Below are positions 1-64,000 of a DNA stretch of 64,000 nucleotides, one piece after another (the stretch's first letter is position 1; every line of letters starts with the position of its first letter). The stretch lies in contig MU005990.1 of NCBI GenBank assembly GCA_010093745.1, positions 1 to 64,000 on the forward strand. The letters are read 5' to 3'. This stretch comes from Piedraia hortae CBS 480.64. Its lineage: Eukaryota. The notes beneath the pieces are model-generated. The model was given only the letters and a program-made list of their open reading frames with translations, was not told where the DNA came from and made no database searches. Made by a program: the position numbers and the translations under genes.

Positions 1-880
1 TTATTAGTAACCGTCGCTCGGCTCTCGACTTCACGCGTCAACTAGTTTTCCGTAGAGATTTGTATGCAGGTACACATCTGCTCACAATTATAATAGAGAC
101 CTTTAGGTAACATTTATCCCTCGCCTAGTAATCACCCCCACGTTTGGTATACTTGTGGATGAAGGCGGCAAGCAAGCGAGAAGCCGTTAGAGAGATGCGC
201 GTCCTGCTTCCGCATAGTGAAGAAGCCTTCACGTGTGAGATTTTTGCCATGTTGCCGAGGGAGCGTTGCAAACCTTACCCAAGGCGCTCTTCCAGAACAA
301 TTCCCGACTTCTACGGTAGCGGGCATTTCCGGAAAAAGGGTTGTTAACGCCACGCATCAGCTTATTTTAATAGCATCGTTATTAGTACTACTGGTGGAAG
401 GTGATGAATATGTGGTATGGATGGGAATAGGGAACGGTGATAATATCATTTTTAGCCTTGCAGGCCTTGGGCCGGTCGAGGTCGTGTCTTTGACATTACT
501 CAAAAAGGGACCGACTACAACTCGCAAGGACCGGTCGGGGTGCCGTTGTATAAGCGAAGTACGCGTAAGCTTAATTTCAGTAAGCGACGTTACTTGCATG
601 AAAAGCAGAACGACTGCATATCTTAGGCTCACTCGGTTAAGATGGCTGCTTCGTCTAATAGACGACAGTTCCAGTAGCACGCCTTGTTCCTGCTTATCAT
701 TCGGCCGATGCCGGAGAGTTTCTGGTAGGCTTACTAAAAACGGGCGTTAAAGCGGCTTTGAAAGCAGGGCAAATTGATGCAAAGCACAGGACAACAAGAA
801 AAAACACATGTTGCACGAGCCTAAGCCGGCTTTGTCATAAATAGGTTATAAATGTTATAAATGATCCATAGCCAGCCTTG

Positions 881-2002
881 ATGAAGACGTACATCTCTAT
901 CCTGGTATTTGCTGCTACAATCGTAACTGCGATCTTCTACAACCAGTCAACGATTGACGAATTTATGCAAAGCTACCTCGGAAAGGGCAAATCGGTTCTG
1001 TCACGTCTACCAGCCAGATATTCGAGTGCAATGGCCAATTCCAGCTTTCAGGGTTTGCCTGTAATTCCATCAAATGACCCTTCTCTCAATGCTGTCAACC
1101 CAAAACCGCGTGGTATTCGACAAGTGTTTGAGGCAGTGGAACAGTCAGAAGGGGCTGGTGCCATTGTCCGACGATCAATCGGCACCATGAAGCTTCGCAA
1201 TCTGACTCCTTTTTTAATGCTCGATCATTTCTTCGTTTCCATGGGCGCGGGTTTTCCAGATCATCCACACCGTGGCCAAGAGACTATCACCTATCTTCTC
1301 GACGGAGCAGTAGACCATGAAGACTTTGCTGGAAATAAGGGCACCATTGAGACTGGCGATTTACAGTTCATGACCGCAGGACGAGGCATCGTCCATGCCG
1401 AAATGCCCCGTGATGACGGCAAAGGCTCTAAAAATGTGGGCATGCAACTGTGGGTTGACCTACCCGAAAACCTCAAAAAGTGTGAGCCCCGGTACCGCGA
1501 CCTCAGAGCAAGCGAGATTCCGCAAGCAAAGTCTCCCGACGGCAAGGTTACGGTCAAAGTGATCTCTGGCCGTAGCTTCGGCGTTGATAGTTTAAAGGAG
1601 CTGGCCTACACGCCCGTGTGGTACTTGGATGTGACTATCCAGCCCGGTGGGCAAATGGATCAGCCGTTACCGTCTGGTTGGAATTCATTTGCTTACGTAT
1701 TGGAGGGGACGACGACATGGACCACGGGCGATACTTCGCGAACTGTTCCTCAGTACCATAATGTTGTGTTTGAGCAAGAAGGAGACATGGTGCGGGCCTC
1801 ACTACCAGCCGATGCCAGCAAGGCGGCACGCTTCGTCCTTGTTGCGGGAATGCCTTTAAACCAGCCGATTGTGCAATACGGACCGTTTGTTTTGACAAGT
1901 CCAATGGAGGTGCGGCAAGCAATGATCGATTTCCAAAGCCACTCAAACGGCTTCGAACGTGCAAAACATTGGTCCAGCGAGATTGGTCAGACAATGATGT
2001 GA
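881..2002 (+). CDS. Pirin-family bicupin protein with hydrophobic N-terminal extension
   Basis: Intronless ORF with pirin motifs EQSEGAGAIVRRSIG, PFLMLDHF, FPDHPHRGQETITY, GDLQFMTAGRGIVHAEMP and QPIVQYGPFV. Start may be the ATG at 881 (MKTYISILVFAATIV, signal-anchor-like) or the ATG at 1031. Confidence 0.93.
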   Translation: MKTYISILVFAATIVTAIFYNQSTIDEFMQSYLGKGKSVLSRLPARYSSAMANSSFQGLPVIPSNDPSLNAVNPKPRGIRQVFEAVEQSEGAGAIVRRSIGTMKLRNLTPFLMLDHFFVSMGAGFPDHPHRGQETITYLLDGAVDHEDFAGNKGTIETGDLQFMTAGRGIVHAEMPRDDGKGSKNVGMQLWVDLPENLKKCEPRYRDLRASEIPQAKSPDGKVTVKVISGRSFGVDSLKELAYTPVWYLDVTIQPGGQMDQPLPSGWNSFAYVLEGTTTWTTGDTSRTVPQYHNVVFEQEGDMVRASLPADASKAARFVLVAGMPLNQPIVQYGPFVLTSPMEVRQAMIDFQSHSNGFERAKHWSSEIGQTMM

Positions 2003-2147
2003 ACGACAACGAATGATGTTTGTAGCTAGTTAGACAGCATCACTTTTCATTGACCTATAGAACCTACCCTGTCGGTGACGTTATGCATCACACCGATGAC
2101 GCAAGATTTGTCTGATAAAGCTGCAGTTTCGACTTGTATGCTCAAAA

Positions 2148-3860
2148 ATGGCTGACAAGGAGGAACAAAAGGTTGCCAAGATCATTGTAGAAAGCATATA
2201 CAATGCCGGGGTGCGAATCGTTTTTGGCATTCCCGGTGCCAAGATCGATGCCATCTTCGACACACTGAGCGACCATCCGGAAATTCGCCTGATAATCTGC
2301 CGTCATGAACAGAATGCGGCTTTCATGGCTGCGGCTTGTGGCCGCATTACAGGTATTCCAGGTGTAGCAATCGCTACATCAGGCCCGGGGGCGGGTAATC
2401 TAACCACAGGTCTTATGACGGCCACGACCGAGGGTGATCCAGTCGTGGCCATTGTGGGCTCAGTACCTCGAATTCTCAGCCTAAAGCACACACATCAGGC
2501 GATGCCAGCGTTGCAAGTGCTGAGTCCCGTCACCAAGAAAGGTATTGAGACAAATGTAGAGGATCAGACTGCCGAAGCAGTGCTCAGCGCCTTCCGGACA
2601 GCAGCCTGCAATCCCAAAGGCGCTGTCGTGGTCAGTATCCCCATGGATATTGCATCCGGAAAGTCTTCACACAAGGCTTTCCCTCCTTCGGCCTTCCAAG
2701 CCCCTCCATACGGCCCAGCACCAAGAGAGAACGTAGCCAAAGCAGCAGAGATGATCAGCAAAGCCAAGCTACCTGTATTCTTCCTTGGTCAGCGTGCAAG
2801 TTCGTCGCTGGTAGTGGATGCCGTGCGTAAGTTCATACGCAAGCACCCGATTGCCATCGTTGAGACTTTCCAAGCTGCAGGTGCGGTGCCCGAAGACCTG
2901 GCTAAGCACGTCTTCTTTGGACGAGTGGGACTTTTCCGCAACCAGACGGGCGACCGGCTACTGGTCCGATCAGATTTGATCGTGACGTTAGGCTACGACC
3001 CAACCGAGTACGATGCCAGCTCTTGGAACCCCGAGGGAAAGCTTAACATCGTTCACGTAGACTATACCTCATGCGACTACGGTGCCAACTACCATCCAGA
3101 GCTGGAGCTGCTTGGATCTCTACGTCAGAATATTCTCGAATTGGCTGATAAAGTAACTCACGTAGCCAATCCAGCTGAGAACGAGTTCTGTCAGTCACTG
3201 TCAAAGGCGCTGGTTAGCTGGCATGATCAGTTGAATACAAAGGCCCACGGTAGCCGTCGCAACAGCAGCAGCAACAGCCCTGTGCATCCTCTCCATTTCA
3301 TCGCAGCACTGCAAGAACGAGTGGATAAGGATACGACGGTGACGTGCGATGTGGGCACGGTTTACATCTATCTCATGCGGTATTTCCTGGCTTTCGAGCC
3401 GCATAAGCTGCTATGTTCTGATGGACAACAGACACTGGGTGTAGGTCTACCGTGGGGCATCGCTGCATCGCTGATTCAGGACCCGCCGTGCTCGAAAAAG
3501 GTCATTTCCATCTCTGGCGATGGAGGATTCATGTTCTCCAGCCAGGAACTCAGCACGGCGGTTCAGCAGAAATGTAACCTGACACATTTCGTATGGAACG
3601 ATGCTGCTTACAACATGGTCGAGTTTCAGGAGGAGATGAAATACGGTCGGTCGTCTGGCATTGCACTCGGTGGGGTGGACTTTGCAAAGTATGCAGAGGC
3701 CTTTGGGGCAAAAGGGTTGACTATGCAGTCGCCCAGAGACGTGGAGAAGGTCATGGACGAGGCACTAGCACACAACGGCGTCACAATCGTTGATGTTAGA
3801 ATTGATTATTCCGAGGCACAAGGACTGGCCAAGGGACTGGTAGAGGACAGCCTAGGCTAG
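2148..3860 (+). CDS. alsS: Acetolactate synthase, catabolic AlsS/BudB type (ThDP-dependent)
   Basis: FGIPGAKIDAIFD, RHEQNAAFMA, GRVGLFRNQTGD, GQQTLGVGLPWGIAA and the ThDP motif GDGGFMFSSQEL...WND. No mitochondrial presequence and no introns. Confidence 0.9.
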   Translation: MADKEEQKVAKIIVESIYNAGVRIVFGIPGAKIDAIFDTLSDHPEIRLIICRHEQNAAFMAAACGRITGIPGVAIATSGPGAGNLTTGLMTATTEGDPVVAIVGSVPRILSLKHTHQAMPALQVLSPVTKKGIETNVEDQTAEAVLSAFRTAACNPKGAVVVSIPMDIASGKSSHKAFPPSAFQAPPYGPAPRENVAKAAEMISKAKLPVFFLGQRASSSLVVDAVRKFIRKHPIAIVETFQAAGAVPEDLAKHVFFGRVGLFRNQTGDRLLVRSDLIVTLGYDPTEYDASSWNPEGKLNIVHVDYTSCDYGANYHPELELLGSLRQNILELADKVTHVANPAENEFCQSLSKALVSWHDQLNTKAHGSRRNSSSNSPVHPLHFIAALQERVDKDTTVTCDVGTVYIYLMRYFLAFEPHKLLCSDGQQTLGVGLPWGIAASLIQDPPCSKKVISISGDGGFMFSSQELSTAVQQKCNLTHFVWNDAAYNMVEFQEEMKYGRSSGIALGGVDFAKYAEAFGAKGLTMQSPRDVEKVMDEALAHNGVTIVDVRIDYSEAQGLAKGLVEDSLG

Positions 3861-3910
3861 ACTCCTGCTGCATGCATTTTGATACACCTGCATTACACAT
3901 TCATATTTCC

Positions 3911-4747
3911 CTACGCCGTGTCCATCTTGTCGTCGTCGTCTTTCTTCGAGCTTTCTTGGCCTTCCTCGACCACACTTTCCAACGCCGTCTTCCCTTGAGC
4001 CGCCTCCTGCTCCCTCTGTTGACGTGCCTGCCTCTCGCGCTCCTCTTCCATACTCATCCGCAGCACTAGTGCCAGCTCGGGATCGACGTTTGGATCTACA
4101 CCAAATTCGAAATTCTCTCCGCCGTCACCACCGGCAGCAGCAGCGGCCGCGGCAGCCACACCACTACCCTCACCGGCAAGGATGGGAGATGAGATGACGA
4201 TGTCTGATAGTAAATCAGGCCCCGGCGGTACGACTTCTAGATGTGACCCCTCTCCACCCTTGACAGCTTCATTAAACGCCCGCAGCTTCTCCACGTTATC
4301 ATCCGACAGGTCTCCGAAAGCGACGACATCCACCGACGTATTGTTCTTCTTCATACGCTTCGCCAGCTTAACCAGCCGATCCTTGTCATCGTCAATAGGG
4401 CTGCAGCAGAAGACAATTATGCGCTGACGCTGGCTCTTGTTGGGACGGTGTTTGAGCGCCAGGGAGGCCACCATGATGGCCGAGTAAAGATGGCTGTGGC
4501 CGCCAATCTTTGTGCGGTGGAGGCCTTCCAGGATATATGAGGCGCTGGTAGTCGGGGTAGTGAGCACCGTCGGCCCTGCACCACCCATGCTCATCAGTCC
4601 GACACTGCTTTCTGGGTTCGACTGCGTTTTGGAGTGAAAGATCAGATTGGCTGCGTCCCGTTGCGCCTCCCACCGCGACGGTAGGTAGTCGCCGTTGCGT
4701 GACGGCTCACTGTTATCCACCACCATCATCGTCGCTTCGAGAACCAT
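3911..4747 (-). CDS. RPN10: 26S proteasome regulatory subunit Rpn10 (VWA + UIM)
   Basis: MVLEATMMVVDNSEPSRNGDYLPSRW, ALKHRPNKSQRQRIIVF, and UIM region FGVDPNVDPELALVLRMSMEEE. Confidence 0.97.
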   Translation of the reverse strand: MVLEATMMVVDNSEPSRNGDYLPSRWEAQRDAANLIFHSKTQSNPESSVGLMSMGGAGPTVLTTPTTSASYILEGLHRTKIGGHSHLYSAIMVASLALKHRPNKSQRQRIIVFCCSPIDDDKDRLVKLAKRMKKNNTSVDVVAFGDLSDDNVEKLRAFNEAVKGGEGSHLEVVPPGPDLLSDIVISSPILAGEGSGVAAAAAAAAGGDGGENFEFGVDPNVDPELALVLRMSMEEERERQARQQREQEAAQGKTALESVVEEGQESSKKDDDDKMDTA

Positions 4748-4909
4748 GGTTGCGTCCGTGTGAGATCTGTAGTATTGATGAGTAGGAGTCGGAGTGTTAC
4801 ACGCTACTGCCACTAGACCAATCTGGGAATACCCCAGATATCGCGGCCCGCTCCGAATGTTGACGCGCGCAACGCGTCTGCTGCCAACGACGCAAAACCA
4901 ACCAATTCC

Positions 4910-5709
4910 ATGGCACTCACCGAAACCAACGGCGACATGCTCGCTCCCTTAGACCGCAACATGATGATTACGCACGTCCAAAAGCAGAGGCTTATTGACG
5001 ACATGCAGCTCGAAAGTTAGTGACCTCCTTACAACAGCGTCCATCCCACTAACACCAAGAAGTCACCAGACGCGCACGCGATCTGCGCGCCCACTACGGG
5101 CAGATGGCCATGAGCCTTCGCGGACGGCTTGAATCCCGCGCTAACCGCATCCCGCGTCCTCTCCGCAAGCGCGTGCTTCAGGACTTGCTGGACGAGCACG
5201 CCGAGCAGGCCAGCCGCCCGCCCGCACCTTCCGTCGCCGTCATAGAAACTACCAAACCAGCCGCCCCACCAAGATCCACCATCAGTCGGAAACGAACGAG
5301 CGATGAAATCTCCGAAGACGACGACGACGAAGCAGAAGATAAGGAAAACAATCAAAAGGCAGTATTAGAGCTACCTAAGAAGCGCACCAAGATGGTTCCG
5401 AAGGTAGAGCTGCAACCCCATCTTGCGTCAACAATCTTGTCCCCAAAATCAAACAACTCCCGCACATTTTCACGACAAGCGGGTGCTCAGAAGCGTGCTC
5501 CCGCGAAGAACAAAATCAATGTAATCGCGGATAGCAGCGATGCAGTCAGCGCGTCGGACGTATCCCTCAAGAAACCCGTCGCGAAACGCCCTACAACTGC
5601 TACAAAGAGAACAACGGCGAGTAAAACGACGGCGAAAAAGCAGCCTGCTGCCACGAAAAAGGAAAACCTCCCGCCTGCGGGACGCGCGCTCAGGAAGAGG
5701 GCCAACTAA
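4910..5709 (+). CDS. Borealin/Nbl1-like chromosomal passenger complex protein
   Basis: Exon 1 4910-5015, intron 5016-5062 (GTTAGT...ACTAAC...AAG), exon 2 5063-5709. Spliced protein reads ITHVQKQRLIDDMQLEITRRARDLRAHY...LRGRLESRANRIPRPLRK, a borealin N-terminal pattern, followed by a basic low-complexity tail. Confidence 0.78.
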
Positions 5710-5960
5710 CTGAAATCCCTACATTGGTTGTGAGTTTGAGCACTGGTTCTCACGCTTTTTCATTAGCATAAGTATTGTAAACGTGCTTTGGTATTCACAT
5801 CTATGATACATTCAAAATGTGATTGTCTTCTTGGCAGTGCCCCACCATCCCCACCATGCTTCAAAACATGCATAATGACGCCATCTACCTATCTACTGCC
5901 CAAGTGAACCACCCATCCAGCCAGCCAACCCAAACCCCATCGCAAAGCCTCCCTTCCACC

Positions 5961-6668
5961 ATGCCCCAAAATGAACTCTACCAATTCTCCCTCCTCAACG
6001 CACTAATGGACGGTGTAGCCTCACACGGCCTCCCCTGCCGCACCCTCTCGCACCACGGCACCATCGGGCTGGGCACATTCCACAAAATGGACGGCGAAAT
6101 GATCATGCTTAATTCAAAAACCTACCAGCTGAAATCCGGGGGGGATGTGCGCTTAGCGGATCCAGATACACCAATCCCCTTCGCCGTGGTCACAAACTTT
6201 TCACCTGAGAAGAAGGTTGATGATTTGAGTTTGAAGGTTAAGGGCGATCTGGAAAAAGTTCTGGGCGATCTCTGTCCCGGGACGAAGAATTTGTATCTGG
6301 CTTTTACAGTGAGGGGTGTTTTTGGGAGGGTCAAAGCTCGTACTGTTAAAGGACAGGAGTACCCCGGGGAGAGGTTGAGTGAGTTGGGGAAGAAGCAGAG
6401 TGTGGAGGTTTATGAGGATGTTAAGGGGACGGTTGTGGGTTTTAGGACCCCGGAAAATTGGCAGGGTTTTGGCGTTGCGGGGTTGCATTTGCACTTTGTG
6501 GATGATGAGAGGGCAAAAGGGGGGCATGTGCTTGAGTTGGAGGGGAAATATTTGGGGCTGGAGGTTGCGGTTATTAGTAGGGTTGTAATGGATTTGCCTA
6601 GGACGGAGGAGTTTAATGCGGCGAGTTTGGTGACGGATCGTGAGGGTGTTAAGGGCGTTGAGGGATAG
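5961..6668 (+). CDS. alsD: Alpha-acetolactate decarboxylase (AlsD/BudA)
   Basis: LYQFSLLNALMDG, HGTIGLGTFHKMDGEMIML, GTVVGFRTP, and Zn-binding GLHLHFVDDERAKGGHVL. Intronless. Confidence 0.93.
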   Translation: MPQNELYQFSLLNALMDGVASHGLPCRTLSHHGTIGLGTFHKMDGEMIMLNSKTYQLKSGGDVRLADPDTPIPFAVVTNFSPEKKVDDLSLKVKGDLEKVLGDLCPGTKNLYLAFTVRGVFGRVKARTVKGQEYPGERLSELGKKQSVEVYEDVKGTVVGFRTPENWQGFGVAGLHLHFVDDERAKGGHVLELEGKYLGLEVAVISRVVMDLPRTEEFNAASLVTDREGVKGVEG

Positions 6669-6743
6669 AAGAGGGAATTTTTCTTTTGACCTTTGTTACT
6701 GTGTACAATGTGTATGCTACACTGTTGTGCTTTTGGGGGAGGG

Positions 6744-6769
6744 TTTTTTTTTTTTTTTTTTTTTTTTTT
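6744..6769. repeat. T26 homopolymer (A-tract on the minus strand overlapping the TAF1 stop codon)
   Basis: Directly visible run of T between the convergent ALDC and TAF1 genes. Confidence 0.95.
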
Positions 6770-9700
6770 ACAGGGTTAGTGGAGCGGCGACGGAGCCAAG
6801 CGCGTTATCGCCGTTTGCTTGTGCGGTTCCGTTTAATAAGGGACATAGCCTGCAGTTTTCGTTAGTTGATGGTTTCGAGGTATGATTTTCATGAACTCAC
6901 TTTCGGTTGGTTTTGATATGACCGACTTGTCCGCACATTGCGCACTTGCGGGCGGTGCCCTCTTTGTTGCGTGTGCGTTTGGGGGGTGGCTTGGCACCCA
7001 TCGGATCAGTGCCCAACGGCGCTTCCGCGTCTGTCCCTGCCGCCGCCTGACTTGCCTTATTTTGCTTCGTTTTCTCACGGCCTACACGCCTTTCCTTGTT
7101 GCGCTGCACACGAGCAAGCTCCTCCTTGATCTTTTCCTGAACCAAATTATTGAGTTCAGAGTCTTCTCCCACCTCATAAGAACTAATGTCAACACCCTTA
7201 AGCCGCCTTTCGTTCCTGCGTTTGCGGTATTCGCGCATTACACGCGGGTTTGTAATCTTGTCGTGCATCACGACCGTCTTGCCGGATGCATCAACGGCAC
7301 TCCGAGTGATGGCCAGAACCTTCTCAGGCTCCCGATGGGTAGCACTCCCACGGCTGAACTGGGTAGCTGTCTCATCACCACCGGGCGCCATTGAGGTGCG
7401 TGGAGTGGCGCCGCGACCCACCATAGAACGCTCGACATCGGGATCAAACTCGGTTTCTGGATCCGGAACTTCCTCTGCGCTGCCAAGACTCGCTTTTTGA
7501 CGATCCCAGATCTGCCGGATCAGTTCAGAGTAAGCCTTGTGTTGTTTGGCAACATTATACGAGTGCCCGCCATTGTCCTTGCGCGTCTTGGCATCAATCT
7601 TATCCTCTGCACTCTCTCCCTGCATCTGGAAGCCACCCTTCATCGATGTCTTGACAAAACTGAAACCCTCGCCACGCCCGGTCGGATCACCCTCGCCGTG
7701 TAGCGTCAGCATCGCCTTACCCTGTGTGGCAGCAATGAAGTTTTTGGTAGCCTGCCACGGGGCTAGCTGCTTCTCAATGTGATCATTCTCGTCCACGTCC
7801 TTGTCATCTTCTTCCCGGCCTGTACTAAGACCGAGATCACGAAGGTGCTGGACGCCCATTTGCATTGAATCCAGCAGACACACCTCCTCGGGCTTGATAT
7901 ACGTCTTGAGTTCCTCCGGCTCCGGCAGCGGGTCTTTGCTAGTCGGTTCCCACACGCCGACTTCGTGATTGCTAGACTTCACGTAATGCATAAAGTCGCG
8001 CATCTTGCTGCGTGTCTGCGGCATGTCGAGTCCTCGCAGATGCTTCATGATGGTCTTGTTATCCAAATGCTTGTCCTTGCGCGTGGGATCGAGGCTTTTG
8101 CGGTAGATTCGATAGGCAATGCTGCGTAGACGCCTCTTGGCAACGTCGGTAACGCGGCGGCTGTTGCGTCCCGGCACTTCGGTTAACGGGAACTGCTGGC
8201 CCACAGTGTGCAGGTTCTCCACATTACGCAGCGTAAAGGTGCTGCCTAAGCCGTAGGTTGTGCTGATGCCCACCACAAAATCTGTATGCCGACCCTCGTG
8301 GCGGAATACAGGGGCACGGTACAGTCCATTCTGCAGTGTTGGCACCACCTCACCGTTGTCTACAAAGCCAAAATTGGCAAACGGGCTCTTGTCCTGCATC
8401 AGCAACACCTGCGTCTCGCCAATGTCCCGTTTGGGACGCTCAGCATCGTCGCTGCTGCGCTTGCGGTAGTAGTTTATGAGGCGACTGCCCATGCCAAAGT
8501 TGGACAGAGCCATGGGCGCTTCCTCAGAGTACTCCAGCAGCAGCATGCTGGAATTGTCACACAGGGACAGGCTCTCAGACGTGGCAAAGAGCTCACCAAT
8601 GTCCTTGCCGCGACGATCTTTACGCTTGATCGTCTTGTGTTTCATCATGCTGAACTCGTACCCGTCGACTCTCGCCTTTATATCTAGCGCGGGGCGGTGG
8701 AAGGCCCGCTTCGAGTTGGCATCGAGAGTGACGCGGTAGAACGGATATTGTAAATGACGCGCCGGAAGACTGTGTTCAATCGTCGACACGCCGAGTGTGC
8801 TGCGGACCTTATGCTGATGGTTTTCCTTGAGCAAGTCGTAGGCATGGTCATTGCTAATGTTGTAGCGGTTTGTTACGTCCCTGACAGCTGCTAGGGGACG
8901 CTTCGCCGGTCGCGCCACCGATTCCCGTTCGTCTACCATCAGTCTGGAGTCGTTGAGGTTCAACGTTACCGCCTGCGAAAGCTGGCCTGCCACGCGCTCT
9001 GGCTCCGCAAAAATTATCTGGTCAAACCGAGGCGGCTCCTGCAGAATTGTAGCAAAGTCCAGCCGCCTTTTCTTAGCGGGACGGCTCTGCTCGGCCTCCT
9101 CGTAATCTGAATCGCTGGGTACTGCCCAGCTTTCGCAGATGAGCGAAAAGTCTTCCATCGTAAGTCCTGCCAACGGTTTTCCTTCGTCTACGTTCTCCAT
9201 TTCGATGTCAGAGCCTTGCTCTTCCACGGCATCGGTGGTATCACTGAATATAACAATGTCCTGAATGCGTCCGATTTCCAATGCATGTTTCGATCCTGGA
9301 TAGCTGTTAAAGCTGCGTTCCTGGTCCGCCTGCACGTCCAGCGACGGCTTAATCACCTGCAACGGGCGCGGCGGCCTCAGAGGGGCCTTGCCGCGATATG
9401 GGACACGGCGTGGCGGGAATATCTCTGTAAAGCGCGGATTGTGGTCTTCATCGTATCGCGGAAACAGCGGACGGAGCATCTCAAGGGCTTTTGCTTGTTC
9501 TTCATCTTCCATGTCCTGAGCCTCGTGACGATTGTCCCTCCTCCTCCTGGCAGCTTCCATGAGCTTTAGCTGCATAACATGCATACGAATATCCTTTTCA
9601 GATACTCCCTCTTCCCTTAACGCCTTTTCGAGATCACCGACTGAACGATGTCTATTGGCCGGCACAGCTTCAGGCCTCGTCTGTAATGGCGGTGGCCGGG

Positions 9701-10187
9701 GCGGGCGCGACGCTGGCGCTGATTTATCCGGCAAGATCAGTCCCGTGCGTTTCGGAGCCGGCTGCGGCGATAGGCGAGGCAGCGACAGCGTTGGCACTGC
9801 GACTGGGGCTAGGGTCTGTTCGGGCTCCGGTCCCTCGCCGAAGAGATCGTTCAAGTCGTCTGCAGCTTCGCCTTCTCCAAACAGCGCGTCAAATGCGTGG
9901 TCGTCATCCACATTCTCCGCGGTGTCTGGCAGAGCCTCCTCCGATTGCTGGGTCGCGCCATTAACCGCCGGGTGCGCCTCTTCCAGCGGCTGGGTTGCGA
10001 CTTGTTCTTCGGGAAGGTCGTCATCGCTAAAGTCTTCATAGTCCACGGCATTCTCTGCCTTTTCCGTTTGGTCAATCGGTCCATAGTTCTCAAACCCCGC
10101 GACTCCTTGGTCGTCGTGGCTGCGCAGGAACGATTGAATCATTTGCTGCTCGTCCATGTCGCTTCCATCGCCGGTAGAGTGCGGCAT
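6768..10187 (-). CDS. TAF1: TFIID subunit TAF1
   Basis: AENAVDYEDFSDDDLPEE, RYNISNDHAYDLLKENH, LLEYSEEAPMALSNFGMG, LAPWQATKNF...GEGDPTGRGEGFSF. The C-terminal zinc knuckle CAMCGQVGHIKTNRK|LCPLLN is completed by intron 6900-6850 (GTGAGT...CAG); last exon 6849-6768. Likely start MPHSTGD at 10187. Confidence 0.96.
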
Positions 10188-10299
10188 GGCCGGTTGTATA
10201 ATCCGATCCCAGTCAGTGTTGCTGCGGTCGGTGACGTGCTGTGCGATGTGTGGCAAAGGCCGCCGGCACAACTCCACTCCGCCAGCAAGTGAAGTCTTG

Positions 10300-11100
10300 T
10301 CGCCCAAAATGGAAAGTCGGGCAAGCGTTGGATTGCCCGACTCGGCCCGTCCCGGACAATCCATTCTTCCTCTGACCCTAAAACGTACTACAACGGGCAT
10401 GTGTAATGCTGCAAGATCAAATGTCATCTGGCTATGATACCTACTGGTTACAGTGTCCCAACACTGACTCAGTTCTGACTGTGTCCGCCCTTCAGCCCCA
10501 TTCCTGCAGTGTTCGCTTTTCAAGGCATCCCGCGGCATTGTGCGGGGCAAGTATGCTGCCTTTAAGGGTGCAACCTATCCACTATGGTTACTGATAGCAG
10601 CCATGTGTGGTACCAGATTTCAGAGCAGCACTGAAACGGGATTATTGCTCACAATCTTTGGAATGAATCCAATGCAAGGGCTATGAGCGATAACATCGCA
10701 ACCTTGACCTCTTGATGAGGTATAATTCTCATCAGAATCGAGGCAGGAGCTTGCCTGCCTCTGACTCGTGAACACAGCTTAATGCGCAGCACTAACCACG
10801 TTGTATGTTCTCACAGTCTTTCCCTCAACACGTGCTGGCTCTATCAAAGGCCCCGAAGCAGAAAGTGCCATCGCACAACACACATCCCAGGTCCAGGAGC
10901 TCTGGCGACATGTAAATTGATGCATTCGTGATTGGCTGAAAAGCGCATCGATTGGCTGCAGAGGATTTAGCGTTAGGCCTCTAATCAGGGTTAGGGACTG
11001 TATTAAGAGAGATAATAATAACGACAACTACGATCCTTCTACCACTCAAACGAAAGAAGGGCCGGCAGTCGGCCAATAGCCATGGCAAACGCTATCACCT
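10300..11100 (-). ncRNA. Candidate telomerase RNA / structured lncRNA (boundaries approximate)
   Basis: Minus-strand template-like AGUCCCUAACCCUGA (10999-10985), an upstream hairpin (11060-11035), a long-range helix (10945-10936 with 10523-10514), many local hairpins and an Sm-like AUUUUGG (10310-10304). No credible ORF. Confidence 0.45.
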
Positions 11101-11830
11101 TGCATTATCCGTGCGGTCCTGCAGTGTACTCATCCAGGCAAGTATGATTGTCGTACATCTTGATCCAATCCTCAACCGCGGCTGGGCGATGATTACTCTG
11201 ATACACCCCGGGATGCTTCCTTGCACTTAATCTACAAGACCGCAACGGCCGTTTCAACATCTTTTGCGCCATCTTCCATCGCGTTTAGGATCATAGGCCC
11301 GTGCCCTGCCATTTCGCTAGTTGCATGTGGACGTAACTCGCATCCACAGCTTATCCCTTACCGCTGCGGGCTGTCATGCCGTGCTACCGTCGATACTTGA
11401 CATAATTTGGCCCTGGCAGACGCCAAGGGAAAAAAAGTCACAGATTGGCGGAGGCCGCTAAGAGTTCTCAAGCGATATTAATTGTGGTTTTCTGGCAAAC
11501 CATCCGCAAATGGCGCTGCAAACTCTGACCCCAGCGACCAATGAAACAAGTTCTCACCCCTGATCCGCTCGTGGTATACGTATTGACTCCATTAGCGGGG
11601 AATAGATCCCCACCCTCCCCTTCCCTGGGGCTTTTATATTAAAAATGCGCTTCACGTGCAGCTGCCGATTTCCAATTCTTACTGCTCGCATTGCTGGCTT
11701 TGGCCGTCCGTTCCCTATTTCATGTCCTGACCCGTTGCTAGCTCTGTTGTCTTTCCCAGCTTCACTCTCACTAAAAAGGTGTTTTGCCAGCTCTGTCTCG
11801 TGATTGACCCGTTCAGCTCCCAGCTGAGCC

Positions 11831-13363
11831 ATGGGAGTCTCGAATGACGCCGTTAGCACTAGTCGACCCTCGCACCCGCCGTCGGCAGAAAACGCAGCTC
11901 CCCAGGCCTCATTTCGCGTATACAATGCCCCACGGCCCTTATCAGCAACGCCGACTGATGGCGACATGGCTCAGCACCATCCACCGTCTGGAGATGGCTT
12001 GGCCGCTGCCATAACCCGCCTGCAATCCCAGGTGTCTTACAACACCAACATCATCGACTCCCAGCGCTCCCAGATTGCAGAAATCGAGCAGACGATGCAC
12101 AGTTTGCATGCTCACGTGGAACGCCTTGGTCGAGCCATAAATGATATCAGGGCAGGAATGAGATCTGGCGTTGATCATAATGTTCCCCCGCCTGAGGATC
12201 TGGAAGTTTTGGCCAGTCAGATCACGCAAGCCACCAACAAGGCCAATGAGGTCGACAGCTTGAAGATGCAAGTGAAGCTGCTGACCAATCGTCTCAGGCG
12301 ATTCGAAGATGGCGCAGCCGTTTCAACTGCTTCTCCTCCTACTTTTGCCCCACGGGCCCAGACGCCCTTGAACACCCACGATGTAGCCCAATCTGCCGCG
12401 CCTGCACAGCATCCGTCGCTGCCGCCCATGCGCATGCCAGTAATGTCCCCAGCCCAAGAACGAGGCCCTATAAATGCTGTTCATTCCCACATGCCACATG
12501 TTCCTCTTCCCCAAGGCGAGCAGCCGCATGCCGGTTCACGTTACCGGCCTGTTGAGCCATTGACACATCCTCCTGCTGTTACTCTTTGGCGGTCGCACGA
12601 GCACTCGCAACCTGCTATCCACCCGGGTCCGTCAACTTCTGCTCAGCTTCCGCGCAGTACAGCAGTTAATGCTAGCGGCTGGCGTCCTGTGAATGTCAGA
12701 GCCACCAGCAAGCGGCCGTCGGAAGATACACCAAACGATCAACCTTCGTCCGCCCCAGGTTCTCCCAAACGAACCAAATTAACAGCCATATTACCACGGA
12801 GCAGCCATGGCACTGACTCGGGAGCGTCCGTAACATCTGATAGTCCCAGAATGGCTACCGAGGAAATTGTTAAGCCAGCGTCGATCGCGCCGAGGCCAGG
12901 TGCTGCACCGCCATCGGCATACCGCTTCATGCCGCCAACAGCACCTGCTGACGCTGGAGAGTGGAAACAAGAAGGCGCCTTGGCAAACAACGGCCGAACG
13001 GGCGGTAGACCAGAAGAGGAACCCCACAACGGCAGCGGATTATCCCGAGGGCGCGGTCAGCAGAATTCTGGCAGTGGCAAGAAAACGAGGACCAAACCAA
13101 CACGTAATGCAGACGGTATCCTAATCCGCAAGGACGGCAATCCAGACATGCGCTCCATCAGCTCCGTCAACAACTTGCGCAAAGTTTCTGCGAAAAAAGA
13201 AGCCGAGCGCGCAGAATTGGCGAAGCGTAATGCGCAACAGCAACAACAGCAGCAACAGCTACAGGAACAGAGCATTGAAGAAAACGGAGAAGAGGAAGGC
13301 CCAAACACAAGACAATCGACACCAAAAGATGGTGCCAGTGAGGCTTCTGATGCCGAGCCTTAA
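11831..13363 (+). CDS. Uncharacterised fungal protein with N-terminal coiled coil, Pro-rich middle, basic motif and polyQ
   Basis: 510-aa intact ORF with heptad-like AAAITRLQSQVSYN...EVDSLKMQVKLLTNRLRRFE and motif KPTRNADGILIRKDGNPDMRSISSVNNLRKV. Confidence 0.82.
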   Translation: MGVSNDAVSTSRPSHPPSAENAAPQASFRVYNAPRPLSATPTDGDMAQHHPPSGDGLAAAITRLQSQVSYNTNIIDSQRSQIAEIEQTMHSLHAHVERLGRAINDIRAGMRSGVDHNVPPPEDLEVLASQITQATNKANEVDSLKMQVKLLTNRLRRFEDGAAVSTASPPTFAPRAQTPLNTHDVAQSAAPAQHPSLPPMRMPVMSPAQERGPINAVHSHMPHVPLPQGEQPHAGSRYRPVEPLTHPPAVTLWRSHEHSQPAIHPGPSTSAQLPRSTAVNASGWRPVNVRATSKRPSEDTPNDQPSSAPGSPKRTKLTAILPRSSHGTDSGASVTSDSPRMATEEIVKPASIAPRPGAAPPSAYRFMPPTAPADAGEWKQEGALANNGRTGGRPEEEPHNGSGLSRGRGQQNSGSGKKTRTKPTRNADGILIRKDGNPDMRSISSVNNLRKVSAKKEAERAELAKRNAQQQQQQQQLQEQSIEENGEEEGPNTRQSTPKDGASEASDAEP

Positions 13364-15524
13364 GTTGTAATACTACTTGGAAAATGACAACACTGCGAAA
13401 TAAGGCGAACAGCTTGGCTACGAAATCCTTGCAGTATCAACCGATATCAGGAGGCTGCGAGCACGGTAGCAATACGCTGAATATGACAGAACGCGAGTTA
13501 TCTCAGTGCAGGCAGCTTGAGAGAAGCTCCCCTTTTGCCAATGGGCCGAGGTGATGCTGAGGGGATGGATCTAGTAGAATCGGATGTAGTCGGAACTGAG
13601 ATCAAGATCCTGCATGCGCGGAGGATGTGTTGTATGGCGATGAGGGCGAAGATCATTTAGTTTGTTGGTGGCCACAGATACGTAACAAATAGTTGAACAG
13701 GCTCGTTGTATATTATGCATCCACCCTGTGACAGTGCACCTTGAATTCCGTGGGTGTTGACTTCATATATTTTTGCGAGATGATACATAAGTTGCCTAAT
13801 TGTGTCTAGACGTATCTATACCTTGTATAAAACTCGTCTAGTCAGTCATCTTTGACCCATCTCAATGCGGTATTCCTATTCCGTCTACCGATCGCCCTGG
13901 TAGTTCGAGTGAAGATATGGGCTTTGACAATGTTTTGTGCGGTCGAATGATAGTAGCGGATCAATCAAAGTGCCATCCAGCTCCCGTAAGGGTTTACACC
14001 CATCGGATCTGAAGCAAGTAAGGATTCATATCTGGCCGAAAACAGGGGGTCTGTCTTGTTTCCGTACCACGCTCCTCTCTAACCGCTACGGCCACGCCGC
14101 CTCCAACAGTATCCCCGCAGTGTACGGTGGCTGAAATGTGCGTCGAACGCTTGCCACTCCCCCACTTGGATACAGGACATGTTTGGATAATGACAGGTCG
14201 ATTTAACATGCCATCTGATTTCTGCGGGTCTATGAGCTTCGTATGCGCAAAATGTGCCACGAGTATTATTCCACCTCCAGCTACCGCCGGAGCCATGTAA
14301 GATATCGCCTCCTCTGCCTCGTTATTCGCTTTTAACGATATGTACCCATCATTTTAGAGTGCTATGTGGTTCCCTTGTAGATCTATAGCATCACGTCCAT
14401 AGAAAATGTCACGAGCAAAATTTCGCCATGGCTCTTGTCAAGAGTATATAAAACTTCGCCTCCTCGGCGATCGTCATTTATCTGCCCGCTCTTTCCAACG
14501 CTGTTCAATCTTAGAGAGGGTCTGCAGCGAGTTTTCATTTTAGTTTCCACTTTAATCTCAGATCCATTTTTAGTTACCACTTCAAAAATCCATGGCCTGC
14601 TAAACGGAGCTGCATTTCCACAAAGAGATATCGCGGCTCCCTTTCAAATCTCCGGTCCTCAAAACAGTGACCGGCTGCAATCTCTATATATTTCCTACGG
14701 CTTGTTCCCAAATCGTGTAACTTTGGGATACCCCGCAATGTAGTAGGTGTGTCTTGGCATTCTTCCGAACCCCTACACACCCGACAGGTAGAACAGACGT
14801 AAACCCTTGTCCTTGTACCAAACAATTGCTAGCCAGCGTACGCCAATAACTGCGGTGAAGCTGTATTGCTTCGGAATTTTACTGAAGTTGGAAATTTTGA
14901 TGCAGGCGAGTGTACCTCCAAACTGCATGCCAGGACTGATCTCCCTGCTGCTCCATAACCGTCAATGCAAGGACAGACCTTTCTGCTCCGGTGACGCCCC
15001 AACCAACGCCCCTACTACCTCAACCCGCGAACGTAGACTGGCAGTACGAGTACTCTGTGCCCAACAACGCCTTCTCTGGCTGAATACCAATAGCTCACGT
15101 ACGGCCGTACACTTCCATGCCGTAGCAATGGACCTGTACCCACCCTTTCCTTTGTGCACAATGAGCTTGTTCCTCACCACAAAGGCCCTCACTGCTGCTT
15201 GTGCATAATGTCCATGTTTCCTCCGCAAATATCCCCACCGCCGCCTGTGCGCAATGAGCTCGTTCCCTACCACAAAACCCTTATTACCTTCACAAAGCTC
15301 TGTACCACCGCTCGTAGCACCCAAACAATGCCCTTTAGCCCCATGCACGATCGCCTTGTCCACCATTCAACTCTCGCACTGACTATCCAACCCGACATGC
15401 ACTGTCCTCCCCCAGAACTACGTAAAAACTAGGCTCCAGGACCTACTCCAAAAACCGAAAACCTCATACCAATCAGAAAAAAAAATACAATAACTTCCTA
15501 TCCAAAATCAAAAAATTCTACAAA

Positions 15525-16799
15525 ATGTCAACCGTAACCAACCCCACAACGCACCAAATCGCAACAACCCTCTTCACCCTCCTCTTCACCTTCAGGTATC
15601 TCCGCCTCCTCATCTCAATATACGCTTACCTAACCACCCATCCCAAAGCCATCTCCCCAAACCCAAAGTTCGCCCCGGGGGACGTAACAGTCCTCATCCC
15701 CACTACCTTCAAATCGCCCCCGGAACTCCTCTCCTGCCTCCGCCGGATCACATCCAACCGTCCCTCCAAAATCGTGGTGATAACCTCACACACCCACGTG
15801 CAAAGCATCCGTACTCTCTGCACCGAAAACATACTAAAAGCAACCGTCCTCGGCGTAGCCATCCTGAACAAACGCACGCAACTCCTCCGCGGTCTGGAGT
15901 TCGTCCAGACCCCCATCGTCGTCCTCGCGGACGACGACGTGCTCTGGCCCTCGCAAAACTACCTTTCCATCCTCTTGACCATATTCGAGAACGAAGAGGT
16001 CGGCGCAGGCGGAGGAAGGCAGCGCCTGAAGCGCAAGGCGAGGCCAAGTTTCTGGGACTTTTTAGGAACATCCTACCTGGAACGGAGGGTGTGGAATAAT
16101 ATTTCGACGAATAGGATCGATGGGTCGATTTCAACCCTCTCGGGCCGGACGGCGGCGTATCGGAGCTGTATTCTAAAAAACCCGTGGTTTTATAATTATT
16201 TTGCGAATGATTTTTGGAAGGGGAGGTTACTTAATTCGGATGATGATAAGTGTCTTACGAGGTGGGTGTTTAGGAATGGATGGGATATTGCGATTCAGAC
16301 GCACGAAGATGCGGTTCTGGAGACGACGTTGGAGACGGGGTGGGGGTTCATACAGCAGTGTCTGCGCTGGGCGAGGGCGCATTGGAGGGGGAATCTTATT
16401 GTTATGGAGGGGGAGAAGTATTGGTGCGAGAGGAAGTACTGGTTTGGGTTGTATGCGATTTATATTGCGCAGTGGACGCAATTTGCGGTCGTGTATGATG
16501 GGGTAATGCTCGCGTTGGTGAGGGTGCTGTGGCCTGAGATGACGTGGGGCTTCGTGGGATGGGTTTTGGGAACGAAGTTGGTTAAGTTGGTGCCGCATTT
16601 TTGGAGGTATCCGAAGGATTTGGTGCTCGTGCCGGTTTCGGTGGCGTTTAGTTACCTCCATGGGGTGATTAATTTGTATGCGCTGCTGACGTTGAGGACG
16701 ATGAATTGGAGTGGGAAGGATCTTGAGGCGTTGCAGGTTGAGAGGAAGATAGAGGTGCTGCAGGCTGAGAGAAAGACGCAGAATGAGAAAGAGGTATGA
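15525..16799 (+). CDS. Glycosyltransferase family 2 membrane polysaccharide synthase (Cps1-like)
   Basis: VTVLIPT, LADDDVLW, LSGRTAAYR, DDDKCLTRW and processive QxxRW motif (QCLRWAR), with N- and C-terminal TM segments. Intronless. Confidence 0.9.
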   Translation: MSTVTNPTTHQIATTLFTLLFTFRYLRLLISIYAYLTTHPKAISPNPKFAPGDVTVLIPTTFKSPPELLSCLRRITSNRPSKIVVITSHTHVQSIRTLCTENILKATVLGVAILNKRTQLLRGLEFVQTPIVVLADDDVLWPSQNYLSILLTIFENEEVGAGGGRQRLKRKARPSFWDFLGTSYLERRVWNNISTNRIDGSISTLSGRTAAYRSCILKNPWFYNYFANDFWKGRLLNSDDDKCLTRWVFRNGWDIAIQTHEDAVLETTLETGWGFIQQCLRWARAHWRGNLIVMEGEKYWCERKYWFGLYAIYIAQWTQFAVVYDGVMLALVRVLWPEMTWGFVGWVLGTKLVKLVPHFWRYPKDLVLVPVSVAFSYLHGVINLYALLTLRTMNWSGKDLEALQVERKIEVLQAERKTQNEKEV

Positions 16800-17454
16800 A
16801 GGTATGTGAATACAGGGGGAAAAAAAGTAAGTGGGTCTGAGGTAAGTGCGAGGTAGGTGGTTTTACTTTTAAGTTTTTGCCATGGCTTTTGTTTTCTTGG
16901 TTTCTTCAATCGTCGCAACGTCATGATTCTGCCCGATATATAGAGTCTGAAGTGCCGCGTCAAAATTTATATTACCCTACGTCTCGTCGCAAAAAGTCAA
17001 GTCAATCCAGATTGATGGATGAGGTGCACAGTAGATTGCTCAATCTAGTTGCCTTGCCAGTTGATGAAGGCGCCCCGCTCAGTGAAAAAAAGGTCCGTGC
17101 GCCTCTTTTGGGCGGCACAGAATTTCCCCAAAATAGACATTCACGCACGCTGATGGAAGATTAGCCGGATGTTTCTGGTGAACTAGTGGCCTTAGGAATG
17201 AGCCAAGGCGCACGAGATTCGAAAATTTCACATGTAAACATGTCGACGCAGCGGCAAAGGTTTGATTCATAGATGAGATTAAAAGACCATATTGAACATA
17301 GGATACACCTGAGCAACGGGGCGAAGACAGTTCAACGACTGCACACACTCCCTCATGCAGCTGTTCAGTATCCATATACAAATCCTCATATATCCCCTCC
17401 ATCAGCGATAACTTGGTATGTAAAGCTGTCCGCCGCACATAAAACTCCATTTTA

Positions 17455-19566
17455 CTACCTAACAGTCATCAACGCGAGTCCATCCCGCGCCGTTTCATTC
17501 GCGCGACGAAGTTTCTGGTCCTCCACATCCGTCCACTGAACCGACAACTGGTCCCACTTCTTAATCCTGTATTCACTCCTAAACGTCTGTCGAAGCTCAA
17601 GCATCTCAGCCAAGGGACGCGGGTCTCCACAGCCAGTGTACACCATAAGCGCCGTGCAGGCCGGCAGTGAATTCGCAATTTCACTAATACAACCGACAGT
17701 GCGAGCAACGACATCGGCTAGAGAAGTATTCGCATTCTCATCAGTAGTTTTGTTGCGAGCGGCTTCGTTGTCTTCCGTTTTGGATTTGTTCCACCATCCC
17801 CGATACGCTTCTAGCTCGCGTAGACGCGCCCAGACGAAGTCGCAGCCGCCTCGGGGGACTTCATCTGTATCATTGCCATGCACGGCGAGTTGGACGCCTT
17901 TAACGACTTCTGCGTCGGTTTGACAGCCGATAGCGAAACGTGCCTGGCTGCCGTAGCCGCGGGTTGGGTCGCCCCAGTCTACTACGGCTCCGACGCGCGG
18001 TTCGGTATCCCCGCTTGGGTCGTTCATGTCGCGTTTGGGCCTATGGCTGCGTGCTAGGCGCTGGAATATGGGCTCATTGTTCGCGTCAGGCATGCCCCAT
18101 TCTTTGCCTTTTTCGCATTTCTGCTTGACGAGATCGAGGACGGCTTTTGCGTCTTCGACACTGTCGTGGCCTGTCGAGCCGTGGCCTTGTTGGATTTGTC
18201 GGGAGAGGTACTTTTTGGCAAGGAACTTTAGCTTGGACTTGAGTGGTGGGCCCATTGGGTGTGGGTACAGCATGGCTGTATCTACAATGAACGGGTGAGT
18301 AATTCGCAGAGCTTCCAGGTCAGAATTGAGGCTATGGCCGAGCAAGATGGTTTGGGGCGTGAGCAGGGAAAGGAGCTTTGCTTGCGCATCTGCGAGTGTT
18401 GTGGTAACATTGCGGAGCGTCTGCTCTGTTATGCCAGAGTAGCCCGTCAAGTAATCGGTGATGGGCTCCGCTGGCTTTACAAGCTCGTCCAAGACTACTT
18501 TGCCGTTCCAATCAACCACCGATAATCTTGTAAGGCTCAAGATTCTATCGGCTTTGTCTGCATCGGCTGGTGATACTACACACATTTCGCAGTCTATGGA
18601 TAGAACATGACGACCGGCAGTGATGCTGCCACTCTGAATCTTCTCCTCAGGCACATTACCGGCTTCGAGATTGGGGATGTTGGGGGTATCGATCCAGCCT
18701 TGCTCGGCATTTGCTCCAAGCGTTTCTCGAAGAGTAGCATCTCTGGCAGCACACACCGAATTGATATAGTGAGCCGGATGCAGAATGTAGCCATCTTGTA
18801 TGAGTTCATCGGTAGTAGCTATGAACTCCGTGATGGGGGTGCGTACGGACTTTTTATCCGGCAAAGACGGCGCTTTTGAGCCTCGCTTTTTGTCTTTTGG
18901 ATTAAACCGTAAAGTCGTCAACATCGACGCGAGAGGCGAGTGGATTCGCCCGTGGTTACTGTCACCAGCAGCACGAACTGGCCAGACATGTTCGAACAAG
19001 TCTGCAAGAGGTTTGAGGGGTTTCGACAAGGCCAACCCATTTAGCTTCTTGGGATAGTAATCGTCGGGCGAAGCTGAGCCCTTTTTACGTTTAACGGTAA
19101 TAAACCCGTCCGCATCGGCAGCTGGATTAGCAGGGTCCGAGCCCGGTTGCGCAATTGCTTCATTTTCATTCTGCAGCGATACCTGGCCGCTGAACATGCC
19201 GGGCTCAAGCCCGGGTACCATCAAAACCACCACTTTCCGAATTGCTTGATGATTTTTCACAGCTATCCACTGCGGTGCAACTCCATCAGCCAGCAAGTAC
19301 AGCACCACATTCTGCAAATCGCTAAGTTTCACATAAGTTTTGAGACGCGCATTAGGTGAGTGTATAAATGCAGGATAGTTGTCATGTTTCGCAGCAGTAG
19401 AGGACTTCTTTCGGCGCCTTTTACGGTTAGGACCGGCTTCATGGCCGTCTTCTGGCGACGTACCCGCCATGTTGTTAGCAACTTGATTGGGAACGTAGCC
19501 GTGGGGTTGAGAAGTGCTCTGTCCTATGCTGTCTTCTAGCTCGTCGCGTGCGTGCTTTCCAGCCAT
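17455..19566 (-). CDS. DEDDh RNA exonuclease (Rex1/Rnh70-like)
   Basis: SIDCEMC, ITDYLTGYSGIT, LLGHSLNSDLEAL, GHDSVEDAKA. Confidence 0.93.
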   Translation of the reverse strand: MAGKHARDELEDSIGQSTSQPHGYVPNQVANNMAGTSPEDGHEAGPNRKRRRKKSSTAAKHDNYPAFIHSPNARLKTYVKLSDLQNVVLYLLADGVAPQWIAVKNHQAIRKVVVLMVPGLEPGMFSGQVSLQNENEAIAQPGSDPANPAADADGFITVKRKKGSASPDDYYPKKLNGLALSKPLKPLADLFEHVWPVRAAGDSNHGRIHSPLASMLTTLRFNPKDKKRGSKAPSLPDKKSVRTPITEFIATTDELIQDGYILHPAHYINSVCAARDATLRETLGANAEQGWIDTPNIPNLEAGNVPEEKIQSGSITAGRHVLSIDCEMCVVSPADADKADRILSLTRLSVVDWNGKVVLDELVKPAEPITDYLTGYSGITEQTLRNVTTTLADAQAKLLSLLTPQTILLGHSLNSDLEALRITHPFIVDTAMLYPHPMGPPLKSKLKFLAKKYLSRQIQQGHGSTGHDSVEDAKAVLDLVKQKCEKGKEWGMPDANNEPIFQRLARSHRPKRDMNDPSGDTEPRVGAVVDWGDPTRGYGSQARFAIGCQTDAEVVKGVQLAVHGNDTDEVPRGGCDFVWARLRELEAYRGWWNKSKTEDNEAARNKTTDENANTSLADVVARTVGCISEIANSLPACTALMVYTGCGDPRPLAEMLELRQTFRSEYRIKKWDQLSVQWTDVEDQKLRRANETARDGLALMTVR

Positions 19567-20224
19567 GGTCGGCTGACTACGAGATATAGTTGCTGAAATA
19601 ATGAGTTCCGTGACGTGGTCGTGCCAAGACAGATGTGGCTAGCGCAACGGCTGTCAACACAGCTGACGCTAACCTTTACCAGGACTCTACATGATCGTGT
19701 TCACACAACCGGAGCACGATTTCATTCTGGGTTGGAATTCTGCGGGAATGCTTACCAGGGCTAACAATTGCGACGAACTGACGGAGTATGAAGAAATGAT
19801 GCAGTGTACCGGATTGATGCAAGGGCAATAACTATTTGCGTACGATATCTTCTCAGCCAGTGAGAGGAAACAACACAAACACCCAATTATTGAAATTGAC
19901 CGCGACAGAGATGGTAGAATGCTGCCAATCTCTGCTCAGATGCAAATGCTTCAAAACATGTAGTTATTACCTTTTATCTGCGTAAAGTCCCTCGCCATCC
20001 AGCATACTTCATACTTATCAATACTTCCAATAGAATAGCTTAGTGTTTGACCTTGGAAACCCATGTATGTTTGCTTGGCTAGATTGACCAAAACCAGATA
20101 CTTTTCCGGTCTTGCTTTCCAGTGCATCGACCGCATGATCAGGTATACTCACTGAACACCGAAAACGACACAGGACCATGGCATCTTTCTGCTTATAGGT
20201 CCCGCTAGCACAGCTGGAGGGCCT

Positions 20225-20405
20225 CCGAATGCGACGAAACGCTTCGAGAATGTCTAGCTTTGTGAAATATTTTGCTTTGCCGAGCCGAATCAGGCCAATC
20301 AGAGGTTCCGGGCAACGATTGTTTCGCGTGACCTCGTTCAACTTGTGGTAATACACACAGAAGCGAGGGCCGAGAGGCCGGGCTTTCCGCACTCCCATAA
20401 CGACA
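20225..20405 (-). mobile_element. Degenerate Ty3/Gypsy reverse transcriptase fragment
   Basis: RFCVYYHKLNEVTRNNRCPEPLI...RLGKAKYFTKLDILEAFRRIR matches the Gypsy RT block RFCVDYRxLNxxTxxNRYPLPLI...AKYFTKLD. Truncated, with no YxDD motif. Confidence 0.8.
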
Positions 20406-20659
20406 TTTTTCAACGAACCACGACCCATACTTTACATCTTCTAGGCACCTCCAAGCGTTCTGCGAATTGGCAATGTCAGACAGAGAGTTGACTTGAAATG
20501 TGTCCATGTGCCGCGGTTGTTACCTCCATGCACGACCATCGCCCAACCAATAGCATGCGCTTCAAGCTGCGTGGCTTTCAGCTGGGCTAGGTCAGGGGTG
20601 TATGTTACGTCTCCATTGGGGTATACCTTGAGATCTCATTCTCGAGAAGACGCTCGGAA

Positions 20660-20800
20660 TCCAGCATTAAGAATACTCGGATCCAGGATGCTTCCTTCGC
20701 AGTCTCATTGATGGCATAGTATTCGGCTTCTGAGGTATTCTGTGGCGTTATAGACTGAAGGCGTGATTTCCAGGATACCGGAGCACCAGCAATGGTTGAT
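20660..20800 (-). mobile_element. Degenerate Ty1/Copia RNase H fragment
   Basis: GAPVSWKSRLQSITPQNTSEAEYYAINETAKEASWIRVFL matches the Copia RNase H block GxxISWxSKKQxxVAxSxxEAEYxAxxxAxKEAxW. Confidence 0.8.
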
Positions 20801-20959
20801 CGAGCAGTGTCGACGTCTGCAGCGAACATGGACAGGATTTTTGGTATTGTCAAAAGGGTGACTGAGCCAGCTTGGCTTTTGCTGCTCGATGCTGGTCGAC
20901 TGGGAAGCAAGCACGGTTAAGATATGCACGGGCATTTCAAGTGTAATCGACGGGTCGTG

Positions 20960-21175
20960 AGTCCGCACTCTGGGACCGCAATCATAGTTGAGGAGGTCAT
21001 ATGGTACACCGGCGAGATGCTGTAGTAGGCAGTTGAGTTTACGATCTTCACTGTATTCGAAATACTCCGGAGCCGAGTCAACCTGTCCCAAACGCTTGCC
21101 CGCCCACTCTTCGTACTCGTCCCGTGACCCTGCAAAAGTGTCAATTTGGACGAACCTAGTCATCTGGGCAGGCAA
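20960..21175 (-). mobile_element. Possible retrotransposon gag-like remnant
   Basis: IDTFAGSRDEYEEWAGK...YSEDRKLNCLLQHLAGVPYDLL resembles the gag FxGxxxxYxxW...LxGxA pattern and lies among other TE debris. Confidence 0.4.
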
Positions 21176-21639
21176 CGTAGCTGTCCAAGGGCAGGTTCTG
21201 CTCCTCGGCTCGAGTTCACGCCGCCTCTTTGGCCCGCGTCTCTTCGTGGAGGGCCTCGATCAGGCCGGCCCAACCGCACCGATCACCGGGTCGAGAGTTT
21301 GACCCGTTCTTTAGGCATTTCATCTTGTTGTCAGCCAAAGCGTTTATAGTTTCGTTCGCGGATATCAGTTCATTCCTGCAACGCTCTCGCTTCAGCTTCT
21401 CGCTGTGTTTTTCCTTCTTAACTGGTCAATCTCTTGGAGGACCTCCCCCCCCCTTATTCACCTGGTGATTACCCCGCCGGGATGCAGCACGAACTTGCGC
21501 GCGGTCGTAGATGTGCAGCAACATTCCGGAAGCTGTAGTCCAGAATGACATTATCCAGCCGATGGCCAACGTCCTTCTCATATATCATGTCAACAGGATT
21601 CCATGAGAGCAGCCATTTCTGAGGTAGCAGAGTTGTATC

Positions 21640-22150
21640 TTAAGTCAAGAAGTCGGACGGAAAAACAGGTTGTCCAGATGAGTAGTGTGTGAAGTTGTCC
21701 GACATTGTTCGTATGAATGATCGCCAACTATTTGGCCTCCAGAACTCACTTTCGTGATGCTTCTCGTGAAATCCTCCGAAGCCCATTTGCATCTTGATGT
21801 CTGACGCCACGATATTGGAAAATACGTCCACTGGGCCCAGAAAAGACACATCCTCTTGACTTTTCATGGAAGGTCCATGATCCTTGGAGAGTTTATCCGC
21901 TCGGAGCGACATGGTTCGTTTCTCCATCTTCTCAACGATGAGTATGGCACTGTTCCGCTCCTTCGGCCGAGAAAGCGAACGGGATAGATGTTCGAATTTC
22001 CGGTGGAGATCCGGAACCGGAATATCTGAAAGGAAGCAGTCGTATGGTGCACCCCGCCTTCAATCCACCTTTGTAATATCCGTCGCTCAAGCTGAATAGA
22101 GGGACCGCGGCGTAAATATAACTCACGGTCTCGCCATAAGCCTTTCATTG
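21640..22150 (-). pseudogene. Frameshifted remnant of a probable TE-associated fungal protein
   Basis: Short broken ORFs including MGFGGFHEKHHESEFWRPNSWRSFIRTMSDNFTHYSSGQPVFPSDF, which resembles repeat-associated fungal hypothetical proteins. Family not confirmed. Confidence 0.35.
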
Positions 22151-22676
22151 CGCCAAAGAGTTTCGTGTTGTGGTTACGAGTGACTTGTTCTGTAGACCAC
22201 GTAACGGAAACTGGTCCCTATTTTGGTACGGAATCTGTACCGATATATTGCAAGTGTTAACGTGTCAAGCTGCATTTATAGCTGTGAAAGTGCGCTGGAG
22301 AAGATGAGGGCTGACATTCCCGTGGTTCCCTCGCTCAAGATGGCGGACTTCAAACCAATATCACGCCTTCCCTAGGCTATTAACAGAAAAATCCAGCTTA
22401 ATAGCAGTTTCCAGAATTTTCGACAGTAGTTCAATTTACATTGTTTTGTGTTTTGGTCTTGGCCGAAATTTGAGTGAATGCCTGGCGCCAAGGCCGCGGA
22501 CCGCAATCCGCGCCAGCCAATGACATTTGCCCGATGCCCGTCCCTTGTGACCTTGTGTGCGAGTCTCTCGGTCTCATCGTTTGGCGAATGGAGTCTGTGA
22601 CTGGCTATAAAGTGATGCTGGTCAGCAGAGGTTGGCGAAGAATTTGTGGCCCAAAAACTTGACTTTTAGCGACAAC

Positions 22677-23717
22677 ATGGAATCACGAAGCAGCGATAGT
22701 AGCCACAGCACCATCGTGTTGCCGCGCTGGCAGCCAGACCACGAGGTAGGCACCTGCCCAGTCTGTGGCTCTGGCTTTGGCTTCTTAACACGTCGACATC
22801 ACTGTCGCAAGTGTGGACGAGTGGTGTGCAATGCCTGCTCTTTGCATCGCATCACCATTCCCCACCAGTACATAGTGAGACCTCCCGTCCCGGCCGGTGA
22901 AAGGGTAGAGAGGCCACCATCATCAGCAGGCGGCGAAACGGTTCGCGTATGCAATCCTTGTGTGCCTGATCCGTGGACACCAGCCACCCCTCGTGGCGAA
23001 GGAGAAGGCGTGAGGCGTGATTCCTCTCCCACTGAACGTGCTGAAGAATCTCGTCAATATACTCCTACATCTATGAACAGCGGAGGTCTAGCCCCTAGCA
23101 GCAGCAACACGACACGGGGATCTGCTCCGGTACACGTCCCCAACACCACTGCCGTGCCAACTCCTAGCAGGACTTCCATTCACAGCCGGCGTAACAACAA
23201 CGTCGACTCATCATCTGCGCCTATCTCCCGAAGCCGACTGTTTCGGCCATCTTCGTCGCTCCCTCCAATACCCCAGGTAGCAGCCGGACCACGAAGAGCG
23301 CTCCGAGAAGAGGACGAGTGTCCCGTCTGTGGCTGTGAGCTCCCTGCTGGCACCCAGGAACGTGAGGACCACATCCAACGGTGCATTGCCGAACGTTTTG
23401 CTTCACCCAGCTCTGCTAGCATTCGTCCTAATTCTGCAGCTACCCAATTAGGCTCCACGCCGCCTGTGGGCAGCCGAGCGAGGGCCACGAGCTCTTATCA
23501 CTCCCGTGGAATGGCGGTGTATAGAGCAACGGAAAAGGATTGCGTGGATGCAGATGGCAACCAACAAGAGTGCGTTATCTGTTTTGAGGAGTTTCAGCCT
23601 GGTGATGAGCTTGGTCGGATGGAATGTTTGTGCAAGTTTCATAGGATGTGCATCCGTCAATGGTGGTTGAGGAAAGGGGCGGGGAGTTGTCCAACCCACC
23701 AGTTGCAGGAAGAGTGA
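22677..23717 (+). CDS. FYVE + RING-H2 protein (Pib1-like E3 ligase)
   Basis: WQPD...CPVC...RRHHCRKCGRVVCNACS...VRVCNPC (FYVE), a middle CPVC...HIQRC finger, and C-terminal CVICFEEF...CLCKFHRMC...CPTH (RING). Confidence 0.92.
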   Translation: MESRSSDSSHSTIVLPRWQPDHEVGTCPVCGSGFGFLTRRHHCRKCGRVVCNACSLHRITIPHQYIVRPPVPAGERVERPPSSAGGETVRVCNPCVPDPWTPATPRGEGEGVRRDSSPTERAEESRQYTPTSMNSGGLAPSSSNTTRGSAPVHVPNTTAVPTPSRTSIHSRRNNNVDSSSAPISRSRLFRPSSSLPPIPQVAAGPRRALREEDECPVCGCELPAGTQEREDHIQRCIAERFASPSSASIRPNSAATQLGSTPPVGSRARATSSYHSRGMAVYRATEKDCVDADGNQQECVICFEEFQPGDELGRMECLCKFHRMCIRQWWLRKGAGSCPTHQLQEE

Positions 23718-23957
23718 TGGGGAGTGGTGCTGATCAAGAACCTATAGTAGCTTTACTGATGATTAAATGACCATGAGGATATCCAAACAGAGACTCGCAG
23801 TCAAAGTCCAACATGTGCACCTGCGTGTGCATCAACAATCATTGAGCCCGTGAACGCTGAACGAGGAATGCAAGCGATAACGAGAAAGTCCACATACCTG
23901 AAAACGAACCTACAAAAGTAGCTTGCCAATCATCACCCCGACCTCAGTGTACCCAAC

Positions 23958-25693
23958 CTAAATCACACTATTCTCCCGCACCTTGGTCATCTCAAACCCC
24001 TCAAAGTCCCTCTCAAGCACATCCCTCAACGTCTTCAAGTAATCCTTCAACTCACCCGCATAATTCATCGCCTCTCTCGGCTTTCCCGGAATATTTGTCC
24101 CTACACAGCCGTCAGCAAAGATTCTTCTCACCCCAAAACATTTAACCCACCCATATACCACCCCTCAACCCTATCCCTCAACGTCAGCGCATGAATCCTC
24201 CTAATCATCTCCGACCACTGCTTTTCCGCCTCCTCCTTGGCCTCAATCCTCCCAAACCCCCTCTGCTTCATCCTCTGCATCACCGACAGAATCCACTCAG
24301 CCTGCGGCTCCACAAGGCTCGGTCCATTAACATACGCCGTCGGCGAATGCGGCCCATACGTGAAGAAAAAGTTCGGAAACCCATGCACCGCCATACCCAG
24401 GTACGTCCACGTATACCTCTTCCACTTCTCCACAAGCGTAATACCGTCAACCCCGATGAAGTCCACTTCTTTGATACTCCCCGTGCCGGTATCAAATCCC
24501 GTCGCTAGCGCAATGACATCGCATTCGTGGACCTTCCCATCTGCGGTTACGATTCCTTTCTCAGTGAGGTGGGTTATCGGGTTAGATTTTACATCGATGA
24601 GGGTAACGTGCGGCTTATCCATTTGTTCATAATAGTCTTGTTCGAGGCTGGGACGTTTCCCCCCAAACGGGTGAGGAGCTATTTCGGGGATGAGGAGGGA
24701 TTTTTTGTACGGGTCTGTCATGCGCGAGCGGGTTTTTCTGGCCCAGAAGTCGTAGAGATGATTGTTGGTGGATTCGTTGGTGAGCATGTCGGTGTAGGTG
24801 AATAGAGGCTCGAAACCGCCGCGTTGCCAGACGGACTCAAATACTGCTTCGCGTTGTGCAGGGGTATCGTCGGTCCCGGCACGGGTGGGAGTGGGCCAGT
24901 TGAATCCACCGGTGTTTTCGAAGCGTTTGTGTGAGAGGATCTCGTGGAGGGTTTCGGCGTCTTGTTTGATTTGGGTTGGGTCGATGGGACTTTGGCGCAT
25001 GGGGAGGCAGAGGTTTGGTGTGCGGACAAAGGCTGTTAGGTGCGAGGCTTCTTTGCTGAATTCTTGGGCGATTTGGATTCCTGTCGCCCCCGTGCCGACG
25101 ACGGCGACAGATTTGGATTTGATGTTGACGCCGTCTTGGGGCCAGAAGGAGGAGTGGCATATAAAGCCTTGGAATTTGTCGAAGCCGGGCCAGTCCGGAA
25201 AATGGCGTCGGGCGGCGAAACCGACGCAGCTGATGAGGAAGTGGCAGCTTATGGTTGTGCCGTCGTCGCAGGTGACGTGCCAGCGGTTTGAGGAGGCGTT
25301 GAAGGTGGCTTCGGTTACTTTGGTGTTGAAGATTACATCTCGGCTGATGTCGAGGACTTTGTCGACGTGTTTGAAGTATTCTTTTAGTTCTGCTGAGCTG
25401 GGGTATTTTTCTTTCCAGACCCAGCCGTCGTATAGTTGGGGAATGGACATTTGATAGACGGGATATGGGCTGTCTACTCGAGCTCCGGGATAGCTGTTCC
25501 ATGCCCATGTTCCTCCTAACATGTTCCCTGCTTCGATGATCTTCATGCCGGTGAACCCCTCCTCTCTCATCCGGTGCAGTAGGTAGATGCCAGCAAACCC
25601 CGCACCAACGATGCAGACTTCAAGATCAAGATGTTGTGCATTGCTGGTGTCTTGACGGGTGCCAGTACCATTCGTGCCAAGGGATCTCTGCAT
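23958..25693 (-). CDS. Baeyer-Villiger monooxygenase (cyclohexanone/cyclopentanone monooxygenase family)
   Basis: GAGFAG, GGTWAWNSYPGARVD, BVMO fingerprint FQGFICHSSFWP, second Rossmann motif GTGATG, and ATGF. Intron 24150-24101 joins ...GWYMG|TNIPGKPRE. Confidence 0.94.
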
Positions 25694-26451
25694 GATGAAG
25701 ATGAAGACGGTCTCTTTTGATGGATTAGAGCAGACGGAGATCCCAGAGGCACCGCATTTGAGCTCCAGGTGAGGGGAAGCTGGTCATGCGTCGAGGGGCC
25801 GGGTACCCAAGACAGGATACGTTTGTCATCCCAAGCCATTTGTTCCTTGTGGCTGTGTCTGAGTGATCGGCTTACGATCCATCCAGCATTGAATAACTCG
25901 ATGCAAGCGATGTTACACTGTTTGTATCGTCTGTCGGCCGTTTCAATCTGGACAGTCAGGGGACAAGCTTCGTCTGTCTTCCAGCAAGATGCTGGTCATT
26001 GTCCCACGGATTCGGTCAGTGACCAAGGCTTCTCTTGCACGTCTAGGTAGTGGTGTTGGAATACTTTCCGTGCTCAGCTAGGTTTGACAGCTATCTAGCC
26101 TGTTCTTCCTAAGTAGCAAAACATGTCAATTTTGACAACCACCGTTCAACGTCCGCTGCTCCCACCAGCTTAATGCCACCATCTCAAGTCATTCATTTCG
26201 AAGAAAATGCAGCTTGAGCCTCGATAGTTGCTAACAACCTGTCTCTGTTACACTTGGCCTCAGTCTTATCACCTCTAGGGTCCCGTGACCAAAATGGCGT
26301 GACTAGCGCAGCCCCTCGTTGGCTTTTGGCGCACGTTTGGGGCGGGGAACGGCCGGGAACGGGCACAATTGTTGCCTGCACAAGACGCATAATTGCGCCC
26401 CAACAGAGGGATGCGCCAACCAGGACTTTTGCACCCAAAGGTTTAATTGAA

Positions 26452-26501
26452 ACGCGTCAAGGACGCGTCTGGCAACGGGCGACGCGTATGATTCGCGGAA
26501 A
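26452..26501. promoter_or_regulatory. Cluster of MCB (MluI cell-cycle box) elements upstream of Rad53
   Basis: ACGCGT at 26452, 26463 and 26482, plus TTCGCGGAAA at about 26492, roughly 320 bp upstream of the kinase ATG. Confidence 0.65.
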
Positions 26502-26806
26502 TTTTACCCGAACCGTCCGCGGCCGTGGACATTTCTCGGGATATTTATCATACAAACTTGGGTCCCAGAGTCCAGCTGGGAATTGATTGCAGACACATGG
26601 GCCAGGATAGACCACAACGGGAAGGAAAGAGTCGATAGAATTACTGGGAGGCTCTCGTAGGCAGGACTGGAAGCTCAAGAACTGAATTCTTGAGTCTTGG
26701 GAATCGCTACCGGCGATTTCACAGCAATAACCAGTCCCGTTTTCTTTTCCTTTTCCCCATCTATATCTGTAGCGTTCAGTCGGCTTAAAGGTCTCCGCTG
26801 GACAGA

Positions 26807-29623
26807 ATGGATGAGGATCCGACCCAGCCGAGCACGCAAATTCAAGTCCATCGCGACCATTCAGACCTCAGCAATGCCGACGTTGCTGATGTAATGTGTA
26901 TACTGCATCCATGCACTCCAGCTTCTTTCAAAGTGGTTGCCCACACGGCCGTGAACAATCCCCAGCTCGTTCTCCGGAAAGACAAGTACAGAGACATGGA
27001 CGATGGCCTGACTCAGAGCAAGCTGGAAGAACAAGAGACGTTCATCCTCAACAGTGGTGGACCAGGCCATATCTTAGACTTGGTGTTGCGATTCTCAGCC
27101 AAGGCCATGAATCCCTCCCTTGGCTTCATGTTCGGCCGGAGCCCAAGACACTGTGACGTTGTACTGTCAACCGACAGCAACAAACGTGTCAGCAATCTGC
27201 ACTTTGCCATCTACAGCAACGATGCTGGCGTTCTGCTGTTGCAGGATCATTCCACAAATGGCACCATGGTTGACGATGTCTTACTCAAAGGCAAATTCAA
27301 GACAGCCGTGGGTCCCCAAACGAGAATGCTGAACACGGGATCGATCATTCAGATCTTGTCTCCCCAGGCTGATGAAATTCTCAAATTCGTTGTACGCATC
27401 CCATCCCGAGAAGGTCACCTTGCGGAATACACCAAGCGGATACAAGAATACCTAAAGCAAAGGGAAATCGCAATGGAGGGACCGGATGGACAGAACAGCG
27501 ACCTCACGCGTTTGATTGCTGCACGGCCAAGGGCTGGTCCCTGCAAAGCCCCTTATGCGCGGCAAAGACAAGGCATGTCCTGGAGCGGCGGCGACAAGTA
27601 TAACGTGCTTGGACATATCGGTAGTGGAGCGTTTGCCAACGTCTGGCAACTGGCGACCAAGAGCGAGGGCAAGTTGTTTGCAGCAAAGGAGCTAGAAAAG
27701 CGTCGATTTATGAAGAACGGGGTGCTGGATCGGAAGCTCAGCAACGAGATGAAGATTATGCAATCAATCAGCCATCCTCATATCGTACAGTTCATCGATT
27801 ACGTGGACCATATCGATCACATGTACATCATCATGGAGTTTGTTCCTGGGGGAGACTTGCAGAAATATCTCCAAGTTTTTGGTATGTTGGCGGAAAATGT
27901 TGGGAAGACGATGGCTGCACAGGTTCTGGATGCACTGGGCTACCTGCACTCCAAAAAGGTCACGCACCGCGACATCAAGCCCGACAATATCCTCATTTTC
28001 AATCTCGATGCTGAGAATTTCAACGTCAAACTCTCGGATTTTGGGCTGTCCAAGGTGGTCAGAGACGAAGACGCGACCTTTCTCAAGACATTTTGCGGCA
28101 CTTTGCTTTACTGTGCTCCAGAAGTCTTTCCTCAGTATGACGCTCATGCAAACGTGCGAGGTCAGAAGCGGCAACGCAAGTCCAGCTTACAGACGACCAA
28201 GTTCCACAGCTACAGCCAATCTGTAGACATTTGGTCCTTTGGTGCTGTGCTGTGGTATTCGCTTTGTCTTGAGCCTCCGTTTGAGGGAATTGCCGATCCT
28301 CATGGGAATCGCATGTTCGCTCGAATCATGAATACGCCATTGGATACTACACAACTGACCAAGAAAGGCATCTCGGACGACGGCATTGCGCTTCTGACCT
28401 CGATGCTGAACACCGATCCTGCATCGAGGCCACTTCCACATGATTGTTTACAGCATAGTTGGTTCGGCAATCAACAGGCAAAGGCAGGTGCCCTCCCTCT
28501 TCTCCCCGGCTTACGCGCAATCGTCGAAGAAGAGGAAGAAAACGCTGCTCCAGAAGCACAGGGCCTCGCGGGCCTGAGTCTATACGACTATCAAGGAGAG
28601 AGAAGCCAAGAAGACAGTTTCGACGAAGTGAGCATCCACGCTGGTTCGCTGAGATTCTTCGATCCAAGACAATCCAAACGGTTCAAATCAGAGGCATTTG
28701 CCTATCGTGAACAACCAGACCGTTCCAGCGCCGAGTGGCTGCCTGCCATATCCGAGAACGGCCTCCGAGAAGAAAGCCCACTACTCCCTGACCTACCCGG
28801 GAAAGACTTCAATCCGACAGCCAGCACGGGGAAAGACACCAAAACCCGCCCCCCCTCAACACCAAAGGACGGCCCGTCCTCATCCCCCAAAGGCCCCAAC
28901 CTTTCCACCACTTCCCAACCAAATCTCATCCACTCCCCCAGCCTCGAAGGCGCAGCCTCTCTCATGCGCGAAATCCACATGAAATCACGCACAACCTCTC
29001 CGGCTGTGGAACTCCACACCCCACCCAACAACGAAAGCCTCACCTCATCACAAACCACACCCAAACCCGCGCCCTTTAACCGACGCATCGCCCTCCCCCC
29101 ACCAACTACACCTTCCGTTCCCCAACCCCCCCGCGTCCTAGGAACACTAACCTCGACCCCCGATTCCTTCACCCCCCTAACCCTCGCCCTAACCACCCGC
29201 ACCACAACCTGGGGCCGCGCACCGAACAACACACACGTGTACCCCGACCGTCTGGACACGCGGATCCCCAAGCGGGGAATCATGATCTGGTTCCACGCCG
29301 TGGGGATCGAAGACGTCCCCGAATCCAGCCCCTGGACGGAGATGCCAGACCTCCACTGTGTAGTCTCAACGGAAAGTCATCGTGGGATCTGGATCAATGG
29401 GGTTCATTTGGTTAACGACGAGCCGGGGAAGTGGAAGTTTGGGAGGGTGTTTTCGGGGGATGAGATAACCGTGTATAGGGCCGTGCAGGGGGAGAGGGGG
29501 TTGAGGTTTCGGTGTGAGTTTAAGTTTGGGGAGGGGAGGGACAGGAGGGACCCCCGAGGGGGGAGGTTTGAGGTTTTGAGGGGGTATGCCGATAGACAGA
29601 GGAAGGGGGATGGGGGGGTTTAA
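26807..29623 (+). CDS. RAD53: Checkpoint kinase Rad53/Cds1 (FHA-kinase-FHA)
   Basis: N-terminal TQ sites (DPTQPSTQ), FHA1 (FGRSP...SNLHF...DHSTNGT), kinase motifs GSGAFA/AAKE/HRDIKPDN/DFG/CGTLLYCAPE, and a C-terminal FHA-like region (TTWGRAP...GIWING). Confidence 0.9.
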   Translation: MDEDPTQPSTQIQVHRDHSDLSNADVADVMCILHPCTPASFKVVAHTAVNNPQLVLRKDKYRDMDDGLTQSKLEEQETFILNSGGPGHILDLVLRFSAKAMNPSLGFMFGRSPRHCDVVLSTDSNKRVSNLHFAIYSNDAGVLLLQDHSTNGTMVDDVLLKGKFKTAVGPQTRMLNTGSIIQILSPQADEILKFVVRIPSREGHLAEYTKRIQEYLKQREIAMEGPDGQNSDLTRLIAARPRAGPCKAPYARQRQGMSWSGGDKYNVLGHIGSGAFANVWQLATKSEGKLFAAKELEKRRFMKNGVLDRKLSNEMKIMQSISHPHIVQFIDYVDHIDHMYIIMEFVPGGDLQKYLQVFGMLAENVGKTMAAQVLDALGYLHSKKVTHRDIKPDNILIFNLDAENFNVKLSDFGLSKVVRDEDATFLKTFCGTLLYCAPEVFPQYDAHANVRGQKRQRKSSLQTTKFHSYSQSVDIWSFGAVLWYSLCLEPPFEGIADPHGNRMFARIMNTPLDTTQLTKKGISDDGIALLTSMLNTDPASRPLPHDCLQHSWFGNQQAKAGALPLLPGLRAIVEEEEENAAPEAQGLAGLSLYDYQGERSQEDSFDEVSIHAGSLRFFDPRQSKRFKSEAFAYREQPDRSSAEWLPAISENGLREESPLLPDLPGKDFNPTASTGKDTKTRPPSTPKDGPSSSPKGPNLSTTSQPNLIHSPSLEGAASLMREIHMKSRTTSPAVELHTPPNNESLTSSQTTPKPAPFNRRIALPPPTTPSVPQPPRVLGTLTSTPDSFTPLTLALTTRTTTWGRAPNNTHVYPDRLDTRIPKRGIMIWFHAVGIEDVPESSPWTEMPDLHCVVSTESHRGIWINGVHLVNDEPGKWKFGRVFSGDEITVYRAVQGERGLRFRCEFKFGEGRDRRDPRGGRFEVLRGYADRQRKGDGGV

Positions 29624-29765
29624 CTTGGTGGGTGGGATGTAGGCGTCTAGGGAGAGGAGGGACGGGAGCGTATGAGTGTAGTGGGGAATGTTACTGTATG
29701 AGTGTAGTGAAGAGATGTAACCTTCGAGGAAACTAGGTATTCTTTGAACTACTTTGAAGTTTAAG

Positions 29766-30917
29766 TTACTCTTTCTTGCCCTTAAGCTTAGGCGGTTGGC
29801 CCACCACTACGCCTCTGTACAGCGCATCTCTGACACCTCGTTCTATCCCCTCGCTGAGTTTCACCACCGGACGGTAGCCCAGGCGGGTTTTCGCTTTGTC
29901 GATGTTGTAGTACCGCGTCATGCACGTATATTTTACCTGTCCTCTCGTCAAATTCGGCTTTCCCAGCTTGAAAAGCCAGAATGCGAATTCCATCAGCATC
30001 GCAATCAACAACCCAACATCTTTCGACAAAACCCAGACGTCGCTTGGTTTTGTGCGATCGCCCGCAGCGGCCCACACACTACGCGCGAAATCGAAGAAGT
30101 AGACTGGACTGTCGTTTGTGATGAAGAACGCTTCCCCGTCAACTTTCTCGTGATCTAACGGCGCAGCGAGCCCTGACGTCAAACGCTCATGCGTAGCGAG
30201 GAGGGCAGCCAACGCTAAATGATGCGCGTGCGCTACGTTTGTGATTTCGGTGAAATCGAATAAGTTCTCGTTTGTTCCGATTTGGAATTTGGTTTGGCCG
30301 CGGTAGTAGGCTGATAGGCCGGGTGGGAGGAGTTGCATGTCGCCTTCGCCGAACATAGCGGAGGGGCGGAGGGCACAAGTTAGGAATTTTGATGAGTGAT
30401 TGTTGGATTTGAGGACGTCGAGTTCTGCTTGGGCTTTGGTTGTGGTGTAGTATTCGGGCTGCTTGGGGCCCATCATGAGGGGGTAGGTTTCGTCGGCGTT
30501 GATGAGGTCTGATGTCCCATCGTGGATGACGGATGCGGAGGAGGTGTAGACGAAGGCTTTGACGCCTGTTTCTTGAGCTACGCGGAGGAGGGTCTGGGTG
30601 CCGATGACGTTGACGGCGTGGTAGAGGTCGTTGGTTTTGGGGTTGGAAGATTGGAGGGCGTGGGGACTGGCGGTGTGGATTACGGCGTCGGGGCGGAGTT
30701 TGATGAAGACGGATTGGAGGGTGTCGTAGTCTGTGATGTCTCCTACTTCGTAGTGTACGCCTGAGACTCGATTGGAGGGGTGGCGGAGGTCGAGGGAGGT
30801 GATGCTATCGCAGGCCTTTCGCGATGCGAGAAGAGTGACGATGTGGTTGCCTAGGAACCCCGACCCGCCCGTCACCAGGACGTGGCCTAGTTTGATGTCA
30901 TCGTGGTCTAGCTCCAT
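29766..30917 (-). CDS. ERG26: C-3 sterol dehydrogenase/decarboxylase
   Basis: VTGGSGFLG, VIHTASP, FVYTSSASV, YTTTKA, ALRPSAMFGEGD, GEAFFITND. Confidence 0.93.
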   Translation of the reverse strand: MELDHDDIKLGHVLVTGGSGFLGNHIVTLLASRKACDSITSLDLRHPSNRVSGVHYEVGDITDYDTLQSVFIKLRPDAVIHTASPHALQSSNPKTNDLYHAVNVIGTQTLLRVAQETGVKAFVYTSSASVIHDGTSDLINADETYPLMMGPKQPEYYTTTKAQAELDVLKSNNHSSKFLTCALRPSAMFGEGDMQLLPPGLSAYYRGQTKFQIGTNENLFDFTEITNVAHAHHLALAALLATHERLTSGLAAPLDHEKVDGEAFFITNDSPVYFFDFARSVWAAAGDRTKPSDVWVLSKDVGLLIAMLMEFAFWLFKLGKPNLTRGQVKYTCMTRYYNIDKAKTRLGYRPVVKLSEGIERGVRDALYRGVVVGQPPKLKGKKE

Positions 30918-30994
30918 TGTGTCTTCCTACACACTGCCGTCGTGGGAGGTGGGTTCTCCAAACTAACCCCTCGGAGCCTAGCGCACCCACAACA

Positions 30995-32057
30995 ATGACT
31001 CTGATATACGCCGAATACCTCCCCAACATCAAGACTCTAAACATCCAAATAATCCTTCCCTCGCTAACCAATCCAAGCACTAAACTCTCTCTCTCCCCCG
31101 ATAACACCTATCTCACTCTCCAACACAACAGCGAAACAACAACCCTCAACCTCCCCGCCCATCCTACCTCACAACCCCTACCAATCCCCTCCAAGCCGGT
31201 CACAGAACTAAATTACCGCCTCCCCGCTCTCTGCCCGGATACCCCCTCGCCCACCATCCCCTGGACCGCACAGGACCTAACACAAACTACATCAATCCTC
31301 TGCTCCTCCTGCAAAGCGACCCTCCTCCCCTGCGGAGCAGTCAAAACATGGAAAAACCTCCCATCGGAGCACTGGGCGGACATGATGGATCTGTGGCATT
31401 GTCATAAGCCGCTCGGGGGTGCTGCTACAATCGCTGAGAGGAGGTTGGTTATTGAGAAGGGAGTTGGGTTGGTTGATTTGATGGATATCGTAATCGATCA
31501 GACTGACTGCATGGACGTCAAGGTCAGTTTTTTTCTCCTGGGAGGGTTCGAACTTGAAAACAGCTGAGACGAGCTAACAGTGCTAGATTAATGCGACGCA
31601 TGCTCTCTGCGGGACTTGCGGGGAGGTGATAGGGATGAAGAGGGTTGAGGATGGTGTTTGGTTAAGGAAGCCTTTCCTATCAGTTTCGCTTTCGCCAGCT
31701 AGAAAAGGGGATTGTTTTCCGCTGGAGAATTGGCTTGCGGAGTTTATTCTGCAAGAGGTTGAGTGGCAGGGCGTGAGGAAGTTTGTGGTTGAGGGGAGTG
31801 GGGAGGCGCTGAGAATTTGGGCTTTTGCAATGGAGAATTTGGTAAGTTCTTCGATGTGGGACAAGCCGGGGAGGGTTGTTAAGGTTTTGTGGTGCGAGAT
31901 TGAGAAGGATGGTAGACAGGAGGGTCTTTTGATGGGGGAGATTGGGTTGAGGGAGACGCCGCAGTTGAGAGATTTGTTAAAGGAGAGTGCAGTTGCGTTG
32001 CCGGAGAGTATGAGGGTTTTTCAAGGATGGAGGGTTGGGTTGTTGAGGAGGTTTTGA
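30995..32057 (+). CDS. HECT-like E2-binding protein (UBE3D/Ipa1 family)
   Basis: MTLIYAEYLPNI, CSSC...WKNLPSEHWADMMDLWHCHKP, second CxxC (CGTC), and end LPESMRVFQGWRVGLLRRF. Intron 31523-31586. Confidence 0.85.
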
Positions 32058-32131
32058 TGGCTTGGGGGTTGGTATACGACTATCCTGCTATACAATTGGG
32101 GGGAACGTTCGGATTGAGTCGATGGCATGAC

Positions 32132-33100
32132 TCAAAGATGAGAGTTCTTCGACGTCAACTGCTTGACGTGGTCAAAAAGATGTTGCCAAGAGCCGTGGGT
32201 TTTTGGCTGCATCTTAGGCTCCATGGCCTTGGCTTGGTGCGAGGATCCAAAAGTGGCCACCAGGGTGAGGTAATCCTTGCTGACCTCCTTCTGGGCATGC
32301 TCGGTCGTTGTGTTGCCATCGGCACTGAGGAATCGCTTCTCATTAAGATCAAACGTCTTGGACAGCTTTCCCGACCTCTCAAGTTCTTCCATGTGCCGTG
32401 CAATCTCTGCCGCCATGTTTGCTCGAAATTCGCTATCCGTGGGCGAACAGTTGCTCTTCTTGTCGGGGTTGATGCTAACAAGCATTGTGGGTTTCTTGGA
32501 CCACACAGCAGACATCCACCGACTCTGACGACTCTTTTCCTTGGTCTCCTCTTTTAGGGTCTCCCCGTTCCAAGTCGAGCTTCGAACAACGGTTGCTTTC
32601 TTTTCTGCATTGTCTCGATGTAGAGGTAGCGTATTCACCCGCGAGCCCGAAACACTGCGCCAGTTGCGAAATCTGCTACTGCCAAGGGCAGACTTCTCAT
32701 CAAAATCGTATGCCGAGTCTTTTCTCGACCGAATGCTCAGCTTGCGTGACAACCGAATCAGACGAGAACTCAGCCTCCGTCTCCAAGTCGGTGGTTTATC
32801 TACAATAAAATCCTCATCGTCAAGAACGCTTGACCAATCGCTTGCAATGCTCTCCACTCCGTCCTCTGAAATCGGATCCGCCAGATAAACATGCTTGCGC
32901 CTTGAAGCTGGAAAATGCTGGGCATCTGTCGACTTTGTCAAAGGCGATATGCTGGTGGTTGGGCTGAGTTTGGAGGAACCGGCAGTGGACCAGTCGGTTA
33001 GGATACTCAGTATCCCTTGGTCCTCTTCATCCAGATCTACCGTCATCGCATCTTGGGTATCTGTCTGCATGACAATCGATATGGGTTCCAACGCCCACAA
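32132..33100 (-). CDS. Hypothetical Ser/basic-rich protein
   Basis: 322-aa intact ORF with an ATG start filling the gap between genes; no recognisable domain. Confidence 0.55.
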   Translation of the reverse strand: MWALEPISIVMQTDTQDAMTVDLDEEDQGILSILTDWSTAGSSKLSPTTSISPLTKSTDAQHFPASRRKHVYLADPISEDGVESIASDWSSVLDDEDFIVDKPPTWRRRLSSRLIRLSRKLSIRSRKDSAYDFDEKSALGSSRFRNWRSVSGSRVNTLPLHRDNAEKKATVVRSSTWNGETLKEETKEKSRQSRWMSAVWSKKPTMLVSINPDKKSNCSPTDSEFRANMAAEIARHMEELERSGKLSKTFDLNEKRFLSADGNTTTEHAQKEVSKDYLTLVATFGSSHQAKAMEPKMQPKTHGSWQHLFDHVKQLTSKNSHL

Positions 33101-33502
33101 TGGGTACGGGCATTCCTCAGCTTCACACTGAGGGGGAAGCGGTGAGCGAGACGGGCGGGGAAGGGTAATTCAAACAAGGCTGAATACAAGGCCGAGACCG
33201 GTCTGAATCACGATGCGGAGCTGAAGAGCCCTGTCTCACGTTGGGATCGGCCAAGTCTATCGGGAACCTAAGGGCTGTTCCTAGAGAGAGGCCGCTCTGG
33301 AACAGCGGCTTTCAGATGCATCGTTGGCCAACCCACAACGGCGTGAATCTTTTCTCTGGCGGGGCTGACGTTTATAGGTGCACTGCACCCCCTGAGTCTA
33401 ATGTTGTGTCACAGGGCTCAAACCTTTCACAGGGGGGGGGGGGGGATGTCTCAATGACGATAGTATATCATTGGGGGAAAACGTTTACAAGGCTACAGAA
33501 CA

Positions 33503-34438
33503 TCACCTCTTACTTTGAGGCTCCTCTTCCGCTCCATCTTCATCTCTTCCTCTCTTCAACCCCTTCATCTTCCTCGTTTGCATCTGGTTGATATTCTGCT
33601 GACCCATGTGTATTCTTCCGACCTTATCACCCATGATATCCATCCCGATATTCTTCTTCGTCTTCATCTCGCTCGTCTTCGGCTTCCGCATCGCTTCCTT
33701 CCACGTCTCGGGATCCGCAGCCTTGCTCCTGCCCACGCGGAAATCAATCCTCGGTCCAATCTCCTCGACTTCGACCTTGGGGAGACTCGTGCCGGATTTC
33801 TTAGTTTTGAGGAGATAGCACCGCATGTGAATCATAGGCTTGACCTCCTCATCCGCGACCTCGTCCACGGAGAAGTGGATGAGAAACCTAAGGCCCTCGA
33901 CATTCACGCTATCCACATCCGGGCCCTTGAAAAGATCCGTTAGCAAGCTTTTAGCAAGAGTGTATGCATTAGCGGTCGGGCTGTCAAACGCCGAGCCGGA
34001 GAAACCCAGCAACGGCTTCGAACCGGCCTTTGGCTTTGTATTCTTAAACTGGCTCAACGTGCGCATAGTCTCGGGGTCGACTAACAGCTCAAGCATATCC
34101 ATAACTTTGTAGTCGAAGAAACGAATCAGCGTTAGACAGTGCGGTCGCTTCTTGCTATGGCTGCCAAACACGGCCAACGAAGCATCGTTCTTCTCGCTGA
34201 AAAACTCGAGTGAGCTTTCGCTCTCAAACGGGTGAATGTCATTCTTCTTGCTGAACCTCACTGCGAGAGGTTTCTTAATGTTGTAGAGGTCGGTTAGGAC
34301 CAGCTGTAGGATCTGAGAGCATGTCGTGTATCGGAGGAAGAGGGTTGTGCGCGGGTTCTCGTTCAGCTGCGGCGCTTTGTTGTCCAGATAGCGCTTTGTG
34401 CGCGCATTCTTGGGATGGATCTTTTGCAAAGGTAACAT
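33503..34438 (-). CDS. RPF2: Ribosome biogenesis Brix-domain protein Rpf2
   Basis: KKNDIHPFE, FGSHSKKRPHCL, EVEEIGPRIDF, DIMGDKVGRIHMGQQ...QTRKMKGLK. Confidence 0.96.
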   Translation of the reverse strand: MLPLQKIHPKNARTKRYLDNKAPQLNENPRTTLFLRYTTCSQILQLVLTDLYNIKKPLAVRFSKKNDIHPFESESSLEFFSEKNDASLAVFGSHSKKRPHCLTLIRFFDYKVMDMLELLVDPETMRTLSQFKNTKPKAGSKPLLGFSGSAFDSPTANAYTLAKSLLTDLFKGPDVDSVNVEGLRFLIHFSVDEVADEEVKPMIHMRCYLLKTKKSGTSLPKVEVEEIGPRIDFRVGRSKAADPETWKEAMRKPKTSEMKTKKNIGMDIMGDKVGRIHMGQQNINQMQTRKMKGLKRGRDEDGAEEEPQSKR

Positions 34439-34587
34439 GGTTCTTGGCGTGGTTGAATTGAACTAAAAATTTCTGGAGCTGCGGGTGTGATTAGTCAGCA
34501 CATTTCCCCACACCCCGCCCCCCACCAAGCCCCCACTTCGAGTCAGAATTACACCAACCGACAAAGATTTTTCCAAGACGAGAAGAT

Positions 34588-35520
34588 ATGGTTACAGAAA
34601 ACAGTACCCACGAGGATCAGGCAAAATGCAAGCTGGTACCTGTGCCTGATGAGGCGGAATTCTCGAAAACAATCGCGGCACTTCCAACGGCATGTCTTGC
34701 GGTTATATACTTCCACGCCCCGTGGGCGGAGCCCTGTAAAAGCATGAGCACCATCCTGACGGCCTTGGCATCGACCTATCCGGCTACAGAGCCACCCAAG
34801 ACGGTTTTCCTCAGCCTGGATGCGGAAGAAATCCCGGATGTGAGCGAACAATACAACGTAACTCAGGTGCCGCTTGTTGTGCTGCAAAAGGATGGCAAAG
34901 TTCTGGATTCAATCTCGGGTACCGATGCGGGTAAAGTGCGAGACGCGGTGGAGAAGCATGCGGGTGACTCGAATGCTGCTTCTTCGGGCTTGGCTGCTCT
35001 CCCACCAGTGCAAAAGGTCACGAGGTCTGAAGAAGCGATGCATGGTAGACCGGGAAGCCTTGACGAACCTGCGCAGAGTCAACCTGCGAGCAAGGAAACT
35101 GCTCAGCCACAAAAGGCGGCAGCGACTAAGGAGGAGCTTGACGCTCGTCTGAGCGAACTGGTAAAGGCGGCTCCAGTCATGCTGTTTATGAAAGGAACGC
35201 CTTCGGCCCCCCAGTGCGGTTTCAGCAGACAGACGGTCAGCATACTGCGGGAGAAGGGCGTCAGATATGGCTTCTTCAACATCCTTGCAGACGACGAGGT
35301 GCGGCAGGGACTCAAAGAATTCAGCGATTGGCCCACCTTTCCGCAAATCTATGTGGGTGGTGAGCTGGTTGGTGGGCTGGATATTGTAAGTGCGCTTTGC
35401 AGTCAAGAGGGGCAGTCGAAAGGGCTAACTGGGAGACAGCTCAAGGAGGAGTTTGAGAACGATCCCGACTTTCTCAAAGACTACTCTGTGCATGCGGAAG
35501 GGCAGACACAGACGACTTGA
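34588..35520 (+). CDS. GRX4: Monothiol glutaredoxin Grx3/4 (Trx-like + Grx domains)
   Basis: WAEPC, MKGTPSAPQCGFS, SDWPTFPQ, GGLDI. Intron 35386-35439 (GTAAGT...GCTAAC...CAG). Confidence 0.95.
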   Translation: MVTENSTHEDQAKCKLVPVPDEAEFSKTIAALPTACLAVIYFHAPWAEPCKSMSTILTALASTYPATEPPKTVFLSLDAEEIPDVSEQYNVTQVPLVVLQKDGKVLDSISGTDAGKVRDAVEKHAGDSNAASSGLAALPPVQKVTRSEEAMHGRPGSLDEPAQSQPASKETAQPQKAAATKEELDARLSELVKAAPVMLFMKGTPSAPQCGFSRQTVSILREKGVRYGFFNILADDEVRQGLKEFSDWPTFPQIYVGGELVGGLDIVSALCSQEGQSKGLTGRQLKEEFENDPDFLKDYSVHAEGQTQTT

Positions 35521-35824
35521 CGAGCTATGGAAATGTGCAGGCGTAGACGGGATGAAAGGTGGTGTACGCTAGATAGAACGCTAGGAAGCAAGGGTGGCGC
35601 GGGGCGTGACGGGGGCGTGACGGGAGCCGTTGAGGGTTTCAGCACGCCATCCCTTTGCAGCCCGGCTTACTCATCCCATTGCGTCGCGGCGTAGCGGAAA
35701 AGTGGCTTATACACACAAGGCAACGTCTTCCCATCGCCGCCGTCCATCGCGCACCGTCCATGCCCCAGTCGTAAGCGCGCGCACAGCCTCGCGCGGTAGA
35801 GAGCTGACGGTTGACGACGACACC

Positions 35825-37341
35825 ATGTCGCTCGACCGGTCGCCGTCCCGGAGCCACAGCGGCGGGTGGAGCTCGCCGGGGCTGACAGAAGACTCGGGGT
35901 GCAAGAGCTACGGTCAGCTGGATGTGACGTGGGCAGGTGTCAAGGACGGGAAGAGAAAAGCGTATCCCCGCTATCAGACCCGCAACGAAGGCTTCTTTTC
36001 CCGACACTATAGGCGCATATCTGAGGGTTTGCTGCAGTTTGTGCACGGCATGTCCGACGGCAACTCAAAGGACCGACGCCGGCCGACCGCTGGCCGCCTC
36101 AAGGGTCTTCCAAGACGTATAGCCTTGCTGCTGTCGCGGAGGCGGAGATATACCGCCCTCGCGCTCGTCCTGCTCCTGGTAGTCTTCTTGTGGTTCCAAC
36201 AGCGTGAGTGACTCTGACGTCGAGTCTGGCCGAGACTGACTTGAGCTAGCCCTCGCGCACTGGCTCCACAGAGCATCGCTACTCGGCGGTGGCAGCAAGT
36301 TTGTCATCATCCTGGGCGCCAACCAGGGCGGCGGCGTCATGGAGTGGAAAGGAGCGCGGGAATGGGCGATTGAACGGGACAGCGTCAGGAACAAAAAGGC
36401 ATATGCCGCTGCTTGGGGCTACGAGCTGGAGATTGTCGACATGAGCACAAAGAAGCGGTATGCGCACGAGTGGAGAGAAAGCTGGGAAAAGGTTGACGTT
36501 ATCCGCAACTCTATGAAGAAGTACCCAAAGGCAGAGTGGTATGTCTTTTGCTGTCCAGGCCTTGGACAACGCTGACTAGGGCAGGTTCTGGTGGCTTGAT
36601 CTAAACACGTTTATCATGGAGCCCCGATACTCGCTGCAAAAGCACATCTTTAACAATCTTGCACGGAACACATATCGAGACATCAACCTGTACAACCCGC
36701 TGAAGATTCAGCATCCGCCCAACGGCACTTCTGGCGACCCAAATGCGCCGCTCTACGCAAACTACCTTGATGACGACACACTGTCGCCTGTTGGTGATAA
36801 CAATCCCGCCAGCATCAACCTCATCGTCCCGCAGGACTGCAGCGGTTTCAATCTCGGCAGCTTCTTTGTGCGGAGATCAGCGTGGACAGACCGCATCCTC
36901 GATATCTGGTGGGATCCGGTCTTTTACGAGCAAAAGCACATGGAGTGGGAGCACAAGGAGCAGGATGCCTTGGAGTACATTTACTCCAACCAGCCCTGGA
37001 TCCGGCCGCACGTGGCCTTTATCGCCCAGCGGTTAGTCAATGCCTTCCCGCCAGGTGCCTGCGGAGACGACAAGGGCCTCCCTCCAAACGGCTGCGATCA
37101 TCTCAAAGAGGGCGACGAGATGCGCGAGTGCGGGATCCAGGGGATTCACTACCAGCAGAGCGAACGTGACTTTCTAGTCAACATGGCTGGCTGCGAATGG
37201 GGCCGCGACTGCTGGGGCGAGATGTACAATTTCCGCACTCTCTCCAACAAACTCAACCGCAATCGCTGGGAAAGGTTCAAAGACTGGATAAGCGAAAGCC
37301 GCAAAAAAGTCGCAAAGAAAGAAGACAAGAAACAGTCGTGA
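35825..37341 (+). CDS. MNN10: GT34 alpha-1,6-mannosyltransferase (Mnn10-like)
   Basis: Type II TM segment, KKRYAHEWRESWEKVD, W|FWWLDLNTFIME, QDCSGFNLGSF, EHKEQDALE, NMAGCEWGRDCW. Introns 36204-36249 and 36539-36584. Confidence 0.93.
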
Positions 37342-37470
37342 AAGTCTGTGTGAGTAGCGTAGCAGCGGTTAACCAGGCCTTATCATTCGGGGAGGGATTT
37401 CATTGTGCATTGTTCATCGACTGGTATATTTGTATAGATATTGCTATTGCAAAAGTCTTTTTTTTTTTTT

Positions 37471-37480
37471 NNNNNNNNNN
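37471..37480. other. Assembly gap (10 N)
   Basis: nnnnnnnnnn following a T run. Confidence 1.
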
Positions 37481-38113
37481 TCTCTGTTCATCCCTCTTTC
37501 CATCCCACTTTTCCTCCTTGCTCCCCTGTTCATCTCTCTCCCCCTCCATTCGTCCTACCCTCTCAACAACCCCAAAATCCTCATACCCCCTCCCCTCCAG
37601 CCCATTAGTTTCCAGCCCATTAACTCACCCCTCAAAACAGCAATCTTCCCATCAACTCCTCTACCAAACACTTCTTCTCCACTTTCCCACCGCACACGCC
37701 TCAATACATCTAAACCTCCGAGCAAGACATACCAGCTCGCGACGCAACACGCGCCCATCATCAAGAGCACGTAGAACCCTGCTTGGGAAGGCTTTCTTCC
37801 CGTCGTTGTCGCGGCCGATGCGGAGGAGGAGGCGGTGTGGGTGGGGGTGGGCGGGGAAGGGAGGGGAGGGTGGAAAGGGGAGGGTAAGGATGGGTGAGGT
37901 GTAGCCGATGGAGGGGATTGTGATGGAGGGGTTGGTAGGGGATATTGATGTTTTGAGAGAGGGGAGGGGAGGTTGAGCTAGCTTGTTTGGGCACGGTAGG
38001 GTGTTTTTGGAGGAGTCTACACATGCTAGCGTGTTTGGGGTAAGAGGCAGACGGGACGACGATAGGAATGGAGAGAGTGTGTGTGAGAACAAATTTCCGA
38101 GAACGATTAAACA

Positions 38114-40234
38114 ATGGTCTCCCAGAAACGAACCCCCAGCAGCGCTAAAAAACCGTCAAAGAATATGAGCATCCTCAGCTTTTTCAAAAAAGCGGCCGAT
38201 GAGACGCTCTTTGTGGATAGTGGTGCGACGGATCCTCTTGTCAATCTCGACGAGGATAGATTCAATGAGGCTCCCTCCTCTGTCAAGAAGAGGAAATTGA
38301 GCGATGATGTTACGCCTGTTAGAGTGTCTGCTACCGCGGCTAGGCAAGGACCGTTTATCATCGACTCGGACAGTGATGACGATCAGCAGCGTGTTGGACA
38401 GGAGGATAGAGATAATGCCATGGATCGCTTCCTGGAGCGCTTCCAAGACGATGAGGAGTTTGAGGAAGATGTTTTTGAGGAGGGCGATGAGTACCGCGAG
38501 CGGAGGTTCATGGAGGAGCAGGCACGGGAGGATTGTCAGGTGAAGGGTATTGAATGTCCGATTTGTGCTAAGGATATGTTGGGCTTGGGAGAGGAGGAGG
38601 TTGCGGTGCATGTTAATCGATGCTTGGATGGGGAGCCGCTGCCTGCTAAAGAGGTTGTCATTGGGGCTGAGGGTGCGGGTGAGATCAAGAAGATTCCCAA
38701 GCCTGGACAAGCGAATCCGATTACGCTTGGGGAGGGGTCAAAGAAAGGCTCTGCGTTCAACAGACTCATGTCCGGTCATGCCGAGAGCGCAGCGTGGGCT
38801 GAAGCCGCTTCTTCTGAGATCGCTTCGCGAGGAAAGCCGGCGTATCAACGGACATGTCCTTTTTATAAGATCTTACCGGGATTTTCGATCTGCGTCGATG
38901 CTTTTCGATACGGTGCTGTTGCTGATTGTCAGGCGTATTTTCTCAGCCACTTCCACAGCGATCATTACATTGGTTTGTCGAGCAGCTGGACCCACGGACC
39001 GATTTATTGCTCAAAGGTAACTGCAAATCTTGTGAAACAGCAGCTTCGTGTGGACCCCCAGTACGTTGTCCCTCTGGAATTTGAGGTCCAAGTTGAAGTA
39101 CCCGGCACGAATGGCGTCAAGGTTACAATGATTCCCGCCAACCATTGTCCCGGCAGCTCGTTGTTCCTTTTCGAAAAGACTACTCATGGTAGTTTGAAGA
39201 GGGTCCTACACTGTGGAGACTTTCGTGCCTGCAGAATGCACGTTGAACATCCCCTGCTTATGCCCGATGTACGATGCAAGATTACGGGAAAGACAAAGGA
39301 ACAGAAAATCGACGTCTGCTATCTGGATACCACCTACCTCAATCCAAAATACGCATTCCCAAGCCAGACGGAGGTGATTGACGCTTGTGCGGATATATGT
39401 GTTCGCTTCAGCAAGCACAGTGTAGACGATAGCGATGGCTGGAAGACCGTGAACCGACAGCGCGCAGGCGAGAGTATGGCTAATTTCGTGCGCACGTCGC
39501 ATCAGAACGTCGAAGAGGCTGATGATGGAGAAGAAATCAAACTCCAGAAGAGTCCCTACGCTGATCAAAAAATACTCAAGACTAAGCAAACTCCAAAGGT
39601 CGAAAGCGGATGTGGAAGGCTACTCGTCGTGGTGGGAACGTATAGCATCGGAAAAGAACGCATCTGTCTCGGAATAGCGAAAGCCCTGAACTCCAAAATC
39701 TACGCACCAGCTGCGAAACGCCGCATCGTGGCTGCGCTGGAAGATCCGGAGCTTGATGAGCGAATGACCAGCGATCCAAGATCTGCTCAGGTACATATGA
39801 CTCCGCTGTTTGATATTCGAGCTGAGACTCTGGATGATTACCTACGGGAGCATTACCCCCATTTTACACGAGCTGTGGGGTTTCGTCCGAGTGGGTGGAA
39901 TTATAGACCACCTGGTTCTCGCTTCTTGGATGCCCCCGCGGTACAGACGGTTCTAAATGGGGATAATTGGAAATCTACCTACAAAGCTGCCAATATGGTA
40001 CCCCAGCGCGGAAGCACGGGCCGCACGAGTTGCTTCGGTGTGCCGTACTCCGAACACAGCAGTTTTCGTGAATTGACCATGTTTTGCTGCGCGTTGAGGA
40101 TTGACAAGGTCATTCCGACTGTCAATGTGGGTAGTGCTAAGAGTAGGGAGCGCATGAAAACTTGGTGCGAGCGGTGGACAGCCGAGAAGAAGAAAAATGG
40201 GTTGTGGAAGCTGCCTGCGGACGAGGTCTGGTAG
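38114..40234 (+). CDS. PSO2: DNA cross-link repair nuclease Pso2/Snm1 (UBZ + metallo-beta-lactamase/beta-CASP)
   Basis: UBZ CPIC...HVNRC, FLSHFHSDHY, ANHCPGS, HCGDFR, YLDTTY, VPYSEHSSF, IPTVN. Confidence 0.95.
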   Translation: MVSQKRTPSSAKKPSKNMSILSFFKKAADETLFVDSGATDPLVNLDEDRFNEAPSSVKKRKLSDDVTPVRVSATAARQGPFIIDSDSDDDQQRVGQEDRDNAMDRFLERFQDDEEFEEDVFEEGDEYRERRFMEEQAREDCQVKGIECPICAKDMLGLGEEEVAVHVNRCLDGEPLPAKEVVIGAEGAGEIKKIPKPGQANPITLGEGSKKGSAFNRLMSGHAESAAWAEAASSEIASRGKPAYQRTCPFYKILPGFSICVDAFRYGAVADCQAYFLSHFHSDHYIGLSSSWTHGPIYCSKVTANLVKQQLRVDPQYVVPLEFEVQVEVPGTNGVKVTMIPANHCPGSSLFLFEKTTHGSLKRVLHCGDFRACRMHVEHPLLMPDVRCKITGKTKEQKIDVCYLDTTYLNPKYAFPSQTEVIDACADICVRFSKHSVDDSDGWKTVNRQRAGESMANFVRTSHQNVEEADDGEEIKLQKSPYADQKILKTKQTPKVESGCGRLLVVVGTYSIGKERICLGIAKALNSKIYAPAAKRRIVAALEDPELDERMTSDPRSAQVHMTPLFDIRAETLDDYLREHYPHFTRAVGFRPSGWNYRPPGSRFLDAPAVQTVLNGDNWKSTYKAANMVPQRGSTGRTSCFGVPYSEHSSFRELTMFCCALRIDKVIPTVNVGSAKSRERMKTWCERWTAEKKKNGLWKLPADEVW

Positions 40235-40323
40235 ATGACTTTATGATGTATTCGACACATGCATGTGGCCATGAGGCGTTACAGTTTGATCCTGCACGGC
40301 ACCTGCCTGCCCTATGCTGCACG

Positions 40324-40445
40324 TCCGGTGAGCCACACACGCAACTGGGGCTGGGCGGTATGCCTCATGCAATTAGAGGTAGGCGGTGTGCCACACGCGC
40401 ACTTGAAATTTGGGCGGTGTGCCACGCGCCCAACTAGGACGAGTG
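40324..40445. repeat. Degenerate ~30-bp tandem repeat (4 units, core CGGTG[T/A]GCCAC)
   Basis: Units at about 40325 (CCGGTGAGCCACACACGCAACT), 40354 (GGCGGTATGCCTCATGCAATT), 40382 (GGCGGTGTGCCACACGCGCACT) and 40413 (GGCGGTGTGCCACGCGCCCAACT). Confidence 0.6.
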
Positions 40446-40535
40446 GGGCCGCAGCCGCAAGTGGCTCAAGTCCAGCCTTCTTCGGACATTGGTTGGATCA
40501 ATTCAAAAAAGCGAGCAGTTCTCGGTCTTGCCAAC

Positions 40536-41123
40536 ATGGCCCCAGTGGTAACGTTGGAAACGTCCATGGGACCCGTTGTTCTCGAGCTGTACTCGAATGA
40601 AGCACCACGAACATGCCGCAACTTTGCTACACTTGCACGACTTGGTCACTACAACAACACGATCTTCCACCGTGTCATTCACGACTTTATGATTCAGGGC
40701 GGCGATCCAACGGGCACCGGTCAAGGAGGCATGTCAATCTACGGCGATCGTTTTGCCGATGAGATCGTTGACAGCCTCAAGCATACGGGCGCCGGGGTTC
40801 TCAGCATGGCTAATAGCGGACCCAATTCCAACTCCAGCCAATTCTTCATCACATTGGCCCCGACGCCGTGGCTGGATGGAAAACACACCATTTTTGGTCG
40901 AGTCATGGAGGGAATGAGAACAGTACAGCGAATGGGTCTAGTCAAGACGGGAGCAGATGATCGGCCGGTGAGTGAAGTGAGAATCATGAAGGCAAAGGTA
41001 GTGGGAGACATTCCAGAAGACAAAGAGCATGACCCAAAGCAGAGGCAAAAACAGCTGAAGGAGTCGTGGGACGTGAAAAGAGAGTTGAAGAGAGAGGAGA
41101 AGGTGAAGCAGGAGGAGGACTAA
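40536..41123 (+). CDS. Cyclophilin peptidyl-prolyl isomerase, PPIL1-like
   Basis: LETSMG, YNNTIFHRVIHDFMIQGGDPTGTG, LKHTGAGVLSMANSGP, TPWLDGKHTIFGRV, with a charged C-terminal extension. Confidence 0.94.
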   Translation: MAPVVTLETSMGPVVLELYSNEAPRTCRNFATLARLGHYNNTIFHRVIHDFMIQGGDPTGTGQGGMSIYGDRFADEIVDSLKHTGAGVLSMANSGPNSNSSQFFITLAPTPWLDGKHTIFGRVMEGMRTVQRMGLVKTGADDRPVSEVRIMKAKVVGDIPEDKEHDPKQRQKQLKESWDVKRELKREEKVKQEED

Positions 41124-41220
41124 CCATGCGGGGGTTTCCGTTTCTAAGGATAGAAACGCACTGACGTAGTGTATTTTCACATGTGGATTTTGGTTCTTCG
41201 CCTTCCCCCACTTTGCCAAC

Positions 41221-41248
41221 CACACACACACACACACACGCACACACA
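41221..41248. repeat. (CA)n microsatellite, one interruption
   Basis: cacacacacacacacacacgcacacaca just upstream of the eIF1A ATG. Confidence 0.9.
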
Positions 41249-41267
41249 ACATTGCGGAAAAGCCAAC

Positions 41268-41812
41268 ATGCCTAAGAACAAAGGAAAGGTGTGTATGAAG
41301 ACGTCAAAGATTAAGCGCATGCTGAGCGACGCAGGGAGGTAAAAACAGGCGGCGAGGAAAGAACGAAAACGATAATGAGAAGCGCGAACTCACTTTTAAG
41401 GAGGAGGGACAAGGTAAGCGGCTGCGACACCCTGGTTGAGTCTGCGCTAAGATGTCCAGAGTATGCCCAAGTCGTCAAGATGCTGGGTAACGGCCGCCTA
41501 GAGGCCATGTGCTTCGATGGCTCCAAACGGCTGGGTCACATTCGCGGCAAGCTGCGTAAAAAAGTCTGGATCAACCAAGGCGACATCATCCTCCTTTCTC
41601 TCCGCGACTACCAAGACGAAAAAGGCGACGTCATCCTTAAATACAGTGCGGATGAGGCCCGTTCGCTCAAGACATACGGCGAGTTGCCCGAGTCGGCCAA
41701 GATCAACGAGACGGATACCTATGGCGCCGAAGAAGAAGGTTTCCCTGGATTCGACTTTGGAGATGATGACGACAGCGGGAGCGGGGATGAACTGGATATT
41801 GACGAGATCTGA
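41268..41812 (+). CDS. TIF11: Translation initiation factor eIF1A
   Basis: Exons 41268-41288, 41335-41413 and 41460-41812 give [18 protein letters not shown]...[14 protein letters not shown]...[13 protein letters not shown]. Confidence 0.97.
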
Positions 41813-42024
41813 GCGATGGAACGAGGAACGATGGTAGATTACTTCACAGCCTCAGGCAGTCATGACTTTTTATACCCTGTTTTGCGCCGCAGCCTTTTTC
41901 TTCCATCTGCCGCCTTTACCCCGCTTGCGTCATCCATTACGTGACTTACCAAAACCACCCCTCTTTCGTAACGTTACGTCACTCAACACGACGACTTGCT
42001 CAGCCTGCGCCGTGGCGGGTTATC

Positions 42025-43973
42025 ATGCCCTCGATACTCTCTGATGAGGACAAGCAGACGGTCAAGCGCACCGTGCCCAAGGCCGGCAACAAGATCCACG
42101 CTGTAGCTGTCGCCAAGCTCTACGCTTCGGTCCCGTCACGGCCGCAATGGCGCGCGACCGGTCTGCAAGGCGCGGCCGTCCTGGCCAACGACCTCGTGGG
42201 CAACACGTTCTGGATCAAACTGGTCGACGTCAGCCCTGCGAACCGCGGCGTGATCTGGGATCAGGAGATCTATGAGAACTTCCAATACCACCAGGATCGC
42301 GTCTTCTTCCACAGCTTCGAAGGCGAAGACTGCATGTTTGGGCTGAGCTTTGCCGACGAGAAGGAGGCTAAGCTCTTCCGCAAGAAGATGGACGATCGCG
42401 AAAAGAACGCAAGCAAGGCCACGCGGGCCAGACCGTTTGCCGCTGGGCCAAACCAAGGCCAAGTGCCGGTCCAAAGCGTCGGCGGTGGACACCAAAGCAG
42501 GCTGGGAAGGCTGTTCGGTAGGCACACGAGTGATGCAGATCAACGGCCTGCAACCCAGAGCATTATACCTCCTCGACATGTAGAGACGGGCAGCGGCACG
42601 CCGACGCCAACGACGGACAGCCGGCCGGGCACTGCCAGTAGCGGCATTGACCTCAGCGACCCGGCCGTTCAGTCTGTTCTCCAAGATCTGCTGAAGATGG
42701 GCATTACAGAAGATCAGATCGAGGAGCATGCTGGATTTATCAAGAGCTATCTTGAGCAAAACAAGGCAACAGTAACTGCTGAGGCCGAGAGCAAGATGCG
42801 GGCTCCTCGTCCCCCTCCTCCTGCACCGCCAGCTCCGGCGGCCCCTGTTAGCCCACAGACGACGGGAGGCTCGGGAGGAGCCAGCAAGAGGGGTCCCCCG
42901 CCTGCTCCGCCACCATCTCGAAGACCGGTGCCCAGAGAAGCATCACCGAAGCCCCCGAAGTTCCGAGCGCCGCCTCCTTTGGCCGACGCTGGAAAGTTTG
43001 CCCATGAGGTCTCCCCTAAACCTGCCCAGCACGCGCCTCCACCTCCAGCTCGGCCACCAAAGGAGCCTCTGAATGCAAGCGTGAACGGCGCCAAATTTCC
43101 GGTACCTCCTCCATTTGAGGGCAATCGAATTTCGTCTGGGAATACGCAAACGCCTCCTAAGGTGGCTGCTCCTCCGCCTCCTCCGCGGGAATCTGCTCGT
43201 CTGCCGCCATCAAGAGACTCAATTCCTCTGCCACCATCAAGGGACTCGGCTCCTCCGCCTCCGCCAAGGGACGTGGCAAGCATTCCCACAGCCGCCCCTC
43301 CATTGCCGCCTCAAAGGGTACCGGCCACGCCAGAAGCTCCCCCACCACCACCGATACGATCCTCGGCTTCACGACCTGTGCCTCCTGCGCCGGCAACCAG
43401 TAACCATGCTGCACCCTACCCACCACCACCCCTACCTCCGTCATCCATAGCTCCTCCACCCCCGCCCATGCCTCAAAGTCATGCAGTCCCTCCAGCTCCT
43501 CCCATGCCACCTAGTAATGCAGCTCCACCTCCACCACCACCACCACCACCTCCTCCTCCTCCTCCTCCCATGTCGCCAAACGGCACAGCAATGCCTCCCC
43601 CTCCAATGCCGCCAGGAGGCTCAGCTCCTCCTCCCCCACCTATGCCCGCGGCCAGCTCTGCACCCCCAGTCGTTCCGCCTGGCCGCGATGGTCTATTGGC
43701 AGACATCCGGGGCGGTGCCAAGCTCAAAAAGGTTAGCGAATCGGAGAAGCGTGATCGCAGCGCAGCAATGGTACCGGGAAGCCAGTCCGCAGCACCTCCT
43801 GCAGCTTCCTCGTCTTCTGGAGCTGCCGCGCAGGGTGGCCTCGTAGGTGATCTCGCCAAAGCCCTGGAAGAGAGGAGAGATAAACTTTCACACTCCGGTG
43901 GGTTGTTCTATCTTGAAGGGCGAACATGGCTGACTATGGAACAGATGACGAGAAAGACGATGATGACTGGTAA
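42025..43973 (+). CDS. LAS17: WASP/Las17 actin nucleation-promoting factor
   Basis: WH1 (MPSILSDEDK...WDQEIY...FFHSF), long polyproline region, and WH2 (RDGLLADIRGGAKLKKV). Intron 43898-43944 yields the acidic end DDEKDDDDW*. Confidence 0.95.
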
Positions 43974-44301
43974 TTGTATGTTCTGGAAGAGCAGCATGCT
44001 TCGCGGCTAGACGTGGTGAAAAGCTACATTACATATCTACCATCTTTGTAGCAAGTCAGCCTGTGGTGACTACAAGTGTGCGCATTCATAGCGATTGATT
44101 TGGCAGTGGGCTGTAGTCAAAGGTAACTATGTTTCTATCGTGTGGTGCTTAGTATGTTTTGGACTAGTCAACGACCAATTCCCACCGTCCAACCCGTCCC
44201 AGAGGAGTTTGACGGATGGCGCCGTCTCAGGCCAAAAATGGAGCACCGTTAGTTGGACGTTATTTATCATCGGGCACCGTTTGCTGCGAAGATGGCCCCG
44301 G

Positions 44302-46584
44302 ATGTCGCCCAGCCACCCCCTCAACCCAACGGTTGTAGATTTAGCTCTGTCTCCCCTTACACGTTCAATGACCTCGCCTCAGCCTGCCTACTTCGACTCC
44401 ATTCCGCCGTGGGCTTTGAAGCAAACCAACGTTTCTCAGCCCTCGTTAATTCACTCTAAGCCGAGCTTGCATAGTATTGCAGCCAGCCAATCCCAATGCA
44501 GCTCTGCTGGTGCCCCTGACATCTCTCCCCCGACATCAAGAGGTCACGATGGGACCCTAGACCAGGGACCGTATAGACGACAAAAAGACACGGCCGCGTA
44601 CCCACCACGACAATATGGCACTCTCCCGTCTGATATGCGAGATGAAAATGAGCGATGCTACATCCACTTCGCCCTTGACCAGATAACAAGAGACGAGGAA
44701 GTAAAAGCTGCTGCACTCAATAGAAGGGGGAGCCGTTCCCGTCCTTGGGCCACACCAAGAATAGTGCCATTCGAACAGCAGTCTGGTGCTGCTCAAATAC
44801 AGGTGCCGCGTAAGAGCCCAATAACACCCACGCCAATCCCGACTGATTCTTTCATTGGAACAACAGAAAAAAAGACCAGAGAAAACCCCAGGGCAAATGA
44901 GGAATGCAGTCATGCCAAGTTGTTAGCGGAAAATCTCAGTGCAATCCCATCATTCTCACAGGAGCCAATGGCTTTTCAACAACCCTTGAATTCCCCATTA
45001 GCCCCTCCGAACCAAGAACTCGCTTCACTGTTGCCTCCAGAGGAAGAGAATGCTTCGCAAGGGCGTTTCTATCGCCAATACTCTGTCCAGACGCAACCCA
45101 CTGGTGAGCTGTTCCCACCGATGAGACGTGAGCATCGATCTCTACATCCGAAACCGGCCACCAAACGTGACGAATCAGTTGCCACACAAATGTCCAGCAC
45201 CCCGGGCATTCTGAGAACACCGTGGTTGGGCGTCTTTATCGGTTTGCTCCTGACCACAACCATCTTCTTGATTGCCTGTGGATCAGCCACCATATCAAGA
45301 TCTAGATTGTGGCCGTATAGGTTACTGGGAGATGACATGTACTTTGTCTCTCGATATCTCCCGACAATGTTCGGTATGGCCATATACCTGTGGAGTGTAC
45401 AGATTCAAGTTGGAATCTTTCGGATCGCTCCCTTGATTGCAATGTCCAATCCTCGACCGAGCCTTAAAAGGCGTGCAGTTACACTACCAATGATGCCGGA
45501 AGGGTTTGTGACGCCTTGCTTTGGCCACTTTAAAGCCGGAGTGCCGGTTATCGGGATGGCAGCAGTCTCCTGCTGGCTCAGCGGCTTTGCAGTTCCATTG
45601 CTAGCTGCGAGCTTCAATATCTACCCGCACAACGGCAAATGGTTCTGGGTTGCTACTCGTGGCACCATTTGGACCGTCATCACCATATACCTTCTCCACC
45701 TCATCAGCATTGTTACCTTGATCATGTGGCTCAAGAACAAGAGGCACAGACTTGATCACTCGCCCAAGTCTCTTGCTGATTTGTCGACACTGACAGAAAA
45801 CATTCAATGCTCGATGCGGGGAAGAGCGGCATCGTCGGCGGAAGCAGATGATTACGAACAGCCCAGCACAGAGAAAATGATACCGCATCACGCCGAGGTT
45901 CATGACAAACTTTCTGGGTTATTGCCGTGGTTTTTGCAGCCGCTAATGGCTACACTGTGGGCTGTCATTGCGACCATCCTCATGCTTGCTTTCCTCATTG
46001 TCAGCTATAGCAGCAAAACCGGCGTCTCAAAGGGCTTCTTGCCCCATGTGCCTGCGAGAATCAACGCCCGTGGCTTCAGCCCTGCAGAATTCTTGTACAG
46101 CTTCGTACCCGCACTTCTTGGCATGTGGGCACTAGCTACTTGGTTGACGATCGATTACACATACCGCCGACTACAAATAATCGATGTGTTGCGGCAAGAA
46201 GGCTGCAAAAGCCAACCATCAGTCTTCCCATTCGTCGTTACCGCCCGTGCAGCGGCCAACGGACATTGGAAGATGGCACTGATCAGTTTCATGAGCATGA
46301 TCACAGCTCTATTACCAATTCTAGCGGGGGGAGTGTTCTGGCCGCAATACTACACCAGTGAGCACCGCACAAAAGTGAGCACGCACATGGCTGCATACGC
46401 TGCCCTGACTCTTTTCGCTGTTTTATGTGCTCTCGCATATTGGCTCATCATTCCTTCTCGATCATTGCGGAAGGCGGATGATCTTATTGGACGAGATCCA
46501 CATGGCAGCAGTGTGAACTCTCTTTCTGGAATCTTGGCGCTGGCGAAACATAGGGGATTGGCATCTGTATTAGCGAAGGCGTAA
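44302..46584 (+). CDS. Multi-pass membrane protein, DUF3433-like
   Basis: Disordered N-terminus with YIHFALDQITRDEE, then two TM blocks (YLPT...IFRIAPL and FLYSFVPALLG...IDYTYRRLQ). Start codon uncertain (44302 or 44368). Confidence 0.78.
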   Translation: MSPSHPLNPTVVDLALSPLTRSMTSPQPAYFDSIPPWALKQTNVSQPSLIHSKPSLHSIAASQSQCSSAGAPDISPPTSRGHDGTLDQGPYRRQKDTAAYPPRQYGTLPSDMRDENERCYIHFALDQITRDEEVKAAALNRRGSRSRPWATPRIVPFEQQSGAAQIQVPRKSPITPTPIPTDSFIGTTEKKTRENPRANEECSHAKLLAENLSAIPSFSQEPMAFQQPLNSPLAPPNQELASLLPPEEENASQGRFYRQYSVQTQPTGELFPPMRREHRSLHPKPATKRDESVATQMSSTPGILRTPWLGVFIGLLLTTTIFLIACGSATISRSRLWPYRLLGDDMYFVSRYLPTMFGMAIYLWSVQIQVGIFRIAPLIAMSNPRPSLKRRAVTLPMMPEGFVTPCFGHFKAGVPVIGMAAVSCWLSGFAVPLLAASFNIYPHNGKWFWVATRGTIWTVITIYLLHLISIVTLIMWLKNKRHRLDHSPKSLADLSTLTENIQCSMRGRAASSAEADDYEQPSTEKMIPHHAEVHDKLSGLLPWFLQPLMATLWAVIATILMLAFLIVSYSSKTGVSKGFLPHVPARINARGFSPAEFLYSFVPALLGMWALATWLTIDYTYRRLQIIDVLRQEGCKSQPSVFPFVVTARAAANGHWKMALISFMSMITALLPILAGGVFWPQYYTSEHRTKVSTHMAAYAALTLFAVLCALAYWLIIPSRSLRKADDLIGRDPHGSSVNSLSGILALAKHRGLASVLAKA

Positions 46585-46758
46585 ATTTTTATGAGCGAAC
46601 ATGGCATTTTTTACAGCTGAATATGACCATATCTACTCTGTGAGATGAATGACATGTGGATATATGAGCCTATGGTTAACGTAGTATGGATTGATGAAGA
46701 TGAGATCATCGACTGCGTTTCCCCCACCTTGGTCAAAAATACAACCAAAACAACACTG

Positions 46759-46781
46759 CCCCCCCCCCCCCCCCCCCCCCC
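46759..46781. repeat. C homopolymer (about 23 nt) just upstream of the IFA38 ATG
   Basis: Directly visible C run. Confidence 0.9.
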
Positions 46782-46797
46782 TTCCCACCTAACCGCA

Positions 46798-47757
46798 ATG
46801 AACTTCACAACTGTTCTTGCGGCCATTGGCTGCTTGTACATTGGCAGTAAAATCCTCTCCTTTCTCCGCCTCTTGCTCTCCGTCTACGTGCTGCCTGGCA
46901 GACGTATAGCCGACAACGCTCCCAAAGGCAGCTGGGCCCTCGTCACCGGCGCCAGCGACGGAATCGGCAAGGAATATGCCTTGCAGCTGGCCAAACTAGG
47001 CTACAACATCCTGTTAGTCTCACGAACACAGTCGAAGCTTGATGCAATTGTATCGGACCTCAAGAAGGGAAGTTCGATCGATGCCAAAGCATTTGCCATG
47101 GATTTCGCCGCCAATCAAGACGAAGACTACCAGAAACTAAAAGCGATCGTAGACAGCCTCAACATAGGCATCCTGGTCAACAACGTCGGGCAAAGCCATC
47201 GCATTCCCGTCCCCTTTGCCGAGACAGAGAGTCGTGAAATGCGAGACATCATCACAATCAACTGCCAGGCCACGCTACGCGTAACTCAGCTAGTTCTGCC
47301 TGGCATGATGAAGCGACGTCAGGGACTTATCCTGACCATGGCCAGCTTCGGCGGTGTCCTTCCTACCCCTTTGCTAGCCACGTATTCCGGGTCCAAGGCG
47401 TTCCTGCAGTACTGGTCTTCGGCTTTGGCATCGGAACTTGCAGAGTATAACATCCGAGTCGAGCTCGTGCAGAGCTACCTCATCACTTCTGCCATGAGTA
47501 AAATCCGTCGCGCATCGTGGATGGTGCCCACACCAAGGACATTTGTCCAGTTTGTGCTGAAGAAAATTGGTCGCAGCGGTGGCGCGCAGGGGATAGCCGC
47601 AACATCAACGTCGTATCCTGCTCATGCTCTCATGCATTGGGCCATTTCCAACTTAACACCAGGTCCGATGAACGACGTAGTCATCGACTTCAATAGGCGA
47701 ATGCACGAGGACATCCGCGCTCGCGCGTTGCGTAAAGAGGGTAAACAGAAGTTGTAG
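46798..47757 (+). CDS. IFA38: Very-long-chain 3-oxoacyl-CoA reductase (SDR)
   Basis: N-terminal TM segment, [47 protein letters not shown]. Confidence 0.93.
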
Positions 47758-47870
47758 ATTAAACCCATCAAATCCCATCTTTTGAAACCACCGTGTCCCT
47801 CTTGGCATCATGCACATCCCAATCCGGCAACTGTCCCCCGAACCCAAAAACCCACCACCCCCAAGAAAAA

Positions 47871-50672
47871 ATGTCCTCCCCAATCCGACTCTCCCTACCC
47901 CTCCGCTACCAAAAAGACATCTTCCACTCGCTACGCAACGAAGACGGCCTCCTCGTCCTCGCACGAGGTCTCGGCCTTTTACACATCGTCTCCAACCTCC
48001 TACACTCCTACGATGCGGCGGGCAACAACCTCATAATCCTCGTCAACGCCGACGACAACGAAAACACTTGGCTCGGCGAAGCCCTAGCCGAACAGGCTCT
48101 AATCAGCAACGCGGCAAAATGCCGGGGTCTGCAGCTCTGCAATACAGACTCAACGGGCGTGGGGGTGCGAGAGAAGCTGTACGCCTCTGGCGGGGTGTTG
48201 AGCGTTACGAGTAGGATTCTGCTTGTGGATTTGCTTTCTGGAATTTTGGACCCAAAGGGGATAACGGGTCTGGTGGTGTTACATGCTGACCGCATCTCGG
48301 CGACGGATTCGGAGGCGTTTATTGTCAGGTTGTATAGACTGGGGAACAAGATGGGGTTTTTGAAAGCTTTTTCGGATCGGGCGGAACCCCTCGCAGGGAC
48401 ACAGATGGCGCTGGAGAAGGTTTTGAAAAATTTGTTTTTGAGGAGGACGTTCCTCTTTCCGAGGTTTCAGGTTAACGTTGCGGAGGCGTTGGAGGGGAAG
48501 AGGAAGGCGGAGGTTATCGAATTGGAAGTGCAGATGACGGAGGCGATGAGGGAGATTCAGAATGCGATTCTGGAGTGTGTGGAGGAGTGTATTAAGGAGT
48601 TGAAGAAGGGGAATAGTGAACTTGATGTGGAGGACTTGAATATGGATACCGCGCTGCATAGGTCGTTTGATTTGATTGTGCAGAGACAGTTGGATCGCGT
48701 GTGGCATCGGACGAGTTTTAGGACGAGGCAGTTGGTCGCGGATTTGAAGGTTTTGAGGGATACGTTGCATTATATCCTTGCGTATGATGCGGTGGAGTTT
48801 AATCAACATCTAGAGAGTGTGAGGGCGGCGTCGGCGCCGACGAAGGGATCCTCTTGGCATAACCCCTCGCCGTGGTTGTATTTGGATGCGGCGCAGACGG
48901 TGTTCGCGACCGCGAAGAGGAGGGTGTACACCGGACAGCTTACGGAGGGGAGTGATTGGAAGCCTGTACTGGAAGAACTGCCCAAGTGGAAGGTGCTAGC
49001 TGAAATTCTGGATGAGATTGAGCGGGATGTCTACCTTAATCCGCATCTGCAGGATCAGAATGGAGGCGCGGTGCTTATTATGTGTGGTAGCTATGATACC
49101 AGTCGGCAGCTGCGGCAGTACCTTCACTCAATGTACGCTGAACCCGGGGAGGATGCCGAGCAGGACGAGGCAGATGACGAAGACAAGGAGACCGGAATAC
49201 GGCCAAATGCTCGGCACATGATGCGTAGGAAGTTACGCCAGCATTTGATGTGGAAGCAGAACTTTGCTCGGGTGGAGAAGAATCTTTTTGTGGATAATAC
49301 AAAGAACACCGCACAAGGCTCTGCTGATCAGGCTGGTAATCGCGGTGAGCGTAGCCGGGCACCGCCAAACAAAAGACGGCGGGTCCGAGGCAATGCAGCA
49401 GCAGCAGCGTTGGGGCCACACAGAACTGTTGGCACTACCAACAGTAATCTGGCCGGTGACAAGCAAGCACACATAGAAGCACTCGTGCGTCAACTTGCAC
49501 CGGAGGAGGTCGAGAGTAAACCAGTAGATATTGCAGTCGGTGATTCGTTGGAAGACGTGGACAAATATTACGGGCTCTACGACCTCAAAGACGTCGTCAT
49601 CGTCCATCCATACAGCGGCGACATGGACGACCATTTGCTTGAGGAGACCAAGCCGAGATATGTCATCATGTACGAGCCGGACGCGGCCTTTATCAGACGA
49701 TTGGAGGTCTACCGTAGCAGCCACTCCAACCGGCAGGTGAGGGTGTATTTCATGTACTATGGCGGCAGCGTCGAGGAGCAGCGTTATCTCTCCGTTGTTC
49801 GAGGGGAGAAGGATTCGTTTACGAAACTCATCCGTGAGCGGGCCAATATGGCCATGAGTTTTACCCATGATACCGCCGATCTCGATCCGCAAGACGCATT
49901 TCTCCGCAGCGTCAACACCCGCATAGCCGGTGGTGGTCGTCTTACCGCCACGGCCGAGCCGCCTCGCGTCGTGTTTGATGTGCGAGAGTCTCGCTCCAAA
50001 GTCCCTTCGCTGCTCCACGCCCGTAACATGCAACCAGTGCCATGTACGCTTACCGTGGGCGATTACATCCTAACACCGGACATCTGTGTCGAGAGGAAAT
50101 CGCTCAAAGATCTCGTGTCGTCATTTGCCAACGGAAGGCTGTACAACCAGGCTCGATCCATGCTGCAGCATTACACCCATCCTATGCTGCTGATAGAATT
50201 CGAGCTCCACAAGGCTTTCACTCTGGAACCATTTACGGACAACGCCAAATCCGCCAATGCGTTGGCTTCGCAGGTGGGCTCGGACCTGCAAAGCAAGATT
50301 GTGCAGCTATGTCTGGCGTTTCCGCGTCTGCGTATAATCTGGTCTTCATCGCCGTACCAGACGGCTGAGATATTTGAAGAACTCAAGAAGAAGCAGCCTG
50401 AGCCGAACCCCGTGAGGGCCGCGGAGATTGGGCTGGAAGAGGGTGATGATCCTTCGGGCAGGATGTTTAATCAACTGCCCCAGGATCTGCTGCGGGCAGT
50501 GCCCGGGGTGAGCGCCAAAGCGCTGCAACGGTTAATATTGTCGTTTAACGACGTCCAGGATGTTGCCAATGCAGACTTCGACCGGCTCAAAGCCGTGGTT
50601 GGTAGGGAAAGTGCGAGGCTGATTCGAAATTTTTTCGATCAATGTAACTGGGATGAAGACGGGAATTATTAA
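47871..50672 (+). CDS. RAD1: XPF/Rad1 (MEI-9) structure-specific endonuclease
   Basis: [29 protein letters not shown], nuclease motif [29 protein letters not shown], and a C-terminal HhH. Confidence 0.96.
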
Positions 50673-50679
50673 CGTCTGT

Positions 50680-51064
50680 TTATGACTCCTCTGGCTTTGA
50701 TTTCTGTTGCTTTCTGCCTTCCTCTTCCCACACCGTCCAGACTTGGAGTCGTCAGTGTGAGTTTGATATTGTTCGAGGCGGGACGAAACATACCGGGCTT
50801 ATCACTCTTCGAATACCGTTTAAGCTTTGTGACGAATTTGTCAAAGTCCTCTTGTCTCTCTTCCCGATGCGCCAATGCTCGTCTACGTAAATCGGGGTTG
50901 TATCGCTATGACAATCAGTTTCGTGTGAATGTTTATCCTAGGGGAACTTGATCGACCTTGAGAAGTTCATCCTCACTTGGTGTGATGTAGTAGACGAATG
51001 CCGGTCCTCCGACTGACACGACGGTACCTGCGGTTATCAGCTTCACCCATGTCACCGCCCGCAT
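50680..51064 (-). CDS. CBP4: Cytochrome b assembly factor Cbp4 (93 aa; not recovered intact by the ORF track)
   Basis: Exons 51064-50957, 50905-50794 and 50741-50680 splice to [93 protein letters not shown]. Confidence 0.9.
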
Positions 51065-51381
51065 GTTGTTGAAGTCGTTGGTGCCTGCGCCACGCGAGTC
51101 GCGCGGTTGCAAGCGCTAACCGTTTCATCTTGATCACTTCCACATCACATGATTCAAACTTTGGAAAGATGACGCCTTCAAATGCGGGGCAAGCTGATCG
51201 TGGCTCTTTGGAGGAGCTAGACATTCACCCAGAGTGGGTTAAACCTGTATTTTGAAATCCAAGCCGTGAGTCCAATTGGACGTATTAGAGCGACACGTTG
51301 AGCAGGTTAATATAAAGATTAATCCACACACCGACCAATATTGGCAAACCGTTGTGTGCAGCCGCCCCGCAGTGTGACCGC

Positions 51382-51400
51382 ACGCGTTTAGTAAACGCGT
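51382..51400. promoter_or_regulatory. Palindromic double MCB element between divergent CBP4 and PHO85
   Basis: ACGCGTTTA-G-TAAACGCGT, a perfect 9-bp inverted repeat containing two ACGCGT. Confidence 0.5.
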
Positions 51401-51720
51401 ATCGTAGCCGCCGGTTGTCAGGGCCGGTTGTAGGAAGCCATTTGTAGATCAGTTACACCACAGTCACCACGGCGTCCTCCACTTCGCTTTCGCAATCGGC
51501 TGTCGCAGCCCGACGACCGTCGCTCGCGCCGATTGAACAGCTTCAAGTGGCTGACCATTTGACAACAGCGCGGGAGGTCTTGTGGGATCCAAAGTACACG
51601 AATAAAGAGCCGCCGCCTATCGTCCTCAAGCCAACACAGGTCGATACCTTGTCGACCACTGACCGCAACGACAGCAACGTCAGCGTTACGAGTCTGGGTG
51701 GCGGGAAAACGGTTGGAAGA

Positions 51721-52967
51721 ATGGACAGGCGACATCCGTCGAGTTTCCAGCAGCTGGAGAAGCTGGGCGAAGGCACTTATGCAACGGTTTGTTCTCCCAA
51801 TCAACGCCATGGGTTGCCTAATAATTGCAGGTTTTCAAAGGTCGTAACAGCCATACCGGGCAGCTTGTGGCCCTCAAAGAGATCCACTTGGACTCCGAAG
51901 AAGGCACCCCTTCTACTGCTATCCGCGAGATCTCACTCATGAAGGAGCTCAAGCACCCCAACATCGTTGACCTCTATGATGTGATCCACACCGACAATAA
52001 GCTGATGCTTGTTTTCGAGTTCATGGACAAGGACCTGAAGAAGTACATGGACACGTACCAATCTACCAGTACTAGCCACCGCGGTGCACTGGATCCGGTG
52101 ACAGTGAAGTCGTTTATGTGGCAACTGTTGCAAGGCATAGCTTTCTGCCATGAGAATCGAGTTCTACATCGCGACCTCAAGCCACAGAATTTGCTTATCA
52201 ACAACTCTGGACAGTTAAAGCTGGCTGATTTTGGCCTTGCGCGCGCATTCGGCATACCAGTCAACACTTTTTCCAACGAAGTCGTGACATTATGGTACCG
52301 CGCCCCAGACGTCTTGCTTGGCAGTCGTACGTACAACACGTCCATTGACATCTGGTCGGCCGGATGCATCATGGCCGAGATGTTCACGGGCCGCCCGCTC
52401 TTCCCTGGAACGACCAACGAGGACCAGTTGATGAAGATCTTCCGGTTCCTGGGAACTCCTTCAGAGAGATCATGGCCAAAAATCACGCAATTCCCTGAAT
52501 ACAAGTCGACCTGGCCCGTTTATGCCACACAGGACATGCAGGTCTTTTTGCCCCAGATTGACCAGGCGGGCTTCAGCTTGTTGATGCAGATGATTCAGAT
52601 GAGACCGGAAGCCAGAATCACGGCCGCCGACGCCCTGCGGCATCCCTGGTTCGCCGAGTTCATGACGGCTGTCTCCTATCAACCCAGTGGGTATAGCACT
52701 CGTCCTTACAATGCGAACGGATACCAGGGCGGTGCGTACAATGCCTACGCGTTCAACGCCCCCACGTACAATGCGAACGCATACAATACCACAAATTACG
52801 CAGGGGCCTACAATGCAAATGCCTACAATGCTGGTGGGTATGCCCAGGGTGTTTACAACGGTCCCGGGCCCAATGCCTCTGGCTACAACAATGCCCAGGC
52901 TTCGGGGTACGGGCAGAGTGGGTTCAACCCTGCGGCGGCGGGATACAACCCCTCAGGGTATAGATAG
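51721..52967 (+). CDS. PHO85: Cyclin-dependent kinase Pho85/PhoA
   Basis: [18 protein letters not shown] (intron 51787-51830), [46 protein letters not shown]. Confidence 0.96.
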
Positions 52968-53209
52968 AATTGTACCATAGCGTTCTCGTGTGGAAAAGGA
53001 TTATGATGATTGACATGCAAGAGGAGTTTTCGGGAAGGGTATGAAATCATGTGCAATGAAGCTGCTGCAGGCGCCCCGCGATGATGTAACCGACGACGTC
53101 AAGGTCCGGGCGCCGCCTTATGTCCGTCGGAATGATTTGCTCAATCGTCAAAACTCTTCCTCCCTTTTGCACTTCAAGGTCAACTCGATTAGCGATCAAC
53201 TTTAGAACA

Positions 53210-53959
53210 ATGTCTACCCAGTCTAAGGCGTGCTGTACCATCCCGCCTGTGGTATCCGAGGGCTACAAGCCCAAGGGAGACTACATGCAGGTCGAGGGAA
53301 TGAAGACGTATGCCACAGGTCCAAAGGATGCCACGTCGGCTCTCTTGGTCGTCTATGACATCTTCGGCTTCTTCCCACAGACGCTGCAGGGTGCTGACAT
53401 CCTGGCCCATTCGGACAAGGAGCACCAGTATCAGGTCTTCATGCCTGACTTCTTTGATGGCAAGCCGGCCGATATCTCGTGGTATCCGCCCGACACCAAA
53501 GAAAAGGAAGAGAAGCTCGGAAACTTCTTCAAGACAACAGCTGCCCCGCCCAAGACTCTTGAACGTATCCCCAAGGTGTTGAAGCAGATTCAGTCGGAGC
53601 GTTCGAGCATCAAGAACTGGGGAGTCGTGGGCTTCTGTTGGGGCGGCAAGATTGTCAACTTGTCGTCGCAAGAGGGAACCCCATGGACGGCGGCCGCGGC
53701 TTGCCACCCAGCCATGGTTGATGCCAACGATGCTGCCAAAATCACCATCCCAATCGCTATGCTCCTCAGCAAAGACGAGCCCAAGGACAAGGTTGAAGAG
53801 TGGCAGCAGAAGATCAAGACGACGAACGTTGTCAAATGGTATCCAAACCAGATTCACGGCTTCATGGCAGCGCGCGGCGATTTGAAGAATCCAGAAGTTG
53901 AATCCGACTACAAAAAAGCTTATCAGCAACTGCTGGAGTTTTTCCATGCCCATATGTAA
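53210..53959 (+). CDS. Dienelactone hydrolase family protein
   Basis: SKACCTIPP, YDIFG, PDFF, nucleophile GFCWG, HGFMAARGD. Confidence 0.92.
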   Translation: MSTQSKACCTIPPVVSEGYKPKGDYMQVEGMKTYATGPKDATSALLVVYDIFGFFPQTLQGADILAHSDKEHQYQVFMPDFFDGKPADISWYPPDTKEKEEKLGNFFKTTAAPPKTLERIPKVLKQIQSERSSIKNWGVVGFCWGGKIVNLSSQEGTPWTAAAACHPAMVDANDAAKITIPIAMLLSKDEPKDKVEEWQQKIKTTNVVKWYPNQIHGFMAARGDLKNPEVESDYKKAYQQLLEFFHAHM

Positions 53960-54327
53960 GCCATGGCTTTCATCTTGGCTTGATAGGGAACTGTAATCTT
54001 GTCAAAGAGTTTGCAGTGGCTGACGTTGTGGGCCTCGCTAGGTCGGAGAACGGCACCTGGGGGGCGACTCTACCGCTGCGTCTCAAGAAGCAGCAGTTGA
54101 ATGGACCGTGAGTATGCCATATGTACATAGTGCCTAATGGCCCCGAACAATGCAGAAAAATTATGCACAACGTCTTGGTCACGTGTAGATGGCCAGCCGC
54201 TCTCCGGTTGCCGGTCATCCCGAGGTTGGGATGAACTACAGTGGGGGTTGACCCCACCGCGCCCCACGTGGCTGAGCAAGCAAAATGGGGTCGAAGCATG
54301 TGCACGCCAAGACGCTCCCCGACAAAC

Positions 54328-56576
54328 ATGACCAAAGCCCGGGGTACGAGGCCGGGGGACATTGTCAATGCCTTTGAGCTATCCCCCAATCAGGCTTCGC
54401 AGAGGAGCGGCGTGTTGCGTGATTCAGTTTTCGAGTGTTGGCAGAATGACGCGACCAGGCTCGCGGATGCGCAAGGCAGCGGAGAGCTACAAAAAGACGC
54501 ACTCAGTCTGCACCTGTGGAAGCTCTGCCGTCAGTCTTTGAGTCAACTCCCCAGTGCCCCCCGATTGGAAAATTTGACCTGGCGCATGTCGTCAATCAGT
54601 CTCCAGCAGCAGGCGGAACGCCAGAAACAAGGGTGTGTTCCTTTTGTCTGAACGCTTTTTTTTTTTTGAGCCTCCTAATATGGTTAGCAGTGCAAACAGC
54701 ACGGAGCCGGCCATCAAGAAGGAGCCCGAGTCTGCAGAGTCAGACTTCAAGCCCGATGCCGACCTCATGGACTTGGACGTATTGTTGGAGCGCACAAGCT
54801 CGCCTGTCATTGATTTTGGCCAGGGAGTACTTCAGGATATTGTACTCGACCCAATGTCGGCCGAAAACCTCGAAGAATTATCGGCTTCGGCTCCTTCCGG
54901 GGAGCCCGTAGGACAGGAGTTTTATTATGTGCAAAAACACGTTCGCAAGACAAGCATTGACGACCGCAAGCATCTGGACTCGAGCCAGCCCACGGGCCTT
55001 GACGGTATTCGACGAGCGGTACGTATATTACTTTCCTTCTCGAATGAAGTGTCCTGATGTGAGCAAGATGAAGCGTCCAGCCCAGGGATCACCCCCCATG
55101 GGTCCCTCCACTTGGATGGGAGCTGGAGGATATCCTCCACTGGATCTTTCACAGGCCCATGGCCCAGGCAGTTCTGGCTTTGGATCCGTCACTTCTCCTG
55201 TTTTCACGCCATCACCTCTACAATCGCCCGTGGGTGGTTTGTTTGGGCAGATGAACTTGGCCTCACGCGAGCAAAGTTACCATGAAGGCGGTTATTGGAA
55301 CTCGACGTTGCAGCATGGCCATCAGTCGATGCCCAGCTTTCCTATCGAACAATCACCGAACCCAATGCATTCAAGCATGTGGTCGCCGAACAGCTCGATT
55401 GACATGAACAGCAACATGTACAGTGTCATGTCATCGCCAATTCACCGTCAAGGTGGATACACGCCTCAAGACCACTCTTCAGTCCCTTCTGCCAGCTTTT
55501 TCACCTTTGGTGGCGACTCGGACCTTGAAGATACCCCTCAACCAACTTTTACCCTGGAAAATCCCCCAAGTCGCATGGAAAGATCGACCAGTCAGTATCA
55601 ACCAAACGCAGCTCGGTACCCCCAGGGTCCGCCATCTGAGTATGCATCAGGCTGGTACCGACAGGAAGGCGGTCAGCGTACGAGCAAGCTGCCTCGAACA
55701 AACTCCGACACTGCCTTTTCGAGCTATGGCCAATCACAGTCACAGATTACGTCCTCTAGCGTTCCAATGACAGGCAGCACACCGGTCCCGAACGTTCAGA
55801 CTCGGGCCAGCACGCCAGCACGACCCGCAGCCAATAACAACAGTCAGGTGCCGTCTTGCAGCGAATGCGATACGCATCATACATCACTGTGGCGACGAGG
55901 GCCAGACGGCAATCAAGTTTGCAACGCCTGCGGACTCTATCGAAAGCTCCACGGCAGTAACAGACCGGACAATTTGAAATCCGCGCCCATCAAAAAACGC
56001 AATCGTGGGCCTGCACCGGCGGGAGGAGCGTCGCGTCAAAAGAAAGCTGCATCTACCCGTAAAGAAGCTGCTCAACCCTCAGTCCCGCCTCTGGCAACCA
56101 GGCCTCCAAAAGCTCTAAAATCGCAAGCGGCACCGGGTACCTCTCCAAGCGGCAAAGGCGGTTTATCCCAATTAATGGGCACTAAATCAATGGTTCCCAT
56201 CGCTCCTGGTCCTGCTCCCATGACCAAGCAGCCGCAGCCGCAGCCGCAGCCGCAGCCACAGCCACAGCCACAGCAACCTCTACATCAAATCCCACAAGGT
56301 ACATCGTACTCATCTCTACCTACCCACCCGGCCCTCTCTCCCCCTCGCCCGCAAAACAGCGGTGGTAGCGGGCAATGGCAAATGGCCTTCCAGCCATACG
56401 CTTCAGGTTCCCCCGACATCCAAATGCAAATGCAAATGCAGATGCAACTCCAGTGGATGCAACAACCTGTGCCCTTCCAGCCGCCTCAAAACCACCAGAC
56501 CCAGCAACCCGCGCAGTTTCCAGATCAAGACCCCGCCACAGGAGCGGGCGTTCCCATTCCGAAACGAAAACGATAA
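54328..56576 (+). CDS. areA: GATA nitrogen regulator AreA/NIT2-like (divergent)
   Basis: N-terminal LWKLC...RLENLTWRM block, HVRKTSIDDRK, FFTFGGDSD, and GATA finger CSEC-x17-CNAC with LWRR and IKKRNR. Introns 54633-54690 and 55019-55067. Start uncertain (54298 or 54328). Confidence 0.85.
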
Positions 56577-57068
56577 ATTCGTCGTCAAGATGTGGTCATG
56601 GCAAAGAATACCCTCGTTGGAAAACTGTTTGATGGGAAAAGCGAATTTGGTGGGATTAACGAATTGGTGGGTCGGGTAAGTTTTGGCGGATGGGGCGGAA
56701 TTAAGCAAATTGAGCGCATGACTGCGAAAATTTTCTTGATACCACTTCTTTTTAGCATTTTGAGTCTACAAATGGACAGATAGATTGTTAAAAAAAAATC
56801 TTCTTAGTTTTCCAGAGACTCGTCTTCTTCTCGTTGGTGTCAGTGTTTCTGTCAGTGTTGTTCATCTCGTCGGTCAACTACCATTGAAGACCAAAGTGGA
56901 CTACAATTGCAAGTGCACGGGAACATTTTCAAACCAGTAGAAATAGTCCCAACCCACACAACTGTCAAGGAAAAAAAAAAACAAATGCAAACCGTGTATT
57001 CATAAAACAAAACGCTATCTAGGCTCTCAAACCCTCTGGGGGAGGAGGGGGGATATCGTAATCCATAA

Positions 57069-59116
57069 TCAAAAAACCGTAGGAAAACTCTGCGGGTCCT
57101 CATTCGCGGTAGCGACCTTCTTCTTCTCCTCCGCCGCGGCAGCAGCAGAGGTATTGACAGGTTTCCGGTGTCGAAACGTGAAACCCACAAACGCCGTTCT
57201 TCCGAGATCGCCTTCGCGGTCGGCCATGCGCTCTAAGGCTTCCTGTTTTTCCAAAACTTCCTTGTATTTTGCCATGTCGCGTTCTGAGCCGAAATCGTCA
57301 AAGTAGCCGGCGTCGGTTTCGCAGTCGAGCTCGGGTACAAAGGGGGCGCGTTCGGCGCGGAGGGTGGGCCAGTTGACTTCGCGGAAGTAGTCGTGCATTT
57401 GCACAGCTTTGATGCCGCGGAGGCGGTTGGGTTTCGGAGCGATTAGACGCTCAATGAGATTCCAGGTACGGTTGGAGAGGAAGTAGCTGGGGTCTTCGTA
57501 TTCGGGTTTGCGAAGGACGGATTGCCAGCGTTTGAGGTTCTGCCAGGTTTCGTCTACGGTTGCGCCGGCGAAAGGGGGGTAGCCTGCCAATGCTTCGAAG
57601 AGCATGCAGCCTAGGCTCCAGTAGTCGACTGTGAAGTCATATTCTTCGCCTTTGAGAACCTCCGGCGCCATGTAGTCGGGAGAGCCGACAATAGACTTGG
57701 CGTAGTTGAGTCCCTCGCGATCGCGAAGAGAGCGGTAGCCTTCCCGTCGCTCGCGGATAGAGCGCGACTCGGTCGGCCGGCCAAATGGAACTGCGGACTC
57801 GGGCAAATTGCCCACCTCGCTGAGCTTCACACGCATGCTTTCAATCTTGGCTGGTGCCAGAAAGCCTGCGGCTAGACCAAAGTCGGTTAGTTTGACGTGA
57901 CCTATGTCAGTTAGATGTCAAATTCTTGAATCCTTTGCAGAGGGTACAAACCTGTGCTATCAATCAAAAAGTTCTCGGGCTTCAAATCTCGGTGGATGTA
58001 GCCCAACTGGTGCAAGGCATCAACGCACAAGAACATTTCGGAAATATAAAACTTGGCATGACGGTTATGCAGAACACCAGTGTTGTTCAGCAGGGTGCGG
58101 AAATCACCTCCTGGCACATACTCCATGGCCAAATAGATGCTGCTCTCGTCCTGGAAAGCATACAGCAGCCGCACCAGCCACTCGCTCTTAGCCGTGGTCA
58201 AGATGTCGCGCTCGGTGAGGACGTGACGAATCTCGTCCAACTTAAACAGCAGCTTCTTGCGCATCACTTTGAGCGCGCAGACCTCACGCGTATCGCGCTT
58301 GCAGGCCAGAAAGACTGACCCATAGCCTCCTTGGCCGATTTGCGTCAAGATCTGAAAGTCACCATAGCCCATCTTGGTGCGTCTGGAGCGGAGAAGAGCT
58401 CGTTCGCGGCCTTGGTAGTCCTTCCACAGCTTGTCGTGATCGGTCTGCGTCGGGGAGACGTGTGTCTTGAATGCCTCGAGCCGTTTCTGGCGCGCGTGCG
58501 TGTATGACAGAAGATCAAAGTAGTAGTCGAGGAAATAGAGCTGCGTGACATTGGCCAAGCGCTTGACGGCCGGAGAATTCAGCTTGGCCATGTCGCTCGC
58601 AGTCAAAGCACCTCCTACGCCCACTGTTCCCTTATCTGTGCGCGTGGGCGACTGATCTCCGCGTCCGCGATACTGGTCTTGCCGGCTGAGCGCCGCCTGC
58701 GACTGGGGCTGTTGCATTGCGAGCCGCGTTGGGCTCTGCGCCGGCGGAGGAGCAAGCGGCGGTGTATTTTCAATCCCCTGCTTCCTCAGTGGACTTCCAG
58801 GCGAGGCGCCGGCCTTGGCCTGCTCCGGGATCCCAAACGGATCATCACTGTCTCGCGTAGGCGAAAGATTGGCTCTGTTGGGCTGGCCCTGAGTTGGATT
58901 CAGCTTCAAAGCGTTGGCAAAGGCGGCTGGAAGCTCGCGAGCTCCGGGTGGCATGTGCTGCTTGGACGGAGAGCCTTCTGGCGTCTGGAGGGGGCTGTAG
59001 AAGTCGCCATGGTCTTCGCGAGATGGGGAACCCGGCTCGGCGCCCATGTTGCGTGAGGTGCGCGTGTGCAGCGGAGGCGGGATGGGGACGGGGATAGGCA
59101 GCTTTGAGCTGGACAT
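57069..59116 (-). CDS. DBF2: NDR-family mitotic exit/septation kinase Dbf2/Sid2
   Basis: QLYFLDYYFDLL, GQGGYGSV, MEYVPGGDFRTLL, HRDLKPENF, SIVGSPDYMAPE, FVGFTFRH. Intron 57951-57902. Confidence 0.95.
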
Positions 59117-59663
59117 GCGCAAACACTGTACAGAAAGAACAACCTGACGTTGATGCGGCAACCCTCTGGAATGCGTCTGTGCAGTGCGGGGCATTCCCCA
59201 CTACGCCACTGACGCATCCTGCACCTGTCATTGTACTTCTGACATATCTTCTAGAACCACTGTTCCTGTCTTCCTGAGCTGTCAACTAGATGATACCCGC
59301 CTGCTTTGTAACTTTGAGCACAGCCATCCATCGTCCTCTACCTATCCCTCACACTGGTTTCCGTAAACCATGGCTCATCATGGCAAGTGACGTTAGGTAG
59401 TTAAAGAAGCCATCATTGTTCTGTTAACACAAATCTCTTGGAAGATGGATTCGCAGCAAATCCGCCTCAACGTGGAACCAAAGAGGGCGCTATCAGATAG
59501 TATGGATCGACTAACTACTACAGCTTACTCAGCTTACTTTCCCATTATCGTCGCTTAACGACTGTAACTTAGCCCATATTGTCAATACGAGACCTAATCT
59601 CCGTCTTGAGCTACACAAATGAAGGGTTAGGTATCCTGTTGAGGAAGAAGTCTACTGTCGATC

Positions 59664-59670
59664 CACGTGG
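59664..59670 (+). promoter_or_regulatory. Candidate Pho4/NUC-1-type E-box upstream of the acid phosphatase
   Basis: CACGTGG about 220 bp upstream of the phosphatase ATG. Confidence 0.4.
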
Positions 59671-59884
59671 TGGCTTGACACCAGCCGCTTAACCTATTCG
59701 GGCAGAATGGCTTTGCGACTTCAGCAAGCACGACTATTCACGCGCCCACACTCCTGAGAGCTTCTGGGATCAACAACAAAAATGTACAATTCACGATCAT
59801 AGAGCTCTTGGGGAGCTCAAGTTTTCTCTCGGAAACCCCCTCGGGAAGGATCTTCCTGAGCGTAGCAACATAAGATCCCAATCG

Positions 59885-61573
59885 ATGCATGTAATATCAC
59901 CCTTGATGCTTGCGTCAATCGTCGGGGCGCTTACGGCGCTGCTGCTAGGCCTTCAGGGAGTCGTCTCGGAGAGTTTAGTTCCGATCCAGTATTTTCAATC
60001 GTTGAAAAACTATCTTCAGAGTCCGATTCGGGATTCACGGGAACCGCCAGTTGTGAACCAGGCAACTGCTTTTCTACATGACCACTGGGATATCAATTAC
60101 CATATGGGTGGCAATAGCCCATGGATCCCAAAAGTTAGGAATGTGCCTGGGTACGATACGGATCCTCCGGAACACTGCTTGGTGGATCAGGTGCATATGG
60201 TATGATTCTGCCGATTGTGAAAGTTTCACGAGCTGATACTCTTCACAGATGTCAAGGCATGCTGAACGCTACCCGACCAATTCTTCTGGTATTCGTACGT
60301 TACTTGTGTCGAGATCGAACTAACCAGCTGACCATGCATAGGAATGCTGCAGCTGTACCAGCACATTGCACATTCAAACGTTACCTTTCAAGGATCACTG
60401 TCCTTCTTGAACAAGTGGGATTTTTTCATGAATGAACCCGCCAAGAGGTTTGAAAATCTCGTGGCTACTGGCCCCAACGCCGGTACGTTGGAAGCATTCG
60501 CAACCGGAGTCAAACTACGCACGCGATATGAAGCCCTTTTGTGGGAAGCCATTGCCAAGAACGCAACAAGGCTTTGGGCCGGCGATTCCAATCGCGTCAT
60601 TGAAACTGCAAAGTATTTCAGCGCCGGATTCTACGGCATCGATTGGGAGCGCATTTCCGATTTGAAAATCATACCAGAAACGGCAGACCAAGGAGGAAAC
60701 ACGCTCACTCCCGGCCGAACCTGTCGTAAATATCGTGACAATGAAGACGACTACGGCCATGACTATGGCGTCCGCATGCTGTACAAATGGCGGGAAGAAT
60801 ACTTGCCACCCATCGTCCGTCGTTTAGCCAAAGAAAACCCGCAAATTGTTTTTACGCAGGCTGAAGTGTATAGCATGCAAGAAATTTGCGGGTTTGAAAG
60901 CCTCGCAAAGGGAAAAAGCGATTGGTGTGATGTATTCACACACAAGGAATGGGAGCAATTTGAATATGCGCGGGACCTGCTGCATTACTACCGCAGCGGG
61001 GAGGGAAACCCTTTCGGCGTCGTAATGGGTTCCCTTTGGCTTAACTCCACGGCATATCTGCTGGAAAAAGGTCCAGAGGAAGCGGGCCCTCTGTTCTTCA
61101 GCTTGTAAGTCATTCTCGCCATCCAACGTACATTACTAACACTTTGCTTTAGCGTCCATGACGGTGACATTGTGCCCTTTCTAGCGGCACTCGACTTGTT
61201 TCCCCAGCCAACACCGTTAGAAAGCTCTCACATCCTGGAAAATCGCACCTGGCGCACATCGGACATTGTGCCCATGGGCGGTCGAGTAATCCTGGAACGA
61301 TTGGCATGTCCTTACCAAGAATGTTGGGATCACGGTGAATTTGGATACCCGAATCACGTCTTCTGCAACCCACCAAGCCAGGACGTCTTCATCCGCGTCA
61401 ACGTCAATGATGCTATCGTTCCTATTCCCTGGTGTGAGCATGGGCCTGGCGGTAGTTGCCCCTTGAGCGAATTCCTTCAAAGGGTGCGGGAAAGGGTGAT
61501 GGGAATGGATTTCTTGAAGACTTGTGGTCTGAGCCAAGACATGAAGGATAGAATTGAGTTTTTGCATCAGTAG
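59885..61573 (+). CDS. Histidine acid phosphatase / 3-phytase
   Basis: N-terminal hydrophobic segment, spliced catalytic motif MSRHAERYP, and FVHDGD. Introns 60200-60248, 60295-60341 and 61105-61152. Confidence 0.93.
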
Positions 61574-61690
61574 TTGAGCGTTATTGATAGAAGCATCCGC
61601 GTCTGTTTATTTATTGTAATCACCAATATCCAGAAGCATGGACAGTGGTCATGAACAGCTGGACAGAGTCTGTACTCAAAAACTACTACC

Positions 61691-62259
61691 TTACAACACC
61701 GAGAGATCGCCGAACTTCTCCTTGTAACCCGGAACCTGCCAGCGTCCCTTGGACACGAGCTGCGAAACACGCTCGTCAATCTCGGGGCGCGCAGCAACCA
61801 CTTCCTCGACGGTGAGGTCTTCAAACGGACGGGCCGATTCGATGTTCTTCAGCGTCTTCTCCAAGTCAACAAGCTCCGCATCAACCTTGAATTTGGTCTC
61901 TTCGGCGCTCTTGACAGCTTGCGCCTCAAAGGACTCAATGGCCTTGATTTGGCGGCTCACGTCGTACTTCTTGGGCGCGAAACCGTTAACTTGCTTCTCC
62001 ATCTCGGCAACCACGTCCTGGTTCTTGAGAATCGAGCGGTAGTGCGCAAAGTCGATTGTCTGCTCCTGTTGCGATAACTGCTGCACTCGCCGACGCGCAT
62101 CGTCGTTGCGCTTTTTGAACGTCTGGAGCGCTTGCGCCGTGCTCCCCTTAAGACCGAGCTTGGAGGGCAGCGCAGCCCAGTCAAGCTTAAGAGCCACAGA
62201 ACGCTAGTTACATCATTAGCCGCGCAAGACGAGTCTAGAATATGACATACAGCCGCCAT
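61691..62259 (-). CDS. ATP7: Mitochondrial ATP synthase subunit d
   Basis: [12 protein letters not shown] (intron 62250-62204), [31 protein letters not shown]. Confidence 0.96.
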
Positions 62260-62464
62260 TGCAGTTAAATAGGTGCTACAGGCGTGTAGTTGGGAGGGTA
62301 CAATGTCGACGGCAGATTGTCGGGGTCTTTGGAGCGAGTAGCAGTCACGTGATATCATACTACCATTACCAGCATATTTTTGGAGAAAGCAACAAGGGAT
62401 ATGTCGGTCGAGCAAGGCATCGTCGCTGGCAGCAGATGTTTCGTAGTATTCTGACTACACATCA

Positions 62465-63140
62465 TTACAGACTTAGCGCCATAATGCTGTTGACAATGTC
62501 GTTATCGTTCTCCCTCAACGCCTTGACCGCCTTGGCCCTGCTGACACTGGCTTGGGCCATGACAAGCTCAATGTCTTTAGCCTCAAGTCCGCTCTCGTCA
62601 ACATCACCGCCATCGTCATCCTCGTCCTCTGTAGCCTTTTTGTCTTCAACAGCCTTGCCTTTGCCCGTACCATTGGCACTTTCCTGAGCTGCTTCAGTAG
62701 CGGACTGCGCGGCCAGTTGCTGCGCGGCCGAGGCCTGAGCCTGCGAACTCAAATCCTCAATCTTCGCATCGCCAAAGATGCTGCACCCGTTAGCTGGGAT
62801 CATACCCCCTCCTTGAATGGTTTAGTACTCACACCCAGGTATTGCTATTTGGGCTCCGGTAGACGGTCGGATGGCTGATGACAAAGAGAATGTTCTTGGG
62901 ACGGCGGAGCGTGACACGGGTAATACCCTCAACCTGCTTAAGGCCGAGCTTTGCAATAGCCTTGCGAGCCTTCTTCTCGTTGCGGTTCTGAATAGAAACA
63001 GTAGCTCCGGTGGGAATGGTGGCCTCGCCGCCGTTGGCATTCTCAGCGCCTTCTGACTCCGAAGAGGTCTCGTCCTCGACCTTGGGAGCGCTGCTGTCCT
63101 TGGGCTCGTCGGGAAGCTCTTCGACACGAGGATTGGCCAT
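62465..63140 (-). CDS. EGD2: Nascent polypeptide-associated complex alpha subunit
   Basis: [43 protein letters not shown], and UBA-like DIELVMAQA...DIVNSIMAL. Intron 62832-62781. Confidence 0.96.
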
Positions 63141-63376
63141 TTTTGCTGTGCACTTCAAATGTCAGATGCCTACGAGCGATTCAGCAATTGCGAAGTCTTA
63201 CCGTGAGCTTGCGTGTGTGGCAGCAGAGAATTGGTTTTATCTTGGCTGCCACACAAAATTCGGTACCGGCCCGTGCGTAAGTCACGTGCTAAGATCAATC
63301 TGATATGTAAATCGTGAGATGCGGAACGGCATAAAGCACTGCACCATCAGTAGGCGATAGCGCATAGACTCCCTAT

Positions 63377-63870
63377 TTACGCCTTGGCACCCTTCCTGCT
63401 GGCCATCGCCTTCCTGACCTCGAACCTTGCCTGCTTCTTCAGCACGGCAACCTTGAATCGCTCAAAATCGTTAAGTTGCTTCCTGCGCTTGAGGGCAGCG
63501 GCCCGCTTTGCTGTCACCGAGTTGCCGTACTTCTCTTCAACCTTCTGGTCACCCCAGCACTTCTTTAATCCTCCGGATCCGATTGCGAGCGGGAGCCCAG
63601 TGATGACAATCGAGGTAAGCCCGAGGGAAGAGAGCGGGGCGGCATGGCGAGGGACAACCTTGGATTTGTCAGAGGACGGGCCTTCGACTAGGACCTGGGT
63701 GCGTTAGAAGATGTTCCATGGAGAAGCCGTTGTAATCGCTGTACCCTTTTGTGGTCAATTATCTGCACGATCGCGGCGAGACGGCCTTCATACGGCCCGG
63801 TGGCGAAGAGGGCAACGCGGCCGGTCTCAACGAGACGCCAGTTGCTTGCTGTAACGCTGACTTCGCCCAT
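63377..63870 (-). CDS. RPL14: 60S ribosomal protein L14
   Basis: WRLVETGRV...GRLAAIVQIIDHKR|VLVEGP (intron 63744-63695), LNDFERFKV. Confidence 0.96.
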
Positions 63871-64000
63871 GGTGGTTGTTTTGAGTGTTTCGCGCAAAAA
63901 GAGACAGATCGATTGAGCGTTGGTGTGCGCGGAAATGTTCCGAGTCTTGGCAACGCACCACACGTCCCCGCTGTCTACTACGCTACACATCACCCACCAC

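Follow-up and report, generated by a model that had tools for sequence, protein, structure and literature searches.

Upstream non-coding transcripts are common in fungi, and yeast SRG1, which lies upstream of SER3, is an example of a fungal promoter-upstream non-coding Pol II transcript. The locus described here was originally predicted to be a telomerase RNA (TER) gene, and for comparison we took TER features from PMC3592445, PMC3603654, PMC4299874 and PMC4993307. A Pezizomycotina TER is expected to carry a single-stranded template that spans more than one but fewer than two telomere repeats, and to be a transcript of its own, 1.3–2.4 kb long and lacking an apparent ORF. The TER of Neurospora crassa is 2,049 nt long and that of M. 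graminicola, the sole Dothideomycete measured, is 2,425 nt (PMC3592445). The same paper describes Pezizomycotina TERs as found by BLAST via core-region similarity, and N. crassa-type TERs as having no canonical Sm site (PMC3592445). The boundary helix of the aspergilli is given as ~8 bp, mostly placed 2 nt from the template (PMC3603654). Located 3' of the template, the Pezizomycotina pseudoknot contains U-A.U base triples (PMC3592445, PMC3603654), and at the three-way junction an A separates P6 from P6.1, whose 4-bp stem is capped by a 5-nt NUNGN loop (PMC3592445, PMC4993307). All known filamentous-fungal TERs are said to be processed by spliceosomal cleavage (PMC4993307), and the 3'-end signals are a 5' splice site AUA(A/C)GU and a branch point GCU(A/G)ACU (PMC3603654, PMC4299874, PMC4993307). 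In the basidiomycete Ustilago maydis, TER is processed from the 3' UTR of the emi1 mRNA (PMC9564094).

The window (the whole 64-kb stretch of DNA that was analyzed) contains a divergent intergenic space of ~1.6 kb, with TAF1 on the minus strand on one side and a coiled-coil gene on the plus strand on the other. TAF1 (6897–10253, minus strand) carries DUF3591 (PF12157, E = 3.7e-173); the start codon of its CDS is the ATG at 10187, and its mRNA contig extends up to 10253. A 51-nt TAF1 intron at 6849–6899 was seen as a contig joint (6848/6900), with CT..AC ends that read GT..AG on the minus strand. A longer TAF1 N-terminus, in a frame that is open up to an ATG at 10538, was rejected, as both a poly(A) site at 10386 and a gap in RNA cover (see below) fall inside it. 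When metagenomes were scanned with the TAF1 protein as the query, 25 pattern stretches were matched, and among these there were 0 relatives. The divergent neighbor (11831–13728, plus strand) comprises an ORF at 11831–13363, which has another ATG in the same frame at 11966, and an RNA contig at 11963–13728. Its product is a coiled-coil protein of low complexity that matches SlyX weakly.

RNA evidence was drawn from one public RNA-like run, labelled 'RNA?' as a guess, in which 96% of the sampled words of positions 9000–13000 were present. Over positions 5000–20000 this run had two zero-depth bins and contig depths of 4.6 to 2193, and it was taken as RNA from its behavior, namely a spliced joint, a poly(A) tail and the uncovered bins. 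The intergenic stretch at 10386–11835 was covered by a single contig of 1,464 nt (1,450 nt of which lie on the window), distinct from the TAF1 mRNA contig at 6900–10253. This upstream contig has 14 untemplated T before 10386, which corresponds to the poly(A) tail of a minus-strand RNA with its 3' end at 10386; the genomic minus strand at this position reads ...GUAGUA, then CGUUUUAGG, and does not encode the T run. A separate polyadenylated minus-strand RNA exists upstream of TAF1, and its end at 10386 lies ~130 nt ahead of the start of the TAF1 mRNA. The evidence for this RNA is one contig from one public run, with the strand assigned via the tail alone. The original prediction had kept another long non-coding RNA on the minus strand as a fallback, and this part of it was borne out by the contig at 10386–11835 with its untemplated poly(A). 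Whether the minus strand yields a transcript distinct from the TAF1 mRNA had also been set in advance as a check on the locus, and one was found.

The 5' end of the upstream RNA is at or before 11835; the contig alone does not fix the start, and the 5' UTR of the plus-strand gene may account for its bases near 11835. Its mean depth was 139, a value that is possibly inflated by 5' UTR overlap with the highly covered plus-strand gene. A terminal mini-intron, from GUAGGU at 10444 to CAG at 10409, was rejected because 36 nt is too short, the first base is the canonical G and the joint is absent.

There is a gap in RNA cover at 10254–10385, from the poly(A) site to where the TAF1 mRNA contig begins. 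By our own arithmetic, the depth of the bin 10010–10510 (317.4) equals that of the TAF1 and upstream contigs alone. This gap is likely the TAF1 core promoter. It contains a 10-bp stem (10315–10342) and an 'Sm-like' AUUUUGG (10304–10310), which had been proposed as 3' elements of the TER. Because the transcript ends at 10386, both are outside the RNA. The 10-bp palindrome itself is unusual for its length (P = 0.008), yet it belongs to the DNA beyond the transcript.

The spacer between TAF1 and the coiled-coil gene is promoter-rich DNA. Two CCAAT boxes (CAGCCAATC) stand 20 bp apart on the minus strand at 10929–10963, within a 14-nt direct repeat whose copies on the plus strand are GATTGGCTGAAAAG (10930–10943) and GATTGGCTGCAGAG (10950–10963). 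The CAGCCAATC boxes are probably CCAAT-complex sites. The repeat overlaps or abuts the 5' strands of a long-range arm that the original prediction had claimed for the RNA. A TATA-like TATAAAAG is found at ~11640 on the minus strand, and the intergenic DNA also holds short perfect palindromes.

The upstream RNA is apparently non-coding. Its longest minus-strand ATG ORFs are of 137, 55, 48 and 34 aa, the 137-aa frame amounting to 92 aa from the ATG inside the contig. This 137-aa frame has one cysteine only, and when it was compared with proteins of 75–240 aa there were 12 word-sharing candidates, with 0 at E ≤ 0.01. The upstream frames had codon scores of at most ~0, whereas TAF1 scored 0.31 and the plus-strand gene 0.13 (both neighbors being in the training set).

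The transcript could alternatively be an mRNA that has a long 3' UTR and encodes a small protein specific to the lineage, for example in the 92-aa frame (ATG 11832) or in a 55-aa frame at 11272–11105. Such an mRNA would carry poly(A), as this RNA does, and the 92-aa ATG frame starts 4 nt inside the upstream end of the contig; the codon score is ~0 in frame against −0.35 to −0.55 out of frame, a difference that is expected of any open frame. However, the search with the 137-aa frame, of which the 92-aa frame is a part, found no homologue, the codon score is under those of both real neighbors, and the remaining frames are of 55 aa at most. The TATA-like element at ~11640 on the minus strand would also place the start downstream of the ATG at 11832, and the mRNA would need a 3' UTR of ~1.2 kb, which is unusual. 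We consider a small-protein mRNA improbable.

The original prediction rested on ten elements of the minus strand, and when 9800–11900 of that strand was inspected all ten were found in place. These are the telomere-like 10-mer CCCTAACCCT (10996–10987), the hairpin CCTTCT/AGAAGG (11060–11035), two copies of CTGCAG (10961–10956 and 10509–10504), the arm strands CGCTTTTCAG (10945–10936) and TTGAAAAGCG (10523–10514), four hairpins (10761–10740, 10734–10713, 10636–10618 and 10466–10451), the 10-bp stem (10342–10315) and ATTTTGG (10310–10304). Their significance is mostly at chance level. Long-range helices of 10 bp with at most one G-U pair numbered 5, against 2.35 in 40 shuffles (P = 0.225), and since CTGCAG is self-complementary any two copies of it will 'pair'. 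Local hairpins of at least six Watson-Crick pairs numbered 6 against 2.8 by shuffling (P = 0.07), and those of at least seven pairs numbered 3 against 0.74 (P = 0.038).

For the 801-nt region, the folding z-score was −3.2 (minus strand) and −2.1 (plus strand), with 20 shuffles for each strand. Through 200-nt sliding windows, excess structure was seen solely at 10500–10899, alike on both strands (z −1.1 to −4.0), with z of −2.3 to −4.0 on both strands in the windows of 10600–10899. No excess folding was seen in the template windows (10900–11099, z = −0.6; 10800–10999, z = +0.7) or in the window of the hairpin likened to P6.1 (10400–10599, z = +0.4). The description of the RNA as structured therefore held for 10500–10899, where the excess is equal on both strands, and failed elsewhere. 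When the ensemble fold of the 1,450-nt transcript was computed, the long-range arm had a pairing probability of ~0.01. The proposed template-boundary hairpin (11060–11035) had a pairing probability of 0, and it ends 38 nt from the template. Two adjacent perfect hairpins or inverted repeats at 10713–10761, GAGGCAGG/CCTGCCTC and TGATGAG/CTCATCA, were the sole robustly predicted structures, with pairing probabilities of ~1.0 (10761–10740) and ~0.85 (10734–10713).

Positions 10615–10739 of the minus strand hold a candidate arrangement, GAUU-CUGAUGA ... CUGA-AAUC, that resembles a C/D-box snoRNA and measures ~125 nt end to end. The C/D-box layout of RUGAUGA, CUGA and terminal stem is represented by a C box CUGAUGA (10735–10729), a D box CUGA (10623–10620) and the stem GAUU/AAUC, the first letter of the candidate C box being C and not a purine. 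The transcript could thus host a C/D-box snoRNA at ~10739–10615 (minus strand) that guides rRNA 2'-O-methylation. From CUGAUGA to CUGA there are 111 nt, and the 4-bp Watson-Crick terminal stem abuts both boxes; the 58 UGAUGA sites of the window (both strands) gave three arrangements, among which this is the sole one with zero offset and four Watson-Crick pairs. It is located in the sole part of the region with excess predicted structure. However, the two further arrangements pass a relaxed test, which puts false positives at ~1 per 64 kb of strand, and a predicted 7-bp hairpin sequesters the C box (P = 0.85). D' and C' boxes were not found by eye, and Rfam gave no snoRNA match on the minus strand at E up to 10 over 241 bases. 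The guide of a C/D-box snoRNA, upstream of the D box, is expected to match rRNA or snRNA over at least 10 nt. An exact metagenome search with the 14-nt complement of the bases before the D box returned at least 118 stretches, and the 116 usable flanks shared nothing (≤0.07 bit/column); among the matches listed there was no sign of a conserved rRNA target of at least 14 nt, a length under which a shorter duplex would escape. A hosted snoRNA is, on this evidence, decidedly improbable.

The proposed template, the telomere-repeat-like 10-mer CCCUAACCCU (10987–10996, minus strand), amounts to 1.67 repeats. The exact 10-mer occurs twice in the 64-kb window, the other copy lying at 29175–29184 on the plus strand in C-rich coding sequence. 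Among 200 dinucleotide shuffles of the window, scored in six registers on both strands, 23.5% contained at least one telomere-like 10-mer and 71% at least one telomere-like 9-mer; the real window has three 9-mer loci. When only the upstream transcript and its own strand were shuffled, the 10-mer appeared in 0.18% of 5,000 shuffles (0.0018), so that finding a template motif on the sense strand of a non-coding poly(A) RNA is not a trivial coincidence. In the fold of the transcript, 8 of the 10 bases of the motif are paired at a probability of at least 0.7. We conclude that the telomere-like 10-mer is most likely a coincidence. The 10-mer at 29175, in coding sequence, and a 9-mer at 59623, in an intergenic space of ~650 nt, were also considered as TER templates, and neither was a better candidate.

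The descriptors used to look for P6.1, a boundary helix and a pseudoknot were simple and were built from the excerpted text of two papers. For a boundary helix ending at most 8 nt 5' of the template, the best candidate had 7 bp including G-U pairs, against a shuffle mean of 7.8 bp (P = 0.83). A crude tract-content test for triple-helix material between the motif and the poly(A) site found one U4 (10942) and one A4 (10520), with a second U tract absent; a helix is possible between these two tracts, at a probability of ~0.01. The P6.1 descriptor had one match on the intergenic minus strand, at 11250, which is on the 5' side of the template and lacks a P6 stem, against a chance expectation of 1.46. 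The hairpin CAGUGU-UGGG-ACACUG (10451–10466, minus strand), which had been likened to P6.1, has a 6-bp stem and a 4-nt loop instead of 4 bp and a 5-nt NUNGN loop; its pairing probability in the transcript ensemble was 0.0. On the 3' side of the template there were 0 matches to AUA(A/C)GU and 0 to GCU(A/G)AC, the sole AUACGU lying 5' of it at 11583. Rfam gave 0 matches at gathering score over the whole window; three narrower scans at E up to 10 gave no telomerase family, only four weak matches plus one, all far under gathering score, in a database that may lack a model of TERs from this clade. The motif is followed by 600 nt only before the poly(A) site, and the separate poly(A) RNA is at most ~1.45 kb.

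Taken as a TER gene, the locus would use CCCUAACCCU as its template, and a TER of unusually compact and divergent kind would be matured from the poly(A) form. Several observations fit this. A 10-nt motif of 1.67 repeats stands on the sense strand of a separate, polyadenylated, apparently non-coding RNA, with a chance of 0.0018 in that transcript and strand, and 3' of the motif there is a hairpin with a UUGGG-containing loop. Moreover, ascomycete TERs are Pol II transcripts (PMC9564094), and filamentous-fungal TERs exceed 1 kb and are usually intergenic (PMC3603654, PMC3592445). Against these, the template-adjacent helix is not beyond chance, there is no 4-bp/5-nt NUNGN hairpin 3' of the template, the spliceosomal 3'-end motifs are missing there, and one U4 and one A4 are the only tracts. 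The fold z is ~0 around the motif, which is itself predicted to be paired; 600 nt follow it, compared with the 2,425-nt TER of M. graminicola; Rfam has no match at E up to 10; and the claimed stem and Sm-like site are not in the RNA. There is, in addition, one TER per genome, whereas such a 10-mer occurs by chance in a quarter of windows. The non-coding poly(A) RNA and the motif, taken alone, would give the TER perhaps a tenth to three tenths of the probability, an estimate that sets one TER per genome against ~100 or more chance 10-mers per genome and is based on the shuffles and an assumed genome of tens of Mb. As four structural and processing features fail, this falls to a very low level. 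Of the defining features, just the template-like motif and a separate, non-coding-looking transcript are present, and the identification as a TER gene is not supported; we regard it as very unlikely. A compact, divergent Dothideomycete-like TER that has lost the boundary helix, the P6.1 geometry and the spliceosomal signals, and is matured otherwise from a polyadenylated precursor, is likewise highly improbable.

The locus is probably the source of a non-coding Pol II transcript of the promoter-associated kind, either upstream or divergent. Its poly(A) end, its separateness from the TAF1 mRNA and the continuous RNA cover were observed, and the remainder of this explanation we infer. Pol II would transcribe the intergenic DNA into a polyadenylated, apparently non-coding RNA of the minus strand, with a start somewhere between ~11835 and the CCAAT and TATA elements. 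The RNA would run toward TAF1, to be cleaved and polyadenylated at 10386, ~130 nt ahead of the TAF1 mRNA. Any effect would presumably be exerted in cis, by transcription that crosses the control region upstream of TAF1 and stops just before the core promoter. On this view, the telomere-like 10-mer and the helices would have arisen by chance or would act at the DNA level, as the CCAAT-box repeat and the short palindromes may do.

A true TER here would be an unannotated essential gene, unusually small for its class, and the evidence points away from it. A 10-nt match to the telomere repeat, together with stems picked by eye, is expected in about a quarter of 64-kb windows, and does not make a TER signature without a boundary helix, P6/P6.1 and 3'-end signals. 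The evidence leaves a non-coding, polyadenylated RNA, so far unannotated, whose end lies shortly before the promoter of TAF1, the gene of a core transcription factor. This RNA has value for annotation and is a possible case of upstream-transcript control.

When compared with known systems, the candidate within 10500–10899 resembles a C/D-box snoRNA in its C box, its D box and the abutting 4-bp terminal stem, and differs from one in that a target, internal boxes and an Rfam family were not found and a hairpin competes over the C box. The locus is superficially like emi1/TER of U. maydis, with a short 5' ORF and a template-like motif in the long downstream part of a polyadenylated RNA. However, the ORF here has no homologue, the 137-aa frame cannot hold a twin Cx9C because of its single cysteine, and the TER core elements are absent. 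With Pezizomycotina TERs (N. crassa and Aspergillus; PMC3592445, PMC3603654) it shares a Pol II-type intergenic RNA of more than 1 kb with no convincing ORF, and a sense-strand CCCUAA-type motif of more than 1.5 repeats; it differs from them in having no boundary helix, P6/P6.1 junction, triple-helix tracts, 3'-end signals or structure at the motif site. The best reading of the locus is an ordinary upstream or divergent non-coding transcript. Its likeness to SRG1-type transcripts is one of layout only, the effect on TAF1 being putative, and in that layout the two agree: the RNA is polyadenylated, has no convincing ORF, runs in tandem toward the downstream gene out of an intergenic spacer that both share, and ends just before the promoter of that gene.

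The reading frame of TAF1, the minus-strand gene whose ATG lies at 10187, remains open for a further 117 codons upstream of that ATG, reaching an ATG at 10538 (10187-10538, minus strand). In the RNA contigs of one public run, this stretch contains both a poly(A) site and a gap in coverage, and TAF1 translation therefore probably does not include it. Close to the gene's 3' end, the joint in the RNA contigs at 6848/6900 revealed a 51-nt intron (6849-6899) whose minus-strand ends are GT..AG.

The RNA-free gap lies between the poly(A) site of the upstream RNA, a minus-strand, apparently non-coding transcript ending at 10386, and position 10253, where the TAF1 mRNA contig begins. Within it is a perfect 10-bp inverted repeat at 10315-10342 (AGTCGGGCAA N8 TTGCCCGACT), and a stem as long as this was obtained in 0.8% of shuffles. 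This palindrome may act within the TAF1 promoter, as a site for factor binding or as a termination element. A second, imperfect inverted repeat of 11 nt (10329-10363) overlaps it. Approximately 700 bp upstream of the point where the TAF1 mRNA begins there are two CCAAT boxes (CAGCCAATC, minus strand; 10929-10963), spaced 20 bp apart within a 14-nt direct repeat.

At the 5' end of the divergent plus-strand gene, which encodes a coiled-coil protein, the first ATG (11831) precedes the start of the listed contig at 11963, and the interval 11836-11962 was covered by no listed contig of the same RNA run. The bin depth over this interval was 1729, which requires contigs of high depth there beyond those listed. 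Such depth despite the absence of a listed contig points to alternative forms of this gene's 5' end, or to a variant bubble there. Further along, at 14018-15520, RNA cover was absent or nearly so in this one run, unlike that of the flanking genes.

The telomere-like 10-mer originally proposed as a telomerase RNA template, CCCTAACCCT, has a second exact copy on the plus strand within 29160-29200, followed by CGCCCTAACC. This copy is embedded in a long, C-rich, apparently proline-rich coding stretch, and composition therefore gives rise to such motifs.

No Rfam family was matched on the minus strand, and no target was found among the matches listed in a 14-nt exact search of a metagenome, for an element at 10615-10739 (minus strand) whose layout resembles that of a C/D-box snoRNA, its boxes abutted by a 4-bp terminal stem.
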